From the sequence record NC_105507.1: a stretch of 49,995 nucleotides of DNA. The stretch is one strand, 5' to 3'. The notes beneath the pieces were generated by a model. The model saw only the letters and a program-made list of their open reading frames with translations. It did not search any database and was not told the origin of the DNA. Source of the DNA: a phage. The position numbers and the translations under genes are program-made. This document shows positions 1 to 49,995 of this stretch, in pieces. How positions within the stretch are numbered: the first letter of the stretch is position 1; the number at the start of each line of letters is the position of its first letter.

Positions 1-1
1 T

Positions 2-931
2 TTATAGCAGTGATTCGGGCTTGTAGAGTTTTCTTTCTACTCCCTGTTTAAAATTATCGTTAACAGGCATCATTATGTCAAGCCCTCTTTCCTCTGCCGC
101 GATTATCACATCACGATCATCTTTCCGGCAGACTACGCGCATTCTTCTTTCTCCTTTATATCTATGCGCAACCATTTCAAGATTTGAAGGAGTAAAACAG
201 GCCCACACCTCTTGACCAGTTGATAAATGAACATGCTGAGAATCAACCCAATCAAGGCACAAATAGATCGTCTTATCTGTACTACCTGTTTTAACAACAG
301 ATCCGCGCGTGTAGTCGCGAGCTAAAAACCAATCCTTTCCATCCTCATCAATGAAAAGCACGTTACACATTTCATCATCCAGCCCGTCATCATGCACCAG
401 GTGACAAGGTAGCGCGTGAATGTATCGACCATCCTTGACGCCGCAATCATAATGACAATCTTCCGGCGGATATATCCCCTCATAAACGCTTAAAGGTGTG
501 CGATCGAATTTTAATGTTTTTGCCATCACTTTTTCGCAACATTCATGACTTGCCTGTTTCCCGAACGAGTAACCAGAAGAACGCGAAGCGCGTTTGTTTG
601 CTCTGATCCTGTAATCTTGTGGCACTTTTCCGAGGAAGCGGCCCAAAATGTTGATGGCCTCGCTGTAAGGTTCGCCAGTTAATTTCATTAACCAACCGAT
701 CCCCGTGTCGTTGCCGCACACGTTGCAGATCGCGCCGCCGTCGCCCTCTTCATTTAGCTTATCAGTCCATCTAAAACGATCCTTACCGCCGCAGTGTGGG
801 CAAGGTTGATGCTTTTTGTTGAAAACATCGCTATGCAGTCCGCAAATGCTTTGTAGTGCTTCACGCCATAACCCCTTCATATATGGCAAAACATCTTCTT
901 TCTGATAGGTCATAAAGTTTTCAGTATTCAT
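2..931 (-). CDS. DNA primase-like protein (Zn-ribbon plus TOPRIM-like region)
   Basis: CPHCGG...CNVCG zinc-ribbon near N-terminus; start placed at ATG 931 with GAGG RBS (track ORF runs to GTG 1009); stop TAA at 2-4. Confidence 0.6.
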   Translation of the reverse strand: MNTENFMTYQKEDVLPYMKGLWREALQSICGLHSDVFNKKHQPCPHCGGKDRFRWTDKLNEEGDGGAICNVCGNDTGIGWLMKLTGEPYSEAINILGRFLGKVPQDYRIRANKRASRSSGYSFGKQASHECCEKVMAKTLKFDRTPLSVYEGIYPPEDCHYDCGVKDGRYIHALPCHLVHDDGLDDEMCNVLFIDEDGKDWFLARDYTRGSVVKTGSTDKTIYLCLDWVDSQHVHLSTGQEVWACFTPSNLEMVAHRYKGERRMRVVCRKDDRDVIIAAEERGLDIMMPVNDNFKQGVERKLYKPESLL

Positions 932-944
932 GGCAAACCTCAAT

Positions 945-985
945 AAAAAAGCCCAGCAAATATTATCATTTCGCTGGGCCTTATC
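945..985 (-). terminator. rho-independent terminator (minus strand)
   Basis: GCCCAGC/GCTGGGC 7-bp stem followed by T6 on minus strand, directly after stop of 987..1463. Confidence 0.5.
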
Positions 986-986
986 A

Positions 987-1463
987 TTAGCTATTCGTGC
1001 TGTTATCACCTTTGTAGAATCGTCCGCCTGGTTCGTAGTCTGAATTTTTGACTACGCGCAACATATCGTATTTGTCGCAACGGGTAGTAAGAGGCTTACC
1101 GTTAGAATCAAACCGCAGATCTGGACGACAAAATGATGCGCGGTATCCTTTGCATCCATTATATTTGTAGTCGTTATGCACCTTTTGTGCTCCAGCGGCT
1201 GAAATCATACCACGCTTTCGCCACTGGTTAACGACTTGCTGAGATACGCGCAGACGTCGAGCCATAGCAGGAACGCCGCCGTAATACTCGATCAGAATGT
1301 CAAGGCGAGATTTCAGGCTTGCTTTTACCTCATCTCGCAGGATAAGAAATCCGGTTCGGTGTTTTCGTGGTTTTTTGTCTTTACCTCGTCGCGTTCCGTT
1401 GTTACCGTTAATAGTGCGCTTGTCGATCTCACCCGTAGATACTGCAATTCGTGCATCTTTCAT
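987..1463 (-). CDS. HTH DNA-binding protein (Cro/YdaS-like)
   Basis: helix-turn-helix-like segment GVPAMARRLRVSQQVVNQWRKRG; GAGGTG RBS 5 nt upstream of ATG 1463. Confidence 0.55.
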   Translation of the reverse strand: MKDARIAVSTGEIDKRTINGNNGTRRGKDKKPRKHRTGFLILRDEVKASLKSRLDILIEYYGGVPAMARRLRVSQQVVNQWRKRGMISAAGAQKVHNDYKYNGCKGYRASFCRPDLRFDSNGKPLTTRCDKYDMLRVVKNSDYEPGGRFYKGDNSTNS

Positions 1464-1475
1464 CTAGTCACCTCA

Positions 1476-1518
1476 TAGCATTTTTTGTTAAAACAGTTTA
1501 TTGTAATGAGTCTATTAT
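1476..1518 (+). promoter_or_regulatory. TAGCAC-box promoter-like cassette
   Basis: TAGCATTTTTTGTTAAAAC box then TATTAT 22 bp after TTGTTA; upstream of helicase gene. Confidence 0.5.
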
Positions 1519-1550
1519 ATACTCCAAATGGCATTTTTTAAAGGTTTAAG

Positions 1551-3548
1551 ATGATTCCAAATATCGAAAAACAAATATCAGCATTAGGCGAGGCAGTAAT
1601 AAAAAGCATCCAAGAGCGATTCACGGTTGGCAATATAGTGCCTTATCCTTATCAGTGCGTTGCGTATGCAGAGATCGCAAAGCGCATGAAAAACTATGAG
1701 CATCCTTTCTTTGTTAAGGCTTCTGTATCGGCTGGCAAAACATTGATGTTTGCGATGGTTGCGGCGCAATGCCGCAAAATGGGATTGAAAATGATGGTCC
1801 TTGCTCGCCAGGCTGAAATTGTTGATCAGGATTCGGAAGAGATCAGCAATCTTGGCGTGCCAAACTCAATCTATTGCGCCGGACTGAAAACAAAAAGCGC
1901 ATACTTTCCGATCGTAGTCGGTTCTGAGGGCACTGTAGTAAACGGATTGTTTAAGTCGTTAGGTGATTATGTTCCGCACGTTATCGGTATTGATGAATGT
2001 CACCAGGTGGATTGGGAGGATCTCGCGGACGCGATAGAAAATAATGAATCTTACCAGCAGATGACCACTAAGAAGGATTTGCCAGTACTGATTGGAGAAG
2101 AACAGCAATTTGATTCCAATGGCGATCCAATGTTCGGAACAGGGCGCACACAGTACACCGTAATAATCATGGAAATGATGCGCAGGTGTCGCGAGGCATA
2201 CGGGCACGAATTGCGAATATTCGGCATGACTGGATCTGAGTTTCGCGGCGTGGTTCCAATACTGGTTGAAGATAAGAACAAAAAGGGATTCTGGCGTGAG
2301 CAAGTAACTAACATAGACACAAACTACTTAATCAAATTCGGTTCGGTAGTGCCAACAAATTTCGGCGACGTCGGCGACCTGGGGTATGACCTTTCAGAGT
2401 TCGAGGCCAGTAGCGAGGACGGCGTTTCAGACTTTGACGCTAAAACATTGCGCAAGATGGAAGAAAAGATCCATCAAGACGCAACAATGACACAGAAAAT
2501 CATGGCTAAAGTCCATGAGATATGCAAAGACAGGAACGGAGTTTTAGTTACATGCGCAGGGGAAAGGCACTGCAAGGAGGCCGCCGCCGCACTGCCGCCA
2601 GGCGTTGAATACAGGATCATAACTGGCAAGACTGGAGATAATCAGCGTAAAGAGTGGCTGAGGGAGGCATACGAGGGAAAAGTAAAATACATCTTCCAGG
2701 TACAGGCGCTTACCACTGGCGTTAACGTTCCGTTTTGGGATACTTCGGTAATGCTGAGAAAGATAGGATCTCTAACATTGCTTATCCAGCTTTTGGGGCG
2801 CGGCATGCGACTGCTTAAGCAATGGCACATTGAACAGGGATTCAAGAAAAAAGATCATCTTGTATTGGATTTTGCAGGTACTATGGATGAGTTAGGTGAT
2901 TTGTATTTCGATCCAATCCTTGAGCAAGCGCAATTCCAAAAGAGATTTACAAACGGGAAAGAGCCTAAGACTTGTCCGATATGTGGAACGCTAAACAGCT
3001 TTTACGCTCGCCGATGTATGCACGTAGACGATAACGGGAAGCGATGTGAGCATTTTTGGACTTACAGAATTTGCGAGGACCAGGTAGATCCGAGAACGAA
3101 AAAGATAATCAAGCGCGGTTGTGGAACAAAAAACGACGTAGTGGCGAGAGTATGCCGTTGTTGCGATATTTCTCTTGTCGATCCTAACGAGAAGTTAAGC
3201 GGTAAGCACTACACCAAAAACGATTGGTGCAACGTTAAATCTTTCCGCGTTGATATGACGAAAAACCAGAAAGGAATTATTTTTTGCTATGAGCTTGAGG
3301 CCAACGGCGATACGTTCAAGGCATACGAAAGATTTTTCCCTGAGTCAGAAAGCAACATTTGCCGGACGATATGGAGAAAAATAGCATTGCAGCACATACC
3401 GGATCGCAAGATTGCTGGTATGGTGGCGAGCTATAGAAATGCTCGTAAAATAATGTCATACGCTCATCACATCATGCCGCCTGTACGCGTAACGCATCGC
3501 AAAAACGGCAAAGGTGAGGATAACATTGCAAAACGGGAGTTTGTTTAA
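1551..3548 (+). CDS. SF2 DNA helicase with C-terminal Zn-ribbons
   Basis: Walker A SAGKT, DECH box, LLGRGMRL motif VI-like; C-terminal CxxC clusters. Confidence 0.85.
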   Translation: MIPNIEKQISALGEAVIKSIQERFTVGNIVPYPYQCVAYAEIAKRMKNYEHPFFVKASVSAGKTLMFAMVAAQCRKMGLKMMVLARQAEIVDQDSEEISNLGVPNSIYCAGLKTKSAYFPIVVGSEGTVVNGLFKSLGDYVPHVIGIDECHQVDWEDLADAIENNESYQQMTTKKDLPVLIGEEQQFDSNGDPMFGTGRTQYTVIIMEMMRRCREAYGHELRIFGMTGSEFRGVVPILVEDKNKKGFWREQVTNIDTNYLIKFGSVVPTNFGDVGDLGYDLSEFEASSEDGVSDFDAKTLRKMEEKIHQDATMTQKIMAKVHEICKDRNGVLVTCAGERHCKEAAAALPPGVEYRIITGKTGDNQRKEWLREAYEGKVKYIFQVQALTTGVNVPFWDTSVMLRKIGSLTLLIQLLGRGMRLLKQWHIEQGFKKKDHLVLDFAGTMDELGDLYFDPILEQAQFQKRFTNGKEPKTCPICGTLNSFYARRCMHVDDNGKRCEHFWTYRICEDQVDPRTKKIIKRGCGTKNDVVARVCRCCDISLVDPNEKLSGKHYTKNDWCNVKSFRVDMTKNQKGIIFCYELEANGDTFKAYERFFPESESNICRTIWRKIALQHIPDRKIAGMVASYRNARKIMSYAHHIMPPVRVTHRKNGKGEDNIAKREFV

Positions 3549-3967
3549 TGGCTATAACTGATAAAGGAGATTATCTTGAGTTTTACGAAAGAGATCCAAC
3601 CGACACGAGAAAGGAAGTTAATCACCAGATAGATAGCTTTCAGTGGTTGACTTATGCTCATCCTTATTTGCTAGCGTGGCATACGGTAAACGAGAATGAG
3701 AAGTCGAAAGTAACGGCGATGATTGATCAGCAGTCCGGCTTGGTTAAGGGGGTAAGCGATTTCATCATCCTGATTGGTTCAAACGGAAAATACCCCTTTG
3801 CAGCGATTGAGATCAAACGAGTGAATAAATCAGGCAAGGGGAAAGCATCACCAGTCAGCGATGAACAAAAGGCTTTTTTGCGTCGCGTTCGCAGCTTAGG
3901 AGGATTCGCTGCGGTCGCCTACGGATTTAATCAGTTTAAGTTAGCTATTGAATACATGCTTAAATAG
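3548..3967 (+). CDS. VRR-NUC domain nuclease (PD-(D/E)XK)
   Basis: DFIIL...AIEIK...Q pattern typical of VRR-NUC; ATG overlaps helicase stop (TAATG). Confidence 0.65.
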   Translation: MAITDKGDYLEFYERDPTDTRKEVNHQIDSFQWLTYAHPYLLAWHTVNENEKSKVTAMIDQQSGLVKGVSDFIILIGSNGKYPFAAIEIKRVNKSGKGKASPVSDEQKAFLRRVRSLGGFAAVAYGFNQFKLAIEYMLK

Positions 3968-4007
3968 CACTTTTTGTTAAAACTGGCGCGATGGATTGCG
4001 CCATAAT
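3965..4007 (+). promoter_or_regulatory. TAGCAC-box promoter-like cassette
   Basis: exact box TAGCACTTTTTGTTAAAAC, GGCGC/GCGCC hairpin, CATAAT 22 bp after TTGTTA. Confidence 0.55.
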
Positions 4008-4044
4008 TCAATAACACGAGATGGCTTTTAATAGCGGAGAAATG

Positions 4045-4773
4045 AAAATGGCTAAAGATATTTTAGATAAAGACACCCATGACGCATTTGTTAGCTTTGA
4101 GCAGTTGGAGAGAGAAACGTTTATAGGAAATGCTCTTGCAACTGGAGGCCATTACCAGGCAGTAAAGCCAAATCAATATTATAAGGTAAGCGGCAACCGA
4201 TACGCTGGAATCACTACGCCGGACGTTGTGCGCGATATGTGGAGCACACCTCAAGAGATCGTGGAGTGGATGGAATCAGAATTTGGCGAATACGATCTCG
4301 ACGCGGCAGCAAGCCAGGAAAACGCAGTTTGCGAGAAGTTCTATAGCAAGGAAACAAACTGCTTAAAGCGTTGGTGGGGTAGCAACAAGCACGTATGGCT
4401 TAACCCGCCGTACAGCAACCCAACTCCATTTATCAAGAAAGCAATTGAGCAAATGGAGCACAACAACCAAATTGATGTTTTGTTGCCATCCGACAACTCT
4501 ACAGCATGGTTTTATGAGGCGCAGAAAAACGCGGCTGAAATCATCTGGATCACTGGCGAGGTTTACGAAGAGGGGGGAGTGGAATATTCCCGCACCGGAA
4601 GAATCGCCTTTGTGTCTGGATTGACTGGCGAGCCTGTACAGGGCAACAATAAGGGAAGCGTGATTTTTGTCATGCGCAAACTTAAAGAAGGCGAGGAGCA
4701 GAAAACGCGATACGTTAAGATCAGCGATATTTGCCCCTCTGTAACCGAACGCCGCGCGCGCAAACGGAGCTAA
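4045..4773 (+). CDS. dam: DNA N6-adenine methyltransferase (Dam-like)
   Basis: NPPY catalytic motif (WLNPPYSNP); GGAG RBS before ATG 4045 (track ORF starts at ATG 4021). Confidence 0.8.
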   Translation, partial: KMAKDILDKDTHDAFVSFEQLERETFIGNALATGGHYQAVKPNQYYKVSGNRYAGITTPDVVRDMWSTPQEIVEWMESEFGEYDLDAAASQENAVCEKFYSKETNCLKRWWGSNKHVWLNPPYSNPTPFIKKAIEQMEHNNQIDVLLPSDNSTAWFYEAQKNAAEIIWITGEVYEEGGVEYSRTGRIAFVSGLTGEPVQGNNKGSVIFVMRKLKEGEEQKTRYVKISDICPSVTERRARKRS

Positions 4774-4777
4774 CACG

Positions 4778-5035
4778 ATGAAAAAAGAGAGAAGCGTTTA
4801 TTTAAATGAAACTGGCGAGTGGTTGTTATTTCGCGCTATGGTGTGCGATGCACTTGATAAAAACCCTAACGTGAAAAAGATGATTGATTGCGATCCGTGG
4901 GAATTTTCAAGCGCATTAGATATGAGCTTTGATGAGACAAGAAAACTCCCTCTTGAAAAATGGCACGAACAAATCAGAAATGATATGCAAGAGTTTGTAG
5001 ATTCGTGGAATTTTCAGAACGGAATGATCCACTAA
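4778..5035 (+). CDS. hypothetical protein
   Basis: ORF with GGAG RBS, tightly packed after dam. Confidence 0.55.
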   Translation: MKKERSVYLNETGEWLLFRAMVCDALDKNPNVKKMIDCDPWEFSSALDMSFDETRKLPLEKWHEQIRNDMQEFVDSWNFQNGMIH

Positions 5036-5078
5036 TAGCACTTTTTGTTAAAACGCCCGGCATTTTGTCGGGCATAAT
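5036..5078 (+). promoter_or_regulatory. TAGCAC-box promoter-like cassette
   Basis: exact box, hairpin GCCCGGC..GTCGGGC, CATAAT at 22-bp spacing. Confidence 0.55.
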
Positions 5079-5110
5079 TATTTCAACGAAGCAAACATGA
5101 GGAAATAAAA

Positions 5111-5290
5111 ATGGTGGTATTCGATAAACGCGCTTTTAATCTTGCTCAAGAAGTAGCAAAAGGTTCAGTAGAGGGCGGTTCAAAGGAAGGGTTCCAGTTT
5201 GATTGGGGCATCGCAATGTTTTTACTGAAAGTTGCATACGGTCACGCGCCAATTGAACAAGCGGAGGCATATTATAAGCATGAAGGTTGA
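5111..5290 (+). CDS. hypothetical small protein (59 aa)
   Basis: ORF below track cutoff; GAGG RBS 8 nt upstream of ATG; sits downstream of box cassette. Confidence 0.4.
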   Translation: MVVFDKRAFNLAQEVAKGSVEGGSKEGFQFDWGIAMFLLKVAYGHAPIEQAEAYYKHEG

Positions 5291-5522
5291 GCAAGGAAGA
5301 GATGCGGTATGGAATCACGCTAAAGAATGCGGAATTGCAGACGATATAAAGAAGATCGCGCAATACTTTGATATTGCAGATGTGAGCATAATTAGCGGCG
5401 ATAAGATGACTTTCCTCAAGGAAAGGCCGCGAAAAATGGTAAGAGTTCCAGCAGTTCCAACAAAAATTGATTTCAAAGAGGCAATGGCTAAAATCCGAGA
5501 GCCTCGCAAATATTATAAATGA
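5280..5522 (+). CDS. hypothetical protein
   Basis: ORF, GGAGG upstream; start uncertain (track ORF from 5232). Confidence 0.45.
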   Translation: MKVEQGRDAVWNHAKECGIADDIKKIAQYFDIADVSIISGDKMTFLKERPRKMVRVPAVPTKIDFKEAMAKIREPRKYYK

Positions 5523-5616
5523 GGATAGTTATCATGTGGCGCTTGTTTGTTCTACCGTTACCCGTTATCATCGCTGTTACAGTTATGTACCATATAGTGA
5601 TGAGATAGGTAGCAGA

Positions 5617-6732
5617 ATGAAAAATGTAAAAATTACAGATGAGCAATTCAAGATCGAACGGGCGGCAGGCAAGACATATAAACAGATCGCTCAAGAGTAC
5701 GGAATGAATGTGAGAAGCGTCGAGCGTCGCGCGGCGCGTCTTGCAAAGCAAGGACAGTTATCGACCATCGGAGCGCCTGGTTTTGGTGTTCATGGTGAGT
5801 CAGTAATGACTGACAAAGAAGGAAATATAATCCTCAAGTGGACCAAAACCAGCAAGGATAAAGAGCAATTAGAGGCACTGATGCGCGCAGCTATGGAGGC
5901 GTTTAGCGAGGAAGTGCCGCGATTAGATCCAGTTCCATTGCAGGAGCGTAATTATAATGAAACGCTTTCATTGTATCCGATCTTTGACATGCACTTAGGA
6001 GCTATGGCCCATAAGCACGAATGCGGCGAAAATTGGGATACTGCGACGGCAGAGCGCGTTATGAATAACTTTATCGACTATGCTTTGATGTGCGCACCGG
6101 ACAGCGAAAAGGCTGTTATCCTGATTGGTGGCGATATGCTGCATAGCGACGGCCTGGAGGCGGTGACACCTGCAAGCGGTCACGTACTTGATCAAGATAG
6201 CCGATATGCAAAATTGGTTTACGTTGCAATACGTGCAATGCGCCGCGCAATTAATAAAATGCTGTTAAAGCATAAACATGTGGAGGTCCAGATCGTAGAG
6301 GGGAATCACGACCAATCAGGAATGATTTGGCTACGCGCAGCAATGGCGGCAGCATATGAGAACGAGCCGCGCGTTTACGTTGATGTTTCTCCTCGCGTTG
6401 TTCACCACACGCAATACGGAAAAACTTTCCTTGCGTACCATCACGGGCACACAGTGCGTAAACCGGAGACTTTGCTAATGATGTGCGCGTCAGATTGGCG
6501 GGAGGACTTCGGAAACTCAAAAACTATGTATGCGCACGTAGGGCACTGGCATCACCAGACCGTGACGGAAACGTCGCTTGGCATCGTTGAGGTGCATAGC
6601 ACCCTGGCGGCAAAAGACGCATACGCCGCGCGCGGTGGCTGGAGATCTCGACGCCGTGCAGCGGTTATCATTTACGACAAGGAGCATGGGGAAGTTGGGC
6701 GATTTGTTCACTATCCAGAAATGATGAATTGA
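5617..6732 (+). CDS. calcineurin-like metallophosphoesterase with N-terminal HTH-like region
   Basis: motifs DMH, GGDMLHSD, GNHD, HHGH, GHWHH; start at ATG 5617 avoids overlap with upstream gene. Confidence 0.7.
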   Translation: MKNVKITDEQFKIERAAGKTYKQIAQEYGMNVRSVERRAARLAKQGQLSTIGAPGFGVHGESVMTDKEGNIILKWTKTSKDKEQLEALMRAAMEAFSEEVPRLDPVPLQERNYNETLSLYPIFDMHLGAMAHKHECGENWDTATAERVMNNFIDYALMCAPDSEKAVILIGGDMLHSDGLEAVTPASGHVLDQDSRYAKLVYVAIRAMRRAINKMLLKHKHVEVQIVEGNHDQSGMIWLRAAMAAAYENEPRVYVDVSPRVVHHTQYGKTFLAYHHGHTVRKPETLLMMCASDWREDFGNSKTMYAHVGHWHHQTVTETSLGIVEVHSTLAAKDAYAARGGWRSRRRAAVIIYDKEHGEVGRFVHYPEMMN

Positions 6733-6780
6733 TGAATTTTTATTTAAATCAATGACAAATTAAATCAAAAACTTGCAAAG

Positions 6781-6808
6781 GGGCGGCGTTTGTCGCCTCT
6801 TTTTTTTG
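6781..6808 (+). terminator. rho-independent terminator
   Basis: GC hairpin GGCGG..CGCC followed by T8. Confidence 0.55.
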
Positions 6809-6878
6809 TTTAATTTTTTTACCATGTGCGTTTATCATGCGGTCAATATATTGACTTTAATTAATATGGAGAATAAAA

Positions 6879-7094
6879 ATGAAAGATTTTATTAACGCAG
6901 CTACCGCCGGATCTGGCGGTTCATCTATCGCAAGCGCCGCTACAGGGCAGTTAACCATTGCTATTGCCAGTTTTGTTTTAATGGCTGCATTCGGTGCGTG
7001 GGGCGCTTACCTTCGCTGGCGTGATAGTAAAAAATTCCACGAGGCGATCGAAAAAGGTGATATTCAAAAAGCTATTGAGATCAGGGGCAAGTAA
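6879..7094 (+). CDS. putative holin (single TMD)
   Basis: 71-aa protein with one hydrophobic helix and charged C-terminus, immediately upstream of endolysin; GGAG RBS. Confidence 0.55.
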
Positions 7095-7585
7095 TGAGCA
7101 TAAAGAACAAGGTAGCGGCTGCGGCCTTTGGCGTTGCGGTTGCCTTGACTTCTCCACTTCTTGAAGAGATCGAAGGGGTAAGATACAAGCCATACAAAGA
7201 TATTGCTGGAGTATGGACGGTTTGCGCAGGAATCACCGGACCAGATGTTATCCTGGGGAAAACGTACACTAAAAAAGAGTGTGATGCTTTGTTGGCTAAA
7301 CATATCCAGGTTGCTAAAAAAGAAGTTGACAAGCAGGTTAAGGTTGACATTCCTGATAGTATGCGTGCAGCAATGTACTCATTCACTTATAATGCAGGTG
7401 TGGGAGCTTTCAGAAATTCAACAATGCTGAAACTCATCAACCAGGGGAAATTAAACGAGGCTTGCGATCAGCTTTATCGTTGGACGTATTACCATAACCC
7501 CAAAACAGGAAAGCGCGAGAAGTCTAAAGGCTTACTTAACAGGCGCAAGGTCGAATACAAATATTGCACGATGGATCTGAAATGA
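7094..7585 (+). CDS. SAR endolysin (GH24 lysozyme, P21 R-like)
   Basis: N-terminal signal-anchor-release helix then [46 protein letters not shown] lysozyme signature. Confidence 0.95.
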
Positions 7586-7977
7586 TGAAGAAATTTTTAC
7601 TTACACCAATCGCAATGGCGGTGATCTTGTCTGGATGTTCAACCGTTACGCCACTGACCGGATTAATCGGCAGTAAGCCGGAAATCACAGCACAGGCTGG
7701 CGCGGAGAACGTGAAGCAGACAGTTGGCATTACAGCAAAGCAGGACGCCAGCACAAAACAGGAAACCACAATAAAGGAATCTGCGGTTGACAAGGTGGAC
7801 ACGTCCAGCAAGAAGGATTTCACAACATCAACCATTCAGGCCAATACCATCAAGGCAGACAAAATTCAGGTCGTGCAGGGTAATAACGGCAGATGGTACG
7901 ATCCGGTAGTCATATGCGTGGTTGTGTTAATTGTGCTGATTTGTCTTTACTGGAGAGAAAAGAAAAAGGAGGCTTAA
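7582..7977 (+). CDS. unimolecular spanin (T1 gp11-like)
   Basis: lipoprotein signal with lipobox LSGC at N-terminus and C-terminal [19 protein letters not shown]; overlaps endolysin stop. Confidence 0.8.
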
Positions 7978-7995
7978 TGCCTCCTTTATTTTTAT
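7962..7995. terminator. bidirectional rho-independent terminator
   Basis: AGGAGGC/GCCTCCT stem flanked by A-run and T-run between converging lysis and early-left operons. Confidence 0.6.
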
Positions 7996-8216
7996 GCGTC
8001 GGGCCACATATGAGTTTCGTTTGTTGGCTTGTTCGATTCGTCGTACTGCCTTACTTCAATGCTGCAAGTGTCGCCATACATTTCTGCAATCTTGCGCTCA
8101 TTTTCAACCGCCGATTGCTCACTCCATCCAAAATCCCTGTCGTAAATTGTCGGTATTTCAGCAGAAGATCCGTTGTCATGATTATATACGCGAACTACTA
8201 AAAACTTGCTGGACAT
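7992..8216 (-). CDS. hypothetical protein
   Basis: ORF downstream of minus-oriented box cassette. Confidence 0.5.
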   Translation of the reverse strand: MSSKFLVVRVYNHDNGSSAEIPTIYDRDFGWSEQSAVENERKIAEMYGDTCSIEVRQYDESNKPTNETHMWPDA

Positions 8217-8252
8217 AATTTTACCTTTTGGTTGTTTCGTTTCTATGAAACA

Positions 8253-8295
8253 AATATACCCGACACTAGGCCGGGCGTTTTAACAAAAAATGCTA
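8253..8295 (-). promoter_or_regulatory. TAGCAC-box promoter-like cassette
   Basis: box variant, hairpin arms identical to the 5055-5072 copy, TATATT at 22-bp spacing. Confidence 0.5.
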
Positions 8296-8487
8296 TTCCA
8301 TACGCTTTACCGTAACCAGTAATACACCATCATCATTGCATAAAACATGTTCAGTGGTGCTAAAAGCGCGCATATCTGAATAAAGTAGCGTAAGTAAAGC
8401 ATGAATAAAATCCTCATGTGATATTGAATTTACGGCGCAGTGCTTCAAGATCTTGTCTATTAGCTTTTGCCTGGAACAATTCATCAT
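8293..8487 (-). CDS. hypothetical protein (doubtful)
   Basis: track ORF overlapping 8414..8809 by 74 nt; an alternative ATGA-coupled 36-aa hydrophobic ORF 8307..8417 exists. Confidence 0.25.
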   Translation of the reverse strand: MMNCSRQKLIDKILKHCAVNSISHEDFIHALLTLLYSDMRAFSTTEHVLCNDDGVLLVTVKRME

Positions 8488-8809
8488 CGCCCATCTCCCC
8501 TATTCTAGCAATATCCCTGATCCAGTCGTTGCGCATACCATCCAGGCTATACAATTCGAATCCGAAAGGCCGCTTTGACGATCCTTTGGACCAGTATTTA
8601 CCGCAGACCCCATCTATATAGCCAGCCGTCATCATTCTTGCGCAAAATTCCTTAGATGCAAGGCTGGCGAACATTCGCGGCGTAAGTCCGGCGGCCCGTG
8701 CGAGCCGCTCACATTCTCTATGCTGATAGATAAATTTGGCTATGTGCTGCCTGTTAAACCAGTCGTATGACTCACACCATTTATACAGATCAAGCAAAAA
8801 CATAATCAT
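8414..8809 (-). CDS. hypothetical protein
   Basis: ORF tightly coupled to upstream 526-aa gene. Confidence 0.55.
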   Translation of the reverse strand: MIMFLLDLYKWCESYDWFNRQHIAKFIYQHRECERLARAAGLTPRMFASLASKEFCARMMTAGYIDGVCGKYWSKGSSKRPFGFELYSLDGMRNDWIRDIARIGEMGDDELFQAKANRQDLEALRRKFNIT

Positions 8810-10386
8810 CCCAGCAGTATTGGATTGACAAAAATAACACCATTAATCACACAAACATAATTTCTTTCTTCCAGCATTGGCAGCAAGTGCCCTTCTATCC
8901 TCTTCATTACGCCAGCCTGACCAACGAAAGGTTTTACCTTTCTCGCTGATTCGTACAGGGCGCGAATATTCAGAATCCCTTTATTAGCCTTGCCGTGTCT
9001 AGTGATCAATTCAATCAATTTGCCCATTTCAGCATCATCACCAGCATAACCAGAAGCATTGGCGGCGCTAATGTATGTTTTGCTCAATTCCTGAAACATG
9101 ATCAACGCCTCTTGCATTGTTTCCACGTCGATCTCTTTCGACTTCTGCGGGTATCCAGCAGGATTAAACCAGTTGCGGATAACATGCAGGACGGAAGCAA
9201 GCCTGATCACCTGTTTATCCATTTTACCCAGCGCACCGCGTAACATTGTATGAGAATACTTTCCGCCGTCTGCAAGATGCGGTTCCATATCCTGGCGAGC
9301 AATGTTGAGCACTCGCATAGCTGAGCGGCTTATTTTCAGCGATATATTTGATTCGCTCATGATGTTATGCACCAATTGATAATATTGGGCCTTCAATTCA
9401 GGATCCACCGCCTCATAGGTAGAATCACCATTTTCATCAATGAATGAGCGACGGCCTAAGAATGATTCCTCACGGACCAACAAAAAGCGCTCACTCACAC
9501 CGATACCGCGCGATCCAGCGTCCATGATTCCGCTTATCGTTTCATCCTGGGCTATAACGCTCATACATCCAAGCGCGCGAAAACTCATGTTATTGTCAGC
9601 ATTAGCACGGGCAATTGATACGTGACCATTATCCCACGCCTTAAGCACTAGCTCGCTGTTAGTCTTCCTTTCGCTATTGGCATAGGTCAAGCCTAACAGG
9701 CTGTTAATACTTGTTGCTTCGTCAGATATTACGGCAAAGTTACCTTGCTTGTTGTTGATTTTCGCCAAGCCTTCTGGAGTTGTATCTGAAACAGGAAAAG
9801 TTATATCACACATTTTTTCCAGCTTTTCCTCCAGATCCTCTTTTTCCTGGTATAGAGATTCCATATCAGCGCCGGATCTTTCGCTTTTCATCTCCTTTGC
9901 AAGACCTGCCAGCTTTGCCTGTATTTTCTTTCTTTCCTTGCGGCGTTGCTCGTTGATCTTCTCAACTTCCGCAATCATCGGAGCAATAGCCATGCTGTTG
10001 ATCGCAGATTTACCAGTTGACGGCGGCTGGCTTGTAACGACGTAAAGCGCAGTCGGCTGATCGGTTCCGTGATAGTCAACCGTAAAGCGTCCAAGCATAG
10101 CGGCAGAAATGCAGCCGATAAAGTGCATGTAAGCCGATGATTCAGGGAATTGAACGGATCGCGCAATGCTGCGTGATAACTTGCCGACAACATCAATATC
10201 ATTACCAAGAGAAATAACGGGGTAGCGATCGTGACCGCTATTCACATCCTTTACGTCGCCCCAAAAGCTGGACGACTGGCGATAGCCGTTAGCCTGAATT
10301 GATACGCGAACTGGCGAAAGGTTCTGGCTTTCAGCCATAGCGATTATTTGTTGTGGAGTTAATTTGTTCGTTTCTAATGAAAACAT
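8806..10386 (-). CDS. P-loop NTPase-like protein (SF3-helicase-like Walker A/B), function unknown
   Basis: PPSTGKS Walker A-like and FAVISDEA Walker B-like segments, coiled-coil insert; AAGGAG RBS. Confidence 0.6.
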   Translation of the reverse strand: MFSLETNKLTPQQIIAMAESQNLSPVRVSIQANGYRQSSSFWGDVKDVNSGHDRYPVISLGNDIDVVGKLSRSIARSVQFPESSAYMHFIGCISAAMLGRFTVDYHGTDQPTALYVVTSQPPSTGKSAINSMAIAPMIAEVEKINEQRRKERKKIQAKLAGLAKEMKSERSGADMESLYQEKEDLEEKLEKMCDITFPVSDTTPEGLAKINNKQGNFAVISDEATSINSLLGLTYANSERKTNSELVLKAWDNGHVSIARANADNNMSFRALGCMSVIAQDETISGIMDAGSRGIGVSERFLLVREESFLGRRSFIDENGDSTYEAVDPELKAQYYQLVHNIMSESNISLKISRSAMRVLNIARQDMEPHLADGGKYSHTMLRGALGKMDKQVIRLASVLHVIRNWFNPAGYPQKSKEIDVETMQEALIMFQELSKTYISAANASGYAGDDAEMGKLIELITRHGKANKGILNIRALYESARKVKPFVGQAGVMKRIEGHLLPMLEERNYVCVINGVIFVNPILLG

Positions 10387-10414
10387 TCGTTAGCTTCTCC
10401 TTTGTGGGCCGTAA

Positions 10415-10457
10415 ATTTTAACGGCCCAATACTACCCCGTTTTGTCAAAAAGTGCTA
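10415..10457 (-). promoter_or_regulatory. TAGCAC-box promoter-like cassette
   Basis: box variant containing TTGACA; TAAAAT in loop of GGGCCGT/ACGGCCC hairpin at 22-bp spacing. Confidence 0.55.
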
Positions 10458-10676
10458 TTTGATCCGCTCTATTGCAACCAGAAGTCGATCAGGCTGGCGG
10501 TCGCTGTAGCATTCTCCTGTAATCCCATCCTTAAACGTAAAGTAAAGCGCCTTATGATATGAAAAACCAATCAGCCAACCTACCGCCGTTTTTTTGATGG
10601 GCCTGACTATATCGCCAGGATTGAAAGTCTTTGTGGTAGAATGCGTTACTTTGTAACGGTTTTCACTGTTTATCAC
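10455..10676 (-). CDS. hypothetical protein
   Basis: ORF in leftward early cluster. Confidence 0.5.
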   Translation of the reverse strand: MINSENRYKVTHSTTKTFNPGDIVRPIKKTAVGWLIGFSYHKALYFTFKDGITGECYSDRQPDRLLVAIERIK

Positions 10677-11059
10677 AGATATTTGCCCTCAAACAGATAA
10701 CAGCCGCCAGCAGAGAATCCGACCTCTTCACGGTACAGGTTCCAGCGGTCGCCGCACTCATCAAAAACATAACCCGCAACGCTTCCAAGCGGTCGCCCTT
10801 TCTCGATCTGGTATCGCTTGCCCTGCTTAAAGTGCTTTTTACACGGCATGTTATGATCTACAAACGTGCAAAGAACGGTCTTTGTGTTAATGGCGCGGTA
10901 ATCATCTCTGTTTGCTGGAAGCCAACGGCTACCCTTAACAAGCGTCTTAACCTGGAACTCTTCCAACTCGATCACATCATTACTTCCTGCAATCTTCTGA
11001 TAAACCGTTTTAAAACGGCCTTTCATCAATACGTTGGTTTCATTACAGATAACATTCAT
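10673..11059 (-). CDS. hypothetical protein
   Basis: ORF with GGAG RBS downstream of box cassette. Confidence 0.55.
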   Translation of the reverse strand: MNVICNETNVLMKGRFKTVYQKIAGSNDVIELEEFQVKTLVKGSRWLPANRDDYRAINTKTVLCTFVDHNMPCKKHFKQGKRYQIEKGRPLGSVAGYVFDECGDRWNLYREEVGFSAGGCYLFEGKYL

Positions 11060-11088
11060 GATTAGATCTCCTTTGTTTGTTCGATGTG

Positions 11089-11131
11089 ATTATGCCAGGT
11101 TTTTACACCTGGCTTTTAACAAAAAGTGCTA
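11089..11131 (-). promoter_or_regulatory. TAGCAC-box promoter-like cassette
   Basis: box, GCCAGG/CCTGGC hairpin, CATAAT. Confidence 0.55.
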
Positions 11132-11837
11132 TTTTGAGTTTGACTCAAATACGGCGCGAGCAAATCCGCGCGGAGTGAGGGAGCGGATCATCTTTGTGCG
11201 TGATGAATTGCCGCCAGTTTTGGCCCAGCCTGGATTATCTTTGTCTTTCTCTTTCGGCAGGATTAAAGCACGTGGAGGAATAACAAAGCCGTTGCCAGTC
11301 CAGAGGCATGTTTTCTTAAAGTAGCGATCCCGCGCCGGAATAATATCAGGGAAGTCGGGATGTTTATCATCTTCCGGCAGATAGCCAGCGTAATCGCACG
11401 GATGGAACGTATAATCAGGTTTTCGCCATAACGTTGACAACTTGCCAACCGGATTTTCGATCATGTAAGGAACACCGAAATAATCAGCTATATCAGCCGC
11501 GATTCTGCAAGTGTCGGCGGCCTCATCCTGGAACGATGGATTCTCAAGGCGTTTTTTGGCCCAATGGCGAGATCCGCTATTTGCAAGGTCGGTGCAAGGA
11601 GGGAACGCCATAATAAAATCAGGATTGCCCCACTCATTATTGATTGCCTTAACATAAAAAGCATCATCAATCCAGACGTTAACGTATTCGATATTCTCAT
11701 GCTGTATGCGCACTGACTGGTAATCACCGTGATCGCCGCCGTCAGCATTAAAGCAAATGCACTTATATCCATTATCAGCCCAATCTTTAACGGCTTTACC
11801 AGATCCATCAAATAGGGAGAATATTAAACCTTTATAC
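11129..11837 (-). CDS. SAM-dependent DNA methyltransferase-like protein (cytosine-5 type motifs)
   Basis: FSLFDGSG (motif I-like), FPPC (PC dipeptide), ENP (ENV-like); start set to second ATG after GAGG. Confidence 0.45.
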
Positions 11838-11849
11838 ATCGTCATTACC

Positions 11850-12074
11850 TCAAAACGGAAAACAGCGCGGACAACCAGGATCGAAATCGCATCCACAATC
11901 ATTAACAATCATAGTGGGATCTGCAAATATTGCGCTTGATTCAAGATCCATATCCATATCACCTAAAGCCTCATCAAGACTCTTAATTTTATATGCCACT
12001 TCAAGCGCCGCCTCTTTATTTAGTCCGGCATCTTCTGCCATTTGAAGGCGCTCAAAAAATCCGTCTTGACTCAT
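11850..12074 (-). CDS. acidic small protein with C-terminal Cys cluster
   Basis: D/E-rich 74-aa ORF ending CGCDFDPGCPRC. Confidence 0.5.
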   Translation of the reverse strand: MSQDGFFERLQMAEDAGLNKEAALEVAYKIKSLDEALGDMDMDLESSAIFADPTMIVNDCGCDFDPGCPRCFPF

Positions 12075-12187
12075 CGCATAATCCCCTTAATAACAGCCAA
12101 GATAATAGCCAGGCCAGCAGCAGTAACCAAAAAGCCAACCGCGCCAATAATCGAATAAAAAAAGAAATCAATAGCCTTATCTATCAT
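12071..12187 (-). CDS. small hydrophobic membrane peptide (38 aa)
   Basis: below track cutoff; ATGA stop-start overlap with downstream gene. Confidence 0.35.
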   Translation of the reverse strand: MIDKAIDFFFYSIIGAVGFLVTAAGLAIILAVIKGIMR

Positions 12188-12228
12188 TTCCACCTCATTT
12201 AAAAGGCGGCAAAACGCCGCCATATTAA

Positions 12229-12456
12229 TTAAAGAGCACGCCAACTTTGAATATAGAAAGCGTTTTCTTCCAGTAATTCTTTTAACTGATCTCTATTGTA
12301 TTTGCGCACCTTACCGCCTGGATGGATACCAATAAGATAGCCGCCTTTGCCCTCGGTGATAGTGATTTGGCTAATTCCGCAAGACTTATCAAGTTTTACA
12401 GCCACGCGGTGATGAGCGTCAATAGTTGCCATAATGTTTAAAACTTTTGCTTTCAT
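12229..12456 (-). CDS. hypothetical protein
   Basis: ORF in leftward early cluster. Confidence 0.5.
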   Translation of the reverse strand: MKAKVLNIMATIDAHHRVAVKLDKSCGISQITITEGKGGYLIGIHPGGKVRKYNRDQLKELLEENAFYIQSWRAL

Positions 12457-12564
12457 TTAAATATCCTCAATTGAAATATGAATGGCGCCGTGCTCTTTTT
12501 CCGTCGCCGCCGTAATGGTCATTTGCAGCCGATACCATCCAGGCATTTTTGAAAATAAATAGCC

Positions 12565-12777
12565 TCATTTCTTATTTTTCATCTTAAATTTATGGCCTGG
12601 AACACCAGCACCAATATAGCCATCGTTGTATTCCATTAAATAAAGGTGAAGGCCATTATCTGAAATTACATGAGGATCTTCTTTGAGATTTCCCATTAGC
12701 GGGTATTCTTTTCCGCGCGTAAATCTCCAATTTGAGTTATAAGTTTCTACGCATTTAAGTTTTAATTGCTTTGCCAT
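12565..12777 (-). CDS. hypothetical protein
   Basis: ORF in leftward early cluster. Confidence 0.5.
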   Translation of the reverse strand: MAKQLKLKCVETYNSNWRFTRGKEYPLMGNLKEDPHVISDNGLHLYLMEYNDGYIGAGVPGHKFKMKNKK

Positions 12778-12974
12778 TAGATGATCTCCATGTATGTTTC
12801 AAAGCCATTTAACTTGAACAGGCCGTTTTCACATTTGCGAACGTTCCAAGTTAGCCCTGAGTGGTACGCCTCCATATCATCAAGGTCAATGGTGATTTCA
12901 GCACCTTTCTTAAACAAACATTTTTCGTGAGACTTGTCGCGCTTAACAACTTTAACATCAACCTGATTTTCCAT
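12777..12974 (-). CDS. hypothetical protein
   Basis: start moved to ATG 12974 with GAGGA RBS; track GTG start at 13025 would overlap the box cassette. Confidence 0.5.
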   Translation of the reverse strand: MENQVDVKVVKRDKSHEKCLFKKGAEITIDLDDMEAYHSGLTWNVRKCENGLFKLNGFETYMEII

Positions 12975-13005
12975 CTTTAAATCCTCGCTTGTTGTCGATG
13001 GGTGT

Positions 13006-13048
13006 AATATACCATTCAGGCGCACATCGTTTTTAACAAAAAGTGCTA
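13006..13048 (-). promoter_or_regulatory. TAGCAC-box promoter-like cassette
   Basis: box (TTGTTAAAAAC variant), TATATT at 22-bp spacing. Confidence 0.5.
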
Positions 13049-13049
13049 T

Positions 13050-13313
13050 TTAGTCCAGAAATTCGATTTCACGCTCTCCAGTTAACGGATCTACAAGCCA
13101 GAATCCTAGCGGTTCGCCGTGAACACCGCCATAGAATCCAAGAGCCGTCAGATCTTCACCTTTAACGAATACCAGGTTTCCGCTACGGCTTACGTGAGAC
13201 ACGTTAACGATAACCGGAAATGTGCGATCCTTAAATGCAGGCCGCAGGGCGTAACATCCGTTGTTGAGCAAACGTGCTTTGCGCTTAACTGGAATAGGTG
13301 CATTAATTTTCAT
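13050..13313 (-). CDS. hypothetical protein
   Basis: ORF in leftward early cluster. Confidence 0.55.
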   Translation of the reverse strand: MKINAPIPVKRKARLLNNGCYALRPAFKDRTFPVIVNVSHVSRSGNLVFVKGEDLTALGFYGGVHGEPLGFWLVDPLTGEREIEFLD

Positions 13314-13325
13314 GGTTATTACTCC

Positions 13326-13538
13326 TTATCGTAAAGATTTAAAGACGTATAGTTTATTGCGGTAACTATATATCCGCATTGTTATTTCTCGCAGCGCAAT
13401 ATATTCCTTCCTGTTTTCCGGCAGACTGGCGAGCAACAACAGGCAGTATTTATAAGCGCGGTCAAGATTCCTTTCCGTGCCCCTGCAATATCCCTTGTTG
13501 CGCCTGGAGCGGCACAGCCATAACAATTTCTTGAACAT
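13326..13538 (-). CDS. hypothetical basic Cys-containing protein (doubtful)
   Basis: shorter version of track ORF 13326..13724; ATG 1 nt after upstream stop. Confidence 0.3.
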   Translation of the reverse strand: MFKKLLWLCRSRRNKGYCRGTERNLDRAYKYCLLLLASLPENRKEYIALREITMRIYSYRNKLYVFKSLR

Positions 13539-13539
13539 T

Positions 13540-13749
13540 TCAGATCCGCCCATACAGATCGCAAACTTCGTTGATAAAACAGCGTTGAGACTCTTTATCC
13601 TGCTTCTCAAACATCGCACGGCACTCATAGCGGTGATTATGCACGATGACAACAACCATATTTTCAGGCGCTGACGGGTGACGCGCGGAAGCGTCGCAGA
13701 TTGAAACATCCATACCCATCTCACGGGCTTTCTTGATCACATCCAACAT
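13540..13749 (-). CDS. hypothetical protein
   Basis: first ATG with AGGAG RBS; track ORF begins at TTG 13773. Confidence 0.45.
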   Translation of the reverse strand: MLDVIKKAREMGMDVSICDASARHPSAPENMVVVIVHNHRYECRAMFEKQDKESQRCFINEVCDLYGRI

Positions 13750-14003
13750 TTTTTCTTCTCCTGCAATAAGCAAACATCATTGATAAAATCAGCACGGCCC
13801 TTAATGTTGCTGATGTGGAACGTCTTTTCAGCGTACAGGCCATCACCTTCAATCACGATCATTACGCGAGTCGGTTTATTCACGGGCGCACGAGAAAAGA
13901 GTGGTCGCACCGGAAGAAATTTAGTCATCACATCAAGGTTAGCCCTGGCGGCCCTGCAAAACGCCTCCGCCAGATCCAAATCATTTTCGGTAATCACCGC
14001 CAT
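13737..14003 (-). CDS. hypothetical protein
   Basis: ORF in leftward early cluster. Confidence 0.5.
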   Translation of the reverse strand: MAVITENDLDLAEAFCRAARANLDVMTKFLPVRPLFSRAPVNKPTRVMIVIEGDGLYAEKTFHISNIKGRADFINDVCLLQEKKKCWM

Positions 14004-14275
14004 TACTTCTTAATCTCCTTACTGATAAATTTCAGCACCTGGCGCAAGAAAACCTCGTTGTTGATAGTCGCTGGCAATTCTTCTTTCACTTCTTGCGGCA
14101 GATAGATATTGCCGTGCCAGGTCAAGCAATCGTAGTTGATACGATAAGAGCAAAGCCACTCGCAATCGTTATCTGCTTCCCATATGCAGAGTTGCAGAAC
14201 ATCGCCAAAATCTTCAACAGTCAGATCCAGACCGTGACGCTTAGCGAAATTGAAAGTGGTTTTGCTGATGTTCAT
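14003..14275 (-). CDS. hypothetical protein (first gene of leftward early operon)
   Basis: AGGAG RBS; directly downstream of box cassette. Confidence 0.55.
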   Translation of the reverse strand: MNISKTTFNFAKRHGLDLTVEDFGDVLQLCIWEADNDCEWLCSYRINYDCLTWHGNIYLPQEVKEELPATINNEVFLRQVLKFISKEIKK

Positions 14276-14310
14276 TTACTATCTCCTGAGCGGTTCGTTT
14301 CGATGTGTGT

Positions 14311-14353
14311 AATGTACCCGATCAGGCGGCCTGAGTTTTAACAAAAAGCGCTA
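14311..14353 (-). promoter_or_regulatory. TAGCAC-box promoter-like cassette (leftward early)
   Basis: box variant TAGCGC, TCAGG/CCTGA hairpin, TACATT at 22-bp spacing. Confidence 0.5.
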
Positions 14354-14383
14354 TTTGACGGTTAGCACCAGGATTGTGATCGA

Positions 14384-14474
14384 AATAATCAAAAGTAATC
14401 ATTCGTAATCAAATCACGTCAAAATGATGATTGCCTTTGCAAATTTGATGAGAAAAGTAATCACGTTTAATCAT
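14384..14474. repeat. phased iteron-like array (TAATCA x5)
   Basis: TAATC at about 14386, 14396, 14406 (10-bp phasing) and 14458, 14468. Confidence 0.5.
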
Positions 14475-14649
14475 TGGTTGCAGTGGAGATAGTGAAACCT
14501 TCCCCTCTTGCCTCACTTTTCCGCCTGGCTGTCAGTGGTTGTTGTCTTTTGTTCACCCCTGTTACCGATTTCAGGCGGCGTGTTTCCGCGCGGTTTTCCG
14601 GTGTAGCGAAAACGGAAAAAACAAAGAAAATCCTCTATAATACATTGAA

Positions 14650-14810
14650 AATAAAGATTATTTATTTATATATATCTATAATGTTTTCTTTTTGTTCTCA
14701 CTGTTACAGTGCTTTTTGTTGGTTATGGTGTGGTTGTGTGTGGGTATATATGGATAGTTGCGCGCGCGGCGGATTGCATATGTATATATACTTTTTCCGG
14801 CGGATTGCGT
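14650..14810. repeat. AT/GT-rich intergenic element, copy A (homologous to 44060-44205)
   Basis: shared blocks TTTATTTATTTA, T-rich CTTGTT, GT-rich GGTT repeats, CATRTGTATRTATATA..CCGGCG; contains direct repeat CGGCGGATTGC x2. Confidence 0.5.
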
Positions 14811-14909
14811 TAACAGCGTGAACAGAAAAATAACAGCCGCGAAATCAATAACTTGCGCATGATTTTGTAGTTTTTCGATATTGGTAACGTTTTGAATACA
14901 ACAAAAACA

Positions 14910-14937
14910 TTGACACGCACCAAATAGCTTTTATAAT
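14910..14937 (+). promoter_or_regulatory. consensus sigma70-type promoter (rightward early)
   Basis: TTGACA-16 bp-TATAAT, about 30 bp upstream of RBS/ATG 14969. Confidence 0.7.
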
Positions 14938-14968
14938 GCGCCAACAGTCAACAACTGGAGGAAAGGAA

Positions 14969-15430
14969 ATGGAACAGAAGACCACTAAGGACTATTGCGA
15001 TTGGCTTCGCGAGCTTGGTCGCCGCCTGGCTAGTGGCGATATTGAAGAGTATAAAATGTCACTAATTGACCTGGCCGGAATGTTAAGCGGTGACGACTGC
15101 TACAAGATCACGCGCAGTTCATCCTACAGCCGGACCATTATCAACCGCGTTCCAGAAGTAAGGGCCGCAGGTCGGGTAAGCATCAAGGTAGAGGAAACGG
15201 AAGATGATAAATTTTACGTTTTCCGCATGGTCCGAGAATCGAAAAGGAAAATCATCACGCCAGAAGAATTGCCAGCCATCAAGGCAAGGGCGATCAAAAA
15301 GTTTGCCGATCGCTTACTGGCAGCAATCCCGAATATCGTTGACCTGGAAGGGGATAAACTGGCTGGGGCTTGCGAGGGCGTAAGCCGCTACCAGGATATG
15401 ATCCGCGAAATCATCAAAGAGGAAGAGTAA
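14969..15430 (+). CDS. hypothetical protein (first rightward early gene)
   Basis: GGAGG RBS 7 nt before ATG 14969; track ORF start 14936 lies inside the -10. Confidence 0.55.
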   Translation: MEQKTTKDYCDWLRELGRRLASGDIEEYKMSLIDLAGMLSGDDCYKITRSSSYSRTIINRVPEVRAAGRVSIKVEETEDDKFYVFRMVRESKRKIITPEELPAIKARAIKKFADRLLAAIPNIVDLEGDKLAGACEGVSRYQDMIREIIKEEE

Positions 15431-15702
15431 TGAAAAAGGCATTAATCAGCGTTTTGGCGGCAATGGCATTCCTGACCGGATGCAAAGAAAATGGCGCGCA
15501 TGTTGGCAATGTGCAGATGGCTAACCCTGGTGATGACTACAGCGTAAGGGAGCTATTCACCGCTGACGGTTGCACCGTTTACCGATTCTATGACGATCGC
15601 ACTGTTTACTTCACCAACTGCAAGGGCACTACTAGCCGGGAAGTGTCGAAAAGCAATGGCAAAGGCACGAAGACAGAACATATGACCGTCGAGACAAAAT
15701 AG
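15430..15702 (+). CDS. lipoprotein (candidate superinfection-exclusion/receptor-blocking)
   Basis: signal peptide with lipobox LTGC (MKKALISVLAAMAFLTGC); TAATG overlap with upstream gene. Confidence 0.7.
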   Translation: MKKALISVLAAMAFLTGCKENGAHVGNVQMANPGDDYSVRELFTADGCTVYRFYDDRTVYFTNCKGTTSREVSKSNGKGTKTEHMTVETK

Positions 15703-15742
15703 CACTTTTTGTTAAAACTCAAAAACGATAATCAGGCATAAT
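15700..15742 (+). promoter_or_regulatory. TAGCAC-box promoter-like cassette
   Basis: exact box overlapping TAG stop; CATAAT at 22-bp spacing. Confidence 0.5.
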
Positions 15743-15944
15743 ACACACATAGACGGGCGGCAAGGATTGCTGCGGGAGAGGAGCGACGCAGGGGCTTGAT
15801 CGAAGTGTCAGGATTCCCAACCGTGAGGCCAGAACTATCACACTCGCCACCAGGCAGAACGCTAGATAGGTCACTGAGCTGAGGCTACCGACGAAGTGAA
15901 GCCCGTCACCAAAGATTAAACGATTATTTATGTGAAAGGGGTTA
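15743..15944 (+). ncRNA. candidate structured non-coding RNA or long structured leader
   Basis: about 200 bp GC-rich stretch with no plus-strand ORF, downstream of box cassette; complementary GACGGGC/GCCCGTC about 160 nt apart. Confidence 0.3.
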
Positions 15945-16127
15945 ATGATGGATAAGATCATCAAAATGAGCGAAGCCAAGCCGGGAATGATGGTTAAGTT
16001 TGCTGGCAAATATCGCCTAGTGCTGGATAACTGCCGCAAAGAGAACATTCTTACCATTCGTGTAAATGGCAAGGCGCAGCTATTCGCCCCTAACGCAGAT
16101 ATTGACGTTGAAGTTAGAATTAAGTAA
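15945..16127 (+). CDS. hypothetical protein
   Basis: ORF with purine-rich RBS. Confidence 0.45.
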   Translation: MMDKIIKMSEAKPGMMVKFAGKYRLVLDNCRKENILTIRVNGKAQLFAPNADIDVEVRIK

Positions 16128-16142
16128 TCAGGAGAAAGCACC

Positions 16143-16715
16143 ATGTTAAAACTTGCTGACATTAAATTCCCGATCACCTTCCGCACGACTGGTGAGTCAA
16201 CGATTCGCTACACATCGCGCGAAAATGGCGTTTATAGCGATGGTACGAAATCATGGTTGAAAGTTGATTTCTTTGTCAACGGTCACAATAGACACAATCC
16301 GCACAACGAAGAGGATAAAGTGTACTACGTGGAAGACATTACAAAACACTTATTTGGAGAAACTCCATTCGGCGGCGGTAAGACGTCAATTCAAAAAATC
16401 ATTGGCGATGAGATCCACAAAGCGGCTACCGAAATGAAAGCGCCTGGAGGCTGGCGTATTGACAAGAGCGCATTTGCAAATCAAGAAATCGTAACGCAGG
16501 GCGCAATTGAAGATATGCCAGTTGCAGCCACTCTAAAAGGAGTCCGGCTTGATGACGGCACCTGGTATGAAGTAACGGCCACACCAAAGACGATCGAGAT
16601 TCATGATGACGTTGTTATCCTTCTGCTTCACTACGGCGGCTATAAAAACCGGACGATTGCAGGTGAGATCAGCATTAAGCGCGGAACGATGGTTAAGTGG
16701 AAGGTCAAAGTGTAA
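16143..16715 (+). CDS. hypothetical protein
   Basis: AGGAG RBS; 190-aa ORF. Confidence 0.6.
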   Translation: MLKLADIKFPITFRTTGESTIRYTSRENGVYSDGTKSWLKVDFFVNGHNRHNPHNEEDKVYYVEDITKHLFGETPFGGGKTSIQKIIGDEIHKAATEMKAPGGWRIDKSAFANQEIVTQGAIEDMPVAATLKGVRLDDGTWYEVTATPKTIEIHDDVVILLLHYGGYKNRTIAGEISIKRGTMVKWKVKV

Positions 16716-16716
16716 A

Positions 16717-16758
16717 TAGCACTTTTTGTTAAAACTCAAATGTGGGGCCAGGTATAAT
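16717..16758 (+). promoter_or_regulatory. TAGCAC-box promoter-like cassette
   Basis: exact box; TATAAT in loop of GGGCC/GGCCC hairpin (21-bp spacing). Confidence 0.55.
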
Positions 16759-16788
16759 GGCCCTACTTTCAACGAAGGAGATAAAACG

Positions 16789-17019
16789 ATGTACATTAAA
16801 AAGAAGATGAAATGCGTTTCCGTTAACTATGCTTGCTCTGGCATGTTCAAGCCTGGCGAAATCTATACGGCGCAAAAACTGAAATCATCAACCGGATCTT
16901 TTTACGTGAGCAATAGTAAGGGGCATCGCATGTTCCTGAACGGCGGCGAAGGCACTAAGGTTATGGCACACGCTATGGTAATGGCTGAATTTGAGGAAGT
17001 GAAAGATGAAAACAAATAA
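16789..17019 (+). CDS. hypothetical protein
   Basis: AAGGAG RBS before ATG 16789. Confidence 0.5.
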   Translation: MYIKKKMKCVSVNYACSGMFKPGEIYTAQKLKSSTGSFYVSNSKGHRMFLNGGEGTKVMAHAMVMAEFEEVKDENK

Positions 17020-17227
17020 GCGCGTCAAGCACAGGTTTACTGATAACCACGGCGACGCGATTGATGTATACAAGTTTGGCGATCGAGTTTTTATTGATGG
17101 CACGTTTGAAGGTGGGCGTAGGCCGGATTTTAGGTCGATACTTACCGTTGACCAAGTGCGCAAGCTGGCAGATAAGTTAAATGATCTGGCAGATGAAATA
17201 GAATACAAGCAAATCCATTTTAATTGA
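17006..17227 (+). CDS. hypothetical protein
   Basis: ORF overlapping upstream stop. Confidence 0.5.
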   Translation: MKTNKRVKHRFTDNHGDAIDVYKFGDRVFIDGTFEGGRRPDFRSILTVDQVRKLADKLNDLADEIEYKQIHFN

Positions 17228-17238
17228 TAGGTTTTATA

Positions 17239-17949
17239 ATGAAAAAATACACTTTCGAACTATGGGGCAAGAAGTACGAATTAATCACCAGCAAGCCGAT
17301 TGTTATCGTTGACCTGGACGGCACACTATCGGACGGATCGCATCGTTTGCATTTGCTGCCAACTGAAAACTTACACCTTACGGAATCGTGGAGCGAATTT
17401 AACAGGGCCGCCGCCGGAGATTCACCGATTAAAAGCACGATCGCGGTTATTAACGGTTTGTGGGTGTCGGGATTTGCCATCGTCATCTTGACCGGACGCA
17501 GCGACGAGGTGCGCTATGAAACCTGCAAATGGTTGAATGAGAGCGGCGTGAAGTTTGACGAAATCATCATGCGCCGCCAGGAGGACAACCGAAAGGATAC
17601 GGTTATTAAAGAAGAAGCCTTGCGCGCTATTGGCCTGGACAACATTGTTTGCGCCTTTGACGATTCGCCGAACGTGGTTAAGCACTTCCGCAGCTTGGGG
17701 ATCACAACCTATCAGGTCACGGAATACGACAAGCCACACGCTCACATACAATCTCACGGCGTGGAATCAATAAAGATCACGAAGCGCGCCCGATTCGTCG
17801 ACAGCAAAGACAGCATGGTTAATGCCAGCTTTATCAAAGGCAAGGTTTATGATGTTCATAGCCATGATAAAAACCGATTCTTTTTGTGGGATGAAAAAGG
17901 TTTTGGCTGGTGCTTTGAACACGACGACGGCGATTTTGTTAATGCGTAA
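17239..17949 (+). CDS. HAD-superfamily phosphatase (nucleotidase / polynucleotide 3'-phosphatase-like)
   Basis: DLDGT motif I, LTGRS motif II, FDDS motif IV. Confidence 0.75.
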   Translation: MKKYTFELWGKKYELITSKPIVIVDLDGTLSDGSHRLHLLPTENLHLTESWSEFNRAAAGDSPIKSTIAVINGLWVSGFAIVILTGRSDEVRYETCKWLNESGVKFDEIIMRRQEDNRKDTVIKEEALRAIGLDNIVCAFDDSPNVVKHFRSLGITTYQVTEYDKPHAHIQSHGVESIKITKRARFVDSKDSMVNASFIKGKVYDVHSHDKNRFFLWDEKGFGWCFEHDDGDFVNA

Positions 17950-17992
17950 TAGCACTTTTTGTTAAAACATCTTAACGGGCTTGCGGTATAGT
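17950..17992 (+). promoter_or_regulatory. TAGCAC-box promoter-like cassette
   Basis: exact box after TAA stop; TATAGT in loop of GGGCTT/AAGCCC hairpin at 22-bp spacing. Confidence 0.55.
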
Positions 17993-18023
17993 AAGCCCAT
18001 CAACAACAAGCGAGGATTAAATC

Positions 18024-18287
18024 ATGGCTAACAAGATCGAATTTTTCAAAGCGGTAGACATTATTGATGGTGCTCCTAGCTTCTTTGCCATCCATTCCAT
18101 TGACGGCAAGGATATTGGGTACAACGTTATCCGTCGAGATGGAATCTCAAAACTTAGCGATCTGGTAGGGCATATTGTGTCAAACGGGAAGTGCGCATGG
18201 CCCGATTCGCCACGAGAGCCACGCCGCCTCGACATGGTAGAGCCTGTTCTGCTTTACACTCTGGTAGTAGAAGGAGAAAATAAATGA
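18024..18287 (+). CDS. hypothetical protein
   Basis: GAGG RBS. Confidence 0.5.
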   Translation: MANKIEFFKAVDIIDGAPSFFAIHSIDGKDIGYNVIRRDGISKLSDLVGHIVSNGKCAWPDSPREPRRLDMVEPVLLYTLVVEGENK

Positions 18288-18469
18288 TTTGGTTACTTGC
18301 TTTTTTGGTTGTTTTTCTTTACATTTCAGGCTTGTTTACGTTCCGCGCGTTGGTGAAATATTCTGACGCGACAGACAAAGACGATAAAATCGTTCTCGCT
18401 TTCTGGTTTGTTTGGGTGTGGTTAGCAATTTACGAGATCATCAGAGACAAACAGAAATTTGAGTGGTGA
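18284..18469 (+). CDS. small membrane protein
   Basis: hydrophobic 61-aa ORF, ATGA overlap. Confidence 0.45.
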   Translation: MIWLLAFLVVFLYISGLFTFRALVKYSDATDKDDKIVLAFWFVWVWLAIYEIIRDKQKFEW

Positions 18470-18528
18470 TTCTTGCTATGGCGCATTCATGCAGTGCGCC
18501 ATGTTGAGAAAACCTAAAGGGGGAGACG

Positions 18529-18648
18529 ATGCGTAACTTTGAAAAAATCATTACCAAAAAGAAGCGTCGCGGGTACGATGAGCATGTGGAGCTTGTGAAA
18601 GCAACGCAAGAAGCGCAACGAAGACAAGAAGCGCGGGAAAAAATTTAA
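18529..18648 (+). CDS. small basic protein (39 aa)
   Basis: below track cutoff; GGGGGAG RBS; preceded by perfect inverted repeat ATGGCGCA..TGCGCCAT. Confidence 0.3.
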   Translation: MRNFEKIITKKKRRGYDEHVELVKATQEAQRRQEAREKI

Positions 18649-18678
18649 TGCGATTTTTCGCTATGGAGATCATTAATC

Positions 18679-19269
18679 ATGAAGCGAGACATTATCATCC
18701 TTAATGGGCCGCCAGGTTGCGGGAAGGACACTATTGCAGCTTACCTAACGGGCCATCGTTACCCAGCGGTTAAGGCGTCATTCAAACAGCCGATGTTCGA
18801 TATTGCGTTTTCCATGCTTGGCCCGACTCGATATGATGAGTTTATTGACCTGTACAACGACCGAGAGCAAAAAGAAAAGCCTCAAGTTATCTTAGGCGGC
18901 AAGTCACCTCGACAATTCATGATCTGGATTAGCGAGGATGTAATGAAGCCAGTCTTTGGGGAGCAGTATTTCGGGCGTCGAATGGTTGAAGAGATTAACG
19001 AGATGTACCGAGATTTGACGGTTGTGATCAGTGATGGCGGATTCCCCGAAGAAATCAAGCCGCTTGTTAAGGCAGGGCATGAAGTGCATATTTGCCGATT
19101 GCATCGCGACGGCTTCACGTTTGCTGGCGATTCGAGAGACTACATTGACCTGAGCGGTTATCACTATCGAATCCATCACTATGACTTCCACTTGCAGGAC
19201 GGCAAGCCGGAACTGGCTGTAAACGAGATCGTCAATGCTGTCAAATGGAAGCACACACAGATTAAATAG
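18679..19269 (+). CDS. P-loop nucleotide kinase (dNMP kinase-like)
   Basis: P-loop GPPGCGKDT resembling the GKDT loop of phage dNMP kinases; GGAG RBS. Confidence 0.7.
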   Translation: MKRDIIILNGPPGCGKDTIAAYLTGHRYPAVKASFKQPMFDIAFSMLGPTRYDEFIDLYNDREQKEKPQVILGGKSPRQFMIWISEDVMKPVFGEQYFGRRMVEEINEMYRDLTVVISDGGFPEEIKPLVKAGHEVHICRLHRDGFTFAGDSRDYIDLSGYHYRIHHYDFHLQDGKPELAVNEIVNAVKWKHTQIK

Positions 19270-19309
19270 CACTAATTGCTAAACGCGGGGCGCAATGCCT
19301 CGCTATAAT
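19267..19309 (+). promoter_or_regulatory. TAGCAC-box promoter-like cassette (variant)
   Basis: TAGCACTAATTGCTAAAC, imperfect hairpin, TATAAT at 22-bp spacing. Confidence 0.5.
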
Positions 19310-19339
19310 GCAAACACCAATCAACGAGAGGAAACAATC

Positions 19340-19741
19340 ATGGTGGAGTTAAACGACATTCGCGTTGGAACAAAATTTCGCGTAACCTGGGCAGATAAAT
19401 ATTGTGGCGTTAGCAAGGGCCAGGTTGTTGCGGTGGATAGTATTTATCGTGGTGTTAGTGGTGACTTTCGCCGTCCGCGCATCAATAATGGCTATATTAT
19501 TACTCGCCGTATTGGCTTTGATAATTATTGCGTAGTGGCGACTCAAGGAGTTTTGATTGAGCTTAAGAGAATCAGCGATCATCGCGGTCGTCATGTTAAG
19601 GCAATGAAAACACCATTTCAGCGAGCGAGATACGATGCGCGACGTATGCGCCGACTTGCGCGAAATGCGATCAAGTTCAAAAAGCCTGGCGATGATTTTT
19701 ACGGCATGTATAAGGGGATTGCGCGCAATGCTGGGAAATAA
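19340..19741 (+). CDS. hypothetical protein
   Basis: GAGG RBS before ATG 19340 (track ORF from 19295). Confidence 0.5.
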   Translation: MVELNDIRVGTKFRVTWADKYCGVSKGQVVAVDSIYRGVSGDFRRPRINNGYIITRRIGFDNYCVVATQGVLIELKRISDHRGRHVKAMKTPFQRARYDARRMRRLARNAIKFKKPGDDFYGMYKGIARNAGK

Positions 19742-19840
19742 CAATAACGCAACGAATCCTAAGACACCTTTTGATTTTCATTCCGCAATGATTGCGGTAT
19801 TATCAATGCTACTTTTTCTTTATAGCATGAGGGCGCTACT

Positions 19841-20089
19841 ATGGTTTTTAACGCATTGAAACGACTGTTTAAGCCGGAATACCGGATCGTATTTTGCCGC
19901 GACTGTTCTACTTATCATGTGCAGCGACGCAGCTTAGGCGGCAATTGGCACTATGTTACAGACGACTTTTTCGGCATCATTGCCACTGAATTTAAGTATT
20001 ACAGCGATGCTTATATGTACGTCAAGAAGCGCCACCGCTTACGCAAGTGTCGTTTTTCCGTGCTGATTCACGTTAATGATTGTTACTGA
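19841..20089 (+). CDS. hypothetical Cys-containing protein
   Basis: GAGGG RBS. Confidence 0.45.
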   Translation: MVFNALKRLFKPEYRIVFCRDCSTYHVQRRSLGGNWHYVTDDFFGIIATEFKYYSDAYMYVKKRHRLRKCRFSVLIHVNDCY

Positions 20090-20096
20090 GGTGAAA

Positions 20097-20258
20097 ATGA
20101 AAACTGGTATTATTATTCTTTTCCTGATTCTTTTCGGCAGTCATTTAACCATTAACTATGAGGGCATTATGGCCTTTTGGGGCAACTTGATTATGTTTGC
20201 CGCTGGTTCAATTGCTGGCTACTCTGACGGGAAAAGGATGGTGTGCGCAAGATGCTGA
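20097..20258 (+). CDS. small membrane protein
   Basis: hydrophobic; GAGGTG RBS before ATG 20097. Confidence 0.4.
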   Translation: MKTGIIILFLILFGSHLTINYEGIMAFWGNLIMFAAGSIAGYSDGKRMVCARC

Positions 20259-20289
20259 TGGGGCTTAAACAAAAATAAGGGGATATGAA

Positions 20290-20580
20290 ATGGCAAACAA
20301 AACTTACCGCAAACTACTGGTTAACGCTTTTGAAAACATCGCGCAGTGTAACAAGTGGAACGACTCTAAACACTCGCCAGTCACAATGAAGCGCGCTGGA
20401 TTCAAAAATGCTCGTTCATGGGCGAGAGCTTTCGCATCTTGCTATATGCCGGATGGCGGATTAGGGGTGATGAACGATTTTTTGATCAACATGATAGAGC
20501 AAGCGGCGCGAGAGGATCGACCGCTGACACAGCGAGATTTTGACGACTTCGCGCGCGATGAGCTTTACTATCTGAGCTAA
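20290..20580 (+). CDS. hypothetical protein
   Basis: AAGGGG RBS. Confidence 0.5.
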   Translation: MANKTYRKLLVNAFENIAQCNKWNDSKHSPVTMKRAGFKNARSWARAFASCYMPDGGLGVMNDFLINMIEQAAREDRPLTQRDFDDFARDELYYLS

Positions 20581-20623
20581 TAGCACTTTTTGTTAAAACT
20601 TCCGCAAGGGCATTTGGTAAAGT
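20581..20623 (+). promoter_or_regulatory. TAGCAC-box promoter-like cassette
   Basis: exact box right after TAA stop; TAAAGT in loop of AAGGGCA/TGCCCTT hairpin. Confidence 0.5.
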
Positions 20624-20655
20624 GCCCTTATTGAAGCGAAACAGAGGAAAGCGCA

Positions 20656-20868
20656 ATGAAAATCAAAATCACCAAAATCGACACTATCAACGGCGACGGA
20701 TCAATCACTCTTGAGCAATGTGGCTTGGTTGTTGGTGATGTGCTGGAAGTTGACGGACATTTCAGCGACGGATCTTATTGTGTTATTGCGCCGCGCAACA
20801 GCGAGTTTATCAAGGCTGGCGACAATATTAGTGTTAACCATGACGAATGCGAGGTAGTAGAAGAATGA
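20656..20868 (+). CDS. hypothetical acidic protein
   Basis: GAGGAAA RBS. Confidence 0.5.
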   Translation: MKIKITKIDTINGDGSITLEQCGLVVGDVLEVDGHFSDGSYCVIAPRNSEFIKAGDNISVNHDECEVVEE

Positions 20869-21098
20869 TCACGATTAACCTTTCAGAGAAGCAAGCATAT
20901 CAAGTGATGCGCTACATTTCTGGCTTTGGTATGGAAGGCGCTATGGGTGAAGTTGCGGATCAGATTTGCCGTCAACTTACACCAGCACCAACGCGAGCGG
21001 CAGAAACTGCCGCATGGCGCAACGAGGCTGGATACATCCAGAAAGCTATTGAAGACTGGAAGCGCATAAACGAGACTATGGAGGAATCAGGTTTATGA
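20865..21098 (+). CDS. hypothetical protein
   Basis: ATGA overlap, GAGG RBS. Confidence 0.5.
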   Translation: MITINLSEKQAYQVMRYISGFGMEGAMGEVADQICRQLTPAPTRAAETAAWRNEAGYIQKAIEDWKRINETMEESGL

Positions 21099-21409
21099 TT
21101 TATATTCACTACTACCAAATCGGAACTAACGAGAACAAGAAAGAGCATCGTTTCATCCATGATGATTTGGACAAGGCAAAGGCACAGCAACAGGTTTTAG
21201 GCGGTGTCATTCAGGCTTTTGAGCCTGTAGAAGATATTGAGTACCGCGAGCATTTAAAAGATGTTGTTATTGATGAGATCTCTTGCTTGATTGATGATAT
21301 GACAAATCACGGCCCTGGTTCCCCGTGGGAAGATGCAGGATCTGTAACGTGGGATAAGGCCAAAGTTAAGACGCTAAACAACTTTCGAGAGATTCTCGAC
21401 GGTTTTTAA
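21095..21409 (+). CDS. hypothetical protein
   Basis: ATGA overlap. Confidence 0.5.
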   Translation: MIYIHYYQIGTNENKKEHRFIHDDLDKAKAQQQVLGGVIQAFEPVEDIEYREHLKDVVIDEISCLIDDMTNHGPGSPWEDAGSVTWDKAKVKTLNNFREILDGF

Positions 21410-21607
21410 TTAAAAACGCATAGCCGTTAGAGCGCCTAAATCGCATTCTAACGAGCTATTTTTCTGGTAAGGTGATTTAATGGATGAGTACAAACAACCC
21501 TCGCAATGGTGCAAAGAGAAGCAGGAGGAAGCACTTGAGCGCGGAGATGTAGAAGAAGCTATGAACTATTTCAAACTTGCGGAAGAATGGAAGGGGAGAG
21601 GATACTG

Positions 21608-21838
21608 ATGTTCGGCATGAACGAGGCGCAATTCAACGCAGCTAAACGCCAGGCTAAAAAGTGCGGCGAGGCAATGAAAGCGGATGTGGAAAAGCGCGGG
21701 AAGTATGTTGATGAAGTAATGAAGGGCATCATTGCAGAACACTACCAGCCAATCGCGCCAATGTTGACGATCACTCAATTCATTTGGCTATGTGGTTACT
21801 TGCGCGGACGTTGGGGGAACGCTTTCGACAGGGAATGA
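21608..21838 (+). CDS. hypothetical protein
   Basis: ATG overlaps stop of a 42-aa upstream ORF (21480..21608) that has a GGTGA RBS. Confidence 0.45.
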   Translation: MFGMNEAQFNAAKRQAKKCGEAMKADVEKRGKYVDEVMKGIIAEHYQPIAPMLTITQFIWLCGYLRGRWGNAFDRE

Positions 21839-21867
21839 TTGACAACTCTTTCCTGATTGGTTAGCAT
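21839..21867 (+). promoter_or_regulatory. sigma70-like promoter
   Basis: TTGACA-17 bp-TAGCAT; followed by palindrome GTGACgcgataGTCAC (21904-21919). Confidence 0.45.
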
Positions 21868-22000
21868 GGCGTCGTTTACATAAGAGCGGCTTTGTCAGAA
21901 CGCGTGACGCGATAGTCACACAACAACGGCGATATGCAGGAGGTTTTTGCAATGCAAAATAATCCGTAAGACGTATCGCCTTTTTTAATGGAGATCCAAA

Positions 22001-22234
22001 ATGATTAAATACAAATTAACCGTTTCTTTCCGTGATACCGTTATTCATCCTTTCTACAATAGCTTTGTTAACAGCTTTACAGTAGAAGCGACAAATGATC
22101 AGCTTTGCGGTGACGAAACTTGCATTTCTATCGGCAATGTTGCTTATCCGATTCACAACATTACCAGCATTAAGCGTGAGGTTGTAGCTGATGAATTACA
22201 AAGTGAAGATGACGATCCGGCGAATGGGGCGTAA
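22001..22234 (+). CDS. hypothetical protein
   Basis: GGAG RBS. Confidence 0.5.
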   Translation: MIKYKLTVSFRDTVIHPFYNSFVNSFTVEATNDQLCGDETCISIGNVAYPIHNITSIKREVVADELQSEDDDPANGA

Positions 22235-22376
22235 CTGCCAATCATGCAAACAGGAATATGAATGCGTAGTTGATGCTCTTGATGAACTGGAAGCAGTAGC
22301 AAAAGCAAAAGAGCAATCGGGCGCTAATCCTGAAACACATCAATTTTCAATTAATCTTGTGAGGGCTTTACAATGA
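22191..22376 (+). CDS. hypothetical protein with CxxC pair
   Basis: GAGG RBS; overlaps upstream gene by 44 nt. Confidence 0.4.
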   Translation: MNYKVKMTIRRMGRNCQSCKQEYECVVDALDELEAVAKAKEQSGANPETHQFSINLVRALQ

Positions 22377-22597
22377 TCGCATTATCTTTCTGCATTGGTT
22401 TTATCATGGCTATCATTATCTTTTCCGTTGTCATGCGCTTTGCTTATAAGTTCGTGATTAATAAAGGTTGGTACGCTTCTGCAATCTGGAGCGAAAAACA
22501 AAATAAATGGCTTGTACGTGGTCAATACCTGATGATCGGCAGCAAGATCCTAAATTCCATTCGAGCCAAAGATGGAAAAGTAAAATATACAGCTTAA
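22373..22597 (+). CDS. small membrane protein
   Basis: N-terminal TMD; ATGA overlap. Confidence 0.45.
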   Translation: MIALSFCIGFIMAIIIFSVVMRFAYKFVINKGWYASAIWSEKQNKWLVRGQYLMIGSKILNSIRAKDGKVKYTA

Positions 22598-22600
22598 AAA

Positions 22601-22630
22601 TTACCCGCCGCACGGCGGGTTTTTTATTGC
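22601..22630 (+). terminator. rho-independent terminator
   Basis: ACCCGCC..GGCGGGT stem plus T-run. Confidence 0.7.
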
Positions 22631-22675
22631 CCGTTGTCTGGTATAATCAGGCATCTAACCAAAGGAGGATTAATA

Positions 22676-23203
22676 ATGGCTAAAAATGTTGAGCCTGCTG
22701 TAAAGGCATTAAATTTCAAAGAGTTATACAATAAAACTTATGGCGATATTGTCACGCTAAACAACCGCCACAAGTACACGCCGGAACAGGTTTTTGATAT
22801 GGCGATCCGCTATTTCACTTGGGCTGAAGAGAATCACATCCAGGCGGCTGAAACTGCTTCCTTTCAGGGTGACGTGTACGAGAGCAGAGTTTACAAGCCT
22901 CGCGTTTTCACGGTTAACGGATTCAGCTTGTATCTCGGCGTGACTGAGGCTGCCGTAAGCAAATGGCGTAAAGAGCCTGGATTCTGCGATGTGATGGAGT
23001 TTGTTGATAAAGTAATTTACGAGCAAAAATTCCAGCTTGCGGCAAATAACATGATTAATGCTGGATTTATCGGTAAAGAGATCGGCGTAGAGAAGCCAGC
23101 AACAGTGAGCGTTGAAGCTAGCGCGGCAGCTAATGCAAGCATTGACGCAGTAACTGCCGATGAGGTGAAAGAGGCTGTTATTGATATTCTGGAGCAACTT
23201 TAA
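22676..23203 (+). CDS. terminase small subunit
   Basis: HTH-like segment, position immediately upstream of large terminase; AGGAGG RBS. Confidence 0.7.
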   Translation: MAKNVEPAVKALNFKELYNKTYGDIVTLNNRHKYTPEQVFDMAIRYFTWAEENHIQAAETASFQGDVYESRVYKPRVFTVNGFSLYLGVTEAAVSKWRKEPGFCDVMEFVDKVIYEQKFQLAANNMINAGFIGKEIGVEKPATVSVEASAAANASIDAVTADEVKEAVIDILEQL

Positions 23204-24771
23204 TGATCATATGGGAAGATTTGACGGCGGCGCAAAAGCGAGCCATTAAAGAAATCAGTGAGCATTCATTCGAAAAGATGATCAGAATCTGGTTTCAGTT
23301 ATTGCAGGGGCAAAAATTCCAGAGCAACTGGCATTTTAGCTTATTGTGCAGTGAGGTAGAGAAGATCATCAATGGAGAGTCGCAGAATGTGATTTTCAAC
23401 ATTACGCCAGGTAGCGGTAAGACTGAGATTTTCTCGATCCACATGTCACCATACGCGTCATTGAAAACTCGGAAGGTGAGAAACCTTAACCTTTCGTTTA
23501 GTGATGGACTTGTCCAGCAAAACAGCAACAGGATAAAGGAGATTATCGGTTCTCCTGAGTGGCAAGAGCTATGGCCAGGAAAACTGGCAAAGGCGAGCGC
23601 AAAAGATCTCATAGTTACGGATGGCGGCAAGGTTAAATTGCAAGTTAACTCACGTTCTATTGGCGGACAGGTAACAGGTTTGCGTGGCGGCTATATGGAC
23701 GATGGTTTTACTGGTATGCTGGTTCTGGACGATCCAGACAAGCCGGATGATATGCTTTCTAAGGTCAAGCGTGAGGCGATCCACATGCGGTTAAAAAACA
23801 CAGTGCGATCGCGTCGAATGAAAGACACTACGCCGATTGTTATGGTGCAACAGCGACTACACGTTAATGATTCCACCTGGTTCATGCTTAATGGCGGGAT
23901 GGGCGGTATTGAGTTTAAAGTTGTGAGCATTCCTGCGCTGGTTACGAAAGAATACCGCGAAACGCTTCCTGATTGGTTGAAGCCTGAATTTGATCGTGAT
24001 GTGTTGTCAAGTAAGCCAGTGATGATAGATGGCGTTGCTCATTATTCATTTTGGCCTGCGAAGGAAAGCGCGGAGGAATTGCTTGCATTGCGCAATGCAG
24101 ATCCTTATACGTTCGCCAGTCAGTACCAACAGCAACCCATCGCGCTTGGCGGCAACGTGTTTAAAACAGAGTGGTTCCAGTATTACGGCAGCGGCGAAAA
24201 ATGCGCACTTCCTAAACCGGATCGCTTTGAATACACATTTATTACTGGTGATACCGCGCAGAAGGCCGGAGAGCTTAACGACTATTCAGTTTTTTGTTAT
24301 TGGGGGATGTATAAGAATCGCGTTTACTTCATTGATGGCATTCGCGGAAAGTGGGAAGCGCCGGATCTTGAATTAAATTTTATTGCCTTCGTTAATCAGT
24401 GCTGGAAGCGCAATAAGGAGTGTGGCAGCTTGCGACGTATCCACATTGAGGATAAGGCCAGCGGCACGGGTTTGATTCAGGGGGCCAAAAAGAAGATCCC
24501 GATTGATATAAATCCCGTTCAGCGAAGCAATGACAAGGTAACGCGAGCAATGGACGCCGCGCCAGTAATGAGGGCCGGACGTGTGGCACTGCCAGAAAGT
24601 CATCCCATGTTACCTGAGATACTGGCAGAGGTTGCAGCGTTCACTTTTGACGATTCTCATCCCCATGATGATATTGTCGATAATATAGTTGATGCTGTTA
24701 ACGTCGAAATGAACTTGGCTGATGATCCGGTAGCAAGGATGAAAAAGCTGGCTGGTCTACGCAATAAATAG
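23203..24771 (+). CDS. terminase large subunit
   Basis: 522 aa, P-loop-like TPGSGKT, acidic C-terminal nuclease region, synteny. Confidence 0.85.
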   Translation: MIIWEDLTAAQKRAIKEISEHSFEKMIRIWFQLLQGQKFQSNWHFSLLCSEVEKIINGESQNVIFNITPGSGKTEIFSIHMSPYASLKTRKVRNLNLSFSDGLVQQNSNRIKEIIGSPEWQELWPGKLAKASAKDLIVTDGGKVKLQVNSRSIGGQVTGLRGGYMDDGFTGMLVLDDPDKPDDMLSKVKREAIHMRLKNTVRSRRMKDTTPIVMVQQRLHVNDSTWFMLNGGMGGIEFKVVSIPALVTKEYRETLPDWLKPEFDRDVLSSKPVMIDGVAHYSFWPAKESAEELLALRNADPYTFASQYQQQPIALGGNVFKTEWFQYYGSGEKCALPKPDRFEYTFITGDTAQKAGELNDYSVFCYWGMYKNRVYFIDGIRGKWEAPDLELNFIAFVNQCWKRNKECGSLRRIHIEDKASGTGLIQGAKKKIPIDINPVQRSNDKVTRAMDAAPVMRAGRVALPESHPMLPEILAEVAAFTFDDSHPHDDIVDNIVDAVNVEMNLADDPVARMKKLAGLRNK

Positions 24772-24788
24772 CACTAATTGCTAAAAAG
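24769..24788 (+). repeat. degenerate TAGCAC box copy
   Basis: TAGCACTAATTGCTAAAAAG overlapping terminase stop; no -10 at canonical spacing. Confidence 0.4.
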
Positions 24789-24800
24789 TTATATAATCAA

Positions 24801-24830
24801 GGCTGGATTTTTCCAGCCTTTTTTATTATG
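24801..24830 (+). terminator. rho-independent terminator
   Basis: GGCTGGA..TCCAGCC stem plus T6. Confidence 0.6.
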
Positions 24831-24841
24831 GAGATTTGACG

Positions 24842-26134
24842 ATGAGCGAAAAAACAAGGCTAGTTAAGGCCGATGGATACAACGAGATTTTCAAGGGTAG
24901 TAAGGGCAATGGGCGTGTAGAGTTGCCTTTCTTTATGCAGGGGTTCGAACACACCACGCACGCTGATTTTTACATTCGTGACGGCCTAGCAAAACGAATC
25001 ATCGACGTTGTTCCAGAAGAAATGGTGACGCCTGGATTTAATATTGATGGCGTGGAAGATGAGGAAAGTTTTAGATCTTTGTGGGATGAGAAGCGACTAA
25101 ACGATAAAATCATTGATGCGCTTTGCTGGTCGCGTCTTTTTGGTGGCGCTGCAATCGTGGCAATCGTCCAGGATGGCAGGTCGTTAAAGTCACCTGTAGC
25201 TCCTGGTGCAATCCTTGAAGATGTTCGCGTTTACGATCGCTTTCAGGTTAGGGTAGAAAAGCGCGAAACTAATCCACGCAAGGTAAGATATGGTGAGCCA
25301 TTAATTTACACCATTTCACCTGGTGTCGACTTGCCAGAATACCAGGTTCACTATTCGCGAGTCTGTATTATCGACGGTGAGCGGCTACCAAATCAGCGGC
25401 GTCAATCAAATGATGGGTGGGGTGAGTCGATCCTGAATAAGAGACTTGTTGAGGCTATTTGTGATTATAACTACTGCGAAAACTTAGCAACTCAATTGTT
25501 GCGACGTAAGCAACAGGCGGTATGGAAAGTTAAAGGTCTTGCTGATCTTTGTGATGATGATGATGGTGTTAGTGCCGCACGTTTGCGACTTGCTCAAGTT
25601 GATGATGAGGGTGGCGTAGGCCGTGCGATCGGCATTGATGCGGAAGATGAGGAATATGATGTTTTAAATTCTGATATTTCTGCCGTCGATTCATTCCTGG
25701 AAAAGAAGATGGATCGCATTGTATCTCTTTCCGGCATCCATGAAATCATCCTCAAAAACAAGAACGTTGGCGGTGTTAGCGCGAGCCAAAACACGGCGCT
25801 TGAAACCTTCTACAAGCTGATCGACCGAAAGCGAAAGGAAGAATACAAACCAATCCTTGAATTTCTGATCTCGTTCCTTATTCAAGAGGAAGAATGGAGC
25901 ATTCAGTTTGCGCCGTTAAGCGTTCCAAGCGAAAAGGACCAGGCCGAAATCTTGAACAAGAACATTGATTCTTTGAGTAAGGCTATTGACGGTCAATTCA
26001 TGGATGCAGAAGAGGCGCGCGACACATTGCGAGCCATTGCGCCTAACGTTAAACTAAAAGACGGCAATGACATTAAATTACCTGAGCAAGACGTAGAGCC
26101 GGAGCCAGGAACAACAGAGGGTAGCAATCAATGA
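24842..26134 (+). CDS. portal protein
   Basis: about 430 aa directly after terminase; acidic C-terminus. Confidence 0.8.
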   Translation: MSEKTRLVKADGYNEIFKGSKGNGRVELPFFMQGFEHTTHADFYIRDGLAKRIIDVVPEEMVTPGFNIDGVEDEESFRSLWDEKRLNDKIIDALCWSRLFGGAAIVAIVQDGRSLKSPVAPGAILEDVRVYDRFQVRVEKRETNPRKVRYGEPLIYTISPGVDLPEYQVHYSRVCIIDGERLPNQRRQSNDGWGESILNKRLVEAICDYNYCENLATQLLRRKQQAVWKVKGLADLCDDDDGVSAARLRLAQVDDEGGVGRAIGIDAEDEEYDVLNSDISAVDSFLEKKMDRIVSLSGIHEIILKNKNVGGVSASQNTALETFYKLIDRKRKEEYKPILEFLISFLIQEEEWSIQFAPLSVPSEKDQAEILNKNIDSLSKAIDGQFMDAEEARDTLRAIAPNVKLKDGNDIKLPEQDVEPEPGTTEGSNQ

Positions 26135-26886
26135 TAGTGAAAGGCGTCGTTAAACAATGGCGCTTTCCTGAAGCAAGCGAGCGGCAATTGCGCCGCTCAA
26201 TTCAGGAGGCGATAAGGGATCTTGTTGTGCTGATGCGCAGCAAAACAAAGGAAATGAAATTTGACGCGGACACCGAAGAAATCAACGCCGCAGAGGATGA
26301 GATTAGTAGCTTCGCGTTAAAGCTAATAGCTGGCATCGCCGCATCACTTCCGGCTATCGGTCTTGCTGTTTATAAATTCAACGCGAAGCAATTTATTAAC
26401 GTAGCCAAATCAACGGGAGGCAAGTCAAATTCAGCCGTTATCATCCTTATGGCTATTGGGGCCAATGCGAATGAGAGTTGGTATAGGACGCTATACGGTC
26501 AATGGCATGACATGACGATCGCATCTCTTCAAAAGCTATTTGGAAACATCGTGTCTGACTGGTCAACCAATATTAGATTGGCAAACTTTCGCGGAATGAG
26601 AGATAGCCAGGTTAATGAATTGGCTGGTAAGAGGTTCGCAGTGTATAGCTCTTGGGGTAAGACAAGGGCGGAAAACATCATAGGCGCTTGGAATAGTAGA
26701 CTCATGCGCCAGCGTCTTTATGATTCAAAAGTAACTCATTATTTTTGGCATGGTATGCTTGATGACAGAGAGCGATTGCAGCATGTACAATGGGAAGGTA
26801 AGCGCATTGCGCTAGATTCTGAACATGATTTTCCTGGTGAGCCTTTCGGTTGTCGTTGTTGGGCCATACCAGATTGGAACAGTTAA
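26131..26886 (+). CDS. head morphogenesis protein (Mu F / SPP1 gp7-like)
   Basis: position after portal, conserved C-terminal CRC segment. Confidence 0.65.
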   Translation: MIVKGVVKQWRFPEASERQLRRSIQEAIRDLVVLMRSKTKEMKFDADTEEINAAEDEISSFALKLIAGIAASLPAIGLAVYKFNAKQFINVAKSTGGKSNSAVIILMAIGANANESWYRTLYGQWHDMTIASLQKLFGNIVSDWSTNIRLANFRGMRDSQVNELAGKRFAVYSSWGKTRAENIIGAWNSRLMRQRLYDSKVTHYFWHGMLDDRERLQHVQWEGKRIALDSEHDFPGEPFGCRCWAIPDWNS

Positions 26887-26896
26887 GAGGTATTAA

Positions 26897-28012
26897 ATGA
26901 AGGCAAAACAAAGATTTGATAGCGCCAAAGTAAAGGCGCACTTTGATGATAACGGGTTTTTAGTTGATCGCCCTATCGTGGCGCGAATTGGTTTACAAGT
27001 CTATCAGACTCCTTTCGGTGAGCGCCGAGAATTTCGCCCTGCGTCAGAAGTATTCAAGGCCGACTCGCTCGCCACCTTTGCAGGGAAGCCGGTCACGGTT
27101 GGTCACGTCACGGTAACGCCAGAAAACGCCGAAAAGGTTGTAGTTGGTTCTTGTGCTGGCGCTGGTGTGCCGAACGGGATCGGCGTAGAGGTTCCGTTAA
27201 GCATTTACTCAAAACGAGCAATCGAAAGCGCAAAGAAGCGAGACACGGCGGAAATTTCAGTTGGTTATACATCGGTTGATATTGATAAACCAGGCTGGGG
27301 CAATAATAAAACTGGTGAGTACGTTTTCGATGAGGACGTTAGCGAAGACTGGAAACCTGATTCTCCTGATTGGGTTAAGTTTGATGCAATCCAGACTGAA
27401 ATCAAGGTAAACCACATCGCGTTAGTTTTCCGAGGTCGAGCTGGCATTGCAAAATTAAACCTTGATAGCCAGCAAGATTTTCCGTATAGTGACGACGTTA
27501 TTAACAACAAAGAGGATCAAATCATGACTGTAAAAATTAAACTGGATGGCGCTGTAGAGTTTGACGTGCCGAAAGCGGTTGCGGATCACATTGAATCACT
27601 GAAAGCTGATACCAAAGCGCAGAAAGAAAAGGCTGACAGCCTAGAAGCTGAGCGAGACGCACTGCAAACCAAAGTAGATGGCATTCAGGATCAGATTGAT
27701 GCCGCAGTCAAGAAGGCCAAAGAAGATGCCGAGCAATATGCTCAATTAGTGGCAGACGCTAAAGAGTTAGGCATCAAGTGCGACGGCCTGGATGCGAAAG
27801 CAATCAAGGTTGCATACATCAAGGAAGTTATGGGCAATGACGTTTCTGATAAAACTGATGCCTATATCGAAACAGCTTTCGACATCGCCAAAAACTCTGA
27901 TAAAATGGCGGCGCAGCGTAAGAGCATTAAAGGTGACTCTTTCGCGAATGAAAAGCAGGATGACGCAGGTTCTAAGCTGAATCCTAACGCTCGTTTTGAG
28001 AAACTGAAATAA
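26897..28012 (+). CDS. putative prohead protease/scaffold protein
   Basis: position before capsid genes; C-terminal coiled-coil Ala/Lys/Asp-rich segment. Confidence 0.5.
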   Translation: MKAKQRFDSAKVKAHFDDNGFLVDRPIVARIGLQVYQTPFGERREFRPASEVFKADSLATFAGKPVTVGHVTVTPENAEKVVVGSCAGAGVPNGIGVEVPLSIYSKRAIESAKKRDTAEISVGYTSVDIDKPGWGNNKTGEYVFDEDVSEDWKPDSPDWVKFDAIQTEIKVNHIALVFRGRAGIAKLNLDSQQDFPYSDDVINNKEDQIMTVKIKLDGAVEFDVPKAVADHIESLKADTKAQKEKADSLEAERDALQTKVDGIQDQIDAAVKKAKEDAEQYAQLVADAKELGIKCDGLDAKAIKVAYIKEVMGNDVSDKTDAYIETAFDIAKNSDKMAAQRKSIKGDSFANEKQDDAGSKLNPNARFEKLK

Positions 28013-28024
28013 GGAGTAATTAAA

Positions 28025-28534
28025 ATGGCTAAAATTGGAGCAAGTTATTTTGACACTATGGCGCGTGCGCTTCCTGGTCAGGTATCCGATACTTCGGCAT
28101 ATAACATCGACGGCGCTTGTGTTCTTGACAAGGAAGACGGCATCCCAATCCTGGTTGGCGTGGCTGTTAAGCTAAAAGGCGTTGACTCAATGGGTAATAA
28201 GCTGATCGACTCCATTTCCGCTGGCGGTGACGTTCCTTATGGCGTTGGCATCCGTTCGCACTTTCAAACTACGGCTGATAATGGACGAATGGTTTATGAG
28301 GCTGGCGGCGGGATCAACGTTATGACAGAGGGCCGCGTTTGGATGGTTGGCGATGATACCGACAAGAGCAAAAAACCATCGTATCGTGAGCCTGTAAAAA
28401 TTGATGAAAACACTGGCAAGGTGAAAAGTGCTGGCACTATCAATACCAACTGGATTTACACGGGAGATAAAACCACATTTGGAACTGGCGATGATGTGTT
28501 GACTTTGTTTGAAGTTCAGGTCTTCCCAAGCTAA
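28025..28534 (+). CDS. structural protein (putative capsid decoration), paralog 1
   Basis: shares YNIDG, GVxIRS, TxGRVW motifs with 28585..29367. Confidence 0.45.
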   Translation: MAKIGASYFDTMARALPGQVSDTSAYNIDGACVLDKEDGIPILVGVAVKLKGVDSMGNKLIDSISAGGDVPYGVGIRSHFQTTADNGRMVYEAGGGINVMTEGRVWMVGDDTDKSKKPSYREPVKIDENTGKVKSAGTINTNWIYTGDKTTFGTGDDVLTLFEVQVFPS

Positions 28535-28538
28535 AATT

Positions 28539-28567
28539 AAGGCGCTCGCTTGAGCGCCTTTTTTATT
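28539..28567 (+). terminator. rho-independent terminator
   Basis: GGCGCTC/GAGCGCC stem plus T-run. Confidence 0.6.
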
Positions 28568-28584
28568 ATGTAAGGAGAAATGAA

Positions 28585-29367
28585 ATGGCTAAAGATTATT
28601 CATCTGTTATGGGTCTTTCTTGCCCTGGTTGTTTGGTTGATTCTACTCGCTACAATATTGATGGAACTGGCGTTTGCGGATCTGAGTCGATCATTGCTGG
28701 CAAAGTTGTTTTCTTCAAAGAGAGAGTGGAAGGTTATAACATATTTGTTGATCATAAAGAGTATGATGCTGTGGTTGCTGGTGTTGCTATAAGGAGCAAT
28801 ATCACGACAACGGTTAACGAGGAAGACGGATACTCTGACTATAAGGAAGGAGATTCTATCAATATTTTAACAAGAGGGGTTGTATGGTGCTTAACTCAAA
28901 CGATTGAGTCTGCGCCTGAACATGGCGATCTTGTTTATGTTAACAATGATGGTTTTGTAGCAAAAGGTGATGGCGATGAAATCGTCGATGGCTGGATTTT
29001 TACTGGTGACTTCTACAAGTTTGATGAAACAATGAACATAGTCGGAGTCAGAATAACGCCGCTTCATCATAGAAAATACCTTCTTACTGGTGCGATCATT
29101 GAGGCCGAAAATGGCTACATAGAGGGAACAGAGACGATTAATAACGTTCAATTAAAGGTAACGGTTGTTCCTACTTGGGCTGATGACAAAACGGGTCAGT
29201 GGACAATTACAAACGAGCAAGATCCAAAGGTTGCCAGCGTTAGCCGTACAGGTCTTGTTGTTCCTACTGGTGTAGGAGGCAGAGTTAACGTCAACTGGAC
29301 TGCTAATGATGGTTCTGGAGTTGCTGACCAGTTTGATATTGTATTTAAGAAAACCGCTGGCGAATAA
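28585..29367 (+). CDS. structural protein with C-terminal Ig-like domain, paralog 2
   Basis: N-terminal domain paralogous to 28025 gene; C-terminal Ig-like pattern. Confidence 0.5.
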   Translation: MAKDYSSVMGLSCPGCLVDSTRYNIDGTGVCGSESIIAGKVVFFKERVEGYNIFVDHKEYDAVVAGVAIRSNITTTVNEEDGYSDYKEGDSINILTRGVVWCLTQTIESAPEHGDLVYVNNDGFVAKGDGDEIVDGWIFTGDFYKFDETMNIVGVRITPLHHRKYLLTGAIIEAENGYIEGTETINNVQLKVTVVPTWADDKTGQWTITNEQDPKVASVSRTGLVVPTGVGGRVNVNWTANDGSGVADQFDIVFKKTAGE

Positions 29368-29392
29368 CTGATAGCATAAAAAAACATTGCAC

Positions 29393-29410
29393 GTTTAACA
29401 AAAAGTGCTA
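29393..29410 (-). repeat. degenerate TAGCAC box copy (antisense in structural module)
   Basis: revcomp TAGCACTTTTTGTTAAAC; no good -10 at canonical spacing. Confidence 0.4.
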
Positions 29411-29417
29411 TCATCTA

Positions 29418-29444
29418 GGCCGTTACATTTAACGGCCTTTTTTA
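29418..29444 (+). terminator. rho-independent terminator
   Basis: GGCCGTT/AACGGCC stem plus T6. Confidence 0.6.
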
Positions 29445-29457
29445 TGGAGGAAGCAAA

Positions 29458-30429
29458 ATGGCTAAAAAATACGATGAATTAGATGCTACCATTGTAGCAA
29501 ATCATTTACAGGTTCAGGGCGTTAAGGGTGATGCTTCTGATATGGGTATTTGGACCGCTAAAGAGCTACACAAGATCCGCTCAACCGCATACGAGAAAGA
29601 ATATCCGGCAGGTTCCGCACTTCGCGTATTCCCTGTAACAAACGAGCTTTCTGATACTGATAAGACTTTTGAGTATCAGACTTTTGATAAGGTTGGCTAC
29701 GCGAAAATTATCGCCGACTACACCGACGATCTGCCGACTGTGGACGCGCTGATGACTTCTGAGTTTGGCAAAGTGTTCCGCCTGGGTAACGCTTATCTGA
29801 TCTCCATTGATGAGATTAAAGCAGGTCAGCGAACTGGCAAGAGCCTGTCAACTCGCAAGGCTAACACTGCGCAAAATGCGCATGATCAGTTGATTAACTT
29901 CCTGGTGTTCAAAGGTTCCAAGCCTCATAAGATCGTTTCCGTTTTCGATCACCCTAACCTTACGAAAATTGTTTCTAAAGGATGGATGAGCCAGGATGGA
30001 AACACCAAGTTCCCTGATGTGGCAAGCGATGAACTGGAGGCTGCAATCGAGACTATCGAGGAAGTAACCAAAGGTCAGCACCGCGCGACTAACATCCTGA
30101 TCCCGCCGTCCATGCGTAAAGTCTTGACGGTTCGAATGGAAAATACCACTGAAAGTTATCTTGAATACTTCCAGAAGCAAAACGGCGGCATCACTATCGA
30201 CTCTATCGCAGAGCTTGAGGATATTGACGGCAAAGGTACGAAAGGTTGCTTGGTTTACGAAAAAGATCCAATGAACATGAGCATTGAGATTCCAGAAGCG
30301 TTTAACATGCTTCCGGCGCAGCCAAAAGACCTTCATTTCAAGGTTCCTTGCACTTCCAAGTGTACTGGCCTTACTATTTACCGTCCGTTTACGATGGTGC
30401 TTATTACTGGCTTGAAAAAGTCAGATTAA
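29458..30429 (+). CDS. major capsid protein
   Basis: 323 aa, strong GGAGG RBS, followed by strong terminator, synteny. Confidence 0.75.
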   Translation: MAKKYDELDATIVANHLQVQGVKGDASDMGIWTAKELHKIRSTAYEKEYPAGSALRVFPVTNELSDTDKTFEYQTFDKVGYAKIIADYTDDLPTVDALMTSEFGKVFRLGNAYLISIDEIKAGQRTGKSLSTRKANTAQNAHDQLINFLVFKGSKPHKIVSVFDHPNLTKIVSKGWMSQDGNTKFPDVASDELEAAIETIEEVTKGQHRATNILIPPSMRKVLTVRMENTTESYLEYFQKQNGGITIDSIAELEDIDGKGTKGCLVYEKDPMNMSIEIPEAFNMLPAQPKDLHFKVPCTSKCTGLTIYRPFTMVLITGLKKSD

Positions 30430-30440
30430 TTAGATAACAT

Positions 30441-30469
30441 GGGGAGCCTTAAGGGTTCCCCTTTTTTTT
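30441..30469 (+). terminator. rho-independent terminator
   Basis: 8-bp GC stem plus T8 after capsid gene. Confidence 0.75.
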
Positions 30470-30487
30470 ATTTACGGAGTACACAAA

Positions 30488-30754
30488 ATGAGCAAAACTT
30501 TAAAACTTAAAGTAACTGGCGTTTGCATGATTATTATGGACGGTAAGCGTTATCACCCTGGTGATGAGATTGAAATTGAATCTGATCGCATTAATGATTC
30601 CGCAATTGAATACCTGATCGCTCGCGGCGATGTGGAAGTTAAAGACAATTCCGAAATTAACGAGCAAATCAAGGAGAAAGCGGAGAAGAAGCGCAAAAAA
30701 GATCCTACCGAGGGCAAGAGCCGCAAAGAGCTAGAGGATGGCGGCGAATATTAA
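30488..30754 (+). CDS. hypothetical head-associated protein
   Basis: ORF with Lys/Glu-rich C-terminus. Confidence 0.45.
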
Positions 30755-30800
30755 TAATTGGGGCGCTTATGCGCCCCTTGTCATATCTGGAGAAAACAAA

Positions 30801-31220
30801 ATGGTAGATGAATTTTACACAGACGCTGAAATCGTTCAGCAAATCGTAAAGTTGGCCCCACCAATGCAGCAGGTTGATCCCGATTTAATTGTGGCATGGA
30901 TTGAGCTTGCTAAAGAATTTGTTTGCAAAAAACGGTTTAAAAACTCATACCCGAAAGCGGTTGCGCTTTACACTCTTCACCTTATGACCTTAGACGGGGC
31001 AATGAAACAGGAAGGTGAAAGCGTAGAAAGCTATTCCCGCCGCGTTGCATCGTTCACTCTGACTGGTGAGTTTAGTCAGACGTTTGATCGAATTTCTTCC
31101 GATACAAGCGGAAAGCAGATCCGACAAACGCCGTGGGGCAAAATGTACGAAGTGTTAAACCGTAAGCACGGTGGCGGCTTTGGACTTGTAACTGGATTGC
31201 GCCGGAGATGTTGCCGATGA
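30801..31220 (+). CDS. head-tail connector/adaptor protein
   Basis: synteny; start at ATG 30801 after GGAGAAAACAAA RBS cassette. Confidence 0.5.
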
Positions 31221-31591
31221 ATTACAATGAGATTGCAAGAATGGCTACTGCTGGGATTAACTTTTTCAGCGACGCTAACGGTATGTTTAAGTGCATCACG
31301 CAGCAGGGAGGGGTTGAGATTATCGGCGGAGAGGAAGTTGCCAAGCCTGAGATTTCAGTGATGATAAAGGGGCTTGTTAGATCTCCGAGAACTAGAGAGG
31401 TTGACGGTGAAACGATCCGAGTAACCGACAAGTTGGGGGTATTCACCAATGAAACTGAGATCAAAAATGGTTATCAGATTGAAATTGATGGCGATCGTTA
31501 TGTTGTCGTTGAAGCAAGACCAGTCAGACAGACTAACATCACGGCAGCTTATCGTCCGATATTAAGGAGGATTGCAGTGCATGGCGGATAA
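31208..31591 (+). CDS. head-tail joining protein
   Basis: synteny. Confidence 0.5.
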
Positions 31592-32024
31592 TTATAAGAT
31601 CAGGGAATTTCACGGTGATATAAGCAGGTGGATTGATTCAGTAAGCAGCGGCCTTGTTGATTGCGTTGAAATGTTCGCGACAAACGTCCACGAGGATCTT
31701 GTAAAGCGTTCGCCAGTTGATACGGGCCGATATAAAGCTAACTGGCAGGTAACAGCAAACAAGCCGCCGCTATATGCTCTCAATCAATACGATCGCGATG
31801 GTAGTAAAACCATTGCAGAAGGCAAGCGAGCAATATATGCAATCATGCGGGGCGGTGGAGCGGTGCGGTCAATCTATTTTTCAAACATGCTTATTTACGC
31901 CAATGCGCTTGAATACGGGCATTCAAAACAAGCGCCGTCCGGCGTGCTGGGAATCGTGGCGGTAAAGCTGCGATCCTATATGACTAAGGCAATAAAGGAT
32001 TCGAGGGCAAAAAATGCACTATGA
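31572..32024 (+). CDS. tail completion protein
   Basis: synteny. Confidence 0.5.
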   Translation: MQCMADNYKIREFHGDISRWIDSVSSGLVDCVEMFATNVHEDLVKRSPVDTGRYKANWQVTANKPPLYALNQYDRDGSKTIAEGKRAIYAIMRGGGAVRSIYFSNMLIYANALEYGHSKQAPSGVLGIVAVKLRSYMTKAIKDSRAKNAL

Positions 32025-32415
32025 TTTAATGTTAGCGGCAAGAAAGGCGCTGGCGGAGGAATATGAATCACGATTCAAGATCGCCTATGAAAACGTTGAT
32101 TTTGTTCCGCCTGGTGATGGTTCGATGTGGTTAAAATTTGACTACATGGAAGCCGACACAGATCGCATATCTCTTGATAGAAAATGCGTTTCTTATATCG
32201 GATTGGTTCAGGTTGGAATTGTTATGCCTCCTGGCGGCGGCACTGATAAAGCGCGTTTGCTGGCTAAAGAGATTGCGAGATTTTTCTATGATGGTAGAAT
32301 GTTTGAAACTGGCTATATTAGCGAGGGGGCAAACGTCCACGCATTACTAAAAAGTGAAACAGGTTGGTTCTTACCGATCCGTTTCAGTGTTAGGCTTGAC
32401 ACAAAGGAGGAATAA
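32014..32415 (+). CDS. tail terminator protein
   Basis: synteny (lambda U position). Confidence 0.5.
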   Translation: MHYDLMLAARKALAEEYESRFKIAYENVDFVPPGDGSMWLKFDYMEADTDRISLDRKCVSYIGLVQVGIVMPPGGGTDKARLLAKEIARFFYDGRMFETGYISEGANVHALLKSETGWFLPIRFSVRLDTKEE

Positions 32416-32417
32416 TC

Positions 32418-33083
32418 ATGCACTTGCCTAATGGTTCTCAAATTTTCATCGGCGTTAATATGGGTGATCCGATTCAGGCTACGGCTATTTCAAATGCTGA
32501 TGATCCTGTTTTTACGACTGCAAAAAACACTCAAAGCATCAAAAAAGGCGCTTATGTTCTTATTGAAACATCTTCCTGGGGCAAACTTGTTAGTCGCGTG
32601 CTTCGAGTTAAGGAGGTATCAGATGATGCAAGCGTTACTCTTGAGGGTGTAAGCACGAAAGACACCAATGTTTTTCCGGCTGGTTCTAATACCGCAACTT
32701 TCCGAGAAGTGAAATCTTGGGTAGAGGTTCCTTGCGTACAGGATCTTGCGCAGGACGGCGGCGAGCAACAGTATTACACTTATCAGTGTTTGGCTGATGA
32801 CCAAGAGCAGCAGTTACCGACCTACAAGAGCGCGGTTTTTCTTACCTACACTTTCGCTCATGAATATGATAACCCGATTTATCCGATCTTGCGCGAGGCT
32901 GATGAATCCGGCGACGTAACCGCTTTGCGTATGTACGTGCCGAAAGCTAAAGAGATGCGTTGCTGGGCTGGCGTATTGTCTTTTAATGACATTCCGCAAA
33001 CAACTATGAACGAAATGGAAACTGTTTCCCTTTCTGTATCTCTGAAAGGCCGATTCACGTTCTTACCTTCCGACGTTAAGTAA
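32418..33083 (+). CDS. major tail protein
   Basis: lambda V position, followed by terminator, GGAGG RBS. Confidence 0.65.
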   Translation: MHLPNGSQIFIGVNMGDPIQATAISNADDPVFTTAKNTQSIKKGAYVLIETSSWGKLVSRVLRVKEVSDDASVTLEGVSTKDTNVFPAGSNTATFREVKSWVEVPCVQDLAQDGGEQQYYTYQCLADDQEQQLPTYKSAVFLTYTFAHEYDNPIYPILREADESGDVTALRMYVPKAKEMRCWAGVLSFNDIPQTTMNEMETVSLSVSLKGRFTFLPSDVK

Positions 33084-33088
33084 AACAA

Positions 33089-33110
33089 GGGGGCGTTGCG
33101 CCCCTTTTTT
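33089..33110 (+). terminator. rho-independent terminator
   Basis: GGGGCG/CGCCCC stem plus T6. Confidence 0.7.
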
Positions 33111-33125
33111 CATTCCTGTAAAATC

Positions 33126-33168
33126 AATCTATCAAATAAATTAATTCCACTTTTAACAAAAAGTGCTA
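33126..33168 (-). promoter_or_regulatory. TAGCAC-box promoter-like cassette, antisense to tail genes
   Basis: revcomp box, TAGATT at 22-bp spacing, pointing leftward into terminator hairpin. Confidence 0.4.
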
Positions 33169-33183
33169 TAAGGAGATCTTAAG

Positions 33184-33501
33184 ATGGCAAAGATGAAACT
33201 AACGTTAGGCCCACTGCCTGATTTTAAGCTGCCTGTTTCTTTCGTGCTTCCAAATGGTGATGAGCAAGTTATTGTTTTTACCGTGCGCCACAAGAAGGCA
33301 AGCGAAATTCACGAACGATACACGGCAGAAAAGCCGATGAGCGACGTAGAAATGATCACCTTCCTTGCTTCCGGTTGGGATCTGGAAGATGAATTTAACG
33401 AGGAAAACGTTGCTAAATTGCTGGATTATTACCCGTCTGCGTCATTATCGCTGACTGGTCATTATATGAAAGCACTTGCGGGGCAGCGGGTAAAAAACTA
33501 A
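33184..33501 (+). CDS. tail assembly chaperone (lambda G-like)
   Basis: position upstream of tape measure; AAGGAG RBS; slippery site near 3' end. Confidence 0.8.
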   Translation: MAKMKLTLGPLPDFKLPVSFVLPNGDEQVIVFTVRHKKASEIHERYTAEKPMSDVEMITFLASGWDLEDEFNEENVAKLLDYYPSASLSLTGHYMKALAGQRVKN

Positions 33502-33818
33502 AGCGGGCGGTTTACCTGTTTTACCTCAAGCCGCCAACTGACGCACAATTAGAGGCCGTCGGCCTATCCCGTTCAGACTACGAAGGGGAGGATCCGCCGG
33601 AGGTAATTTTTGATGAATCAATGTTTCAATCTTGGGATCTGTTTTGCGCTATGCAGACGCAATGGAGATCGACTAGCGGCAGTGTGTATGGGTTCGACTA
33701 TAACGTTTTGCCTATGCTTTTTGACATTTACAAGATTGAGGATCGGGAGATGGCGCTAAATGATTTGCGCATCATGGAACAAAAGGCGCTAGAAATGATT
33801 CATTCAAACAAAACATAA
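33184..33818 (+). CDS. tail assembly chaperone frameshift product (G-T-like, -1 frameshift)
   Basis: A_AAA_AAC heptamer at 33492-33498 one codon before stop; -1 frame stays open to 33818. Confidence 0.7.
33492..33498 (+). other. -1 programmed ribosomal frameshift slippery heptamer
   Basis: AAAAAAC in X_XXY_YYZ register relative to chaperone frame; GGCGG..CCGCC hairpin just downstream. Confidence 0.7.
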
Positions 33819-33857
33819 GCGCCGCGAGGCGCTTTTTTAATATCTGGAGGTTTTAAA

Positions 33858-36539
33858 ATGGCTGAAAAATACGCTGGCCTAACGCTAGGCGTTGACGTGT
33901 CGCAGGTCAACAATGCTGTTAAATCATTGCAGCAATTCAAGAAGGCAAACGACGACGCAAAAAAAAGCGTTAATGAATTTGTTGATTCTGAGGTTGTGGC
34001 CCGACAGCAAGCAAAACAGCTTGCCGAAGAACTGGCGCGCCAGAAAGCAGAATTTAAGAAAATCCAGGAGTCAATTGATCCCACTGCATCAAAGATGGAT
34101 AAGCTGCGAAAGGCAGCGACACAGCTTGATGCGCTATGGAAAAAGGGCGTTGTTCCTGATCAGACTTTTTTTGAGCTTGGGGCAATTCTTGAGACGCAGC
34201 AAAACAAGCTGATCGCAACCAAAAAAGCGATGACAGAGGAAGGCCGCGCGGCGCTTGAGGAATCAAAGAACAAGGCGCGTGCAGCGGAAGAGGCTAAAAA
34301 ATTCGTCCAGGCTTTGCGTGAGCAGGAAGAAGCAGCAGGAAAAAGCAAGTCTGAATTGCTGGAAATGAAAGCGGCACAGCTTGGAGTTAGCCAGGAGGCA
34401 GCACCTTACATCGCAAGGCTGAAAGAGCAGGAAAAGCAGATCCAGAAACTTGGGATTTCTACAGGCCAATACAAACAAGCAATGGCGCAATTGCCAATGC
34501 AGATCACAGACGTGGTGACTTCACTTGCTTCTGGTATGCCAGTTTGGTTGGTCGCAGTCCAGCAGGGTGGACAGATCAAGGATTCTTTTGGTGGTGCATC
34601 CAATGCTTTAAAAGCGTTGCTATCTTTCCTGAATCCGGTAAACGTGGCGTTTGGCTTGCTTTCCGGCACACTGGCAATTGCTGCATATAATGCCTACAAA
34701 GCACAGACAGAGCTTGAGGCAATTAAAAAAACCGTTCAGGAAACAACTGGCTTGAGTGGTGAGTTTGCCGAAAAGATTGCTATAGGAATCCAGGAGCTTT
34801 CCGACAAGACAGGCGAAAGCGCCGAAGATCTGGCAAAGGCTTACATAACAACGAAAGACGGCGCGAGCGAGGCGATTAAAAAACTGGTTGACGTTGGCAT
34901 GACTTATGATGACGCAAAAAAGAAAGTCAACGAGTACAAGGGCGCGTCTAGCTTTGTCAGCTTGAATAACGAAATTGCAAACCACAAAAACAAAGTCCTT
35001 GAGTTGGGCGATTCGTGGTATGAGGTTTTGAAAGCGAAGCGTGATTACGCTTCCCCGTCCGGCGGCCTGTTAGGTAAGGAGCTTGGCTATGTTAACCCTA
35101 TGCTTAAGTTTGCACTTAACACTTATGAAGACATTGGAAAGGTCGTAAAAGATGCGAATAAGGACATGGCGGAACGAGCGGAGCGAATCGACAAAGAAAA
35201 CCTGGCCTTAAACAGAGTGCGCGCAGCACAGGAGGCTTTAAACAAAGCCATTGAGGATCAGAAAAATGTGGCGCGTTCGGCTGATGAAGAACTGAAAAAG
35301 CGCGCGGCTGAAAACGTGGAGTTTAGGCGCAAAGAGCTTGAGGAAATCAAGAAGCAGGAGCAGAAAAAGAAAGAGGCTAAAGGTGGAATAGTTCGCGGCC
35401 CGACTGAGCAGCTTGATAAAGAGTTGTACGTTTTAAAAGCGCAACTGGAGATGCTTAAAGAGCATCGCACTGTTAACGATGTTATTTCTCGCCAGCGTAA
35501 ATCATTATGGAGTATCGAAAAGCAGATCGAGATCCTGGAGGAAGCGCAGAGCAAGCGTAAATTGACCGGAGCGGAACAGGCGCTACTAAACGAGCAAAAG
35601 GCCGTTCTTGAAATGGCAAGACAAAAAGCTGAGCTAGGGGATCAGATTGTTTTGCAGGAGCGCAAAAACAAGCTGGAGCAAGATAGTCTTAAGTTTATCC
35701 GTGAAACTGAGGCTGCTATTGATGCGATTGGCCTTAAGCAACTTGGCTACACTGAAAAGCAGATCGAGCGTGAGCTAGAGTTACGCAAGCTGCGCACCGA
35801 CTACGAGGCGCAAGGCGGAAGCGTTAGCGACGAAGTTTTTCAGCAAATGGAGACGAAACTTAAGCTGTATTACCAGGCACAAGACGAGGCGCAAGGCAAC
35901 TGGTTAGCCGGAGCAAAGAACGCATGGGAGCTATTCGCGGAAGATGCAAACAATGCCTATGGCAATGTTCAGCAGATCGCAAGCGAGGCGTTAAACGGCC
36001 TTACAAACCAATTAGCGAATTTTATCGCTACTGGCAAGGCAAACTTTAAAGACTTCTCGACGGCTATCATCAAAATGATTATTCAGATGATCACGAAAAT
36101 GGTCGTCTTTAATGCGTTATCTGGCCTGATGGGTGGTCAAACCTGGACGATGGGGAGCTTGCTTAAGAATATTGGCGGATTTGCTGGCGGTGGATACACT
36201 GGCGACGGCGGGAAGTATGAGCCAGCCGGAATTGTCCATAAAGGTGAATTTGTCATGACGAAGGAGGCGACGCAGCGTATTGGGGTAGGAAACTTGTACC
36301 GCATGATGCGAGGCTATGCTAACGGCGGCGTTGTTGGTAGTTCCGGCTATACTGGCGGTGGCGCTGTAACTGGTGGAGCACCTCAATTTAACATCGGCGG
36401 GATTGATGTTAGCATCAATAACGGCAGCGATCCGAAGGGCATCGAAACTGGTGTTAAGATGATCTTTACTGATATGATTAAACGTTCCTGTATGCAGGGC
36501 GGCGAGGTTTACGAATTTGTTATGAGCAAGCGAGGTTGA
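33858..36539 (+). CDS. tail tape measure protein
   Basis: 893 aa, long coiled-coil Ala/Lys/Glu-rich region, Gly-rich C-terminus, synteny. Confidence 0.9.
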   Translation: MAEKYAGLTLGVDVSQVNNAVKSLQQFKKANDDAKKSVNEFVDSEVVARQQAKQLAEELARQKAEFKKIQESIDPTASKMDKLRKAATQLDALWKKGVVPDQTFFELGAILETQQNKLIATKKAMTEEGRAALEESKNKARAAEEAKKFVQALREQEEAAGKSKSELLEMKAAQLGVSQEAAPYIARLKEQEKQIQKLGISTGQYKQAMAQLPMQITDVVTSLASGMPVWLVAVQQGGQIKDSFGGASNALKALLSFLNPVNVAFGLLSGTLAIAAYNAYKAQTELEAIKKTVQETTGLSGEFAEKIAIGIQELSDKTGESAEDLAKAYITTKDGASEAIKKLVDVGMTYDDAKKKVNEYKGASSFVSLNNEIANHKNKVLELGDSWYEVLKAKRDYASPSGGLLGKELGYVNPMLKFALNTYEDIGKVVKDANKDMAERAERIDKENLALNRVRAAQEALNKAIEDQKNVARSADEELKKRAAENVEFRRKELEEIKKQEQKKKEAKGGIVRGPTEQLDKELYVLKAQLEMLKEHRTVNDVISRQRKSLWSIEKQIEILEEAQSKRKLTGAEQALLNEQKAVLEMARQKAELGDQIVLQERKNKLEQDSLKFIRETEAAIDAIGLKQLGYTEKQIERELELRKLRTDYEAQGGSVSDEVFQQMETKLKLYYQAQDEAQGNWLAGAKNAWELFAEDANNAYGNVQQIASEALNGLTNQLANFIATGKANFKDFSTAIIKMIIQMITKMVVFNALSGLMGGQTWTMGSLLKNIGGFAGGGYTGDGGKYEPAGIVHKGEFVMTKEATQRIGVGNLYRMMRGYANGGVVGSSGYTGGGAVTGGAPQFNIGGIDVSINNGSDPKGIETGVKMIFTDMIKRSCMQGGEVYEFVMSKRG

Positions 36540-36892
36540 TAATGAAGCTGGATCAGTTTAAGTGGTGTACGCAGGTTCAGAACGGCGGCGGGTCCATGAC
36601 GTCATCAAATAACGATCGAGAGATTGCATTCGGTAACGGATACACTCAGGTAGCATCTGGAGGTTTTAACACAATCAGGCGAGAGTTTAGCATTGTTTAC
36701 GCTGGGCTTGATTACAGAGATGTTGTCAAGTTCCTGAATGAGCACAGGCTAAAACCTTTCTTGTGGATCATGCCAGATGGAAGCCCTGGGTTGTTTAGGG
36801 TTAAAAGCGGTAGCGTCGGGCTTACCCCATTGTCGCCAACCGTTCAGGAAGTAAAAGCCACTTTTACGGAACAATTTACATCAATGCAGTAA
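36536..36892 (+). CDS. minor tail protein (lambda M-like)
   Basis: size and FGNGYTQ..FLW pattern comparable to lambda M; synteny. Confidence 0.85.
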   Translation: MIMKLDQFKWCTQVQNGGGSMTSSNNDREIAFGNGYTQVASGGFNTIRREFSIVYAGLDYRDVVKFLNEHRLKPFLWIMPDGSPGLFRVKSGSVGLTPLSPTVQEVKATFTEQFTSMQ

Positions 36893-36896
36893 TTTT

Positions 36897-36922
36897 AAAG
36901 CCGCCTTTGTGCGGCTTTTTTC
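36897..36922 (+). terminator. rho-independent terminator
   Basis: AGCCGC/GCGGCT stem plus T6. Confidence 0.6.
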
Positions 36923-36955
36923 TTGATGTTACAATGAGCAAAAAGGAGGTAGAAA

Positions 36956-37717
36956 ATGGCTAATAAAGAATCAGGTAGAGTTGAATTTGAGAACTGCCTA
37001 CAAAGTTTGTACCCAGGCGAAATTATAACGCTTGTAGAGATTGACGGGACGAAGTTCGGAGCAAATATTTACCGATTTCACAATGAGAACATCTCTTATA
37101 CTGCCGAGGAATTAATGCAAGCGCAGCAAACAGGAATCTTGCCGCCGAAAGATATTATTTTTCAGGGTGATGTTTACGGAGCGCGGCCCTTTGGTGTGAG
37201 CGGGATTAACTTCACAAGTAACGGCAGGGCAGATAAGCCTCAGCTTATAGTGTCAAACATTGACAGCAGGGTGAGCGCCATGATCAGAAATTACAATGGC
37301 ATGATGCAAGCAAAGGTGACTTTCTGGATAACGGCAAAGGAATTTATCGGAGAAGGCGGAGCAATCAAAGATGGCGCTTACAGAAAATTGGTTTATTACA
37401 TTGAGCGCCCAAGCCAGTACAATAGAGAGATAGCGAAATTTGATCTAACATCGCCTTACGATATGGATGGATTGATGATCCCGCCGCGCATCACTCAAAG
37501 CGTTTGCTATTGGGCGCAAAGGGGGTGGTACAGGAGCGGAAAGGGTTGCTCTTATAACGGATCGGCAATGTTCGATAAAGACAATAAGCCAGTAACAGAT
37601 CCATCACAAGACTATTGCGCCGGAACTGTAACGGCTTGCAAATTGAGATTCGGTCAGCAAAACGAGTTGGATTTCGGTGGTTGCGCGGTGGCGTCACTGC
37701 TACGGAGGAATCAATAA
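36956..37717 (+). CDS. minor tail protein (lambda L-like)
   Basis: C-terminal Cys cluster as in lambda L; synteny. Confidence 0.9.
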   Translation: MANKESGRVEFENCLQSLYPGEIITLVEIDGTKFGANIYRFHNENISYTAEELMQAQQTGILPPKDIIFQGDVYGARPFGVSGINFTSNGRADKPQLIVSNIDSRVSAMIRNYNGMMQAKVTFWITAKEFIGEGGAIKDGAYRKLVYYIERPSQYNREIAKFDLTSPYDMDGLMIPPRITQSVCYWAQRGWYRSGKGCSYNGSAMFDKDNKPVTDPSQDYCAGTVTACKLRFGQQNELDFGGCAVASLLRRNQ

Positions 37718-38448
37718 TGATTAGTGCAAAAATTAAACTTGAAATAATGCAGCACGTTAAAGAGGAATACCCTAAAGAGGCTTGCGGTGTCATAACTCAA
37801 AAGTCACGGGTACAGAAATATCACCGCATAACCAATGTGCATGACGATCCAGAAAATCATTTTGAAATGGACGCCGTAGAATACGCTGAATCGCTCGACA
37901 AAGGCGAATTAATCGCGGTGGTGCATTCCCATTGCGGGGATGGTGCTAGTACGATACCGAGCGCGCACGACTCATGTATGTGCGATGAAATGGGTGTATC
38001 GTGGATTATAGTTTCATGGCCCGAAGGTGATATGAGAATTGTCGAGCCGCAGGAGAGGCCGCTTATCGGTCGCCCGTGGTCGCTGGGGTCGTTCGATTGC
38101 TGGGGTCTTATCATGGCATGGCATAAACAGCACGGAGTAGTATTGAATGACTTCCGAAAGCCTTACGAGTGGTGGAAGTCAGAATATGGTGAAAATCTTT
38201 ACCAGGATAATTATTTGAAAGAGGGATTTGTTGAAACTAACGAGCCTCCAAAACCTGGTGATATGGTGATTATGCAACTATCATCACCAGTCTGGAATCA
38301 TGCGGGAATTTATTTGGGTAACAACCAGCTATTACATCATGCGTTTGGAAAGCTATCTCGCATCGACTTGTATTCTGGATGGTATCAGGAGCACACTGTA
38401 AAAATTTGCCGACATAAGGATCTGAAATATGACATTGAAAGTAATTAA
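37717..38448 (+). CDS. tail assembly protein (lambda K-like, MPN/JAMM plus NlpC/P60)
   Basis: HSHCGDG...SAHD JAMM-like motif and DCWG Cys; GGAGG RBS; TAATG overlap with L. Confidence 0.9.
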   Translation: MISAKIKLEIMQHVKEEYPKEACGVITQKSRVQKYHRITNVHDDPENHFEMDAVEYAESLDKGELIAVVHSHCGDGASTIPSAHDSCMCDEMGVSWIIVSWPEGDMRIVEPQERPLIGRPWSLGSFDCWGLIMAWHKQHGVVLNDFRKPYEWWKSEYGENLYQDNYLKEGFVETNEPPKPGDMVIMQLSSPVWNHAGIYLGNNQLLHHAFGKLSRIDLYSGWYQEHTVKICRHKDLKYDIESN

Positions 38449-39025
38449 ACTATCAGGTTCCCTGGGGCGTAGATTTGGCGTCTTTCACAAAATGGCGGTT
38501 GACTCATACCCCGAAGCAATACGCGCGTTATCTTCCCAGGTTGAAGGGTTCAAGGACTACATGCAAAGCGAAGTAGGATCGCGAATGAAGTATGCTGTAT
38601 TCGTTGATGGAAAAAACGTTGGTCAGCATGATGAAAAATCATGGAAGTGCGCGCGAGAGGTTCGAATAGTTCCTGTTCCAACTGGTTCTAAGTCCGGCGG
38701 CCTGTTCAATGTTGTTTTTGGTGCTGTAATTATGGCTACTGCGTTCATTACTGGCGGTGCAAGCCTGGCGGCTATGGGCGCTTTTGCATCTTCCGCATTT
38801 ATGATGGGTGGTGCTATCGCGCTTGGCGGTGTCATGCAAATGATCTCGCCGCAGCAGGGCGGAATGAAACTGCAAAGCCAATCAGCAGAAAACAAGCCTT
38901 CTTACGCTTTCGGCGGTGCTGTAAATACCACGGCGGCAGGTTATCCGGTTCCTTTGCCATATGGATATAGGACAGTAGGCGGCGCAATCTGGTCGGCTGG
39001 CAGCTACGCAGAAGATAAAGCATAA
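38429..39025 (+). CDS. tail assembly protein (lambda I-like)
   Basis: Gly/Ala-rich hydrophobic central region, synteny. Confidence 0.8.
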   Translation: MTLKVIKLSGSLGRRFGVFHKMAVDSYPEAIRALSSQVEGFKDYMQSEVGSRMKYAVFVDGKNVGQHDEKSWKCAREVRIVPVPTGSKSGGLFNVVFGAVIMATAFITGGASLAAMGAFASSAFMMGGAIALGGVMQMISPQQGGMKLQSQSAENKPSYAFGGAVNTTAAGYPVPLPYGYRTVGGAIWSAGSYAEDKA

Positions 39026-39055
39026 AAAAATACCCGCCTTGCGCGGGTTTTTTTG
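39024..39055 (+). terminator. rho-independent terminator
   Basis: CCCGC/GCGGG stem plus T7, flanked upstream by A7. Confidence 0.65.
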
Positions 39056-39103
39056 TGCATTTATAATGTGCAAACCAAGAAACAGCACAAAAGGTTAAAA
39101 GTC

Positions 39104-42100
39104 ATGGCTAAATATATGATAAGCGGCAGTAAGGGCGGAAGCAAAAAGCCATACGTGCCAAAAGAGATGGAAGATAACCTGATCTCGATAAACAAGATTA
39201 AAGTTTTGCTGGCTGTATCTGATGGCGAGTGCGATCCAGATTTCACGTTGCGCGATCTTTATCTTGATGATGTTCCGGTTATTGCCAGCGATGGCACTGT
39301 TAACTACGAGGGAGTTACGGCTGAATATCGACCAGGTACGCAGACGCAAGATTACATCCAGGGTTTTACTGACACATCAAGTGAGGTGACAGTTGCAAGA
39401 GATATTACAGGAGACAATCCTTATGTTATTTCTGTTACAAATAAAAATCTATCTGCGGTAAGAATAAAGATCCTGATGCCAGTAGGCATTAAAACAGAGG
39501 ATAACGGCGATCTTGTTGGCGTAAGGGTTGAGTATGCCGTAGATATGGCTGTTGATGGCGGTTCTTATAGCGAGGTTATGAGAGATGTAATTGACGGCAA
39601 GACAAGATCAGGATACGACCGCAGCAGAAGGATTGATCTTCCTAAGTTTGATGAGCGCGTTTTAATCCGAGTAAAGCGACTGACTCCAGACAGCACATCT
39701 TCAAAGGTGACTGATAAAATCAAGCTGCAAAGTTACGCTGAGGTTGTTGATGCAAAATTCCGCTATCCTCTGACTGGACTTGTATTCGTAGAATTTGACA
39801 GCGAATTGTTTCCTACGCAAATCCCTAACATTTCTATAAAAAAGAAATGGAAGATTATTAATGTGCCAAGCAACTATGATCCAATATCAAGAGAATATCA
39901 CGGGTCATGGGATGGGACTTTTAAAAAAGCGTGGTCAAATAATCCTGCTTGGGTTCTTTATGATCTGGTGACAAATCAGCGTTATGGACTTGATCAGCGA
40001 GAGTTAGGAATACAGATCGACAAGTGGAGCTTATACGAGGCGGGCGTTTACTGCGATCAGAAAGTTCCAGACGGTAAAGGCGGCACTGAGCCTCGCTACC
40101 TATGCGATGTGGTGATTCAGAATCAAGTTGAGGCTTATCAGCTAATCCGTGACATTTGCTCAATCTTTCGCGGAATGAGTTTTTGGAATGGTGAGAGCTT
40201 ATCAATCGTGATTGATAAGCCGCGCGATCCATCATACGTGTTTACTAATGAAAACGTCATCAACGGTGATTTTCAGTACACAAACGCAAGCGAAAAAAGC
40301 ATGTACACGCAGTGTAACGTGACGTTTGACGACGAACAAAACATGTATCAGCAGGACGTAGAGGGGGTTTTTGATACTGAGGCTGCATTACGATTTGGAT
40401 ACAATCCAACAAGCATTACAGCGATCGGTTGTACACGCAGGAGCGAAGCGAATCGTCGCGGTCGGTGGGTTTTGAAAACAAACCTTAGAAGCACTACTGT
40501 AAACTTTGCTACCGGACTAGAGGGGATGATTCCATCAATAGGTGATGTGATTGCTATCGCTGATAATTTTCAGAGCAGCAACCTAACGTTAAACCTATCG
40601 GGCCGAGTGATGGAAGTTTCAGGATTGCAGGTTTTCGTTCCGTTTAAGGTTGATGCTCGTCCTGGTGATTTTATTATCATCAACAAGCCGGACGGAAAGC
40701 CAGTTAAGCGCACGATCTCAAAGGTTAGCGCAGACGGAAAAACCATTGAGTTAAATATTGGATTTGGTTTTGATGTTAAGCCTGATACTGTTTTTGCGAT
40801 TGACCGTACTGACCTTGCGTTGCAGCAATACGTTGTGACAACTATCAGCAAGGGTGATGACGAAAACGAGTTTACCTATTCAATCACTGCTGTAGAGTAC
40901 GATCCGAACAAATACGACGAGATTGATTATGGAGTAAACATTGATGACAGACCGACTTCAATTGTTCAGCCTGACGTGATGGCAGCGCCTGAGAACGTTA
41001 AGATCTCATCTTATTCTCGCGTCGTGCAGGGTGTTAGCGTTGAGACTATGGTTGTTTCATGGGATAAGGTTCCTTACGCATCGCTTTATGAAATGCAGTG
41101 GCGAAAAGGTGATGGTAACTGGCTGAATACGCCGCAGACCGCTAACAAAGAGATAGAGGTAGAAGGGATTTACTCTGGCAACTACCAAGTAAGGGTGAGA
41201 TCAGTTTCTGCAAGCGGTAACGCTTCCCCGTGGTCAAAGATTGCAACCGCCACTCTGACAGGTAAAGTTGGAGAGCCAGGAGCGCCGATTAATCTTACGG
41301 CTTCTGATAATGAAGTTTTTGGCATTCGTGTCAAATGGGGTATGCCGGAAGGATCAGGCGATACGGCTTACATTGAGCTTCACCAATCGCCAGACGGAAC
41401 GGTTGAAAACTCAAGTCTGCTTACGCTGATTCCATATCCTCAATATGAGTATTGGCATAGCACGTTACCAGCGGGGCAAGTTGTATGGTATAGAATCCGC
41501 AGCGTTGACAGAATAGGCAACGTTTCAAGCTGGACTGACTTTGTTCGCGGCATGGCGTCAGATGACGTTGAATCTGTTTTGGGCGACATTCTGGACAAGA
41601 TTTTTGATACAGAAGCTGGTCAAGAAATCAAAGAGAACGCCATAGACAGTGCCAATAAAATCAAAGACCAGGCGCAATCAATCATACAGAACGCGTTGGC
41701 AAATGATGCAGATGTGAAGTGGACGCGAGTGCAAAACGGAAAGCGCAAGGCTGAATATGGTCATGCTCTTGAGCTTATCGCCAATGAAACAGAAGCGCGC
41801 GTAACTCAAATCGAAGAATTAAGGGCATCAATTGATGGCGAGATAACATCAAGCATCAAGACAGTGCAGGAGGCAATTGCCACTGAATCAGAGACGCGAG
41901 CGACTCAAATTCAGCAGCTTGATTCTAAATTCACAAAAGAAATCGACGGCGTGCGCAAGGATACTTCTGCAAGCATTAGCGATGTAAGGCAGACAATCAC
42001 TAACGAGTCAGAAGCGCGCGCTCAGGCCGTTCAGCAGCTTGACGCTAAGTTCACGAAAGAGATAAACGACCTTGACGGAGTTATCAAAACAGAAGTCGAG

Positions 42101-42682
42101 GCTAACATCTCAGAAGTGAAACAGGCGATCGCCAATGAGACAGAGGCAAGGGTTCAGGCTGACCAGGCATTAACAGCACGATTTGGCGACGTTGAATCTG
42201 CATTGGTTGAAAAGTTGGATTCTTGGGCGAGCGTTGATTCAGTTGGGGCTAAATACGCTATGAAACTTGGCCTTACTTACAAAGGCCAGCAATACAGCGC
42301 AGGAATGGTGATGCAGCTTTCGCAGGGTTCATCCGGCCTTATCTCGCAAATTTTGTTTGATGCTAACAGGTTCGCCATTATGACTAGCTCTACTGGAGGG
42401 ACTTTTACTTTGCCTTTCGTGGTTGAGAATAATCAGGTTTTCATTAATAGTCTTTTGGTGAAGAACGGTTCAATCACTAATGCGATGATTGGTAATGTGA
42501 TTCAGTCAAACAACTTTGTTCAAAACCAGCAAGGATGGAGGCTTGATAAAAACGGAATCTTTGAGAATTACGGATCAACGCCAGGAGAAGGAGCTACTAA
42601 ATTCACCAATGAGGGATTGAAGGTAAAAGATGCAAACGGAGTATTGAGGGTTGAAGTCGGAAGGATTACCGGAAGCTGGTAA
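39104..42682 (+). CDS. tail tip / host specificity protein (lambda J-like)
   Basis: about 1190 aa, synteny after I. Confidence 0.9.
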   Translation: MAKYMISGSKGGSKKPYVPKEMEDNLISINKIKVLLAVSDGECDPDFTLRDLYLDDVPVIASDGTVNYEGVTAEYRPGTQTQDYIQGFTDTSSEVTVARDITGDNPYVISVTNKNLSAVRIKILMPVGIKTEDNGDLVGVRVEYAVDMAVDGGSYSEVMRDVIDGKTRSGYDRSRRIDLPKFDERVLIRVKRLTPDSTSSKVTDKIKLQSYAEVVDAKFRYPLTGLVFVEFDSELFPTQIPNISIKKKWKIINVPSNYDPISREYHGSWDGTFKKAWSNNPAWVLYDLVTNQRYGLDQRELGIQIDKWSLYEAGVYCDQKVPDGKGGTEPRYLCDVVIQNQVEAYQLIRDICSIFRGMSFWNGESLSIVIDKPRDPSYVFTNENVINGDFQYTNASEKSMYTQCNVTFDDEQNMYQQDVEGVFDTEAALRFGYNPTSITAIGCTRRSEANRRGRWVLKTNLRSTTVNFATGLEGMIPSIGDVIAIADNFQSSNLTLNLSGRVMEVSGLQVFVPFKVDARPGDFIIINKPDGKPVKRTISKVSADGKTIELNIGFGFDVKPDTVFAIDRTDLALQQYVVTTISKGDDENEFTYSITAVEYDPNKYDEIDYGVNIDDRPTSIVQPDVMAAPENVKISSYSRVVQGVSVETMVVSWDKVPYASLYEMQWRKGDGNWLNTPQTANKEIEVEGIYSGNYQVRVRSVSASGNASPWSKIATATLTGKVGEPGAPINLTASDNEVFGIRVKWGMPEGSGDTAYIELHQSPDGTVENSSLLTLIPYPQYEYWHSTLPAGQVVWYRIRSVDRIGNVSSWTDFVRGMASDDVESVLGDILDKIFDTEAGQEIKENAIDSANKIKDQAQSIIQNALANDADVKWTRVQNGKRKAEYGHALELIANETEARVTQIEELRASIDGEITSSIKTVQEAIATESETRATQIQQLDSKFTKEIDGVRKDTSASISDVRQTITNESEARAQAVQQLDAKFTKEINDLDGVIKTEVEANISEVKQAIANETEARVQADQALTARFGDVESALVEKLDSWASVDSVGAKYAMKLGLTYKGQQYSAGMVMQLSQGSSGLISQILFDANRFAIMTSSTGGTFTLPFVVENNQVFINSLLVKNGSITNAMIGNVIQSNNFVQNQQGWRLDKNGIFENYGSTPGEGATKFTNEGLKVKDANGVLRVEVGRITGSW

Positions 42683-42710
42683 AAAAGGGGGCATAGCCCC
42701 CTTTAATTTT
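42681..42710. terminator. bidirectional rho-independent terminator
   Basis: GGGGGC ata GCCCCC flanked by A6 and T-rich run between converging genes. Confidence 0.7.
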
Positions 42711-43323
42711 AATCATAGTGTGATGCATTTATAACCAAAACAGATGAAGCGGTGTAAATACCAACAGGTCCAGGAGTTTGTGCAACCTGCCTAGAAAAAG
42801 AGTAGATCCCGTTACCATACGCGGCAGCTTGAGACTCAAAAATCATGAATCCACCTAAAGCCGGATTAGGAACAGAGTTTAATGCTGTCAGTGATGGCAT
42901 TATGGCGCAAGGATAGCCCATGTTAACATCAAATGCGATCCCGCTTACGCCTACTTGCTTTGCATCTAGCGGCCTCATTTTTCCATGATAAACCATTTCA
43001 CCATGAGCATTATAAAACGCTATGCCGTGACTACCTGGGGGAGTCACCATATTACTAAAAGCATAAACAATAACCTCACCCTGATTATCAGATCTATCAA
43101 GTCTTATTGCGTGCCTTCCACCATTGTTAAATTGCGTGAATGATATGTATGATTTAGCGGTCAATCTAACAAAGAAAAAACATACCCTATCAACAGGAAT
43201 TGACGAAGTAAAAACGGTTCCGGTATTAGCAGATATTACGGCCCGATCAATTAGATTAACTGGAGTGAAATCTGGACTTAACCATAACGATCCGTCTGAT
43301 TTTTTTATACTCATCCCGTACAT
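42709..43323 (-). CDS. hypothetical protein (reverse cassette gene 3)
   Basis: ATG 2 nt after upstream stop; track ORF starts at TTG 43335. Confidence 0.5.
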   Translation of the reverse strand: MYGMSIKKSDGSLWLSPDFTPVNLIDRAVISANTGTVFTSSIPVDRVCFFFVRLTAKSYISFTQFNNGGRHAIRLDRSDNQGEVIVYAFSNMVTPPGSHGIAFYNAHGEMVYHGKMRPLDAKQVGVSGIAFDVNMGYPCAIMPSLTALNSVPNPALGGFMIFESQAAAYGNGIYSFSRQVAQTPGPVGIYTASSVLVINASHYD

Positions 43324-43325
43324 TA

Positions 43326-43604
43326 TCACCCCCAAAAAGTATATATATATCTTGAATCAGATCCAGAAAGCCCACTCCATGTAACGGTGTCGCCACTTAC
43401 CCCTAAGTTTGGTGCGCCAGGGTCGCCACCACGCCAGGAATTCATGCCAACATATATTGCTTTCAATGATTTACCTGGCGGCCTGTTTTGGTAAGTCTTG
43501 CTACCTGATGGCTGAGTGAATTTATCAAGGAAGAAAACAGGCGTTAAAAGCCCTGTAACTTCCCTTCCTCGATCGTCATATATTGCATAACCATATTGCG
43601 CCAT
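43326..43604 (-). CDS. hypothetical protein with YDxxGR-like segment (reverse cassette gene 2)
   Basis: ORF; TAATG overlap with lipoprotein gene. Confidence 0.5.
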   Translation of the reverse strand: MAQYGYAIYDDRGREVTGLLTPVFFLDKFTQPSGSKTYQNRPPGKSLKAIYVGMNSWRGGDPGAPNLGVSGDTVTWSGLSGSDSRYIYTFWG

Positions 43605-43879
43605 TAATTACACCTCAAATCAATAAATTTACTTTCATTTTGCCAACGGTTGATAAATTTAACTTCTTTATTGTCAACGCTCAACCTGTATTGCTTTTGG
43701 CTGAATCTGTTTTCTCGGACTGCATTAATTTTGACTTCATGTAATCCGTTAACAGGGAATGTTTTAACGTTAAATTTTGCCGTGCAATCGATCTCCTTGA
43801 AGTTGCCAGTAGGCGACGCTGCGCATCCTGTCAGAGCGGCTACAGTGGCGATAACTGCGATTAACTTTTTCATCTTCAA
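43604..43879 (-). CDS. outer-membrane lipoprotein, Cor-like superinfection-exclusion candidate
   Basis: signal peptide with lipobox LTGC; AAGGAG RBS; placement next to tail genes as for cor. Confidence 0.65.
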   Translation of the reverse strand: MKMKKLIAVIATVAALTGCAASPTGNFKEIDCTAKFNVKTFPVNGLHEVKINAVRENRFSQKQYRLSVDNKEVKFINRWQNESKFIDLRCN

Positions 43880-43904
43880 TACTCCTTAGTTGTTGTTGGA
43901 TGCA

Positions 43905-43946
43905 ACTATACACGATCTTGGGCATCGCGTTTAGCAAAAAGTGCTA
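43905..43946 (-). promoter_or_regulatory. TAGCAC-box promoter-like cassette (variant) for reverse cassette
   Basis: revcomp TAGCACTTTTTGCTAAAC, TATAGT at 21-bp spacing, then AAGGAG RBS. Confidence 0.5.
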
Positions 43947-44059
43947 TTTGTTATTTTTTGTTTTCCGGTGTTATCGAATTTAAGACGGCGTAAATTTAGC
44001 GCAAAATTTAGACAACATAAGATCAATAAACAATCAACAAAATAGATATATACATATAA

Positions 44060-44205
44060 AATCAATAGTTTATTTATTTATGTATGTATATTTGTTTTTT
44101 CTTGTTATCTGCGTTTCTTGTGGTTTTGGTTGTTTGTGGTGATTTTTCTTTCTGAGTATCTGTATGTGCCATCATTCATGTGTATGTATATAATCCGGCG
44201 TATCT
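44060..44205. repeat. AT/GT-rich intergenic element, copy B (homologous to 14650-14810)
   Basis: same block order as copy A. Confidence 0.5.
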
Positions 44206-44316
44206 GAGAGAACATGGGAACAAGAAAAATAACACAAATTAATCATTAACTTATGAGTCAAATCTGTTTTCTTGCCATCTGAGAACGTTTAGAAAACAGA
44301 AAAAACAAAACAGCTA

Positions 44317-44344
44317 TTGACTAAATCAACCAAATGGCTACAAT
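44317..44344 (+). promoter_or_regulatory. sigma70-type promoter for recombination module
   Basis: TTGACT-16 bp-TACAAT about 30 bp upstream of AAGGAG RBS/ATG 44375. Confidence 0.6.
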
Positions 44345-44374
44345 GCACACATAAAGCAACAAGGAGCATTAAAG

Positions 44375-45430
44375 ATGAGTGATTTTAACGCCTACACTAG
44401 CGAAGAAATGAGCAACGAGCTTTATCATGATCCTAACGCGTGGACGGCTGAATATGTCAGCGGTTCCAGCCTGGCGGAGATTTACAGCACTTGCCCGGCG
44501 TACTGGAAGTACAAGCCGCGCCAGGAAACTAAAGCACTTGTTTTCGGTACGCAGTCGCATACCAACTTTGAAAGCAAGGAGCTATTCGAAAAAACATATC
44601 GCCGCGCACCGTCGCAGGATGATTTTAAAGACCTGATCACTAGTCAAACGGCGTTAGCATCAAAGCTGAAATCTTTTGGCCTGAAAGGTACGACGGGTAA
44701 ACAATACCCTGAATTACTGGAAATGCTGTACAAGTGCGGCGAGGATCTCAATGTGTGGTGGCTTATCGAAATGATGGCAGAATGCCAGGCCGCAGCGGAC
44801 GGAGTGCAGTTAATAGACGCTAAAGATTATGATGCCTGTGTAGCGATGCGGCGCGTACTTGAGGCCATACCGGAGCATAACGCTTGCATGAACAGCCCAA
44901 CCGCGCAGCGTGAAATGTCAATATTTGGGATCATCAACGGCGTAAAAGTAAAAGTGCGTCTTGATCACGTTGACGTAAACAAGGATGTAAAGGCAACAAT
45001 CATTAACGGTTACGACGAAAAAGGCAGGCCGATTTATGAAGAAGTCACCTATCCAGAAGCGGTGATTATCACTGACTACAAAACAACGGTTAGCGCAAAT
45101 CCGGTTGACTTCCAGCGCCTGGCTTACAATCACGGCTATTATCTTAAAATGGCTTTGCAACATGACTTATTCAAAAAGGCTTATCCAGACGAGGAAAGGC
45201 CAGTAATTGTAAGATTGCTTGCGCAGGAGAAGAAAGAGCCTTACTTGCCGCTTGCTTTCCGTATGAATATTGAGCAATTGAAGATCGGGCGCATCCAGTA
45301 CATGAGCGTGATCAACAAGTTCAACGTTTGCCAGCAGTTAGACGAATGGCCTTCGTATGCAAACGGGCAACCGGAAATTGATCTTGATACTCCTGATTGG
45401 GTTCGTGCTCAATTCAGGCATTATCTTTGA
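44375..45430 (+). CDS. recombination exonuclease (PD-(D/E)XK, RecB-like nuclease domain)
   Basis: LDHVD ... ITDYKTT ... Q..Y motifs; adjacent to Erf and SSB. Confidence 0.6.
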   Translation: MSDFNAYTSEEMSNELYHDPNAWTAEYVSGSSLAEIYSTCPAYWKYKPRQETKALVFGTQSHTNFESKELFEKTYRRAPSQDDFKDLITSQTALASKLKSFGLKGTTGKQYPELLEMLYKCGEDLNVWWLIEMMAECQAAADGVQLIDAKDYDACVAMRRVLEAIPEHNACMNSPTAQREMSIFGIINGVKVKVRLDHVDVNKDVKATIINGYDEKGRPIYEEVTYPEAVIITDYKTTVSANPVDFQRLAYNHGYYLKMALQHDLFKKAYPDEERPVIVRLLAQEKKEPYLPLAFRMNIEQLKIGRIQYMSVINKFNVCQQLDEWPSYANGQPEIDLDTPDWVRAQFRHYL

Positions 45431-45505
45431 TAAACTAAACAAATAGCTAAACTTTTATAATGGTTGGTGATATAATTCGCCAACCAGATAACTGGAGAAT
45501 GAGAA

Positions 45506-45763
45506 ATGACAGACAAAGACAATGCCACATTATTGCATTTAGAACGATTCATTGATCGAGTAACCATTGCAATGAAAGAATTTATTAAGCCGATGAACAT
45601 TAAAGAGTCGGAAGAAATGAAGACTTACATCAAGGACGTGGTTGCATCCATTGACAACGTTATCCTTGTTGCAACGATGAGCAAGGGAAACAAAGAGCGC
45701 GAGAGGTTGGTTGCTGAATCAACAGAAGAATTTATTAAAATGCTTGAAAGCGAGAAGGAATAA
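45506..45763 (+). CDS. hypothetical protein
   Basis: GGAG RBS; preceded by hairpin with TATAAT-like loop. Confidence 0.5.
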   Translation: MTDKDNATLLHLERFIDRVTIAMKEFIKPMNIKESEEMKTYIKDVVASIDNVILVATMSKGNKERERLVAESTEEFIKMLESEKE

Positions 45764-46420
<657 letters not shown>

Positions 46421-46463
46421 TAAACGGGGCGCTTGCGCCCCTTTTGTCATAGGAGAAAACAAA

Positions 46464-46916
46464 ATGCACGTTATTACAGGTGAGATTCGAAAAGAGCCAA
46501 AAGTAAAGCAAATGCCTAACGGCAGCACGCTATATGTTATTGAGCTTTCCGAGCGATACAAAGACCGAGAAGGAAATTGGCAGTATACAAACTATGTGTT
46601 TTTCTTTAACGCGAAAACAGACGGCCTGAATGGTTGGTATGCCGAGGCGTTCCAGGTAGGCAAGGTTGTTTCTGTTTCCTGCGATACCTTGCGAGTTGAA
46701 ACGCGAGAATACAACGGAAAGATTTACAGCACCGTGCAGCCTGGCGGATTTGCAAACTTGCTATTTAGCCAGAGAGGTGAAAGCCAGCAACAATATCAGC
46801 AGCGAACGCAAGGAGGATGGGGGCAACCACAACAGCAACAGCAACAAAATACTCAACAGCAGCCGCAGCAAAGCAATCAGCCTCCGATTGACTTTGACGA
46901 CGATATACCATTCTGA
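46464..46916 (+). CDS. ssb: single-stranded DNA-binding protein
   Basis: OB-fold-like N-terminus, Gln-rich linker, acidic tail DFDDDIPF; start ATG 46464 after GGAGAAAACAAA RBS. Confidence 0.9.
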   Translation: MHVITGEIRKEPKVKQMPNGSTLYVIELSERYKDREGNWQYTNYVFFFNAKTDGLNGWYAEAFQVGKVVSVSCDTLRVETREYNGKIYSTVQPGGFANLLFSQRGESQQQYQQRTQGGWGQPQQQQQQNTQQQPQQSNQPPIDFDDDIPF

Positions 46917-46920
46917 TAAC

Positions 46921-46950
46921 AAAAAGCCCCGCATATGCGGGGCATTTTTT
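46921..46950. terminator. bidirectional rho-independent terminator
   Basis: perfect palindrome GCCCCGCATATGCGGGGC flanked by A5 and T6. Confidence 0.75.
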
Positions 46951-47644
46951 AGTCTAACGTGGTTGGTTTGTTTACCAGTGCCGCTACAACCGCTTTTAGC
47001 TCGTCAATTTCTTTTCTCATCTCATCGTTTTCCGCTTTCAGTTTCTTAACGTGGTGAATCAGTGGAACAGTGAGGCGGTCATACATAACGCCTTCCGCCA
47101 CCATGCCATTACTTGAAGCAATGGCAGAATCTTCTCCTTCTTGCAGCGGTCGCCAGTGAACGTACTCCGGCGCAATTTCTCCAACCTCTTCCGCGATTAG
47201 CCCGTACCATCCCCAATCTTTACGGTCGCTTTCACAAGTTGACCGATACCAAACAGGACGCATTTCAAGCATCAGATCCGCATATTCATCAATAACCGAT
47301 TCTACGCTGCTCTTATAACGAGAAGAGGAAGTGGAGCGTAAAACTTGCGACACTCCAGCATTTGGATCAAGCCATAAGTTTGCTGATTGAGCGGTTGTGT
47401 TAAGATTAAATAAATAAAATGCATCGTTACCAGTTAGGGGGTAAAAACTCCCACTATACCTTCCGCTATCCAACTCGGATGATAGATCAGTTTTTTTTAG
47501 ATACGGTTTCAACTTATTGTCAACATCAGCAGTTGATGCCTTTCCGGCAACATCCTGTTTTAGTGTCGAAACATCCTGTTTTAGTGTCGAAACATCATTT
47601 TTCAGCTTCGTTATATCACTAGGTATAACAGTGACTGTAGCCAT
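46949..47644 (-). CDS. tail fibre-like protein with C-terminal intramolecular chaperone (S74-like) domain
   Basis: WYGLIAEEVGEIAPEYV motif resembling fibre chaperone domain; N-terminal DVSTLKQ repeats. Confidence 0.6.
   Translation of the reverse strand: MATVTVIPSDITKLKNDVSTLKQDVSTLKQDVAGKASTADVDNKLKPYLKKTDLSSELDSGRYSGSFYPLTGNDAFYLFNLNTTAQSANLWLDPNAGVSQVLRSTSSSRYKSSVESVIDEYADLMLEMRPVWYRSTCESDRKDWGWYGLIAEEVGEIAPEYVHWRPLQEGEDSAIASSNGMVAEGVMYDRLTVPLIHHVKKLKAENDEMRKEIDELKAVVAALVNKPTTLD
47549..47597. repeat. tandem 21-bp direct repeat (coding)
   Basis: AACATCCTGTTTTAGTGTCGA x2.3 encoding DVSTLKQ heptads. Confidence 0.8.
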
Positions 47645-47656
47645 TTTCCTAACTCC

Positions 47657-47935
47657 TTAAGCCCATTCTCTAATAGGCTGATCTAACTCAACCACGTATC
47701 CATTAAAAATTACGGCATCAAACTTATCATCAATGATTCGCACATTAACGAAATAGCCGTCGTTCTTTCGCGCAATCTCCTCGCCATCGTCAGATCGTGC
47801 AATTACTGTATAAGTATTGCCGATTACATCGAGCAGGATTGCATCCTGAATGGATTCGTTATCATCCCAATTAATTTTTCCTAAAAAGGCCGAAAACTCG
47901 GCCTTGTCTGAAAATTTTAATGTTAAATCACGCAT
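47657..47935 (-). CDS. hypothetical protein (between tail-fibre genes)
   Basis: ATG overlaps stop of tail fibre gene (TAATG); track ORF extends to 47980. Confidence 0.45.
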   Translation of the reverse strand: MRDLTLKFSDKAEFSAFLGKINWDDNESIQDAILLDVIGNTYTVIARSDDGEEIARKNDGYFVNVRIIDDKFDAVIFNGYVVELDQPIREWA

Positions 47936-49890
47936 TAAACAATTTCCCCCAATTGATGATCTGTTAGTGCCTTGTGCCATATACGGAAGTTTCTAACGTG
48001 CCCGAAAAGATGGCGTTCGCCTGTACTTGTTTGTCCGCCAATCCTTATAGTAGCCGTTGATACTATATATCTCCATTCCGTTTTTGTTTCGCTTGATATT
48101 CTGGCATTACTTACACAACAAGTATTGTAATCACTCTTTACTCTCATTCCTATGATCATCTTTTTTAGTTTCGCATTCTCGTTAACCCTTCTGTTTGATT
48201 TACCTATATCGCAATAAGGGAATCCATCATTATCGCCCTCGGCAGATCCGAAAGCAAGAATAATTGCCGCACCAGATTGATGACCTCCAGTATCAAAAAC
48301 ACGAGGCGCAGCATTTGGCGTCATACTCCAGTTTTTATTAGCCTCCACAAGAACTGTAAACGGCAAATTGTAAAGGTTGTTTTTTATTGGCACTGTAACC
48401 ATATCGCTTGCCCTTGTTGTCGGACTTTCATTAGTTACAATGAATGATGAAGCGCAAGATCCAACCTCTACTTGAGGAGTTGTTAAATCCATAAAGCTAT
48501 TTTCATCAAAAACTTCTCCTTGTTTATTAACGACCTGTATTACCCCCCTAATGGAAGTTGATTCATCAGTAACTTTGTAAACTATTTCTGCAAAAATCCA
48601 TTCCCCGTCTATGGTAGCGTTCTTTAGCACTATGTTTTTTGCGTCAACTCCAGAAGTTGCCACCCCTAAGTTATCGCAATCAATAATAGCAGAAGCAACA
48701 GAAGATAAAGGATCTCCCTTGTCAAATCTTGCTGCAAATCTTACATTTTTCCCCTTAGCCCTAAAAGATATTGTAACTCCATCACCCTTTACAACTGCAA
48801 TCTTATTTGTAGTAAGTCCAGCTATAATAGTGTAAGAGCCTACGCCACCTAAATATTCCCCTGGTTTAAATGTTGCATACTTAAACCCCCTTTCATCAGT
48901 CTTAGTTTTACCTCTTTCTAATCCTGGATTTGGATTCCATGATTCAGGCTTATTTGAATTTACAAAATAGTTTGTTCTCTGCCCTTCAATCAAAAGACCA
49001 TCCTTTTCAAATCTAGGTTCATCAATAGCAGCATTAGTAAGCACCCCAGACTTATTAATGTAAGTAGCGGTTGATGCGCGTTTAAACTTAACAATCTTGT
49101 CACCTGGCATCGTGATCTCATCGTCACCTATAACAATCTTTTTATATGACGGAGAGAATCCGGTGATCATATCCAGGGAATCATTAAACGGTATCCACAC
49201 GTCCGGCAACGGTTGCAATAAATCTTTGTAAGGTTCTGCGGCCTGCTTTGCGTATTCCTCCGCTTGATCTCGCGCACTTTCAGCTCCTGCCTTTGCAGTG
49301 TTCGCAGCGTCACGCGCGGATTCAGCGCCAGACTTTGCTGCTTCAGCGCCAGTCTTTGCAGTGTTTGCAGCGGCGCGCGCGGATTCAGCGGCAGCCTTTG
49401 CAGTGTCAGCACCTTTCTTGCTATTCTCTGCATTTGTTGCGCTTGTCTTTGCGTTATTCTCGCTAGTTTTAGCTGCCTTCTGGCTTGCTGCGGCTGCGTC
49501 AGCATTTGTCTTTACGTCTTCCTGGATCTTCTGTAGCTTATCCCAATCAAAATCCTTGATGATCTCAATAAATCCAGCAAGCTCCGACTCCTTTCCCTGG
49601 TAATAACGCAACGTTTCCGCTACGTCTTGCGCAAGACCGTCAACCGTTAACGAGTCATGAAGCAAGATCAGGTAATTTGTCTTCTTGACTACCGCGCCGC
49701 CAGTAGTAATTGCGCGAATGCTTGTATCGCTAATCACTTCTGTAATCACAGCAGCTTGCAAAGGTTGAGCAAGAAAGAAAATAGTTGCGCCTGGGCGAAT
49801 CAAGGTTAATTGCTCACGCCATTTTGTACCGTAACCAGTTACATAACCTTGCGCGTCCATAGACGCTTGGCCTTGTCTGTAAATCGCCAT
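47935..49890 (-). CDS. tail fibre protein
   Basis: Ala-rich degenerate repeats (AKTSENNAKTSATNAE...), C-terminal beta-rich domain; AGGAGG RBS before ATG 49890 (track GTG 49914). Confidence 0.8.
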   Translation of the reverse strand: MAIYRQGQASMDAQGYVTGYGTKWREQLTLIRPGATIFFLAQPLQAAVITEVISDTSIRAITTGGAVVKKTNYLILLHDSLTVDGLAQDVAETLRYYQGKESELAGFIEIIKDFDWDKLQKIQEDVKTNADAAAASQKAAKTSENNAKTSATNAENSKKGADTAKAAAESARAAANTAKTGAEAAKSGAESARDAANTAKAGAESARDQAEEYAKQAAEPYKDLLQPLPDVWIPFNDSLDMITGFSPSYKKIVIGDDEITMPGDKIVKFKRASTATYINKSGVLTNAAIDEPRFEKDGLLIEGQRTNYFVNSNKPESWNPNPGLERGKTKTDERGFKYATFKPGEYLGGVGSYTIIAGLTTNKIAVVKGDGVTISFRAKGKNVRFAARFDKGDPLSSVASAIIDCDNLGVATSGVDAKNIVLKNATIDGEWIFAEIVYKVTDESTSIRGVIQVVNKQGEVFDENSFMDLTTPQVEVGSCASSFIVTNESPTTRASDMVTVPIKNNLYNLPFTVLVEANKNWSMTPNAAPRVFDTGGHQSGAAIILAFGSAEGDNDGFPYCDIGKSNRRVNENAKLKKMIIGMRVKSDYNTCCVSNARISSETKTEWRYIVSTATIRIGGQTSTGERHLFGHVRNFRIWHKALTDHQLGEIV

Positions 49891-49908
49891 TTGTAAAATC
49901 CTCCTAAA

Positions 49909-49926
49909 TAGCACTTTTTGCTAATG
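49909..49926 (+). repeat. degenerate TAGCAC box copy
   Basis: TAGCACTTTTTGCTAATG overlapping tail-fibre RBS region, no -10 at canonical spacing. Confidence 0.35.
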
Positions 49927-49955
49927 ACAATGCAGATAATAGCATTTTCAAGTGC

Positions 49956-49981
49956 AAAAAAAAACCCCGCATAAGCGGGGC
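49956..49981 (-). terminator. rho-independent terminator (minus strand)
   Basis: CCCCGC ataa GCGGGG stem followed on minus strand by T9; would terminate the primase transcript if the genome is circularised. Confidence 0.6.
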
Positions 49982-49995
49982 AATACTAGCGGAGT

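What the first reader, a model, noticed from the sequence alone, without database searches (positions are those of the whole stretch)
15743..15944. GC-rich 200-bp non-coding stretch downstream of a promoter cassette
Between the lipoprotein gene and the next gene there is about 200 bp with no plus-strand ORF, noticeably more GC-rich than neighbouring spacers, with complementary GACGGGC and GCCCGTC about 160 nt apart that could close a structured domain. The only ORF across it is an antisense 155-aa frame that overlaps two plus-strand genes. I could not recognise a tRNA or any known RNA class.
Basis: inference. Interest (0 to 1): 0.5.

Follow-up and report, generated by a model that had tools for sequence, protein, structure and literature searches.

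The report
New structured leader RNA in coliphages
The GC-rich gap encodes a roughly 156-nt, intricately folded RNA at the very start of a phage transcript; compensatory base-pair changes preserve the fold in at least six genera of enterobacterial phages, it matches no catalogued RNA family, and its function is still unknown.

Summary

The window sequence alone would not show this:
- Its folding energy is no better than shuffled sequence.
- A 7-nt inverted repeat turns up in 27% of shuffles.

The evidence is comparative:
- The element is present in about 170 phage genomes: Warwickvirus, Changchunvirus, Dhillonvirus, Jilinvirus, Murrayvirus, Sortsnevirus and two unclassified phages.
- It always lies 7-10 nt downstream of a -10 box, on the gene strand, with no terminator of its own.
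- The genes that follow it are unrelated between lineages.
- On a hand alignment of 36 distinct sequences, 9 helices (49 pairs) are 94.5% paired. 27 pairs change on both sides; the slid-partner controls give 31-42% paired.
- About 75 core nucleotides are nearly invariant.

No reading frame is conserved on either strand. There is no match in Rfam 15, no tRNA or tmRNA call, no homology to HK022 put, and no paper carrying the sequence.

Function is inferred, not shown. My best guess is a cis-acting 5' leader that binds a conserved host factor, most likely put-like antitermination or protection of the transcript. The rivals are a processed decoy RNA, a riboswitch and a ribozyme.

The parts
15700..15742 (+). 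Promoter cassette. It comprises an A/T-rich repeated 24-mer (15700-15723), a -35-like TTAAAA (15712-15717), a 19-nt spacer and a -10 CATAAT (15737-15742).
   Evidence: The 24-mer occurs 4 times in the window with 0 expected. The sister copy at 16717 scores 10/12 as a sigma-70 promoter. A -10-like hexamer lies 7-10 nt before P1 in every lineage. In Dhillonvirus WFI it is TTGACA-18-TATTAT, 11/12. No transcription start has been measured.
15748..15751 (+). Inferred transcription start and short 5' overhang ((C)AUA).
   Evidence: Inferred from the position 6-9 nt after the -10 box. ACAUAG is conserved before P1 in the Warwickvirus, PHB17, HeidiAbel and Arya types. Not measured.
15752..15907 (+). 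The structured RNA element: 156 nt, 9 helices, two three-way junctions.
   Evidence: Covariance model R1 scores 145 bits, E 3e-31, and finds a single copy in the window. 94.5% of pair cells are paired and 27 of 49 pairs change on both sides. RNAalifold recovers 43 of the 49 pairs.
15752..15758 (+). P1, 5' strand (GACGGGC). It pairs with 15901-15907 (GCCCGTC).
   Evidence: helix 1: 7 of 8 pairs change on both sides. Examples are GGGCGGCG/CGCCGCCC in Lumpael and GTCGACAG/CTGCCGAC in Dhillonvirus.
15760..15770 (+). P2 hairpin GCA-AGGAU-UGC.
   Evidence: The stem covaries three ways: GCA/UGC, UGC/GCA and AUA/UAU. The loop A-GGA-U/C does not vary.
15771..15773 (+). P3, 5' strand (UGC). It pairs with 15896-15898 (GUG).
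   Evidence: helix 3: the middle pair is A-U, G-C, G-U or U-A depending on lineage.
15774..15779 (+). J3/4 (G)GGAGA, facing J4/3 GACGAA at 15890-15895. Together they form a conserved 6x6 purine-rich internal loop.
   Evidence: GGAGA and GACGA(A/G) do not vary in 36 sequences. The idea that they form non-canonical pairs is inference.
15780..15784 (+). P4, 5' strand (GGAGC). It pairs with 15884-15889 (GCU-A-CC, with a bulged A).
   Evidence: Found without my structure by RNAalifold on a plain MAFFT alignment. The third pair is A-U in 19 sequences and G-C in 17.
15786..15824 (+). P5-P6 arm: ACG CA GGGG CUUGAU CGAAGU GUCAGG AU UCCC AAC CGU. Nearly invariant even at paired positions.
   Evidence: Compensated changes are rare: U-A to G-U in Lumpael, and C-G to U-A in L192.
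15827..15880 (+). Variable arm. P7 is GGCCAG/CUG(A)GCU. P8 is CUAUC/GAUAG. P9 is CU(C)GCC-ACCA-GGCAG. The linkers CACU and AGAACGC are conserved.
   Evidence: helices 7-9: 13 of 17 pairs change on both sides. The P9 loop is GAAA, GCAA, GAAC or ACCA.
15908..15921 (+). G-poor single-stranded tail ACCAAAGAUUAAAC, possibly part of the element.
   Evidence: A U(U/C)AA(A)C motif lies 0-8 nt after P1 in 12 of 17 lineage variants. Its role is untested.
15945..16127 (+). First downstream gene (60 aa, phrog_8121, unknown function). It is co-transcribed with the element. It is not part of the RNA family, but in Warwickvirus it is gained and lost together with the element.
   Evidence: SECphi27 lacks both the core of the element and this gene.

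Best explanation
What it is. Window 15752-15907 (+) is a member of an undescribed family of structured RNAs of about 156 nt.

Architecture:
- The closing stem P1 and the short helices P2 and P3 form a first three-way junction.
- A conserved purine-rich 6x6 internal loop (GGAGA/GACGAA) follows.
- A second junction (P4) carries an almost invariant P5-P6 arm and a freely covarying P7-P8-P9 arm.

Expression. The RNA is transcribed by host RNA polymerase from its own sigma-70-type promoter. P1 therefore lies within 0-4 nt of the 5' end of the transcript. The element has no terminator and runs straight into the next genes.

How it probably works (inferred). It acts as an RNA, in cis, as the leader of its own transcript. 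It would fold as it leaves the polymerase and bind a host component that is conserved among Enterobacteriaceae.

The specific mechanism I rank first is a put-like action on the transcribing RNA polymerase, which would make it resistant to termination. The 5' stem would add protection of the transcript's 5' end from decay.

Shown: the family, the fold, the strand, the position next to a promoter, and the lack of a conserved ORF.
Inferred: the transcription start, action in cis, the host partner and antitermination.
For: Identity and fold:
- The element is conserved in about 170 phage records from six named genera plus two unclassified phages, while the flanking genes differ.
- 94.5% of pair cells are paired against 75.4% in shuffles. 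27 of 49 pairs change on both sides (0 of 500 shuffles reach this). Slid controls give 31-42% paired.
- RNAalifold on a plain MAFFT alignment already finds P3-P6 and P9, with 5 compensated pairs. On the hand alignment it recovers 43 of 49 pairs.
- A divergent member, L192, adds further compensations.
- G-U cells outnumber A-C cells 138 to 27, so the + strand folds.

Leader position:
- A -10 box lies 7-10 nt before P1 in every lineage. In WFI the promoter scores 11/12.
- No terminator follows the element, and a Shine-Dalgarno sequence and start codon follow within about 25-55 nt.

Independence from any particular gene: the next genes in six lineages fall in ten different PHROGs.

A host partner: about 75 nt are nearly invariant, including the paired bases of P5-P6, although the carrier phages are otherwise unrelated and share only their host family.

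Antitermination:
- In Dhillonvirus, where the element appears in roughly 140 database records, it heads the rightward operon next to the helicase-primase genes.
- A conserved strong terminator (GGCCCGC-TAATCT-GCGGGCC followed by a T-run) sits directly between the first gene and the next genes. In SSL-2009a there is no room there for a good promoter.
- HK022 putL likewise lies just downstream of an early promoter and acts without any protein (PMC9378689).

Protection of the 5' end: SECphi27 has the same promoter and the same first 10 nt, but only a simple 5' hairpin in place of the element.
Against: - No transcript, 5' end or 3' end has been measured.
- The simple scan finds no intrinsic terminator downstream in the window (over more than 5 kb), in Lumpael or in IME279. 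A need for antitermination is therefore visible only in Dhillonvirus.
- The element shares no sequence or structure with put. Model R1 finds nothing in HK022 (best hit 12 bits, E 0.23). It is also twice the size of put and has a different architecture.
- In Warwickvirus the element is dispensable, because SECphi27 and its relatives lack it.
- The invariant GGA loop of P2 and the conserved tail would fit a protein-binding or processed RNA equally well.
- The hand alignment was built with the structure in mind, which inflates the pairing percentage somewhat.
Confidence: 0.4

Rival explanations
1. Processed, trans-acting stable RNA. The leader is cut off the mRNA in the G-poor tail by RNase E, or by RNase P at a tRNA-like end. 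It then accumulates as an RNA of about 160 nt that sequesters or mimics a substrate of a host protein, for example CsrA, a nuclease or a defence factor.
For: - The P2 loop A-GGA-U/C does not vary although its stem covaries three ways. CAGGAUG and CAGGACG equal the CsrB repeat consensus as I recall it. That is a lead from memory, not a test.
- A second single-stranded GGA lies 11-12 nt away in J3/4.
- The tail motif U(U/C)AA(A)C is conserved, and N-CC(A) follows P1 directly in about half of the lineages.
- Presence is patchy among close Warwickvirus relatives, as is typical of accessory host-takeover or anti-defence functions.
- A P1 stem at the 5' end would stabilise a free RNA.
Against: - No lineage has a terminator or any other defined 3' end directly after the element.
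- A mobile RNA gene would be expected to carry its own terminator.
- Only one hairpin presents GGA in its loop, against many in CsrB-type sponges.
- The element appears in roughly 140 Dhillonvirus records at a fixed regulatory position, which looks more like housekeeping regulation than an accessory decoy.
Confidence: 0.25
2. Pure 5' stabiliser or translation enhancer. The element is an elaborate 5'-terminal structure whose only role is to block 5'-end-dependent decay (RppH, RNase E) or to attract ribosomes through its GGAG-rich loop.
For: P1 lies within 0-4 nt of the inferred start in all lineages. SECphi27 replaces the element with a plain 5' hairpin built on the same 5' strand. J3/4 and P4 read GGAGAGGAG, which resembles a Shine-Dalgarno sequence.
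Against: A stabiliser needs only a stem. This reading does not explain about 75 invariant nucleotides, two junctions and a conserved internal loop that are kept across unrelated phages.
Confidence: 0.15
3. Riboswitch. The fold is an aptamer for a metabolite or signalling nucleotide and tunes expression of the early operon to the state of the host.
For: The anatomy is aptamer-like: covarying stems, invariant junctions and internal loop, and a closing P1 next to the start of the transcript.
Against: There is no terminator, and I could find no conserved helix able to sequester the Shine-Dalgarno sequence. The downstream genes are unrelated and of unknown function, whereas riboswitches normally travel with the genes they control. 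No Rfam riboswitch matches at E 1-10 or better.
Confidence: 0.1
4. Self-cleaving or other ribozyme that processes the 5' end of the transcript.
For: The core is highly conserved and has multiple junctions. Small ribozymes are known to be associated with phages (my own knowledge).
Against: No hit to hammerhead, twister, twister-sister, pistol, hatchet or HDV-like models in Rfam. Nothing points to a cleavage site.
Confidence: 0.05
5. Not an RNA element at all: a small protein gene on either strand, a DNA-level site, or chance.
For: Some GenBank records annotate CDSs across the element: KarlBarth gp49, PHB17 gp77 and Bas97_0052. The window sequence alone shows no significant folding signal.
Against: No frame is open in all members. 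The best frame is open in 25 of 36, and the antisense 155-aa frame in 11 of 36. Substitutions come as compensating pairs. The G-U excess is strand-specific. Model R1 finds nothing in 883 kb of chance-matched loci.
Confidence: 0.03

Closest known systems
HK022 put RNAs (putL, putR): cis-acting, protein-independent antiterminator RNAs
   Same: Both are structured RNAs transcribed right after an early phage promoter, on the operon strand, without a terminator of their own, in phages that depend on E. coli RNA polymerase. putL lies just downstream of PL (PMC9378689). In Dhillonvirus a strong terminator follows the first gene.
   Different: put is about 70 nt with two stem-loops in a V shape. This element is 156 nt with nine helices and two junctions. 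The two are not detectably homologous. Terminators downstream are evident in only one carrier lineage. No functional data exist for this element.
Riboswitch aptamers and orphan riboswitch candidates
   Same: A closing P1, covarying stems, and invariant junction and internal-loop nucleotides, all in a 5' UTR.
   Different: There is no recognisable expression platform and no consistent class of downstream gene. No Rfam family matches.
C4 antisense RNA of phages P1 and P7 (a leader-derived RNA released by RNase P; my own knowledge)
   Same: Both are structured RNAs encoded in the leader of a phage operon. Several lineages here have N-CC(A) directly after the closing stem, which is reminiscent of an RNase P substrate.
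   Different: The Rfam C4 model does not match. No target sequence is evident downstream. The CCA-like tail is present in only about half of the lineages.
5'-terminal stabiliser stem-loops (ompA type) and CsrA-protected leaders (flhDC); my own knowledge
   Same: The stem lies within a few nucleotides of the 5' end. There is a GGA hairpin loop plus a second GGA near the 5' end. SECphi27 carries a plain 5' hairpin at the same place.
   Different: The element is far larger and far more conserved than stabilisation requires. CsrA binding has not been tested.

Membership tests
Any Rfam 15 family (4227 covariance models) | Score at or above the family's gathering threshold, or at least a suggestive E-value. 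| tested here: not met
   No gathering-level match in the whole window. Only two chance hits, E 3.4 and 9.2, in 15600-16050. No hit at E 1 or better in seven other lineages.
tRNA / tmRNA | Cloverleaf or tRNA-like domain recognised by ARAGORN. | tested here: not met
   ARAGORN finds 0 genes in the window. The 7-bp stem followed by ACCA is suggestive, but there is no T arm.
HK022 put antiterminator RNA | About 70 nt forming two adjacent stem-loops. | tested here: not met
   156 nt, 9 helices, two three-way junctions.
HK022 put antiterminator RNA | Sequence or structure homology to putL/putR. | tested here: not met
   Model R1 run over the whole HK022 genome with filters off gives a best hit of 12.2 bits, E 0.23, inside a tail gene.
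HK022 put antiterminator RNA | Located downstream of an early promoter, upstream of terminators, on the operon strand. | tested here: inconclusive
   The promoter-proximal position is met in all lineages. A downstream intrinsic terminator is found only in Dhillonvirus. None is found in the window, Lumpael or IME279.
HK022 put antiterminator RNA | Suppresses termination in cis through the beta' zinc-binding domain of RNA polymerase. | not testable with these tools
   Needs reporter assays and rpoC mutants.
Riboswitch | Conserved aptamer with covarying stems. | tested here: met
Riboswitch | Expression platform: a terminator or a helix that sequesters the Shine-Dalgarno sequence and overlaps the aptamer. 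| tested here: not met
   No terminator after the element. By inspection, no conserved anti-SD sequence in the core or tail.
Riboswitch | Association with a coherent set of regulated genes. | tested here: not met
   The downstream genes fall in ten different PHROGs, all but one of unknown function. No Pfam domains were found.
Riboswitch | Specific ligand binding. | not testable with these tools
   Needs in-line probing or ITC.
CsrB/RsmZ-type CsrA sponge | Many hairpins presenting GGA in their loops, plus a terminator of their own. | tested here: not met
   Only P2 presents GGA in a hairpin loop. The GGA in P6 is paired and is lost in L192. There is no terminator.
5'-terminal stabiliser stem-loop | A stem within about 0-4 unpaired nucleotides of the 5' end of the transcript. 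| tested here: inconclusive
   The distance from the -10 box to P1 is 7-10 nt in all lineages, which predicts an overhang of 0-4 nt. The transcription start has not been measured.
Small protein-coding gene (either strand) | A reading frame kept open, with a start codon, across homologues. | tested here: not met
   Frames are open in 0, 0, 11, 13, 22 and 25 of 36 sequences. The window itself has stops in the two best-kept frames.

The most novel reading that the evidence does not exclude
The element is a new functional class of phage riboregulator: a 156-nt RNA with two junctions that, with no phage protein, reprogrammes a conserved host machine. The candidates are RNA polymerase elongation and termination, the degradosome, and CsrA. 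It would have spread horizontally among at least six genera of enterobacterial siphophages, including BASEL-collection and SECphi model phages.
Probability: 0.35. Interest if true: 0.8.

Novelty: new variant of a known kind. Interest (0 to 1): 0.62.

Why it matters
The element is a well-supported, ornate RNA fold that sits unannotated, or mis-annotated as CDS, in about 170 sequenced coliphage, Salmonella, Klebsiella, Enterobacter and Serratia phage genomes. These include easily handled model phages: Dhillonvirus members of the BASEL collection, SECphi18 and swan01-like phages.

It heads the rightward replication-region operon of Dhillonvirus, which I take to be the early operon. It has moved between unrelated phages while keeping about 75 nucleotides almost unchanged. 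That argues for a specific interaction with something common to enterobacterial hosts.

If it proves to be a protein-independent antiterminator, it would be only the second such phage RNA class after put. If it is a decoy or a riboswitch, it would be a new RNA-based tool for host takeover.

Natural deletion variants such as SECphi27, and tractable hosts, make the question directly testable.

Tried and rejected
- **Thermodynamics of the window sequence.** Z-scores near 0 on both strands, so uninformative.
- **Rfam.** Tried at gathering thresholds and at permissive E-values, for the window and seven other lineages. Nothing.
- **tRNA and tmRNA.** ARAGORN finds none.
- **Host mimicry or antisense targeting.** blastn against 5,426 complete E. 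coli genomes gives no match at E 10 or better. Short-word blastn against the rrnH operon gives only chance 11-mers (E 0.17) that are not conserved across the family. My impression of a 5S loop-E resemblance did not hold up.
- **More distant relatives.** Degenerate pattern scans of IMG/VR, GTDB genomes and JGI metagenomes were run. Hits with other spacings in Acidobacteria, Myxococcota and similar genomes lie in coding sequence and are chance. R1 found none among 100 such loci. One new divergent member, L192, came out of this.
- **A second copy per genome, as with putL and putR.** None.
- **Homology to put.** None.
- **The 60-aa downstream protein as a CsrA-like partner.** No Pfam hit and no BLASTP alignment to E. 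coli CsrA.
- **An RfaH ops-like motif (GGCGGCAGGATG) in the Arya/HeidiAbel type.** By inspection it has one mismatch at the critical T and is absent from the other lineages, so I treat it as coincidence.
- **A tRNA-like N-CCA end.** Present in only about half of the lineages.
- **Literature.** The sequence string and the searches on Dhillonvirus or Drexlerviridae with ncRNA or transcriptome terms gave nothing relevant. Three papers read in part do not mention it: PMC10690425, a 2026 preprint that describes UG27 reverse-transcriptase arrays and another 2026 preprint.

Full report
**The observation.**
The window is a Warwickvirus-type (Drexlerviridae) coliphage, 98% identical to ityhuna and swan01. 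A lipoprotein gene (DUF4884) stops at 15702 and a 60-aa gene starts at 15945/15948, which leaves 242 bp. No + strand ORF of 30 aa or more lies in the gap.

The stretch 15752-15907 has 0.60 GC against 0.447 for the window, and only 0.15% of 155-nt windows reach that value. GACGGGC (15752-15758) and GCCCGTC (15901-15907) are complementary and lie 149 nt apart. The antisense 155-aa ORF exists.

The window sequence gives no statistical support for structure. Folding z-scores are 0.08 and 0.92, and 27% of shuffles contain a comparable inverted repeat.

The promoter cassette is real. Its 24-mer occurs four times in the window with none expected. The sister copy scores 10/12 against the sigma-70 consensus.

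**Comparative evidence.**
blastn with the 206-bp stretch finds 172 phage records. A second search from a divergent member returns essentially the same set.

The carriers are:
- Warwickvirus, but only some members
- Changchunvirus PHB17
- roughly 140 Dhillonvirus genomes
- Jilinvirus Arya
- Murrayvirus Lumpael
- Sortsnevirus IME279
- the unclassified phages HeidiAbel_Bas97 and Serratia phage MQ-4

The flanking genes are unrelated between these groups. Most records leave the stretch unannotated.

Pattern scans add 22 IMG/VR contigs and 16 metagenome contigs, all phage-like and 30-52 kb. They also add one "Cereibacter" MAG scaffold that looks like a mis-binned phage. No complete E. coli genome carries the element.

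**The fold.**
A plain MAFFT alignment with RNAalifold already gave five helices with five compensated pairs. One of them is a long-range helix, GGAGC/GCU(A)CC, that switches between A-U and G-C.

The variable regions were misaligned there, so I built a hand alignment of 36 distinct sequences. I then counted pairs on a nine-helix model:
- 94.5% of 1748 cells are paired, against a shuffle mean of 75.4% (0 of 500 shuffles reach the observed value).
- 27 of 49 pairs change on both sides.
- The covariation score is 0.455 against 0.147.
- Sliding the 3' partners by 1-3 columns drops pairing to 31-42%, with at most 6 compensated pairs.

P1, P2, P7, P8 and P9 covary heavily. P8, for example, has up to five pair types per position. 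RNAalifold recovers 43 of the 49 pairs.

The covariance model R1 behaves as a specific model should:
- It finds exactly one copy in the window (145 bits) and one per carrier locus.
- It finds nothing in 883 kb of chance-matched contigs and nothing in the SECphi27 locus.
- It finds one new divergent member, L192, which adds compensations in P2 (AUA/UAU) and in the otherwise invariant P6 (C-G to U-A).

G-U cells outnumber A-C cells 138 to 27, so the + strand is the one that folds.

One caveat applies. The hand alignment was made with the structure in mind, which favours it.

**Not coding.**
No frame on either strand stays open across the family. CDSs drawn through the element in KarlBarth, PHB17 and HeidiAbel are therefore probably mis-calls.

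**Not a known family.**
- Rfam 15 gives nothing at gathering thresholds or at E up to 1-10, in eight lineages.
- ARAGORN gives nothing.
- R1 finds nothing in HK022.
- Rfam also finds nothing in the HK022 PL/PR region. put itself is therefore not in Rfam, and a negative Rfam search cannot exclude put-like elements.
- Full-text searches for the sequence and for relevant terms found no description. Three papers read in part do not mention it either.

**Anatomy that bears on function.**
1. A -10-like hexamer ends 7-10 nt before P1 in every lineage. In Dhillonvirus WFI the promoter is TTGACA-18-TATTAT. P1 should therefore lie 0-4 nt from the 5' end.
2. No lineage has a terminator after the element. 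A G-poor tail carrying a recurrent U(U/C)AA(A)C motif leads into a Shine-Dalgarno sequence and a start codon 25-55 nt later.
3. The next genes fall in ten different PHROGs, nearly all of unknown function.
4. About 75 nt are nearly invariant. These are the 6x6 purine loop GGAGA/GACGAA, P4, the whole P5-P6 arm including its paired bases, and the linkers CACU and AGAACGC.
5. The P2 loop A-GGA-U/C does not vary although its stem covaries three ways.
6. SECphi27 and related Warwickviruses keep the same promoter and the first 10 nt. They replace the core of the element and the 60-aa gene with a plain 5' hairpin.
7. In Dhillonvirus the element heads the rightward operon beside the helicase-primase genes. 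A conserved strong terminator sits in the 49-nt gap after the first gene, immediately before the ribosome-binding site of the next gene.

**Mechanism.**
That the element acts as an RNA is well supported. How it acts is inferred.

The lack of any 3' end signal, the fixed position at the transcript start, and the independence from downstream gene identity together favour a cis-acting leader that binds a conserved host component. Among specific mechanisms I rank put-like modification of RNA polymerase first. The reasons are the positional analogy to putL (PMC9378689) and the Dhillonvirus terminator. The 5' stem would add protection of the 5' end.

My confidence levels are:

| Claim | Confidence |
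|---|---|
| Real structured RNA family | about 0.95 |
| Cis-acting leader | about 0.5 |
| Antitermination specifically | about 0.25-0.3 |

The main rival is a processed, stable, protein-binding RNA. The GGA loop resembles CsrB repeats, but that is a lead from memory. A stabiliser-only role, a riboswitch and a ribozyme follow. Coding, DNA-level and chance explanations are essentially excluded.

**Novelty and interest.**
This is a new RNA family of a known general kind: structured leader RNAs of phage operons. It has unusually clear covariation, an ornate fold and wide horizontal spread in model coliphages. Many candidate RNA motifs are reported every year, so the surprise is moderate. The conservation pattern, the tractable phages and the natural deletion variants make it a good experimental target.

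Noticed in passing
window 14330-14353 (-), 15700-15723 (+), 16717-16740 (+), 33145-33168 (-): A 24-nt A/T-rich cassette, TAGCACTTTTTGTTAAAACTCAAA, is repeated four times upstream of -10 boxes. It looks like a shared UP-element or regulator site of modular promoters in this phage.
   Followed up: partly
window 14276-14935: An ORF-free, AT-rich (GC 0.39) divergent intergenic region. It contains a perfect sigma-70 consensus promoter, TTGACA-16-TATAAT, at 14910-14937. It may be the main early control region or the origin.
   Followed up: no
window 15908-15921, and the equivalent tails in L004-L012, L192: The G-poor tail after P1 carries U(U/C)AA(A)C within 0-8 nt in 12 of 17 lineage variants. In IME279 it reads CUUUAAC, like the core of rrn boxA (TGCTCTTTAACAA at L182:127). 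It could be a NusB/E site, an RNase E site or neither.
   Followed up: partly
window 15908-15911 and homologues: N-CC(A) directly follows the 7-8-bp closing stem in about half of the lineages: ACCA in the window and PHB17, GCCA in HeidiAbel, ACCU in Dhillonvirus. This is reminiscent of a tRNA acceptor end or an RNase P substrate.
   Followed up: partly
window 15930-15935: A minimal start-stop ORF (AUG UGA) lies just upstream of the Shine-Dalgarno sequence of the 60-aa gene. It is conserved in close relatives but not in metagenome variant L163.
   Followed up: no
L181 (SECphi27) 1361-1470; L003 (XY3) 1213-1672: Warwickvirus genomes differ by clean module swaps at this promoter. SECphi27 lacks the RNA core and the 60-aa gene and keeps a simple 5' hairpin. 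XY3/tunus and SECphi27 carry two extra small genes with their own cassette upstream.
   Followed up: yes
L006 1467-2093 (KarlBarth gp49), L012 843-1601 (PHB17 gp77 methyltransferase), L004 1549-1668 (Bas97_0052): Annotated CDSs extend through the RNA element. The shared peptide WRGAT.G.DRSVRIPNRD is just the translated invariant core. These are probably annotation artefacts.
   Followed up: partly
L150 (QFQS01000013.1, 'Cereibacter sphaeroides' MAG, 42.8 kb): The scaffold carries an IME279-type copy of the element and has the length of a phage genome. It is probably a mis-binned Klebsiella-type phage contig. Records labelled Campylobacter phage A144 and Acinetobacter phage NJ01 also carry Dhillonvirus-type copies.
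   Followed up: no
L031 5334-5353 (-) and L011 2322-2341 (+): A conserved strong intrinsic terminator, GGCCCGC-TAATCT-GCGGGCC followed by a T-run, sits inside the Dhillonvirus rightward operon. It lies in the 49-nt gap between the acidic first gene and the next gene.
   Followed up: partly
L205 (HK022) 27600-30100: Rfam 15 gives no hit in the PL/PR region of HK022, where putL and putR lie. The put antiterminator RNAs appear to be missing from Rfam.
   Followed up: partly

What the first reader, a model, noticed from the sequence alone, without database searches (positions are those of the whole stretch)
17239..19269. Separate HAD phosphatase and P-loop kinase genes in the early operon
The HAD phosphatase (DxDGT, FDDS motifs) and the kinase with a GKDT-type P-loop are separated by two small genes. 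The kinase loop resembles phage dNMP kinases more than the GKST loop of polynucleotide kinase. Together they could serve nucleotide salvage or, alternatively, end-healing of cleaved tRNA.
Basis: partly seen in the sequence, partly recalled or inferred. Interest (0 to 1): 0.5.

Follow-up and report, generated by a model that had tools for sequence, protein, structure and literature searches.

The report
Known T1-phage phosphatase and dNMP kinase pair
Both genes are real but ordinary: they are the already-annotated phosphatase ("polynucleotide kinase", a misnomer) and deoxynucleotide kinase of T1-like coliphages, a conserved gene pair that most likely processes nucleotides from degraded host DNA rather than repairing tRNA.

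Summary
The window is a T1-like coliphage (Drexlerviridae, Warwickvirus; 98.8% identical to phage KMB46). Both ORFs exist at the stated coordinates. 17239-17949 encodes a DxDxT/HAD phosphatase with no kinase domain. 18679-19269 encodes a P-loop kinase with a GKDT loop. Three small ORFs lie between them, not two.

The order phosphatase then kinase, on one strand, holds in 71 of 86 related loci. That includes unrelated podophages where the two genes overlap. Two metagenomic proteins fuse both domains, so the two are probably functionally coupled.

No RNA or DNA ligase homolog was detected in the window, so T4-style tRNA repair is unsupported. T1 and TLS curators already annotate both genes, and published work proposes a nucleotide-supply role. 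Verdict: already known, low interest. The residual open question is whether the pair acts as a split end-healing enzyme.

The parts
14910..14937 (+). Sigma-70 consensus promoter-like site (TTGACA-16-TATAAT, 12/12) at the head of the same-strand gene block that holds both genes
   Evidence: This is a pattern match only. The total number of promoter-like sites in the region is not above the shuffle expectation, but this is the only perfect match.
17239..17949 (+). Kinase-less Pnkp-type HAD (DxDxT) phosphatase, 236 aa. The HAD core spans residues 1-~174. It includes a conserved cap insert, HRLHLLPTxxLHLTESWSEFN, which AF2 models poorly. An extra C-terminal beta domain spans residues ~183-236 (about 17785-17946).
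17977..18000 (+). 8-bp GC-rich hairpin in the intergenic space after the phosphatase gene, with no U-tract
   Evidence: MFE -20.6 kcal/mol, z -2.2. Not reported as terminator-like. Function unknown.
18024..18287 (+). Small ORF, 87 aa, unknown function (intervening gene 1)
   Evidence: PHROG 12951/25318, unknown function. Annotated as hypothetical in KMB46.
18284..18469 (+). Small hydrophobic ORF, 61 aa, start overlapping the previous stop codon (intervening gene 2)
   Evidence: PHROG 9755, E 1.2e-22, unknown function.
18529..18648 (+). It is shortened relative to the 49-aa KMB46 version by a 2-nt difference in an A-run.
18679..19269 (+). P-loop kinase of the T4 gp1 / T5 Dnk dNMP-kinase lineage, 196 aa. 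Motifs: GPPGCGKDT (10-18), SFKxP (34-38), DRExKE (61-66), SPRQF (76-80), DGGF (119-122), GDSRDY (150-155).
22603..22620 (+). Terminator-like hairpin with a T-run, closing the gene block just before the small terminase gene
5617..6732 (+). SbcD/Mre11-like 'DNA repair exonuclease' (PHROG 704 homolog). In other phages it lies directly beside the phosphatase-kinase pair; here it is about 10.5 kb away.
   Evidence: tblastn with Era103 gp26 (5e-91) and the L092 exonuclease (1e-93). ORF limits and the Kalemo annotation. PHROG 704 assignment of the query proteins.

Best explanation
These are two separately encoded enzymes of deoxynucleotide and DNA-end metabolism, inherited together as a phosphatase-then-kinase module.

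The kinase is a T4 gp1 / T5 Dnk-type dNMP kinase. It uses ATP to convert deoxynucleoside 5'-monophosphates to diphosphates (inferred from family membership).

The phosphatase is a Pnkp-type DxDxT acyl-phosphatase that has no kinase domain. It forms an aspartyl-phosphate on D25, with D27 as acid-base and Mg2+ held by D25/D142 (inferred from conserved residues). It removes a terminal phosphate from deoxynucleotides or DNA ends. A 3'-phosphate is most likely, as in T4 Pnkp, which turns over 3'-dNMPs rapidly.

T1-type phages encode no DNA polymerase, ligase or nucleotide-synthesis enzymes, and they degrade the host chromosome and reuse its nucleotides. In that setting, the pair would clean up and re-phosphorylate the breakdown products made by phage nucleases (elsewhere an SbcD-like exonuclease sits beside the pair), so that they enter the dNTP pool.

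Shown here: family membership, conserved catalytic residues, conserved linkage and fusion. Inferred: substrates, phosphate regiospecificity and physiological role.
For: Kinase:
- PHROG 139, shared with T4 gp1 and T5 Dnk.
- hhalign to T5 Dnk 95.4% and to T4 gp1 85.5%.
- Shared GKDT loop and colinear R78, D119 and E125.
- A Dnk-family gene on a mobile element supplies thymidylate kinase function in P. putida (PMC10653934).

Phosphatase:
- Pfam HAD_PNKP.
- hhalign to T4 Pnkp 96%.
- All T4 catalytic residues conserved.
- T4 Pnkp hydrolyses 3'-dTMP at 24 per second (PMC3592404).

Linkage:
- The phosphatase lies upstream on the same strand in 71 of 86 kinase loci; in 17 of them the genes overlap or abut.
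- The same pair follows an SbcD-like exonuclease in the Autographiviridae phages Era103 and ZPAH7B.
- Fusion proteins P0300 and P0307 carry both domains.

Context:
- T1 and TLS degrade host DNA and reuse the nucleotides. TLS and KanT1 authors annotate the same two genes and propose a nucleotide-supply role (PMC11447400, PMC13164509).
- T5 uses the same two PHROG families (Dmp and Dnk), plus the metallophosphatase A1, for host-DNA catabolism.
Against: No member of either T1-type subfamily has been assayed.

The kinase does not reach Pfam's DNMK model, and profile searches of PDB sequences do not retrieve 1DEK. It is therefore a divergent branch whose substrate could differ.

A physiological source of 3'-phosphorylated deoxynucleotides in T1 infection is not established.

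If the phosphatase were a 5'-nucleotidase like T5 Dmp, it would compete with the kinase for the same substrates instead of feeding it.

Fusion and tight linkage fit an end-healing enzyme equally well.

15 of 86 kinase loci lack the phosphatase within the available flank (some flanks were short), and the phosphatase family is more widespread in phage records than the kinase family (3261 versus 1465 records). Each protein can therefore function alone.
Confidence: 0.55

Rival explanations
1. The two proteins form a split, Pnkp-like end-healing enzyme. The phosphatase removes 3'-phosphates (or 2',3'-cyclic phosphates) and the kinase phosphorylates 5'-OH ends of broken DNA or RNA. Host LigA, or the adjacent phage DNA ligase in some podophages, then seals the break. 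Under this reading the kinase module was recruited from the Dnk lineage rather than the Pnk lineage.
For: The phosphatase's nearest characterised relatives are both polynucleotide end-healing enzymes. Gene order is conserved, with overlapping genes in 17 loci. Two natural fusions have the order phosphatase then kinase, which I recall to be the order in mammalian PNKP (own knowledge, not checked). In Era103 the pair lies between an SbcD-like nuclease and an ATP-dependent DNA ligase. Xanthomonas phage Bosa has a stand-alone HAD_PNKP gene next to a DNA ligase. Relatives of the phosphatase carry Cys-rich tails that look like zinc ribbons and could bind nucleic acid.
Confidence: 0.15
2. The pair provides T4-style tRNA repair: it heals tRNAs cut by an anticodon nuclease.
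For: Only the homology of the phosphatase to T4 Pnkp and to Pnkp1 of the Pnkp1-Rnl-Hen1 RNA repair complex.
Against: tblastn found no Rnl1 or Rnl2 homolog in the window (best E 0.07). No ligase is annotated in Kalemo or in the parts of the curated T1 record that were read. From my own knowledge, E. coli RtcB joins 3'-P/2',3'-cyclic-P ends to 5'-OH ends directly, so removing the 3'-phosphate would work against it. The kinase is of the Dnk type.
Confidence: 0.04
3. The phosphatase is a T5 Dmp-like 5'-dNMP phosphatase that drains or reshapes the deoxynucleotide pool. This could deny host-derived dNMPs, alter dNTP ratios or evade pool-sensing defences. The kinase would have a complementary base specificity or act at a different time.
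For: T5 Dmp falls in the same PHROG 415 as the window protein (3.6e-57 versus 5e-66). hhalign of the two families aligns the whole HAD core, including the DLDGT..HR segment and cap (142 columns, E 7.8e-5). Dmp shares the same catalytic set: D22, D24, R33, R88, D136, K140, D160 and D161. T5 carries the same Dmp + Dnk family pair. Dmp mutations allow escape from the dTTP-sensing Clover defence (PMC12265719).
Against: The window family is much closer to T4 Pnkp (96% probability, E 4e-9) than to Dmp (61.5%). Precomputed Pfam assigns PF25109 to its homologs and PF26880 only to Dmp homologs. [quoted passage not shown] Fusing a 5'-dNMP phosphatase to a dNMP kinase would set two activities against each other on the same substrate.
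Confidence: 0.15
4. The two enzymes have unrelated roles (for example DNA 3'-end repair and dNMP phosphorylation) and are linked only because they are inherited as a cassette.
For: Each occurs without the other: 15 of 86 kinase loci lack the phosphatase nearby, and Chaseviridae and phiEco32-like phages have the kinase alone. The phosphatase family is found in about twice as many phage records as the kinase family. In the window the genes are separated by three unrelated ORFs, and in T1 by a homing-type HNH endonuclease.
Against: The order and strand are invariant in all 71 linked loci, across Drexlerviridae and two subfamilies of Autographiviridae at 40-50% identity. There are two independent fusions.
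Confidence: 0.1

Closest known systems
Phage T1 gp CPTT1_014 'polynucleotide kinase' and CPTT1_016 'deoxynucleotide kinase' (also TLS Gp09/Gp14; KMB46, Kalemo and other Warwickvirus genes)
   Same: These are orthologous genes in the same left-arm block upstream of the terminase, in the same order and on the same strand. The T1 kinase is 46% identical, and the KMB46 region is 98.8% identical at the DNA level. Curators reached the same assignments using HHpred against 5UJ0 and T4 DNK.
   Different: What lies between the two genes differs: an HNH endonuclease in T1, three small ORFs here, and four in Kalemo. The window's phosphatase has an extra C-terminal beta domain that T1's 176-aa protein lacks.
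T4 polynucleotide kinase-phosphatase (Pnkp, PDB 1LTQ/5UJ0) and bacterial Pnkp1 (4XRP)
   Same: The phosphatase shares the DxDxT fold, all catalytic residues and Pfam family PF25109.
   Different: There is no fused kinase domain. A longer, strongly conserved cap insert follows motif I. The nearby kinase belongs to a different P-loop lineage (Dnk, not Pnk), and no partner RNA ligase is present.
T4 gp1 dNMP kinase (PDB 1DEK) and T5 Dnk
   Same: Same PHROG 139, the same GKDT P-loop, colinear Arg/Asp/Glu residues and the closest solved fold. Both enzymes have demonstrated dNMP kinase activity according to their record annotations and the cited literature.
   Different: The window protein is 45-55 residues shorter in the helical NMP-binding domain, only 22-23% identical, and not detected by Pfam DNMK. 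Its base specificity is unknown.
T5 Dmp (5'-dNMP phosphatase) + Dnk + A1 metallophosphatase
   Same: The same pair of PHROG families (415 + 139), plus a metallophosphoesterase nuclease, in a phage that destroys host DNA.
   Different: The T5 genes are dispersed and separated in time. [quoted passage not shown] The sequence relation of the phosphatase to Dmp is distant.
Mammalian PNKP
   Same: The metagenomic fusions P0300 and P0307 have a HAD phosphatase followed by a P-loop kinase. That this is the domain order of mammalian PNKP is my own knowledge; it was not checked here.
   Different: The kinase lineage is unrelated, there is no FHA domain, and no sequence comparison with mammalian PNKP was made here.

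Membership tests
T4 gp1 / T5 Dnk dNMP kinase family (PHROG 139; Pfam DNMK PF21448) | Profile match to the family model that also contains the characterised enzymes | tested here: met
   PHROG 139 E 2.7e-51 over residues 1-189. T4 gp1 scores 1.8e-65 and T5 Dnk 1.4e-51 against the same PHROG.
T4 gp1 / T5 Dnk dNMP kinase family (PHROG 139; Pfam DNMK PF21448) | Pfam DNMK (PF21448) at the gathering score | tested here: not met
   No DNMK hit at E up to 0.1. T4 gp1 hits at 3e-107, and T5 Dnk hits only partially at 4e-11. The window protein is a divergent branch.
T4 gp1 / T5 Dnk dNMP kinase family (PHROG 139; Pfam DNMK PF21448) | GxxxxGKD-T P-loop (Asp in place of the usual Ser/Thr) and colinear conserved Arg, Asp and Glu | tested here: met
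   G15, K16, D17, T18, R78, D119 and E125 are invariant across the window family, T5 Dnk and T4 gp1.
T4 gp1 / T5 Dnk dNMP kinase family (PHROG 139; Pfam DNMK PF21448) | Fold closest to the solved T4 enzyme | tested here: met
T4 gp1 / T5 Dnk dNMP kinase family (PHROG 139; Pfam DNMK PF21448) | ATP:dNMP phosphotransferase activity | not testable with these tools
   Needs an enzyme assay.
Polynucleotide 5'-kinase (kinase domain of T4 Pnkp) | GxxGxGK-S/T loop with essential Ser16 | tested here: not met
   The loop is GPPGCGKDT, with Asp at the Ser16 position. Essential residues are listed in PMC2831316.
Polynucleotide 5'-kinase (kinase domain of T4 Pnkp) | Acceptor-site Asp35 (general base) and Arg38 after strand 2; overall homology beyond the P-loop | tested here: not met
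HAD_PNKP (PF25109), DxDxT polynucleotide 3'-phosphatase domain | Pfam match above the gathering score | tested here: met
   73.8 bits against a cut-off of 27.6, covering model positions 3-140 of 143.
HAD_PNKP (PF25109), DxDxT polynucleotide 3'-phosphatase domain | Catalytic set of T4 Pnkp (D165 nucleophile, D167 acid-base, S211, K258, D278; also R176, R213, D254, D277) | tested here: met
   The window equivalents are D25, D27, T85, K124, D142, R36, R87, D120 and D141. All are invariant in alignment A2 except T85, which is at least 90% conserved. Roles of D165, D167, S211, K258 and D278 come from PMC3592404. The essentiality of R176, R213, D254 and D277 is from my own recollection of the T4 mutational literature.
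HAD_PNKP (PF25109), DxDxT polynucleotide 3'-phosphatase domain | Fold closest to solved Pnkp phosphatase domains | tested here: met
Bifunctional Pnkp (kinase and phosphatase in one polypeptide) | A kinase domain fused to the phosphatase | tested here: not met
   The 236-aa protein has no P-loop. The sequence beyond the HAD core is a small beta domain. The deposited names 'polynucleotide kinase' and '3'-phosphatase, 5'-polynucleotide kinase' are therefore misleading.
T5 Dmp 5'-dNMP phosphatase family (PF26880) | Family-level sequence match | tested here: inconclusive
   Same PHROG 415. hhalign between the two families gives only 61.5% probability (E 7.8e-5, 142 columns). Precomputed Pfam lists PF26880 for Dmp homologs only and PF25109/PF03767 for the window's homologs.
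T4-type tRNA repair pathway (Pnkp + Rnl1) | A partner RNA ligase encoded by the phage | tested here: not met
   tblastn of T4 Rnl1, T4 Rnl2 and two phage ATP-dependent DNA ligases against the window gave a best E of 0.07. No ligase is annotated in Kalemo or in the parts of the curated T1 record that were read.

The most novel reading that the evidence does not exclude
The phosphatase and the Dnk-type kinase could together constitute a second, independently assembled polynucleotide phosphatase/kinase. It would be split in T1-like and SP6-like phages and fused (phosphatase then kinase) in some uncultured phages. The 5'-kinase module would derive from the dNMP-kinase lineage. The enzyme would heal 3'-P/5'-OH breaks in phage DNA, made by host defences or by phage nucleases, for sealing by LigA or a phage ligase.
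Probability: 0.12. Interest if true: 0.6.

Novelty: already known. Interest (0 to 1): 0.2.

Why it matters
As it stands, this is routine annotation of a T1-like phage. Three practical points come out of it.

1. The widespread label "polynucleotide kinase" for this phosphatase-only protein is wrong. PHROG 415 carries that label and also contains T5's 5'-dNMP phosphatase, so automated annotation propagates the error.

2. The conserved gene order and the natural fusions show that the phosphatase and the Dnk-type kinase are a functional unit. That gives a concrete, cheap biochemical question: is the phosphatase specific for 3' or 5' phosphates, and does the kinase accept dNMPs or 5'-OH ends? The answer would show how polymerase-less, ligase-less T1-type phages recycle host DNA.

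3. Phage nucleotide-pool enzymes are now known to trigger or evade pool-sensing defences (the Clover/Dmp case). The true activities of this common pair therefore bear on predicting phage-host outcomes.

Tried and rejected
- **PDB sequence searches with the kinase.** Both the single sequence and the profile returned only generic P-loop hits and missed 1DEK. The link to T4 gp1 needed fold comparison and hhalign.
- **NCBIfam.** It gave nothing above cut-off for either protein.
- **PB1-like phage gene (PHROG 4889).** I checked whether this 346-aa "polynucleotide kinase/phosphorylase" is another phosphatase-kinase fusion. Its C-terminal half is unrelated to the kinase (hhalign probability 0.2%), so it was rejected.
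- **C-terminal domain of the phosphatase as a separate gene.** I looked for it in relatives and found it only fused, and only in the closest subgroup. PHROG 16302 matched only weakly (E 0.009).
- **PYps3T ORF050.** It is annotated "dNMP kinase", but it is an HNH endonuclease (PHROG 1985), so it is not a second kinase.
- **Literature.** Searches for experimental work on the T1-type proteins, or for their role in defence escape, found only annotation-level statements. The retron Eco2 paper mentions polynucleotide kinase only as a reagent.
- **Not possible with these tools.** I could not obtain residue-level structural superpositions, and I could not model a phosphatase-kinase complex.
Full report
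**Identity of the window.** The 2.5 kb around the finding is 98.8% identical to Escherichia phage vB-Eco-KMB46 (Drexlerviridae, Tempevirinae, Warwickvirus). It is 93-98% identical to dozens of other T1-like coliphages. In those records the two genes are already annotated. The first is called "3'-phosphatase, 5'-polynucleotide kinase", "polynucleotide kinase" or "kinase-phosphatase". The second is called "dNMP kinase" or "ATP-binding protein".

**Checking the observation.** ORF 17239-17949 (+, 236 aa) and ORF 18679-19269 (+, 196 aa) are present as stated.
- The first has DLDGT at residues 25-29 and FDDS at 140-143.
- The second has GPPGCGKDT at residues 10-18.
- Three small ORFs lie between them, not two: 18024-18287 (87 aa), 18284-18469 (61 aa, hydrophobic) and 18529-18648 (39 aa, with a strong ribosome-binding site).
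- The third ORF is 49 aa in KMB46. The window differs by two bases in an A-run, which shifts the frame.
- Both genes sit in a tightly packed same-strand block. It begins after a perfect sigma-70 consensus at 14910-14937 and ends at a terminator-like hairpin at 22603-22620, just before the small terminase gene. This fits "early operon" but does not prove it.

**The phosphatase.**
- It scores 73.8 bits on Pfam HAD_PNKP (cut-off 27.6) and 5e-66 on PHROG 415.
- The only significant solved relatives by sequence are Pnkp1 (4XRP) and T4 Pnkp (1LTQ/5UJ0).
- The AF2 model has a confident core. The cap (residues 28-64) is poorly modelled, and the C-terminal beta domain (183-236) is confident.
- Mapping onto T4 numbering gives D25/D27 = D165/D167, R36 = R176, T85/R87 = S211/R213, D120 = D254, K124 = K258 and D141/D142 = D277/D278. 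All are invariant across T1-type homologs except T85, which is at least 90% conserved. The roles of D165, D167, S211, K258 and D278 are described in PMC3592404.
- The protein has no P-loop and no kinase domain, so "polynucleotide kinase" is a misnomer.
- Most T1-type homologs are about 179 aa. Only the Warwickvirus-like subgroup carries the C-terminal domain, always fused. Some relatives carry Cys-rich tails that look like zinc ribbons instead.

**A complication for the phosphatase.** T5 Dmp is the experimentally known deoxynucleoside-5'-monophosphatase. It falls in the same PHROG 415 (3.6e-57, full length).
- A profile of Dmp homologs aligns with the T1-type family over the whole HAD core. 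That includes the DLDGT..HR segment and the cap, but the probability is only 61.5% (E 7.8e-5).
- The T1-type family against T4 Pnkp gives 96% (E 4e-9). Dmp against T4 Pnkp gives 11%.
- Dmp conserves the same catalytic constellation.
- So the window protein is nearer to the 3'-phosphatases. Even so, neither family membership nor catalytic residues fix which phosphate it removes.
- T4 Pnkp itself hydrolyses 3'-dNMPs efficiently (24 per second on 3'-dTMP; PMC3592404). A mononucleotide substrate is therefore compatible with Pnkp-type ancestry.

**The kinase.**
- Pfam and NCBIfam see only a generic P-loop. PDB sequence searches do not find a specific relative.
- PHROG 139 matches at 2.7e-51. T4 gp1 and T5 Dnk, both characterised dNMP kinases, belong to the same PHROG.
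- hhalign gives 95.4% to T5 Dnk and 85.5% to T4 gp1 over 65-75 columns. Against T4 Pnkp, only the 24 P-loop columns align.
- A joint alignment shows GKDT, R78, D119 and E125 invariant from the window protein through T5 Dnk and T4 gp1.
- The residues essential for T4 polynucleotide kinase are K15, S16, D35, R38, D85 and R126 (PMC2831316). Ser16 is Asp here, and no Asp-x-x-Arg motif follows strand 2.
- A Dnk-family gene on a P. putida genomic island supplies thymidylate kinase function in vivo (PMC10653934). This supports inferring activity within this lineage.
- The family is large: 4428 representatives at 50% identity.

**Are the two genes a unit?**
- In T1 itself the two genes are separated only by an HNH endonuclease.
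- I examined 86 loci that encode a kinase homolog: 80 from IMG/VR, five from GenBank phage records and the window. In 71 of them the phosphatase lies upstream on the same strand.
- In 17 loci the genes overlap or abut. In 14 the gap is 31-200 nt, in 4 about 483 nt, and in 36 more than 600 nt. The junction is evidently an insertion hotspot.
- The pair is also present, with overlapping genes, in the Autographiviridae phages Era103 and ZPAH7B. There it follows an SbcD-like "DNA repair exonuclease" (PHROG 704). In Era103 it precedes an ATP-dependent DNA ligase.
- The KanT1 paper reports the same exonuclease-PNK-dNMP kinase arrangement in some Drexlerviridae (PMC13164509).
- In the window, the PHROG 704 homolog lies elsewhere, at 5617-6732.
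- Two metagenomic proteins are natural fusions of an N-terminal HAD_PNKP domain, a linker and a C-terminal kinase of this family. They are P0300 (403 aa, seen on three contigs, one of 60.7 kb) and P0307 (461 aa). P0300 is followed by a PHROG 704 exonuclease.
- P0307 keeps all catalytic residues. P0300 has substitutions at the positions equivalent to K119/D120 and T18 (read from the sequences).
- Conserved order plus fusion argues for functional coupling.
- The coupling is not obligatory. 15 of the 86 loci lack the phosphatase nearby (some had little upstream flank). Chaseviridae and phiEco32-like phages have the kinase alone. The phosphatase family is found in 3261 phage records against 1465 for the kinase family.

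**tRNA repair.** tblastn with T4 Rnl1, T4 Rnl2 and two phage ATP-dependent DNA ligases finds nothing in the window (best E 0.07). The annotated Kalemo genome and the parts of the curated T1 record that were read contain no ligase. With a Dnk-type kinase and no sealing enzyme, the T4 Pnkp/Rnl1 scenario is not supported.

**Most likely function.** According to the TLS paper, T1 and TLS have no apparent DNA polymerase genes, and both degrade the host chromosome and reuse its nucleotides (PMC11447400). I therefore favour a nucleotide-processing module, with confidence about 0.55.
- The kinase would phosphorylate dNMPs released from host DNA.
- The phosphatase would remove terminal phosphates, most likely 3'-phosphates, from deoxynucleotides or DNA ends made by phage nucleases.
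- T5 offers a parallel. It uses the same two PHROG families (Dmp, Dnk) plus the metallophosphatase A1 for host-DNA catabolism.

The rivals, with confidences, are:
- a split Pnkp-like DNA end-healing enzyme (about 0.15), favoured by the fusions and by the ligase neighbour in Era103 but disfavoured by the kinase's lineage and motifs;
- a Dmp-like 5'-nucleotidase that reshapes the pool (about 0.15);
- mere cassette linkage (about 0.10);
- tRNA repair (about 0.04).

**Novelty.** The genes, their family assignments and the nucleotide-supply hypothesis are already in the records and the literature. What this analysis adds is modest:
- a correction of the "polynucleotide kinase" label;
- the observation that PHROG 415 mixes Pnkp-type phosphatases with T5 Dmp;
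- quantified synteny of the pair;
- the two fusion proteins.

No member of either T1-type subfamily appears to have been assayed, so substrate specificity remains open. Simple enzymology would settle it.

Noticed in passing
window 18529-18648 (difference near 18597-18600): A 2-nt difference in an A-run (GTGAAAGC here, GTGAAAAAGC in KMB46) shifts the frame of the third small ORF. It ends after 39 aa here, whereas the 49-aa KMB46 version abuts the kinase start codon. This could be homopolymer length variation or a sequencing error.
   Followed up: partly
window ~17785-17946 (residues ~183-236 of the phosphatase): A confidently modelled small beta domain (pLDDT above 90) is fused to the C-terminus of the phosphatase, only in the Warwickvirus-like subgroup. 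Other T1-like phages have no tail, or have Cys-rich tails that look like zinc ribbons (P0122, P0155, P0163, P0185, P0193). No family assignment was found (weak PHROG 16302 match, E 0.009).
   Followed up: partly
window 17323-17431 (residues ~29-64 of the phosphatase): The cap insert HRLHLLPTxxLHLTESWSEFN is nearly invariant across T1-type homologs and both fusion proteins, yet AF2 models it with pLDDT 35-45. It may be a flap that becomes ordered on binding a substrate or partner. T4 Pnkp lacks about 10 residues of it, and T5 Dmp has a similar segment.
   Followed up: partly
PHROG 415, seen through T5 dmp (L008:124-858, minus strand): PHROG 415 is labelled 'polynucleotide kinase', yet it contains T5 Dmp (a 5'-dNMP phosphatase) and kinase-less HAD proteins. 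Annotation pipelines that use it therefore propagate a wrong product name.
   Followed up: yes
GenBank records MG065669 (Campylobacter phage A123) and MG065679 (A13a), seen: About 20-39 unannotated 'Campylobacter phage' records of roughly 47-50 kb match this E. coli T1-like region; two sampled records carry kinase genes 79% and 86% identical at the protein level. They look like T1-like coliphages, so the host assignment or sample purity is questionable.
   Followed up: no
window 17977-18000: An 8-bp GC-rich hairpin (GGGCUUGC...GUAAGCCC) lies between the phosphatase gene and the next ORF. It has no U-tract, so it is not a canonical terminator. It could be an RNA processing or stability element.
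   Followed up: partly
window 14300-14940: This is a divergent intergenic region between the minus-strand genes to the left and the plus-strand block. It contains the only perfect sigma-70 consensus in the 9 kb scanned (14910-14937).
   Followed up: no
L005:1236-1760 (Yersinia phage PYps3T ORF050): This ORF is annotated 'deoxynucleoside monophosphate kinase' but matches PHROG 1985, an HNH endonuclease (E 5.5e-58). It is a mis-annotation in the deposited record.
   Followed up: yes
window 5617-6732: An SbcD/Mre11-like exonuclease (PHROG 704 homolog, 41-43% identical to the Era103 and L092 proteins). In the Era103 homolog the N-terminus gives only sub-threshold helix-turn-helix Pfam hits (E 0.0015-0.008); the window protein was not scanned. 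In other phages this gene is the immediate neighbour of the phosphatase-kinase pair.
   Followed up: partly

Follow-up and report, generated by a model that had tools for sequence, protein, structure and literature searches.

How do the junctions upstream of a head-tail adaptor gene and of the ssb gene come to carry nearly the same hairpin and RBS within one phage genome, and what would such a hairpin do between the genes? We studied this question in a stretch of 49,995 nt (in the following, the window). It covers almost the whole genome of a T1-like siphophage, a member of the genus Warwickvirus (Drexlerviridae, Tempevirinae), and shares 99.9% identity with phage Phunderstruck and about 99% with JK16. 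A preliminary description had considered the two junctions (sites A and B) as one cassette, i.e., a partial terminator or RNA-stability element coupled to a strong RBS and reused in unrelated modules, with a third hairpin (C) as a further member of the family. The respective features are listed in Table 1.

Table 1. Features discussed in the text, with their positions in the window.
Feature	Position	Strand	Remarks
Cassette A	30752-30803	+	between the DUF7444 gene and the head-tail adaptor gene
Tandem stops TAATAA, site A	30752-30757	+	end of the 88-aa DUF7444 gene (30488-30754)
Hairpin A	30760-30777	+	7-bp all-GC stem GGGGCGC/GCGCCCC, loop TTAT
Tail of hairpin A, TTGTCATA	30778-30785	+	within TTGTCATATCT (30778-30788), degenerate U tract / AU-rich spacer
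GGAGAAAACAAA at site A	30789-30800	+	Shine-Dalgarno GGAG and 8-nt A-rich spacer
DUF4054 head-tail adaptor gene	30801-31220	+	ATG at 30801 (RBS to ATG: 30789-30803)
Cassette B	46418-46466	+	between erf and ssb
Tandem stops TAATAA, site B	46418-46423	+	end of erf (45767-46420)
Hairpin B	46426-46441	+	6-bp stem GGGGCG/CGCCCC, loop CTTG
Partial U tract TTTTGTCATA, site B	46442-46451	+	T-weight 3.56
GGAGAAAACAAA at site B	46452-46463	+	GGAG and 8-nt spacer before the ssb ATG
ssb	46464-46916	+	ATG at 46464
Hairpin C, AAGGGGGCG-TTG-CGCCCCTTT	33087-33107; with T tract 33087-33113	+	9-bp stem
Sigma-70-like promoter candidate TTGACA-N18-TAAAAT	46365-46394	+	11/12 match, in the last 55 nt of erf
Hairpins examined for stop-codon distance	22603, 28539, 30760, 33087, 33817, 36897, 39032, 42684, 46426		
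Repeat AAATAGCACTTTTTGTTAAAAC, + orientation	1473, 3962, 5033, 15697, 16714, 17947, 19263, 20578, 24765, 49905	+	
Repeat AAATAGCACTTTTTGTTAAAAC, reverse orientation	8270, 10432, 11106, 13023, 14328, 43921	-	- strand genes

We compared both sites by local alignment. Here, 45 of the 47 aligned bases are identical and three indels (2, 2 and 3 nt) are observed, which results in a score of 61. As a background, A was scored against all 90-nt tiles of both strands, which gives a mean of 13.1 (sd 3.7) and a score of 29 for the best unrelated tile. The near-identity of the two junctions is thus borne out at the places where it had been noticed. The stem pattern GGGGCGC-N(1-8)-GCGCCCC is found twice in the window, with about 0 occurrences expected, and the 15-mer GGAGAAAACAAAATG has exactly 2 copies (again about 0 expected) or, if 2 mismatches are allowed, 6 matches compared to 0.21 expected. 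From the RBS through the ATG, the 15-mer at site B (46452-46466) is identical to the one at site A (30789-30803). One detail had to be corrected: the loops, said to differ by one base, differ by two (AT).

The gene identities given in the preliminary description could be upheld. The gene at 30801 encodes a DUF4054 / PHROG 302 virion structural protein that is annotated as head-tail adaptor in relatives, while the gene at 46464 encodes an SSB (PHROG 44) and follows erf, the gene of an Erf-type annealing protein. The DUF7444 gene upstream of A comes after the major capsid gene. Hairpin C is located directly 3' of the major tail protein gene (32418-33083) and 5' of the tail assembly chaperone gene. 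Its core GGGGGCG-TTG-CGCCCC (33089-33104) is followed by TTTTTT, such that C is in its form a canonical intrinsic terminator. What C has in common with the other two sites is a hairpin and a T tract and nothing further; its alignment scores are 39 with B and 23 with A.

Each of the three hairpins is predicted to be an isolated stable fold of about -11 to -17 kcal/mol, namely -15.6 to -16.8 kcal/mol (z = -3.85) for A, -11.2 to -12.9 kcal/mol for B and -13.4 kcal/mol for C. With stems of 7, 6 and 9 bp, respectively, A, B and C are within the range of intrinsic terminators (stem of about 5-14 bp, loop of 3-8 nt), and all of them start 3-5 nt past the stop of a + strand gene (5 nt from the first stop codon at A and B, 3-5 nt at C). 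They differ in what follows the stem. Our terminator scan asks for at least 5 T within the 8 bases directly 3' of the stem. This number is reached by C (TTTTTTCA if the stem is taken as GGGGGCG) and narrowly by B (TTTTGTCA, 5/8), and A falls short of it (4/8, of which 2 are contiguous). That is, the tail of A (UUGUCAUA) is below the usual U-tract threshold and A was missed by the + strand scan. Its T-weight of 2.41 is the weakest, compared to 2.99-5.76 for the other + strand intercistronic hairpins; A combines the strongest stem with the weakest T tract of this set. A - strand terminator at A (tail AATTATTAAT in the scan) was rejected, since no - strand gene converges there.

The + strand of the window contains 16 intergenic GC hairpins, 13 of them within the late and recombination regions (from 22603), and at least 13 junctions show the order stop codon, GC hairpin, T-rich tail, GGAG and ATG. 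For the hairpins examined with regard to their distance from the stop codon, the majority of the intergenic stems start at most 6 nt past it, and the one at 33817 even overlaps the stop. A compact layout with 19-26 nt between stem end and start codon is observed for seven hairpins (24799, 28539, 29417, 30441, A, 33817 and B). The tails of the compact hairpins vary one theme (TTTTATTATGGAG, TTTTTATGGAG, TTTTAATATCTGGAG, TTGTCATATCTGGAG and TTTTGTCATAGGAG), and no two of these elements are more alike than A and B.

Sites A, B and C as well as this type of element are already known as predicted terminators of T1-like phages, since they are annotated in T1, TLS and G29-2. The RefSeq record of T1 lists a "rho-independent transcriptional termination site" at 16445-16470 (orthologue of A) and at 18770-18796 (orthologue of C). 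In the re-annotation of TLS, the respective orthologues are the predicted terminators T36B and T42 (PMC11447400, Table S1). For Hanrivervirus G29-2, ARNold terminators are reported at all three sites, i.e., at 16619-16637 (A), 18942-18960 (C) and 32250-32265 (B). The late region of T1 has been summarized as modules bounded by rho-independent terminators (PMC11447400). The T1-like phages agree with the window in the equivalent genomic positions and in GC-rich stems that are placed right after the stop and right before the next RBS. The window differs in the U tract of A, which is eroded to TTGTCATA where T1 has TTTTTTTATGG. Site B was not predicted as a terminator by the authors of the T1 and TLS annotations; the B sites of these two phages have no U tract. 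Most likely, the three sites are GC hairpins of the terminator type that are placed between cistrons and punctuate the operons of T1-like phages (the "transcripton" boundaries of T1). Annotations of T1-like phages thus already contain what would be control points inside operons. A literature search for Drexlerviridae returned no transcript 3'-end data, stability data or transcript maps.

Other repeats are found in the window as well. A repeat of 21-22 nt (AAATAGCACTTTTTGTTAAAAC) is present in about 18 copies, oriented like the local genes. It has also been described, as aaATAGCACnnnTTGnTAAAA, in TLS, T1, Rtp and Rogue1, where an UP-like promoter element, an enhancer site or a stoperator was suggested (PMC11447400). 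In the + strand late operon, two copies run the opposite way (TTTAACAAAAAGTGCTAT), one immediately 5' of the major capsid gene (29385-29413) and one immediately 5' of the tail chaperone gene (33143-33171). For TLS, the repeats are said to be oriented with transcription (PMC11447400). The copy at the tail chaperone gene is conserved in T1, JK16, BEK12A, G29-2 and MatMar; for the copy at the capsid gene, TLS is the only comparison and shows the reverse-strand DR7 'neg' (15044..15024) just before terminator T35 (PMC11447400). At 3962-4007 and 5033-5078 (early region), a copy of the repeat is nested with a GC hairpin (TGGCGCGATGGATTGCGCCA and GCCCGGCATTTTGTCGGGC, respectively) and a -10-like CATAAT/ATAAT, such that the hairpin is inside the spacer of the would-be promoter. 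These composites of terminator and promoter resemble one PeSL subclass of T4-type phages (PMC2839356). Tandem in-frame repeats are observed in two tail genes, i.e., a 63-nt unit in two copies with 84% identity (49279-49404, - strand, ORF of 659 aa) and units of about 99-132 nt in four copies with 76-82% identity (41777-42152, + strand, tail protein ORF of 1209 aa).

Conservation of site A was studied in about 50 IMG/VR loci that encode relatives of the adaptor with an identity down to 58%. Every locus with intact flanks has a GC hairpin between the upstream stop and the RBS of the adaptor gene. For distant relatives, the 150-nt bin that contains cassette A is conserved to 70-76%, compared to 50-64% for its coding neighbours. 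RNAalifold on the MAFFT alignment of the A-site sequences, which is register-shifted, reports 5 pairs with 1 of them covarying; given these shifts, structural conservation was judged from per-sequence folds. The tail of A grades across relatives from TTTTTTTATGG in T1 and TTTTTTATTATGG in TLS to TTTTTCATATCTGG, TTTGTCATATCTGG and TTGTCATATCTGG, and therefore resembles an eroded U tract and not a distinct motif. Most genera have a strong U tract at their A orthologues, and T1 and TLS reach at least 5 T in 8. No conserved promoter was found upstream of A when we looked for a counterpart of the element at site B.

At site B, eight Drexlerviridae genera maintain the erf-ssb hairpin, in 13 sequence variants. 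All of them (13/13) fold, with -10 to -13 kcal/mol, and G-C to C-G swaps and the reverse are observed at stem pairs 3-6. These compensatory swaps in variants that all fold are good evidence that the structure of hairpin B is under selection. Most lineages have no U tract at this site (T1 ATAAAATT, U136B AATAAGGA, GH-K3 ATAGGAAT, Ec_L1 AACCAATC), and only Hanriver- and Warwick-type genomes show 4-6 T after the hairpin. Termination therefore cannot be the conserved function at B.

About 30 nt upstream of hairpin B, erf contains a promoter-like element with the consensus TTGAC[ACG] or TTGAA[AG], N18 and TA[AGC]AAT, which is found in Tempevirinae, Tunavirinae and a Klebsiella phage. Both hexamers and their 18-nt spacing are constant while the spacer sequence and the encoded peptide change. 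The Val codon that provides the "TA" of the -10 hexamer is always GTA, and in the Ser codon after it any of the four bases is observed at the third position. The hexamers overlap a conserved C-terminal peptide motif of Erf (V-[EKQ]-S-Q). We consider the element a candidate for a dedicated ssb promoter. If it is real, hairpin B would be within a leader of about 63 nt of the ssb transcript, and the erf-ssb junction would combine promoter, hairpin and RBS in one compact natural unit. Such an element 30 nt upstream would be pointless before an efficient terminator, which would count against a terminator at B.

The reading frame of the downstream gene is free of stops throughout the cassettes (30738-30800 and 46413-46463), and ORF finders lengthen the adaptor gene to the ATG at 30738 and ssb to the TTG at 46413, i.e., through the hairpin. 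Some pipelines extend the adaptor gene in this way because the cassette is open in the downstream frame; the GenBank record of MatMar annotates the adaptor gene with such an extended start (MatMar locus 529-1011). We rejected both extensions as artefacts, since neither start has a Shine-Dalgarno sequence and an open frame is expected by chance with a probability of about 0.4 per site.

How far the likeness of A and B reaches among relatives bears on its origin. A second match to cassette A was found in 62/142 phage records, essentially those that are at least 95% identical. The identity of the B region is bimodal, i.e., either at least 95% or 80-90% with nothing between. Genomes with a Warwick-type B show within-genome A-B scores of 49-61, compared to 13-23 in other genera; for T1, A and B have only the 5' flank TAATCATCA in common. 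Within IMG/VR, the tail-plus-RBS string GTCATA-N(0-3)-GGAGAAAACAAAATG is found at site B only, in three Warwick-type contigs, and a mobile element was rejected on this result. A REP/MITE-like palindromic element was rejected as well, because essentially all relatives have a hairpin at these sites and the window contains no further copies. The notion of one cassette that is reused in unrelated modules thus has to be given up: across Drexlerviridae, A and B each have a hairpin of their own that is old and fixed to its position, and outside the stem they resemble each other in Warwickvirus-type genomes only. The sites also contrast in character, since B has a conserved promoter-like element and mostly no U tract, while A has no promoter and mostly a strong U tract. 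Matches to the cassettes with 78-88% identity are also present in 17-19 GenBank records named "Campylobacter phage" (MG0656xx, host C. jejuni), whose genomes have a T1-like size of 47-50 kb; the attribution to C. jejuni as a host looks doubtful.

Outgroup sequences have GGAGGAAACACA at site A and GGAGAATAAATA at site B. Relative to these, A lost U's and B gained U's, and both Warwick sites end in GGAGAAAACAAAATG. MatMar has a Warwick-type A, an ssb with 49% amino acid identity and an erf 3' end that is about 70-80% identical to the window. From hairpin B to the first ssb codons, it shows a near-identical island that includes CATAGGAGAAAACAAAATG and differs by one substitution and one 1-nt indel only. 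The ssb of Hanrivervirus is closer to the window (about 85% amino acid identity) yet has a different B tail (TTACAGGAGTATAAAAC). The B tail therefore follows the A type of the genome and not the lineage of ssb. Taken as a whole, the near-identity of A and B points to a lineage-specific homogenisation in Warwickvirus, by which two old and independent elements would have grown similar; we prefer this to a mobile cassette because the likeness beyond the stem is limited to Warwickvirus. Most simply, the similar stems would have seeded a short-patch recombination or gene conversion between A and B, and the phage-encoded exonuclease VIII and Erf would ease such conversion events. The near-identity would then show, on a small scale and cleanly, how regulatory DNA evolves in concert in a phage with its own Erf/exonuclease recombination. 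Some convergence under shared constraints is likely as well, given the A-rich composition of the spacers, which is similar genome-wide. Speaking against conversion, the polymorphisms of A and B are uncorrelated among close relatives, e.g., JK16 has GGAGAAAGCAAA at A and GGAGAAAACAAA at B. Concerted evolution across the whole family was rejected, as the A x B score matrix, which we use only qualitatively with its imperfectly trimmed sequences, is without a systematic diagonal excess outside Warwick-type genomes.

With regard to function, we hold with somewhat better than even confidence that the three hairpins terminate leakily and in a translation-sensitive manner, or protect RNA, beside ordinary strong RBSs, and that A and B were homogenised by recombination. 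The first half of the preliminary description, i.e., a partial terminator or RNA-stability element, remains the best fit, given that the orthologues are annotated as terminators (T1, TLS, G29-2) and that A has the weakest U tract; its second half, the reuse, is what did not stand. According to this model, the all-GC stem of 6-7 bp would form on the mRNA 5 nt after the upstream stop codon and, together with the partial U tract, would release a fraction of the RNA polymerases and/or protect the 3' end of the upstream message. As a consequence, the upstream products (major capsid protein and DUF7444 protein at A; exonuclease and Erf at B) would stay in excess over the downstream ones. The gap between the genes measures only about 45 nt, which places GGAG-N8-ATG directly behind the tail, and this motif would act as an ordinary strong RBS. 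Ribosome loading may in addition be aided by the AU/U-rich tail.

Since the stem starts so near the stop codon, termination would be leaky and dependent on translation, i.e., the ribosome that finishes the upstream gene would block the folding of the stem. For a reporter with lambda tR2 in E. coli, moving a stop codon to 5 bp upstream lowered termination from about 90% to below 10%, and uncoupled translation reversed this drop (PMC4824070). Given this result and the distances between stops and stems, it should therefore mainly be polymerases without a close ribosome that terminate. Read-through would be expected on translated operon transcripts, and at some frequency 3' ends capped by a hairpin would arise. 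The near-universal abutment of stop codons predicts such leaky, translation-dependent termination, which would also reconcile about ten "terminators" with a 20-kb late operon that contains them.

The hairpins, and B especially, could instead be RNA stability or leader elements and not terminators. We regard this as rather unlikely overall, and as a serious rival for B, because its U tract is mostly missing and the promoter-like element is found upstream. B would then be part of the leader of about 63 nt at the 5' end of a dedicated ssb transcript from the erf promoter, as well as on the 3' side of erf in polycistronic RNA, where it would shield RNA ends from exonucleases/RNase E or keep upstream structure away from the ssb RBS. 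This agrees with the 13 folding variants and their compensatory swaps in mostly U-less contexts, with the fixed spacing of the TTGAC[ACG]/TTGAA[AG]-N18-TA[AGC]AAT hexamers upstream and with the lack of a terminator prediction at B by the T1 and TLS authors. On the other hand, the B hairpin of Hanriver- and Warwick-type genomes is followed by 4-6 T and is called a terminator by ARNold, the overlap with the Erf peptide motif applies to the very hexamers that predict the promoter, and nothing comparable is found upstream of A. Furthermore, hairpin B would begin about 25 nt from the predicted 5' end, which is beyond the range of classic 5'-end protection. The geometry of promoter, hairpin and subsequent U4 is also that of a promoter-proximal attenuator, and the layout is in form like that of an unstructured RBS with a structured nucleation element beside it, such that the cassette could be an operator for an RNA-binding regulator, e.g., for an autoregulation of SSB like that of T4 gene 32, with the copy before the adaptor gene being co-regulated. 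The near-identical island from hairpin to ATG, kept despite diverged flanking genes, would fit. We nevertheless judge this reading very improbable: the plain GC hairpin has no evident specificity, and Rfam yields no hit at the gathering threshold for the whole window and none even at E<=1 around A or B. The resemblance of A and B is missing in most genera, and co-regulation can therefore not be a family trait. The narrower version, by which hairpin and tail of B are an ssb-leader attenuator or operator that was copied before the adaptor gene in Warwickviruses by gene conversion, appears just as far-fetched; if true, one RNA-level signal (SSB or ribosome occupancy) would tune DNA metabolism and virion completion. 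A processing hairpin for RNase III of the T7 type was also rejected, as the stems have 6-9 bp and no longer helix is found in 81-nt folds. Hairpins of that type have stems of roughly 20 bp that mostly include an internal loop.

A different role would be at the DNA level, where the hairpin cassettes could mainly act as homology patches for module exchange between co-infecting T1-like phages, with the identity of A and B as a by-product, in parallel to the PeSL cassettes of T4-type phages. The support is anecdotal and we consider such a role improbable. It comes from individual junctions: the identity of BEK12A to the window rises from 58-86% to 93-99% exactly at cassette A (30700-30800, compared to 8600-8700 of the BEK12A locus), where the BEK12A cassette is a chimera of a Hanriver-type hairpin and a Warwick-type tail, and that of MatMar, about 50-75% before the bidirectional hairpin that follows ssb (46926-46943), reaches 96% there. 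The phage encodes the exonuclease VIII / Erf recombination system, and PeSL stems are likewise GGGG...CCCC, with crossovers mapped inside them (PMC2839356). Other breakpoints, however, are 100-300 nt off the cassette (locus L003; MatMar near A), none is observed at B in 12 sampled loci, and viable recombinants survive at gene boundaries anyway. Finally, two or three similar copies by core genes are opposed to the dozens of PeSLs by ORFans.

The operator of T4 gene 32 resembles site B in that a structured element precedes an unstructured, AU-rich RBS before the gene of a ssDNA-binding protein. It consists of a pseudoknot and a long unstructured tract, and binding of gp32 has been demonstrated. 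The window, in contrast, provides a plain 6-bp hairpin and a 22-nt tail. In the tR2 series (PMC4824070), the stop is 5 nt before the stem, as at A and B. That series used a synthetic reporter and a strong terminator.

Several features are shared with the PeSLs of T4-type phages (PMC2839356, PMC4122927). These combine a short intergenic GGGG...CCCC stem-loop with expression signals and an RBS, are repeated within one genome and act as terminators/attenuators and as recombination patches. At site B, also the adjoining sigma-70-like promoter is in accordance with a PeSL. PeSLs, however, number about 50 per genome, are mostly found by ORFans in hyperplastic regions and always have a strong early promoter. 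We therefore rejected a PeSL-type cassette: A is without a conserved promoter, the promoter-like element of B is outside the repeated segment and inside erf, and the copies are few. That is, the window has two near-identical copies and one partial copy, all before core genes at positionally conserved sites, and the presence of the hairpin at each site is ancient and not variable.

What the first reader, a model, noticed from the sequence alone, without database searches (positions are those of the whole stretch)
33126..33168. Antisense-oriented box cassette inside the tail gene module
A minus-oriented box with TAGATT at canonical spacing sits between the major tail protein gene and the tail chaperone gene, where every gene is on the plus strand. 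It points leftward into the GGGGCG/CGCCCC terminator hairpin about 40 bp away, so any transcript would be a very short antisense RNA. It may equally be a relic or an insulator.
Basis: partly seen in the sequence, partly recalled or inferred. Interest (0 to 1): 0.5.

Follow-up and report, generated by a model that had tools for sequence, protein, structure and literature searches.

The report
Conserved backward promoter cassette after tail-tube gene
Between the tail-tube and tail-chaperone genes of this T1-like phage sits a backward-pointing copy of the family's repeated promoter box, kept intact in many distant relatives and interleaved with a forward promoter, so it probably tunes tail-gene expression rather than being a relic.

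Summary
The window is a T1-like phage (Drexlerviridae). The "box" is that family's published 21-nt repeat, aaATAGCACnnnTTGnTAAAA, whose function is unknown. The window has 18 copies against 0.18 expected. In 12-14 copies the box is followed, after 3+16 nt, by a -10-like hexamer, a Shine-Dalgarno site and a gene.

The copy at 33151-33169 lies on the minus strand with no mismatch. TAGATT (33131-33126) sits at exactly that spacing and is preceded by TG. No gene follows, only the tail-tube terminator.

It is not a relic. In 34 distinct relatives carrying this backward box:
- 34/34 keep TAnnnT at that exact offset, across 11 different hexamers.
- 30/34 keep the extended -10 TG.
- The box stays nearly invariant (19/19 in most) although synonymous sites are saturated.
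- Box-less relatives lack the minus -10.

New here: a sense -10 (TAAAAT, 33119-33124) lies 1 nt away and is conserved in nearly all lineages, with or without the box. The two predicted promoters are back to back and should exclude each other.

The minus-strand terminator tail is not conserved, so the short RNA is probably a by-product.

Best reading (inferred, no transcript data): a cis-acting decoy promoter that limits chaperone and tape-measure transcription.

The parts
32418..33083 (+). Major tail (tail-tube) protein gene; upstream neighbour
   Evidence: ORF. Pfam Phage_tail_3, E = 2.6e-63. Annotated as major tail protein in relatives.
33087..33110 (.). Intrinsic terminator hairpin (GGGGGCG-TTG-CGCCCC) with a T6 run on the + strand. 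On the minus strand the same hairpin is followed by CTTGTTTTAC (33089->33080).
   Evidence: Scored on both strands. RNA folds: -14 kcal/mol for the + strand stretch, -12 for the minus. Annotated as a terminator in phage Sip. The minus T-tail is not conserved in other lineages.
33096..33101 (+). -35-like TTGCGC of the predicted sense promoter P(+), inside the terminator loop and 3' arm. It lies 17 nt upstream of TAAAAT.
   Evidence: Only 3 of 6 matches to TTGACA, so it fell below the threshold of the scan tool. A TTGC at 16-17 nt from the -10 recurs in the lineages I checked by hand (sequences). TTGC loops are common in T1-like terminators, so this hexamer is weak evidence.
33119..33124 (+). 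-10 hexamer TAAAAT of the predicted sense promoter P(+). Predicted + start near 33131.
   Evidence: TAAAAT, TAGAAT or TACAAT in 34/34 box-bearing relatives. TAATAT, TATAAT, CATAAT or TATCAT at the equivalent place in most box-less genera, including TLS, Kyungwonvirus, Sauletekiovirus, Eclunavirus and Rtp-like phages; a few are weaker (TTTAAT). The start site is inferred, not measured.
33126..33131 (-). -10 hexamer TAGATT of the antisense box promoter P(-). Predicted minus start near 33119.
   Evidence: Same 3+16 spacing as 12 canonical cassettes. TAnnnT in 34/34 distinct box-bearing relatives with 11 different hexamers. Absent in box-less relatives of comparable divergence.
33133..33134 (-). 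TG at -15/-14 of P(-): extended -10 (TGATAGATT)
   Evidence: TGA or TGG in 30/34 relatives. The other 4 have GTG with hexamers nearer the consensus (TATCAT, TAGCAT, TATCTT). By my reading of the listing, G at -14 is also present in 11/12 canonical cassettes of the window.
33132..33150 (-). 19-nt spacer (3+16) between box and -10. It is A/T-rich here, whereas canonical cassettes have G/C-rich spacers, many containing a hairpin-forming inverted repeat.
   Evidence: Length is invariant in relatives while the sequence diverges (6-17 of 19 identical to the window; 6-13 outside the window's own genus).
33151..33169 (-). Box ATAGCACTTTTTGTTAAAA, a copy of the Drexlerviridae 21-nt repeat. It spans about -50 to -32 of P(-) and about +21 to +39 of P(+).
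   Evidence: 0 mismatches. 19/19 identical in 9 of the 11 diverged lineages compared, including T1, SH6 and phiL, where flanking 4-fold sites are only 19-45% identical; the other two are BEK26 (18/19) and BrunoManser, which carries the GAA subtype (15/19). Family described in PMC11447400.
33170..33175 (+). Shine-Dalgarno AAGGAG of the chaperone gene, abutting the 5' end of the box
   Evidence: The distance from box to ATG varies from 12 to 23 nt among relatives, so this abutment is not conserved.
33184..33501 (+). Tail assembly (tape-measure) chaperone gene; downstream neighbour
   Evidence: Pfam Phage_TAC_4, E = 5.2e-31. Annotated as tape measure chaperone in relatives.

Best explanation
The cassette is a selectively maintained, minus-oriented promoter of the phage's own 'box' class. 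It consists of a box centred near -41, a fixed 19-nt spacer, and an extended -10 (TGnTAnnnT).

It lies back to back with, and 1 nt from, a conserved sense sigma-70-type -10 (TAAAAT) that restarts transcription of the chaperone and tape-measure genes just after the tail-tube terminator. The predicted starts are 33119 on the minus strand and 33131 on the plus strand. Each hexamer therefore sits on the other promoter's start region, and RNA polymerase should be able to occupy only one orientation at a time.

I propose that the element works in cis. When box promoters are active, polymerase is drawn into the leftward orientation. That would occlude the rightward promoter and obstruct read-through from the tail-tube gene, keeping chaperone and tape-measure expression low relative to the tail tube.

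The leftward RNA would be a by-product. In this phage it should run into the two-way terminator after about 36-38 nt.

Shown by computation: sequence, geometry, conservation, and co-variation of box and minus -10.
Inferred: both start sites, mutual exclusion, the regulatory effect, and whether a protein binds the box.
For: 1. The box class behaves as promoters. 12-14 of 18 copies have box + 3 + 16 (15 in two copies) nt + a -10-like hexamer + a Shine-Dalgarno site. The start codon lies 49-65 nt after the box in the 13 copies with a called gene. None of these copies shows a -35 at 17 bp.

2. The target copy has the same geometry, plus TG at -15/-14.

3. Purifying selection acts on the minus promoter.
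- 34/34 distinct box-bearing relatives keep TAnnnT at the exact offset.
- Across 11 hexamer variants, at least 8 changes fall in the three middle positions and none in T1, A2 or T6. My estimate: P is about 0.004 if the six positions changed at equal rates.
- 30/34 keep the TG.
- The box is 19/19 in most lineages while 4-fold sites are saturated.
- For T1, BLAST matched only the intergenic segment 33088-33169 and not the flanking genes.

4. In box-less relatives of comparable divergence the same positions vary freely. By my reading, 0 of 8 have TAnnnT on the minus strand. The background frequency is 1.8% per position.

5. The sense -10 is conserved with or without the box.

6. The cassette is anchored to the promoter/terminator side, not the gene side. 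The distance from box to terminator is fixed, while the distance from box to ATG varies from 12 to 23 nt.

7. There is an internal analogue at 1475. A sigma-70 promoter on the minus strand (TTTAAA-17-TATAAT, 1542-1514) serves a Cro-like regulator gene. Its -10 overlaps the -10 of a box promoter that drives a helicase gene. The box lies in the regulator gene's leader, abutting its Shine-Dalgarno site, as at the target.

8. Experimental precedent in E. coli: activating one direction of a bidirectional promoter represses the other through polymerase competition (PMC12825309).
Against: - No transcript data exist. I found no transcriptome of any T1-like phage.
- In this window TAGATT is the weakest -10 of all box cassettes (3.1 bits).
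- The spacer is A/T-rich, unlike canonical cassettes, so the promoter may be weak.
- The -35 of the sense promoter is poor (TTGCGC, 3 of 6), and the scan tool did not call it.
- The predicted 12-bp separation of starts is not one of the common bidirectional classes of 18, 10 and 23 bp.
- That same study found basal promoter activities too low for competition unless one direction is activated.
- The box-bearing lineages are not phylogenetically independent.
- Exchange among the roughly 18 box copies in a genome could help keep the box itself identical.
Confidence: 0.4

Rival explanations
1. The RNA product is the point. A short cis-antisense RNA, in the manner of lambda OOP or P22 sar, pairs with the 3' terminator hairpin and tail of the tail-tube mRNA, or with read-through transcripts. 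This would alter their stability (for example through RNase III) or their termination.
For: The promoter is conserved. In this window the hairpin with a T-rich tail on the minus strand would give a defined RNA of about 36-38 nt. In every lineage the RNA's 5' part is complementary to the 3' end of the tail-tube mRNA.
Against: The minus-strand T-tract is not conserved: 6 of 8 T in the window's group, 3-4 of 8 in Tunavirus, 1-2 in others. There is therefore no conserved RNA end. All conserved RNA sequence is already explained by the + strand terminator and the sense -10. The fold is unremarkable (z = -1.75). Rfam gives only sub-threshold matches (27 bits against a gathering score of 55).
Confidence: 0.15
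2. The box is mainly a protein-binding site. A phage factor, possibly the Cro-like regulator, or a host factor bound at +21 to +39 of the chaperone leader would block or modulate sense transcription or translation. The minus -10 would be secondary.
For: All three late-region boxes are non-canonical (24768, 29393, 33151). The 29393 copy lies inside the core of a conserved sense promoter for the major head gene, where a bound protein would repress. At the target the box abuts the Shine-Dalgarno site. A Cro-like HTH gene with a box in its own leader is present.
Against: This does not explain the strict retention of TGnTAnnnT at exact spacing in 34/34 relatives. The distance from box to Shine-Dalgarno site and ATG is variable. 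DNA-bound activators did not hinder elongation in the E. coli study. No binding factor is known. The HTH match is below Pfam cut-offs (28.6 bits against 30).
Confidence: 0.15
3. The cassette is a recombination linker or a mobile promoter module with no local function. Its conserved 19-nt (or longer) identity would promote modular exchange between phages, comparable to the promoter-stem-loop cassettes of T4-like phages (from my own knowledge). Its orientation here would be an accident.
For: The distribution among genera is patchy, with presence and absence interleaved at similar chaperone identity. L019, which has the box, and TLS-like phages, which lack it, share the same leader end apart from an indel of roughly 30 nt (my count). 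The mosaic junction between the window and BEK26 falls at the box end: identity is 0.88-0.98 up to 33167 and then 0.52-0.62.
Against: Neutral hitch-hiking would not hold the T1/A2/T6 and TG invariants of a unique, non-repeated hexamer while neighbouring bases change. The orientation and the 1-nt gap to the sense -10 are identical in all 34 sequences.
Confidence: 0.12
4. It is a chance match or a decaying relic of an inverted promoter.
For: Within this single genome the hexamer is weak, and TAnnnT is expected at about 5.7% per position in the local composition.
Against: 18 copies against 0.18 expected. The box is a perfect match. All promoter features are conserved across saturating divergence.
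Confidence: 0.03

Closest known systems
Drexlerviridae 21-nt intergenic direct repeat (aaATAGCACnnnTTGnTAAAA), described for phage TLS (PMC11447400)
   Same: Same sequence family. The target matches the 19-nt core perfectly. The family is intergenic, and the authors list its function as an open question.
   Different: The paper describes the repeats as lying in the direction of transcription, about 76 nt upstream of start codons. The target is antisense and has no gene downstream. TLS itself lacks this copy (L018; no repeat next to terminator T42). The paper does not note the fixed -10 at 3+16 nt.
Prokaryotic bidirectional promoters and polymerase competition (Grainger laboratory; PMC12825309)
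   Same: Two divergent starts within one polymerase footprint. Binding in one orientation excludes the other. Activating one direction represses the other.
   Different: Those promoters share one pseudo-symmetric -10, with starts usually 18, 10 or 23 bp apart. Here two separate hexamers lie 1 nt apart, with a predicted separation of 12 bp. One direction has no gene.
Phage cis-antisense RNAs: lambda OOP (antisense to the 3' end of cII) and P22 sar (antisense within arc-ant).
   Same: A short antisense transcript from a promoter inside a same-strand operon that runs into a terminator.
   Different: Those RNAs have defined ends and pair with a functional target site. Here the terminator tail is not conserved, and the only complementarity is to a terminator.
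Box-1475 divergent promoter pair in this same window (Cro-like regulator gene and helicase gene)
   Same: A sigma-70-type promoter reads through a reverse box into a gene whose Shine-Dalgarno site abuts the box. The box promoter fires the other way, with an overlapping or adjacent -10.
   Different: At 1475 the box promoter serves a real gene (a 665-aa helicase), and the two -10 hexamers overlap with a 1-nt offset (the 18-bp type). At the target the box promoter serves no gene.
Mycobacteriophage L5 stoperators (the comparison raised by the TLS authors)
   Same: A short asymmetric repeat scattered through transcribed regions.
   Different: Stoperators act through a prophage repressor in a temperate phage and need no -10. 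Here nearly every box carries a -10 at fixed spacing, the curated T1 and TLS phages are described as virulent, and no repressor is known.

Membership tests
Drexlerviridae 21-nt direct repeat (TLS DR family) | Match to the consensus aaATAGCACnnnTTGnTAAAA | tested here: met
   The 19-nt core matches with 0 mismatches at 33151-33169 on the minus strand. The two leading 'aa' are 'tt' here.
Drexlerviridae 21-nt direct repeat (TLS DR family) | Intergenic location | tested here: met
   Lies in the 100-nt gap 33084-33183 between two Pfam-supported genes.
Drexlerviridae 21-nt direct repeat (TLS DR family) | Oriented in the direction of transcription, about 76 nt upstream of a start codon (as published) | tested here: not met
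   Antisense to all surrounding genes. The first minus ORF with a Shine-Dalgarno-like site starts 92 nt away, inside the tail-tube gene. A 16-codon ATG ORF just after the predicted start is not conserved.
Box-class promoter cassette (defined here from the window's canonical copies) | -10-like TAnnnT hexamer 3+16 nt after the box, with G at -14 | tested here: met
   TGA-TAGATT at the exact spacing. Conserved in 34/34 relatives.
Sigma-70 extended -10 promoter | TGnTAnnnT motif | tested here: met
   TGATAGATT on the minus strand, 33134->33126.
Sigma-70 extended -10 promoter | Transcription actually starts 6-8 nt downstream | not testable with these tools
   No transcriptome of a T1-like phage was found.
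Bidirectional promoter in the sense of Warman and Grainger | One shared pseudo-symmetric -10 element, with divergent starts typically 18, 10 or 23 bp apart | tested here: not met
   Two separate hexamers (33119-33124 on +, 33126-33131 on -) with a predicted separation of 12 bp. Criteria taken from PMC12825309.
Bidirectional promoter in the sense of Warman and Grainger | Mutually exclusive polymerase binding in the two orientations | not testable with these tools
   Inferred from geometry only.
Short cis-antisense RNA (OOP/sar type) | Defined short transcript ending at an intrinsic terminator | tested here: inconclusive
   A terminator-like site on the minus strand is present in this window. 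Its T-tail is not conserved in other box-bearing lineages.
Short cis-antisense RNA (OOP/sar type) | Complementarity to a functional site of a target mRNA (ribosome-binding site or coding 3' end) | tested here: not met
   The predicted short RNA (33119 to about 33082) covers only the terminator and the last few bases of the tail-tube ORF.
Any curated RNA family (Rfam 15) | Score at or above the family's gathering threshold | tested here: not met
   Best match is STnc50 at 27.1 bits against a gathering score of 55.
L5-type stoperator | Repeat acts without its own -10, in one fixed orientation relative to transcription, through a repressor | tested here: not met
   Boxes carry a -10 at fixed spacing. 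Both orientations relative to transcription occur in the late region. Repressor binding was not testable.

The most novel reading that the evidence does not exclude
The box is the binding site of one phage-made factor that drives the T1-type early and middle programme. On this reading, the non-canonical, reversed boxes in the late region are the other half of the switch.
- At 33151 a box-dependent decoy promoter would out-compete the sense promoter of the chaperone and tape-measure genes.
- At 29393 a box lies inside the core of the major head gene promoter.

The same factor would then turn early genes on and hold sigma-70-type late promoters off. The late promoters would be released when the factor declines or is titrated by the roughly 18 boxes on every replicated genome copy. 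This would answer the open question of what the 21-nt repeats do, and how T1-like phages time late expression without their own polymerase or sigma factor.
Probability: 0.12. Interest if true: 0.7.

Novelty: new variant of a known kind. Interest (0 to 1): 0.4.

Why it matters
T1-like phages are common laboratory and fermentation contaminants and candidates for phage therapy, yet their transcription programme is essentially unmapped. The 2024 TLS re-annotation explicitly asks what the 21-nt repeats do.

This locus contributes three things.

1. It gives that question a concrete handle. The repeats behave as promoter upstream elements with a -10 at a fixed distance, a geometry like that of a class II activator site.

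2. One copy is kept in a gene-less antisense position, interlocked with a conserved sense promoter and a terminator, within a 100-bp gap. That makes it a compact natural test case for promoter competition or insulation in setting the ratio of tail tube to chaperone and tape-measure protein.

3. A single-base change (T33130C, the state found in box-less relatives) should separate the models.

If the cassette turns out to be only a weak spurious promoter, the finding is a modest annotation detail.

Tried and rejected
- RNA structure in the sense leader. The 7-bp-arm palindrome CACTTTT-AACA-AAAAGTG folds no better than shuffles (z = -0.38). The arms beyond TTTT/AAAA are not conserved.
- Rfam. Only sub-threshold matches.
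- Small ORF on the antisense RNA. An ATG at 33112-33110 would give 16 codons, but the ATG is absent in most lineages.
- Reading the target as a sense promoter of the major-head-gene type, with the box complement as spacer plus TGnTAT. The '-35' is not conserved (TTCCAC, CAATTC, ATTAAC). Position 6 of the hexamer is never T in 9 lineages (TATAAG, TATCAA, TATTTA, TATCAC and others). The start would fall on or after the Shine-Dalgarno site.
- UP-element reading. The box spans about -50 to -32, roughly 8 bp too close to the -10. This comparison with the UP consensus is from my own knowledge.
- TTGnTA as a true -35. It lies 22 bp from the -10, which is not workable for sigma-70.
- Sigma-54-like reading (TGGCAC-N5-TTGC against TAGCAC-N3-TTGC). 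The spacing is 2 bp short, and it would not explain the conserved -10.
- IHF site at TATCAA. The spacing to TTR is off by one and is not conserved.
- Literature. No transcriptome or antisense report for Drexlerviridae was found. The 2004 T1 genome paper is not held.
- Annotation. The curated T1 record annotates nothing in this gap.
- Greedy ORF map. It is unreliable for strand in the 13.8-17.9 kb small-gene region, so I used box-anchored gene calls instead.

Full report
**What the window is**

The region around the finding is 97-99% identical to T1-like coliphages such as SLUR29, JK16, tunus and swan01, which belong to Drexlerviridae, Tempevirinae.

The finding lies in the 100-nt gap 33084-33183.
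- Upstream is the tail-tube gene (32418-33083; Pfam Phage_tail_3).
- Downstream is the tail assembly chaperone gene (33184-33501; Phage_TAC_4).
- A DUF1799 ORF and an 893-aa tape-measure gene follow.
- All ORFs I take as genes from about 20.6 to 42.7 kb are on the + strand.

**The observation**

The reverse complement of 33126-33169 reads ATAGCACTTTTTGTTAAAA-gtg-gaattaatttatttga-TAGATT.

The "box" is not a private motif of this window. It is the 21-nt direct repeat aaATAGCACnnnTTGnTAAAA described for phage TLS, which has 18 intergenic copies. The authors noted similar repeats in T1, Rtp and Rogue1. They proposed stoperator-like, enhancer-like or UP-like roles and listed the function as an open question (PMC11447400).

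The window holds 18 matches at <=2 mismatches, against 0.18 expected. The target copy (33151-33169, minus) is a perfect match.

**What the box class looks like**

Oriented by the asymmetric consensus, 12 copies have the same layout: box, 3 nt, 16 nt, then a -10-like hexamer (CATAAT x4, TATATT x2, and TATAAT, TATTAT, TAAAAT, TACATT, TATAGT and TAAGT-like TAAAGT once each). Two further copies have a 15-nt spacer.

Further features of these canonical copies:
- A Shine-Dalgarno site follows. The start codon lies 49-65 nt after the box in the 13 copies with a called gene.
- G occupies -14 in 11 of 12, by my reading of the listing.
- The spacer is G/C-rich, and many spacers contain a hairpin-forming inverted repeat.
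- There is no -35 at 17 bp. The TTGnTA inside the box is 22 bp from the -10.

With the start taken 7 nt after the hexamer, the box spans about -50 to -32 and is centred near -41. That matches the geometry of a class II activator site. This is inference, and no binding factor is known.

Genes served by canonical boxes include two helicases, a DNA methyltransferase, a Cor-like exclusion protein and many small ORFs.

**The target copy**

It has the same geometry, with TGA-TAGATT, which is an extended -10. No gene follows. The predicted start at 33119 is about 15 nt from the tail-tube terminator hairpin.

That hairpin is scored as terminator-like on both strands; the minus-strand tail is CTTGTTTTAC. 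The transcript would therefore be about 36-38 nt long.

Within this genome alone the case is weak:
- TAGATT is the poorest hexamer of all cassettes (3.1 bits against 4.9-8.6).
- About 1.5% of all window hexamers score as well.
- TAnnnT is expected at about 5.7% per position in the local composition.

**Comparative evidence**

I collected the gap between the tail-tube and chaperone genes from IMG/VR and GenBank. This gave 82 distinct sequences spanning Tunavirinae, Tempevirinae and unassigned genera.

Among the 34 that carry the minus-oriented box:
- The box is nearly invariant. It is 19/19 in 9 of the 11 diverged lineages compared with the window. BEK26 is 18/19, and BrunoManser carries the GAA subtype.
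- The spacer length never changes, while its sequence diverges to 6-13 of 19 identical outside the window's own genus.
- The hexamer at the exact offset is TAnnnT in 34/34. There are 11 variants: TACGAT, TAGGAT, TAGAGT, TAGCAT, TAGATT, TATATT, TATCAT, TATCTT, TACAGT, TAAGAT, TAGGCT.
- All three middle positions have changed repeatedly, at least 8 changes in total. T1, A2 and T6 have never changed. I estimate P at about 0.004 if the six positions changed at equal rates.
- TG at -15/-14 is present in 30/34. The four exceptions carry hexamers closer to the consensus.

How deep this divergence is:
- Four-fold degenerate sites between the window and T1, SH6, phiL, BrunoManser and BananaBelafonte are 19-45% identical, which is saturated.
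- For T1, BLAST recovered only 33088-33169, that is the terminator through the box, and not the flanking genes.

In box-less relatives of comparable chaperone identity (TLS, IsaakIselin, Motto, ESP2949-1 and others), the equivalent six bases read TGAGGT, TGGGGT, AGCTTG and the like on the minus strand. By my reading, 0 of 8 are TAnnnT. The background frequency of the pattern in box-less leaders is 1.8% per position.

The cassette is therefore under selection as a promoter-like unit. It is not a relic.

**A second, sense promoter**

One nucleotide to the left of the antisense hexamer, the + strand reads TAAAAT (33119-33124).
- This hexamer is TAAAAT, TAGAAT or TACAAT in all 34 box-bearing sequences.
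- In most box-less genera the equivalent hexamer is TAATAT, TATAAT, CATAAT or TATCAT. This includes Rtp-like phages that lack the terminator. A few lineages have a weaker TTTAAT.
- A TTGC in the terminator loop lies 16-17 nt upstream in the lineages I checked by hand. This is weak evidence: the hexamer matches only 3 of 6, TTGC loops are common in T1-like terminators, and the scan tool did not call a promoter here.

I read this as an ancestral sense promoter that restarts transcription of the chaperone and tape-measure genes after the tail-tube terminator. Its predicted start is 33131.

The two promoters interlock. The T-12/A-11 of each lies at the -1/+1 of the other, and both would melt the same roughly 13 bp. 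Binding in the two orientations should therefore be mutually exclusive.

The box lies at +21 to +39 of the sense leader. Its distance to the chaperone ATG varies from 12 to 23 nt, while its distance to the terminator and sense -10 is fixed. The cassette is thus coupled to the promoter side and not to the ribosome-binding site.

**The RNA product**

The T-rich tail after the hairpin on the minus strand is good only in the window's group (6 of 8 T). It is poor in Tunavirus (3-4 of 8) and in some others (1-2 of 8). A defined short RNA is therefore not the conserved feature.

Other checks on a product role were negative:
- No conserved small ORF.
- No significant structure.
- No Rfam match above threshold.

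**Internal analogue**

At 1475, a sigma-70 promoter on the minus strand (TTTAAA-17-TATAAT, 10 of 12) serves a Cro-like regulator gene at 987-1463. That gene matches phrog_2856 and gives weak HTH matches below the Pfam cut-offs.
- Its -10 overlaps, offset by 1 nt, the -10 of a box promoter that drives the helicase gene.
- The box lies in the regulator gene's leader and abuts its Shine-Dalgarno site.

The target has the same architecture, except that the box-driven arm has no gene. This suggests its role is to impose box-dependent control on the sense arm.

In E. coli, activation of one direction of a bidirectional promoter represses the other through polymerase competition. Basal activities alone are too low for this effect (PMC12825309). 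The target is not a member of that class as defined, because it has two adjacent hexamers rather than one shared element, and a predicted start separation of 12 bp rather than 18, 10 or 23.

**Verdict**

- 'Relic' is rejected.
- 'Short antisense RNA' is plausible here but is not the conserved feature.
- 'Insulator' is compatible with the data.

My preferred mechanism is a cis-acting decoy promoter that competes with the sense promoter and obstructs read-through. It rests on geometry and conservation only, and I put its confidence at about 0.4.

The rivals are an RNA-product role, the box as a protein operator in the leader, and a recombination linker. The last is supported by one observation: the mosaic junction between the window and BEK26 falls at the box end.

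No transcript data exist for any T1-like phage that I could find. The curated T1 record annotates nothing in this gap.

Noticed in passing
window 29380-29457 (box 29393-29411, minus); loci L040-L118: The other 'antisense' box lies just upstream of the major head protein gene. It reads better as part of a sense promoter. In about 74 distinct Drexlerviridae loci the + strand has an A-tract, then TTGCAC, TTGAAC, TTGACC or TTGACG, then 16 nt that are the box complement ending in TGn, then TATCAT, TATATT, TATTAT or TATTCT. In the window and its closer relatives a hairpin with a T-run and the Shine-Dalgarno site follow; more distant lineages lack the hairpin. The minus hexamer at 3+16 (TATCAG) has no T at position 6 in the window and, in the lineages I read by hand, falls on the upstream stop codon. 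The TLS repeat DR7 (neg) next to terminator T35 appears to be the homologue.
   Followed up: partly
window 1463-1551: A divergent promoter pair. A Cro-like regulator gene (987-1463, minus) has a promoter TTTAAA-17-TATAAT (1542-1514, minus). Its -10 overlaps, offset by 1 nt, the TATTAT of the box-1475 promoter that drives a helicase gene. The box complement lies in the regulator gene's leader, which suggests autoregulation by polymerase competition.
   Followed up: partly
window 24768-24841: A box of the TAA subtype (ATAGCACTAATTGCTAAAA) between the 522-aa ORF 23203-24771 (presumed large terminase; not checked) and the portal gene. It has no -10 at the canonical 3+16 spacing (GATTTT). Instead TATATAAT lies 3 nt after the box, followed by a terminator-like hairpin. 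All three late-region boxes (24768, 29393, 33151) are non-canonical.
   Followed up: no
window: spacers of canonical boxes, e.g. 5054-5078, 8253-8277, 11089-11113, 20599-20623: Many canonical cassettes carry a G/C-rich inverted repeat between the box and the -10 (for example ccggcattttgtcggg and aggtgtaaaaacctgg). The upstream gene's stop codon often abuts the box (taaATAG). Each cassette may therefore terminate the upstream transcript and restart transcription.
   Followed up: no
window about 33168-33217, compared with L038 (phage BEK26): A mosaic junction. Identity to BEK26 is 0.88-0.98 up to 33167 and falls to 0.52-0.62 after about 33217. The tail-tube protein is 89% identical but the chaperone only 62%. 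The box and leader thus mark a recombination boundary.
   Followed up: partly
window 10440-10458 (minus): This box copy contains a perfect TTGACA (ATAGCACTTTTTGACAAAA) where other copies have TTGTTA or TTGCTA. The resemblance of that part of the box to a -35 hexamer, placed 22 bp from the -10, is unexplained.
   Followed up: no
window 33184-33818: The chaperone ORF (33184-33501) and the DUF1799 ORF (33621-33818) are separated by about 120 nt. The curated T1 record annotates a joined frameshift product across the equivalent pair. The frameshift site in this window was not located.
   Followed up: no
window 49908-49926 (+): A degenerate box (2 mismatches) near the window end. It is followed by a poly-A run and the hairpin ccccgcataagcgggg rather than a -10 at canonical spacing.
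   Followed up: no

What the first reader, a model, noticed from the sequence alone, without database searches (positions are those of the whole stretch)
33492..33498. Programmed -1 frameshift joining the tail chaperone to a downstream ORF
The heptamer A_AAA_AAC lies one codon before the chaperone stop codon, and the -1 frame stays open for about 107 further codons to 33818, immediately upstream of the tape measure gene. This matches the conserved G/GT arrangement of long-tailed dsDNA phages.
Basis: partly seen in the sequence, partly recalled or inferred. Interest (0 to 1): 0.55.

Follow-up and report, generated by a model that had tools for sequence, protein, structure and literature searches.

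The report
T1-like phage tail-chaperone -1 frameshift
This is the usual "G/GT" trick of long-tailed phages: a slippery A_AAA_AAC at the end of the tail assembly chaperone gene lets a few ribosomes slip back one base and add a second domain. It is real and strongly conserved, but already known for T1-like phages.

Summary
AAAAAAC lies at 33492-33498 in the X_XXY_YYZ register of a 105-codon ORF (33184-33501) and directly abuts its TAA stop. The -1 frame then runs 106 sense codons to the stop at 33816-33818, 39 nt before the tape measure gene.

The window is a Warwickvirus (Drexlerviridae, T1-like coliphage). The ORF is a Phage_TAC_4 chaperone and the extension is a DUF1799 domain. One PHROG profile spans both halves.

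The heptamer alone is not above chance (26 copies, 22 expected). The context is decisive:
- The two-frame layout recurs in about 1,080 phage records.
- In 94 sampled relatives the -1 extension is about 102-110 codons, and 64 of them carry A_AAA_AAC followed directly by a stop.
- Third-codon-position variation switches from frame 0 to frame -1 at the site.
- Two of the heptamer's three wobble bases are invariant in 44/44 sequences and the third in 40/44.
- The extension has no conserved start codon.
- A stem-loop 7 nt downstream is more stable than 99.5% of synonymous recodings.

Homologous frameshifts are already annotated or reported for the T1-like phages Skenny, Stevie and U136B. The four Warwickvirus records I opened omit the join. 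Verdict: correct, ordinary, an annotation fix. The fusion protein itself was not observed.

The parts
32418..33083 (+). Major tail (tube) protein gene, upstream neighbour
   Evidence: Pfam Phage_tail_3 PF08813, E=2.6e-63; phrog_584 major tail protein, E=1.7e-89
33087..33107 (+). Terminator-like G+C hairpin followed by a T run, between the tube gene and the chaperone gene
   Evidence: Consensus scan. The T1 record annotates a rho-independent terminator at the equivalent place
33170..33175 (+). Shine-Dalgarno AAGGAG, 8 nt before the chaperone ATG
   Evidence: Read directly from the sequence
33184..33501 (+). Gene G equivalent: tail assembly (tape measure) chaperone, 105 aa, the product of standard decoding
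   Evidence: ORF list; Pfam Phage_TAC_4 PF08748, E=5.2e-31, full length; annotated 'tape measure chaperone'/TfmA in near-identical phages
33492..33498 (+). Slippery heptamer A_AAA_AAC in 0-frame register (P-site AAA Lys, A-site AAC Asn)
   Evidence: Wobble bases 33492 and 33498 are invariant in 44/44 aligned relatives and 33495 in 40/44, while neighbouring wobble sites have entropy 1.35-1.94 bits. 64 of 94 sampled loci have AAAAAAC followed directly by a stop
33499..33501 (+). TAA stop of G, directly abutting the heptamer
   Evidence: It is TAA or TGA at the same position in all 94 relatives with this architecture
33506..33535 (+). Candidate stimulatory stem-loop: 8 bp (33506-33513 with 33528-33535), 14-nt loop, 7 nt after the heptamer
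   Evidence: MFE -13.2 kcal/mol; more stable than 99.45% of 2000 synonymous recodings. The same hairpin with a 6-7 nt spacer is seen in most Tempevirinae/Tunavirinae. Stem wobble sites are conserved but there are no compensatory double changes
33498..33818 (+). T-equivalent extension in the -1 frame: 106 sense codons plus TAA, reachable only by the frameshift
   Evidence: Pfam DUF1799 PF08809, E=1.5e-12; phrog_680, E=2.3e-33; phrog_17368 positions 109-211. Third-position variation follows the -1 frame from 33501 on, including the 40 codons before the first ATG
33184..33818 (+). Predicted GT fusion, join(33184..33498, 33498..33818), 211 aa, junction ...AGQRVKN-LKRAVYLF...
   Evidence: Inference from tandem -1 slippage. 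phrog_17368 (213 positions) matches the G half at 1-107 and the T half at 109-211. A homologous join is annotated in Skenny
33817..33834 (+). Terminator-like hairpin plus T run overlapping the GT stop, before the tape measure gene
   Evidence: T1 annotates a terminator at the equivalent place
33858..36539 (+). Tape measure protein gene, 893 aa, downstream neighbour and presumed client of the chaperone
   Evidence: Pfam TMP_2, E=7.8e-36, and Tape_meas_lam_C, E=1.9e-22; phrog_24, E=5e-193

Best explanation
The locus is the tail assembly chaperone pair of a T1-like siphovirus (genus Warwickvirus), expressed by programmed -1 ribosomal frameshifting.

Most ribosomes translate 33184-33498 and terminate at TAA, giving the 105-aa chaperone (the G equivalent, Phage_TAC_4). 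A minority slip back one base with tRNA-Lys on AAA and tRNA-Asn on AAC, re-pairing on A_AAA_AAC as AAA/AAA. They then read CTA AAG CGG... for 106 more codons, giving a 211-aa fusion whose C-terminal half is a DUF1799 domain (the T equivalent). A G+C-rich stem-loop starting 7 nt after the heptamer probably pauses the ribosome and raises the slip rate.

By analogy with lambda: both proteins coat the tape measure protein through the shared G part. The T part recruits the tail tube protein to start polymerisation. The fixed low frameshift rate sets the G:GT ratio. Neither protein ends up in the virion.

Shown here: the heptamer and its register, the open -1 frame, the homology of both halves, the gene order, selection on the heptamer's synonymous sites, the frame switch in the substitution pattern, and the excess stability of the hairpin.

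Inferred: that the fusion is made, its amount, the role of the hairpin, and the binding partners.
For: - Register and frames.
- Families: PF08748 for G, PF08809 for the extension, and flanking PF08813 tube and TMP_2/Tape_meas_lam_C tape measure genes. phrog_17368 spans both halves.
- Breadth: tblastn of the fusion finds 1123 phage records, and 1081 cover at least 80% of it; every listed row that reaches both halves does so as two joined pieces.
- Sample of 16 GenBank plus 80 IMG/VR loci: 94 keep a -1 extension of about 102-110 codons, while the +1 frame is much shorter and variable. 64 have AAAAAAC followed directly by a stop, in 56 distinct contexts.
- No conserved start codon: the first NTG falls at extension codon 5 to 68, yet the peptide LKRAVYL... 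is conserved from codon 1.
- Codon-position entropy is 0.64/0.49/1.35 in frame 0 before the site. After it, it is 0.51/0.37/1.29 in frame -1, including the 40 codons before ATG 33621. Heptamer wobble bases are invariant or nearly so.
- Hairpin: window p=0.0055 and T1 p=0.001 against synonymous recodings. 24 of 45 full-heptamer contexts reach p<0.05, against 0 of 13 non-canonical ones.
- Precedent: the Skenny join 18116..18756 'frameshift product'; statements for the T1-like phages Skenny, Stevie and U136B; AAAAAAC adjacent to the stop in the chaperone of Acinetobacter phage Loki; the lambda mechanism and 30:1 ratio (PMC5009743).
Against: - There is no direct evidence of the fusion protein for this phage or, as far as I found, for any T1-like phage.
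- A_AAA_AAC is reported as much less shift-prone in E. coli than A_AAA_AAG (PMC5009743), so the rate may be low. That fits a roughly 30:1 requirement but was not measured.
- The hairpin shows no compensatory double substitutions. It is absent in Braunvirinae, which keep the same heptamer, so it is not essential to the family.
- Its arms also encode conserved residues (R-A-V and K-P-P).
- Some sister clades lack the canonical heptamer, so the exact slip mechanism may not be the classical tandem slip.
- Four of the four near-identical Warwickvirus GenBank records I opened do not annotate the join.
Confidence: 0.9

Rival explanations
1. Two separate genes. The downstream reading frame is translated on its own from ATG 33621 as a 65-aa protein, as several GenBank records annotate it, and no frameshift is needed.
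For: JLBYU19, the tunus isolate and others annotate a separate CDS equivalent to 33621-33818. An ATG at extension codon 42 recurs in several Tempevirinae and in T1. The 65-aa piece still matches DUF1799 positions 20-80.
Against: - The nearest GGAGG (33598-33602) ends 18 nt before the ATG, too far for a normal Shine-Dalgarno, and it is itself coding.
- The first start codon in relatives ranges from codon 5 to 68 and annotators choose different starts.
- The 40 codons upstream of the ATG show -1-frame codon periodicity as strong as the rest (0.51/0.37/1.29), and the peptide is conserved from codon 1.
- The Pfam domain starts at extension residue 23.
- This reading does not explain the invariant heptamer wobble bases.
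Confidence: 0.04
2. Transcriptional slippage. RNA polymerase stutters on the A6 run (33492-33497) and adds one A to a fraction of mRNAs, which puts the extension in frame. The junction would then read VKK-LKR rather than VKN-LKR.
For: A one-base insertion in the A run gives the same downstream frame. The run is A6 here and A7 in Dhillonvirus relatives.
Against: - Known bacterial slippage tracts are longer, about 9 or more A/T (my own knowledge; not checked in a paper here).
- Sister clades keep the architecture with only A4 (GCA AAA GTY; CAA AAG).
- The constraint is on the codon register and on the C at 33498 (44/44), which matters to a ribosome rather than a polymerase.
- A structured element with a 6-7 nt spacer is typical of ribosomal -1 frameshifting.
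Confidence: 0.04
3. Chance or artefact: a fortuitous heptamer next to a fortuitously open frame, or a sequencing indel splitting one gene.
For: AAAAAAC is no more frequent than expected (26 against 22). Long open -1 stretches after ORF stops are not rare in this window (18 of 112).
Against: The same split, at the same place and in the same direction, is found in about 1,080 independent phage records and in 78 of 80 IMG/VR loci. G always ends with its own stop. The frame switch in the substitution pattern is sharp.
Confidence: 0.01

Closest known systems
Phage lambda gpG/gpGT (G_GGA_AAG -1 frameshift; Levin 1993; Xu, Hendrix and Duda 2004, 2013, 2014, as summarised in PMC5009743)
   Same: The position between the tube (V) and tape measure (H) genes is the same in the lambda record. 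[quoted passage not shown] The presumed function is to set a fixed low GT:G ratio for tail assembly.
   Different: - The Pfam families differ: lambda is Phage_TAC_2 plus Phage_tail_T; here it is Phage_TAC_4 plus DUF1799.
- hhalign finds no homology (probability 0.4%).
- The heptamer is A_AAA_AAC, not G_GGA_AAG.
- Here the heptamer abuts the stop; in lambda five sense codons separate it from the TGA.
- The T part is 106 aa here and about 144 aa in lambda.
Klebsiella phage Skenny CPT_Skenny_038/039 (Webervirus, Drexlerviridae), annotated 'tail assembly chaperone frameshift product'; also Citrobacter phage Stevie and E. coli phage U136B
   Same: True homologues in the same virus family. Webervirus relatives match the window's fusion at about 48-50% identity over 98% of its length. 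Gene order is the same, including the flanking terminators. The frameshift is stated in print.
   Different: Skenny's site is GCA AAA GTT TAA, which is only A_AAA_G and not a canonical X_XXY_YYZ heptamer. The window has the full A_AAA_AAC. The Warwickvirus records I opened do not annotate the join.
Acinetobacter phage Loki gp12/gp13 (PMC5313236)
   Same: [quoted passage not shown]
   Different: The host and phage lineage are different. Homology to the window's proteins was not tested here.
E. coli dnaX -1 frameshift (A_AAA_AAG with flanking stimulators)
   Same: It relies on the single E. coli tRNA-Lys slipping on an A-rich heptamer, helped by a downstream stem-loop (general knowledge; tRNA-Lys discussion in PMC5009743).
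   Different: - The A-site codon is AAC (Asn), reported as much less shifty than AAG in E. coli.
- No convincing upstream Shine-Dalgarno-like stimulator is present: only GGGG at 33480-33483, whose last base, the Gly wobble site 33483, varies freely.
- The purpose is a C-terminal extension rather than early termination.

Membership tests
G/GT-type tail assembly chaperone pair made by programmed -1 frameshift (Xu, Hendrix and Duda 2004 class) | Located between the major tail/tube protein gene and the tape measure protein gene | tested here: met
   PF08813 tube gene at 32418-33083 and TMP_2/Tape_meas_lam_C gene at 33858-36539 flank the locus
G/GT-type tail assembly chaperone pair made by programmed -1 frameshift (Xu, Hendrix and Duda 2004 class) | Two overlapping reading frames, the second in the -1 frame relative to the first and without its own conserved start | tested here: met
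   The -1 frame is open 33417-33818 and the +1 frame closes after 13 codons. The first NTG in relatives falls anywhere from codon 5 to 68
G/GT-type tail assembly chaperone pair made by programmed -1 frameshift (Xu, Hendrix and Duda 2004 class) | Slippery X_XXY_YYZ sequence in 0-frame register inside the overlap | tested here: met
   A_AAA_AAC at 33492-33498 is the only such heptamer in the overlap. Its wobble bases are under selection
G/GT-type tail assembly chaperone pair made by programmed -1 frameshift (Xu, Hendrix and Duda 2004 class) | Arrangement conserved among diverged relatives | tested here: met
   1081 of 1123 phage records cover at least 80% of the fusion. 94 of 96 sampled loci keep the architecture
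G/GT-type tail assembly chaperone pair made by programmed -1 frameshift (Xu, Hendrix and Duda 2004 class) | First product belongs to a recognised tail assembly chaperone family | tested here: met
   Pfam Phage_TAC_4 PF08748, E=5.2e-31, 107.9 bits against a cut-off of 21.1, full length
G/GT-type tail assembly chaperone pair made by programmed -1 frameshift (Xu, Hendrix and Duda 2004 class) | Chaperone adopts the conserved spiral fold (Pell et al. 2013) | tested here: inconclusive
   The single-sequence AlphaFold2 model has mean pLDDT 43.6 and is unusable. No PDB relative was found by sequence profile
G/GT-type tail assembly chaperone pair made by programmed -1 frameshift (Xu, Hendrix and Duda 2004 class) | Fusion protein actually made at a low fixed ratio, required for tail assembly, absent from virions | not testable with these tools
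   Needs mass spectrometry, a western blot, a reporter assay or genetics
Lambda gpG / gpT sequence families (Pfam PF06894 Phage_TAC_2, PF06223 Phage_tail_T) | Sequence match to PF06894 and PF06223, or to lambda GT itself | tested here: not met
   The window proteins hit PF08748 and PF08809 only. Lambda GT hits PF06894 and PF06223. hhalign probability is 0.4%. The window's pair is therefore an analogue in arrangement, not a detectable sequence-family member
Stimulated -1 ribosomal frameshift site (heptamer plus downstream RNA structure, 5-9 nt spacer) | Stable structure at the right distance, beyond what the coding sequence requires | tested here: met
   8-bp stem, 7-nt spacer, -13.2 kcal/mol. 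p=0.0055 against synonymous recodings; recurrent in Tempevirinae/Tunavirinae
Stimulated -1 ribosomal frameshift site (heptamer plus downstream RNA structure, 5-9 nt spacer) | Base pairs supported by compensatory covariation | tested here: not met
   Among 24 distinct sequences the stem pairs are mostly invariant. There are G-C/G-U style single changes but no clear double compensatory changes

The most novel reading that the evidence does not exclude
Across this chaperone family the element that really matters may be a single tRNA-Lys slipping on A_AAR, helped by the neighbouring stop codon or by the hairpin, rather than the classical two-tRNA slip.

The window's full heptamer abuts the stop codon. 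Sister clades keep the same architecture with only A_AAA_G (Webervirus), A_AAG_G (Rogunavirus) or A_AAG plus a stop (Pectobacterium phage Taid). The hairpin is confined to the Tempevirinae/Tunavirinae lineages.

The family would then be a natural series of alternative solutions for tuning one frameshift rate.
Probability: 0.2. Interest if true: 0.35.

Novelty: already known. Interest (0 to 1): 0.15.

Why it matters
The main value is annotation quality. The four near-identical Warwickvirus GenBank records I opened either leave 33498-33818 unannotated or call a truncated 65-aa ORF. Automated labels often name all three genes 'tail length tape measure protein'. The correct record is two products, G (33184..33501) and GT join(33184..33498,33498..33818). 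The result also assigns DUF1799 the role of the T domain of this chaperone family. Biologically it is one more instance of a textbook mechanism. It would interest a specialist only as part of a comparative series of slip-site variants within Drexlerviridae.

Tried and rejected
- **Motif statistics alone.** AAAAAAC is at chance frequency, and in-frame heptamers and long -1 open stretches are common. This was rejected as evidence by itself.
- **Structure of G.** The single-sequence AlphaFold2 model was too poor (pLDDT 43.6) to search for the chaperone fold, so no fold search was run.
- **PDB profile search.** It gave only spurious L20 hits at E of 0.2 or more.
- **NCBIfam.** No family matched.
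- **Homology to lambda GT.** hhalign found none.
- **Looking for an annotated join in close relatives.** JLBYU19, swan01, tunus, tunzivis, aalborv, Henu4_2, RCIP0025, jat, Alina, VAC10 and others have none. One was found only in Skenny.
- **Xu et al. 2004 and 2013.** These papers are not held in the library, so I could not check whether T1 itself was in their table.
- **Upstream Shine-Dalgarno-like stimulator.** GGGG at 33480-33483 is weak and its last base, the wobble site 33483, varies freely. I do not claim it.
- **Compensatory covariation in the hairpin.** None was found.

Full report
**What is in the sequence**

The ORF at 33184-33501 is preceded by AAGGAG 8 nt upstream of its ATG. It ends ...CGG GTA AAA AAC TAA. 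The heptamer A_AAA_AAC therefore sits at 33492-33498 in the X_XXY_YYZ register, with AAA as the P-site codon and AAC as the A-site codon. It is followed directly by the stop at 33499-33501.

The -1 frame is open from 33417. Counted from 33498 (CTA) it runs 106 sense codons to the TAA at 33816-33818. The +1 frame closes after 13 codons. The next gene starts at 33858. The only refinement is that the heptamer abuts the stop rather than lying a codon away from it.

**Is it more than chance?**

The motif alone is not. AAAAAAC occurs 26 times in the window against 22.2 +/- 4.7 expected. There are 51 in-frame X_XXY_YYZ heptamers in ORFs of at least 80 aa. Long open -1 stretches after stops are common, mostly shadow ORFs inside real genes. 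The case rests on context and comparison.

**Identity of the locus**

The 801 bases around the site are 99.9% identical to Escherichia phages tonn, tunus, ityhuna and JLBYU19, and 99.8% to swan01. These belong to genus Warwickvirus, Tempevirinae, Drexlerviridae, the T1-like phages.

Family matches are:

| Feature | Coordinates | Match |
|---|---|---|
| 105-aa product | 33184-33501 | Pfam Phage_TAC_4, full length, E=5e-31 |
| -1 extension | 33498-33818 | Pfam DUF1799, E=1.5e-12; phrog_680 |
| Upstream gene | 32418-33083 | Tail tube protein PF08813, E=3e-63 |
| Downstream gene | 33858-36539 | Lambda-type tape measure protein |

PHROG profile phrog_17368 has 213 positions. It matches the G half at positions 1-107 and the extension at 109-211. 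That profile was evidently built from deposited fused products.

**Comparative evidence**

A tblastn search with the conceptual fusion finds 1123 phage records. In 1081 of them one place covers at least 80% of the query, and every listed row that reaches both halves does so as two joined pieces, one per frame. Identity goes down to about 27%.

I examined 16 annotated loci spanning Tempevirinae, Tunavirinae (T1 itself), Braunvirinae, Rogunavirinae, Webervirus, Dhillonvirus and unclassified phages of Pectobacterium and Pseudomonas. I also examined 80 IMG/VR loci.
- 94 loci keep a G ORF followed by a -1 extension of about 102-110 codons, while the +1 frame is much shorter and variable.
- 64 loci, in 56 distinct sequence contexts, have AAAAAAC followed directly by TAA or TGA.
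- The first possible start codon in the extension falls anywhere from codon 5 to codon 68.
- The peptide LKRAVYL.YQKPPT is nevertheless conserved from the very first -1 codon.

**The frame switch**

In a 44-sequence nucleotide alignment, mean column entropy by codon position is as follows:

| Region | Frame | Position 1 / 2 / 3 |
|---|---|---|
| Body of G | 0 | 0.64 / 0.49 / 1.35 |
| Overlap zone 33417-33491 | 0 | 0.67 / 0.44 / 1.58 |
| 33501-33620, before the first ATG | -1 | 0.51 / 0.37 / 1.29 |
| 33621-33815 | -1 | 0.59 / 0.34 / 1.15 |

Coding constraint therefore jumps from frame 0 to frame -1 exactly at the heptamer.

Neighbouring 0-frame wobble sites have 1.35-1.94 bits. The three wobble sites inside the heptamer have 0 bits (33492, A in 44/44), 0.44 bits (33495, A in 40/44) and 0 bits (33498, C in 44/44). 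The amino acid before the Lys varies (V, A, E, Q) but its third base stays A. This is selection on the nucleotide sequence of the slip site itself.

**A likely stimulator**

Seven nucleotides after the heptamer, 33506-33513 pairs with 33528-33535. The stem is 8 bp with five G-C pairs, the loop is 14 nt, and the energy is -13.2 kcal/mol.
- Against dinucleotide shuffles this is unremarkable (z=-1.3).
- Against 2000 recodings that keep the -1-frame peptide it is in the top 0.55%. T1 and aalborv are in the top 0.1%.
- Across 58 distinct junctions, 24 of 45 with the full heptamer reach p<0.05, nearly all of them Tempevirinae/Tunavirinae with a 6-7 nt spacer. None of the 13 with non-canonical sites do.
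- The stem's wobble sites are held as G, but I found no compensatory double changes.
- Braunvirinae keep the heptamer without the hairpin.

I therefore rate the hairpin as probable but unproven, and as lineage-specific.

**Mechanism**

The shown steps are listed above. The following steps are inferred.
- A small fraction of ribosomes slip -1 on A_AAA_AAC and make a 211-aa fusion with the junction ...RVKN-LKRAV...
- The amount is low. A_AAA_AAC is reported as much less shifty than A_AAA_AAG in E. coli, and lambda needs about 30 G per GT (PMC5009743).
- By analogy with lambda, the shared G part binds the tape measure protein and the T part recruits the tube protein. Both then leave the finished tail.

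The gene is bracketed by terminator-like hairpins at 33087-33107 and 33817-33834. The T1 record shows the same. These may further tune expression relative to the tube and tape measure genes.

**Rivals**

- *Independent initiation at ATG 33621*, as several GenBank records annotate. This is contradicted by the coding signal and peptide conservation upstream of that ATG, the lack of a usable Shine-Dalgarno, and the lack of a conserved start.
- *Transcriptional slippage on A6.* This gives the same frame but is unlikely. Sister clades manage with A4, and the constraint follows the codon register and includes the C at 33498. Mass spectrometry of the junction peptide would settle it.
- *Chance or sequencing error.* This is excluded by the breadth of conservation.

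**Comparison with what is known**

In arrangement and presumed function this is the G/GT system of lambda. In sequence it is not a member of lambda's families. Lambda GT is Phage_TAC_2 plus Phage_tail_T, the window's pair is Phage_TAC_4 plus DUF1799, and hhalign sees no relationship (probability 0.4%).

True homologues with the frameshift already recognised exist in the same virus family:
- Klebsiella phage Skenny carries a joined CDS 'tail assembly chaperone frameshift product' and says so in print (PMC6763657).
- E. coli phage U136B reports a tape measure chaperone made 'via a slipper sequence' (PMC8104045).

None of the Warwickvirus records I opened annotate the join.

**Verdict**

The feature is real, under clear selection, and ordinary. 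The novelty class is 'already known'. The practical value is an annotation correction and the assignment of DUF1799 as the T domain.

The only mildly unusual thread is the diversity of slip sites among sister clades (A_AAA_G, A_AAG_G, A_AAG plus stop, G_GGA_AAC). This hints that single tRNA-Lys slippage may be the common core. I did not pursue it beyond tabulating the sites.

Noticed in passing
L007 689-793, L105 18400-18500 (Webervirus); L013 677-781 (Rogunavirus); L018, L019, L021: Sister clades keep the G / -1 T architecture without the canonical heptamer. Webervirus has GCA AAA GTY TAA, including Skenny, where the join is nevertheless annotated. Rogunavirus has GCA AAG GTC TAA, MUC-5 has CAA AAG CAC TAA, Pectobacterium phage Taid has CAA AAG TAA, and Pseudomonas phage PseuP_222 has G_GGA_AAC TCC TAA. 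In all but PseuP_222 an A_AAR Lys codon is kept at the site, which suggests single tRNA-Lys slippage in some lineages.
   Followed up: partly
window 33087-33107 and 33817-33834: Terminator-like G+C hairpins with T runs bracket the chaperone gene; the second overlaps the GT stop codon. The scan found 6 such sites in 1.1 kb against 1.2 expected. T1 and Skenny annotate terminators at the equivalent places. These may attenuate transcription between the tube, chaperone and tape measure genes.
   Followed up: partly
window 33959-33966: An A8 run in the tape measure gene forms an in-frame A_AAA_AAA heptamer (GCA AAA AAA AGC). A -1 slip there would hit TAA after two codons (AAG CGT TAA). It is probably a meaningless or mildly costly slippery spot.
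   Followed up: no
window 33621-33818 and homologous loci L001, L003, L009-L016: Public annotation of this locus is inconsistent. The T part is left unannotated, or called from various internal ATG/GTG/TTG starts (49-133 aa), or all three genes are labelled 'tail length tape measure protein'.
   Followed up: yes
window 33498-33818 (extension residues about 62-74) compared with lambda T in L106: The only stretch that hhalign aligns between this family and lambda GT is the most conserved DUF1799 motif, YGFDYNVLPMLF, against lambda T SGLTYTVLSLFF. It is not significant (E=0.14, probability 0.4%). It could hint at very remote T-domain homology or be chance.
   Followed up: no
L046 and L087 (IMG/VR contigs); L017 (Klebsiella phage KshKPC-M): Three sampled relatives break the pattern. 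L046 has an early stop after 57 codons from the match start. In L087 the matched frame reads through about 186 codons before a stop. In L017 the annotated ORF reads through the usual stop position in another frame. These may be indels, assembly errors or real fusions; I did not examine them.
   Followed up: no
window 33498-33506: The first -1 codons after the slip are rare E. coli codons (by my own knowledge of codon usage): CTA Leu, forced by overlap with the TAA stop, and CGG Arg (AGG in T1). The Arg wobble G lies in the hairpin stem and is G in 35 of 44 sequences.
   Followed up: partly
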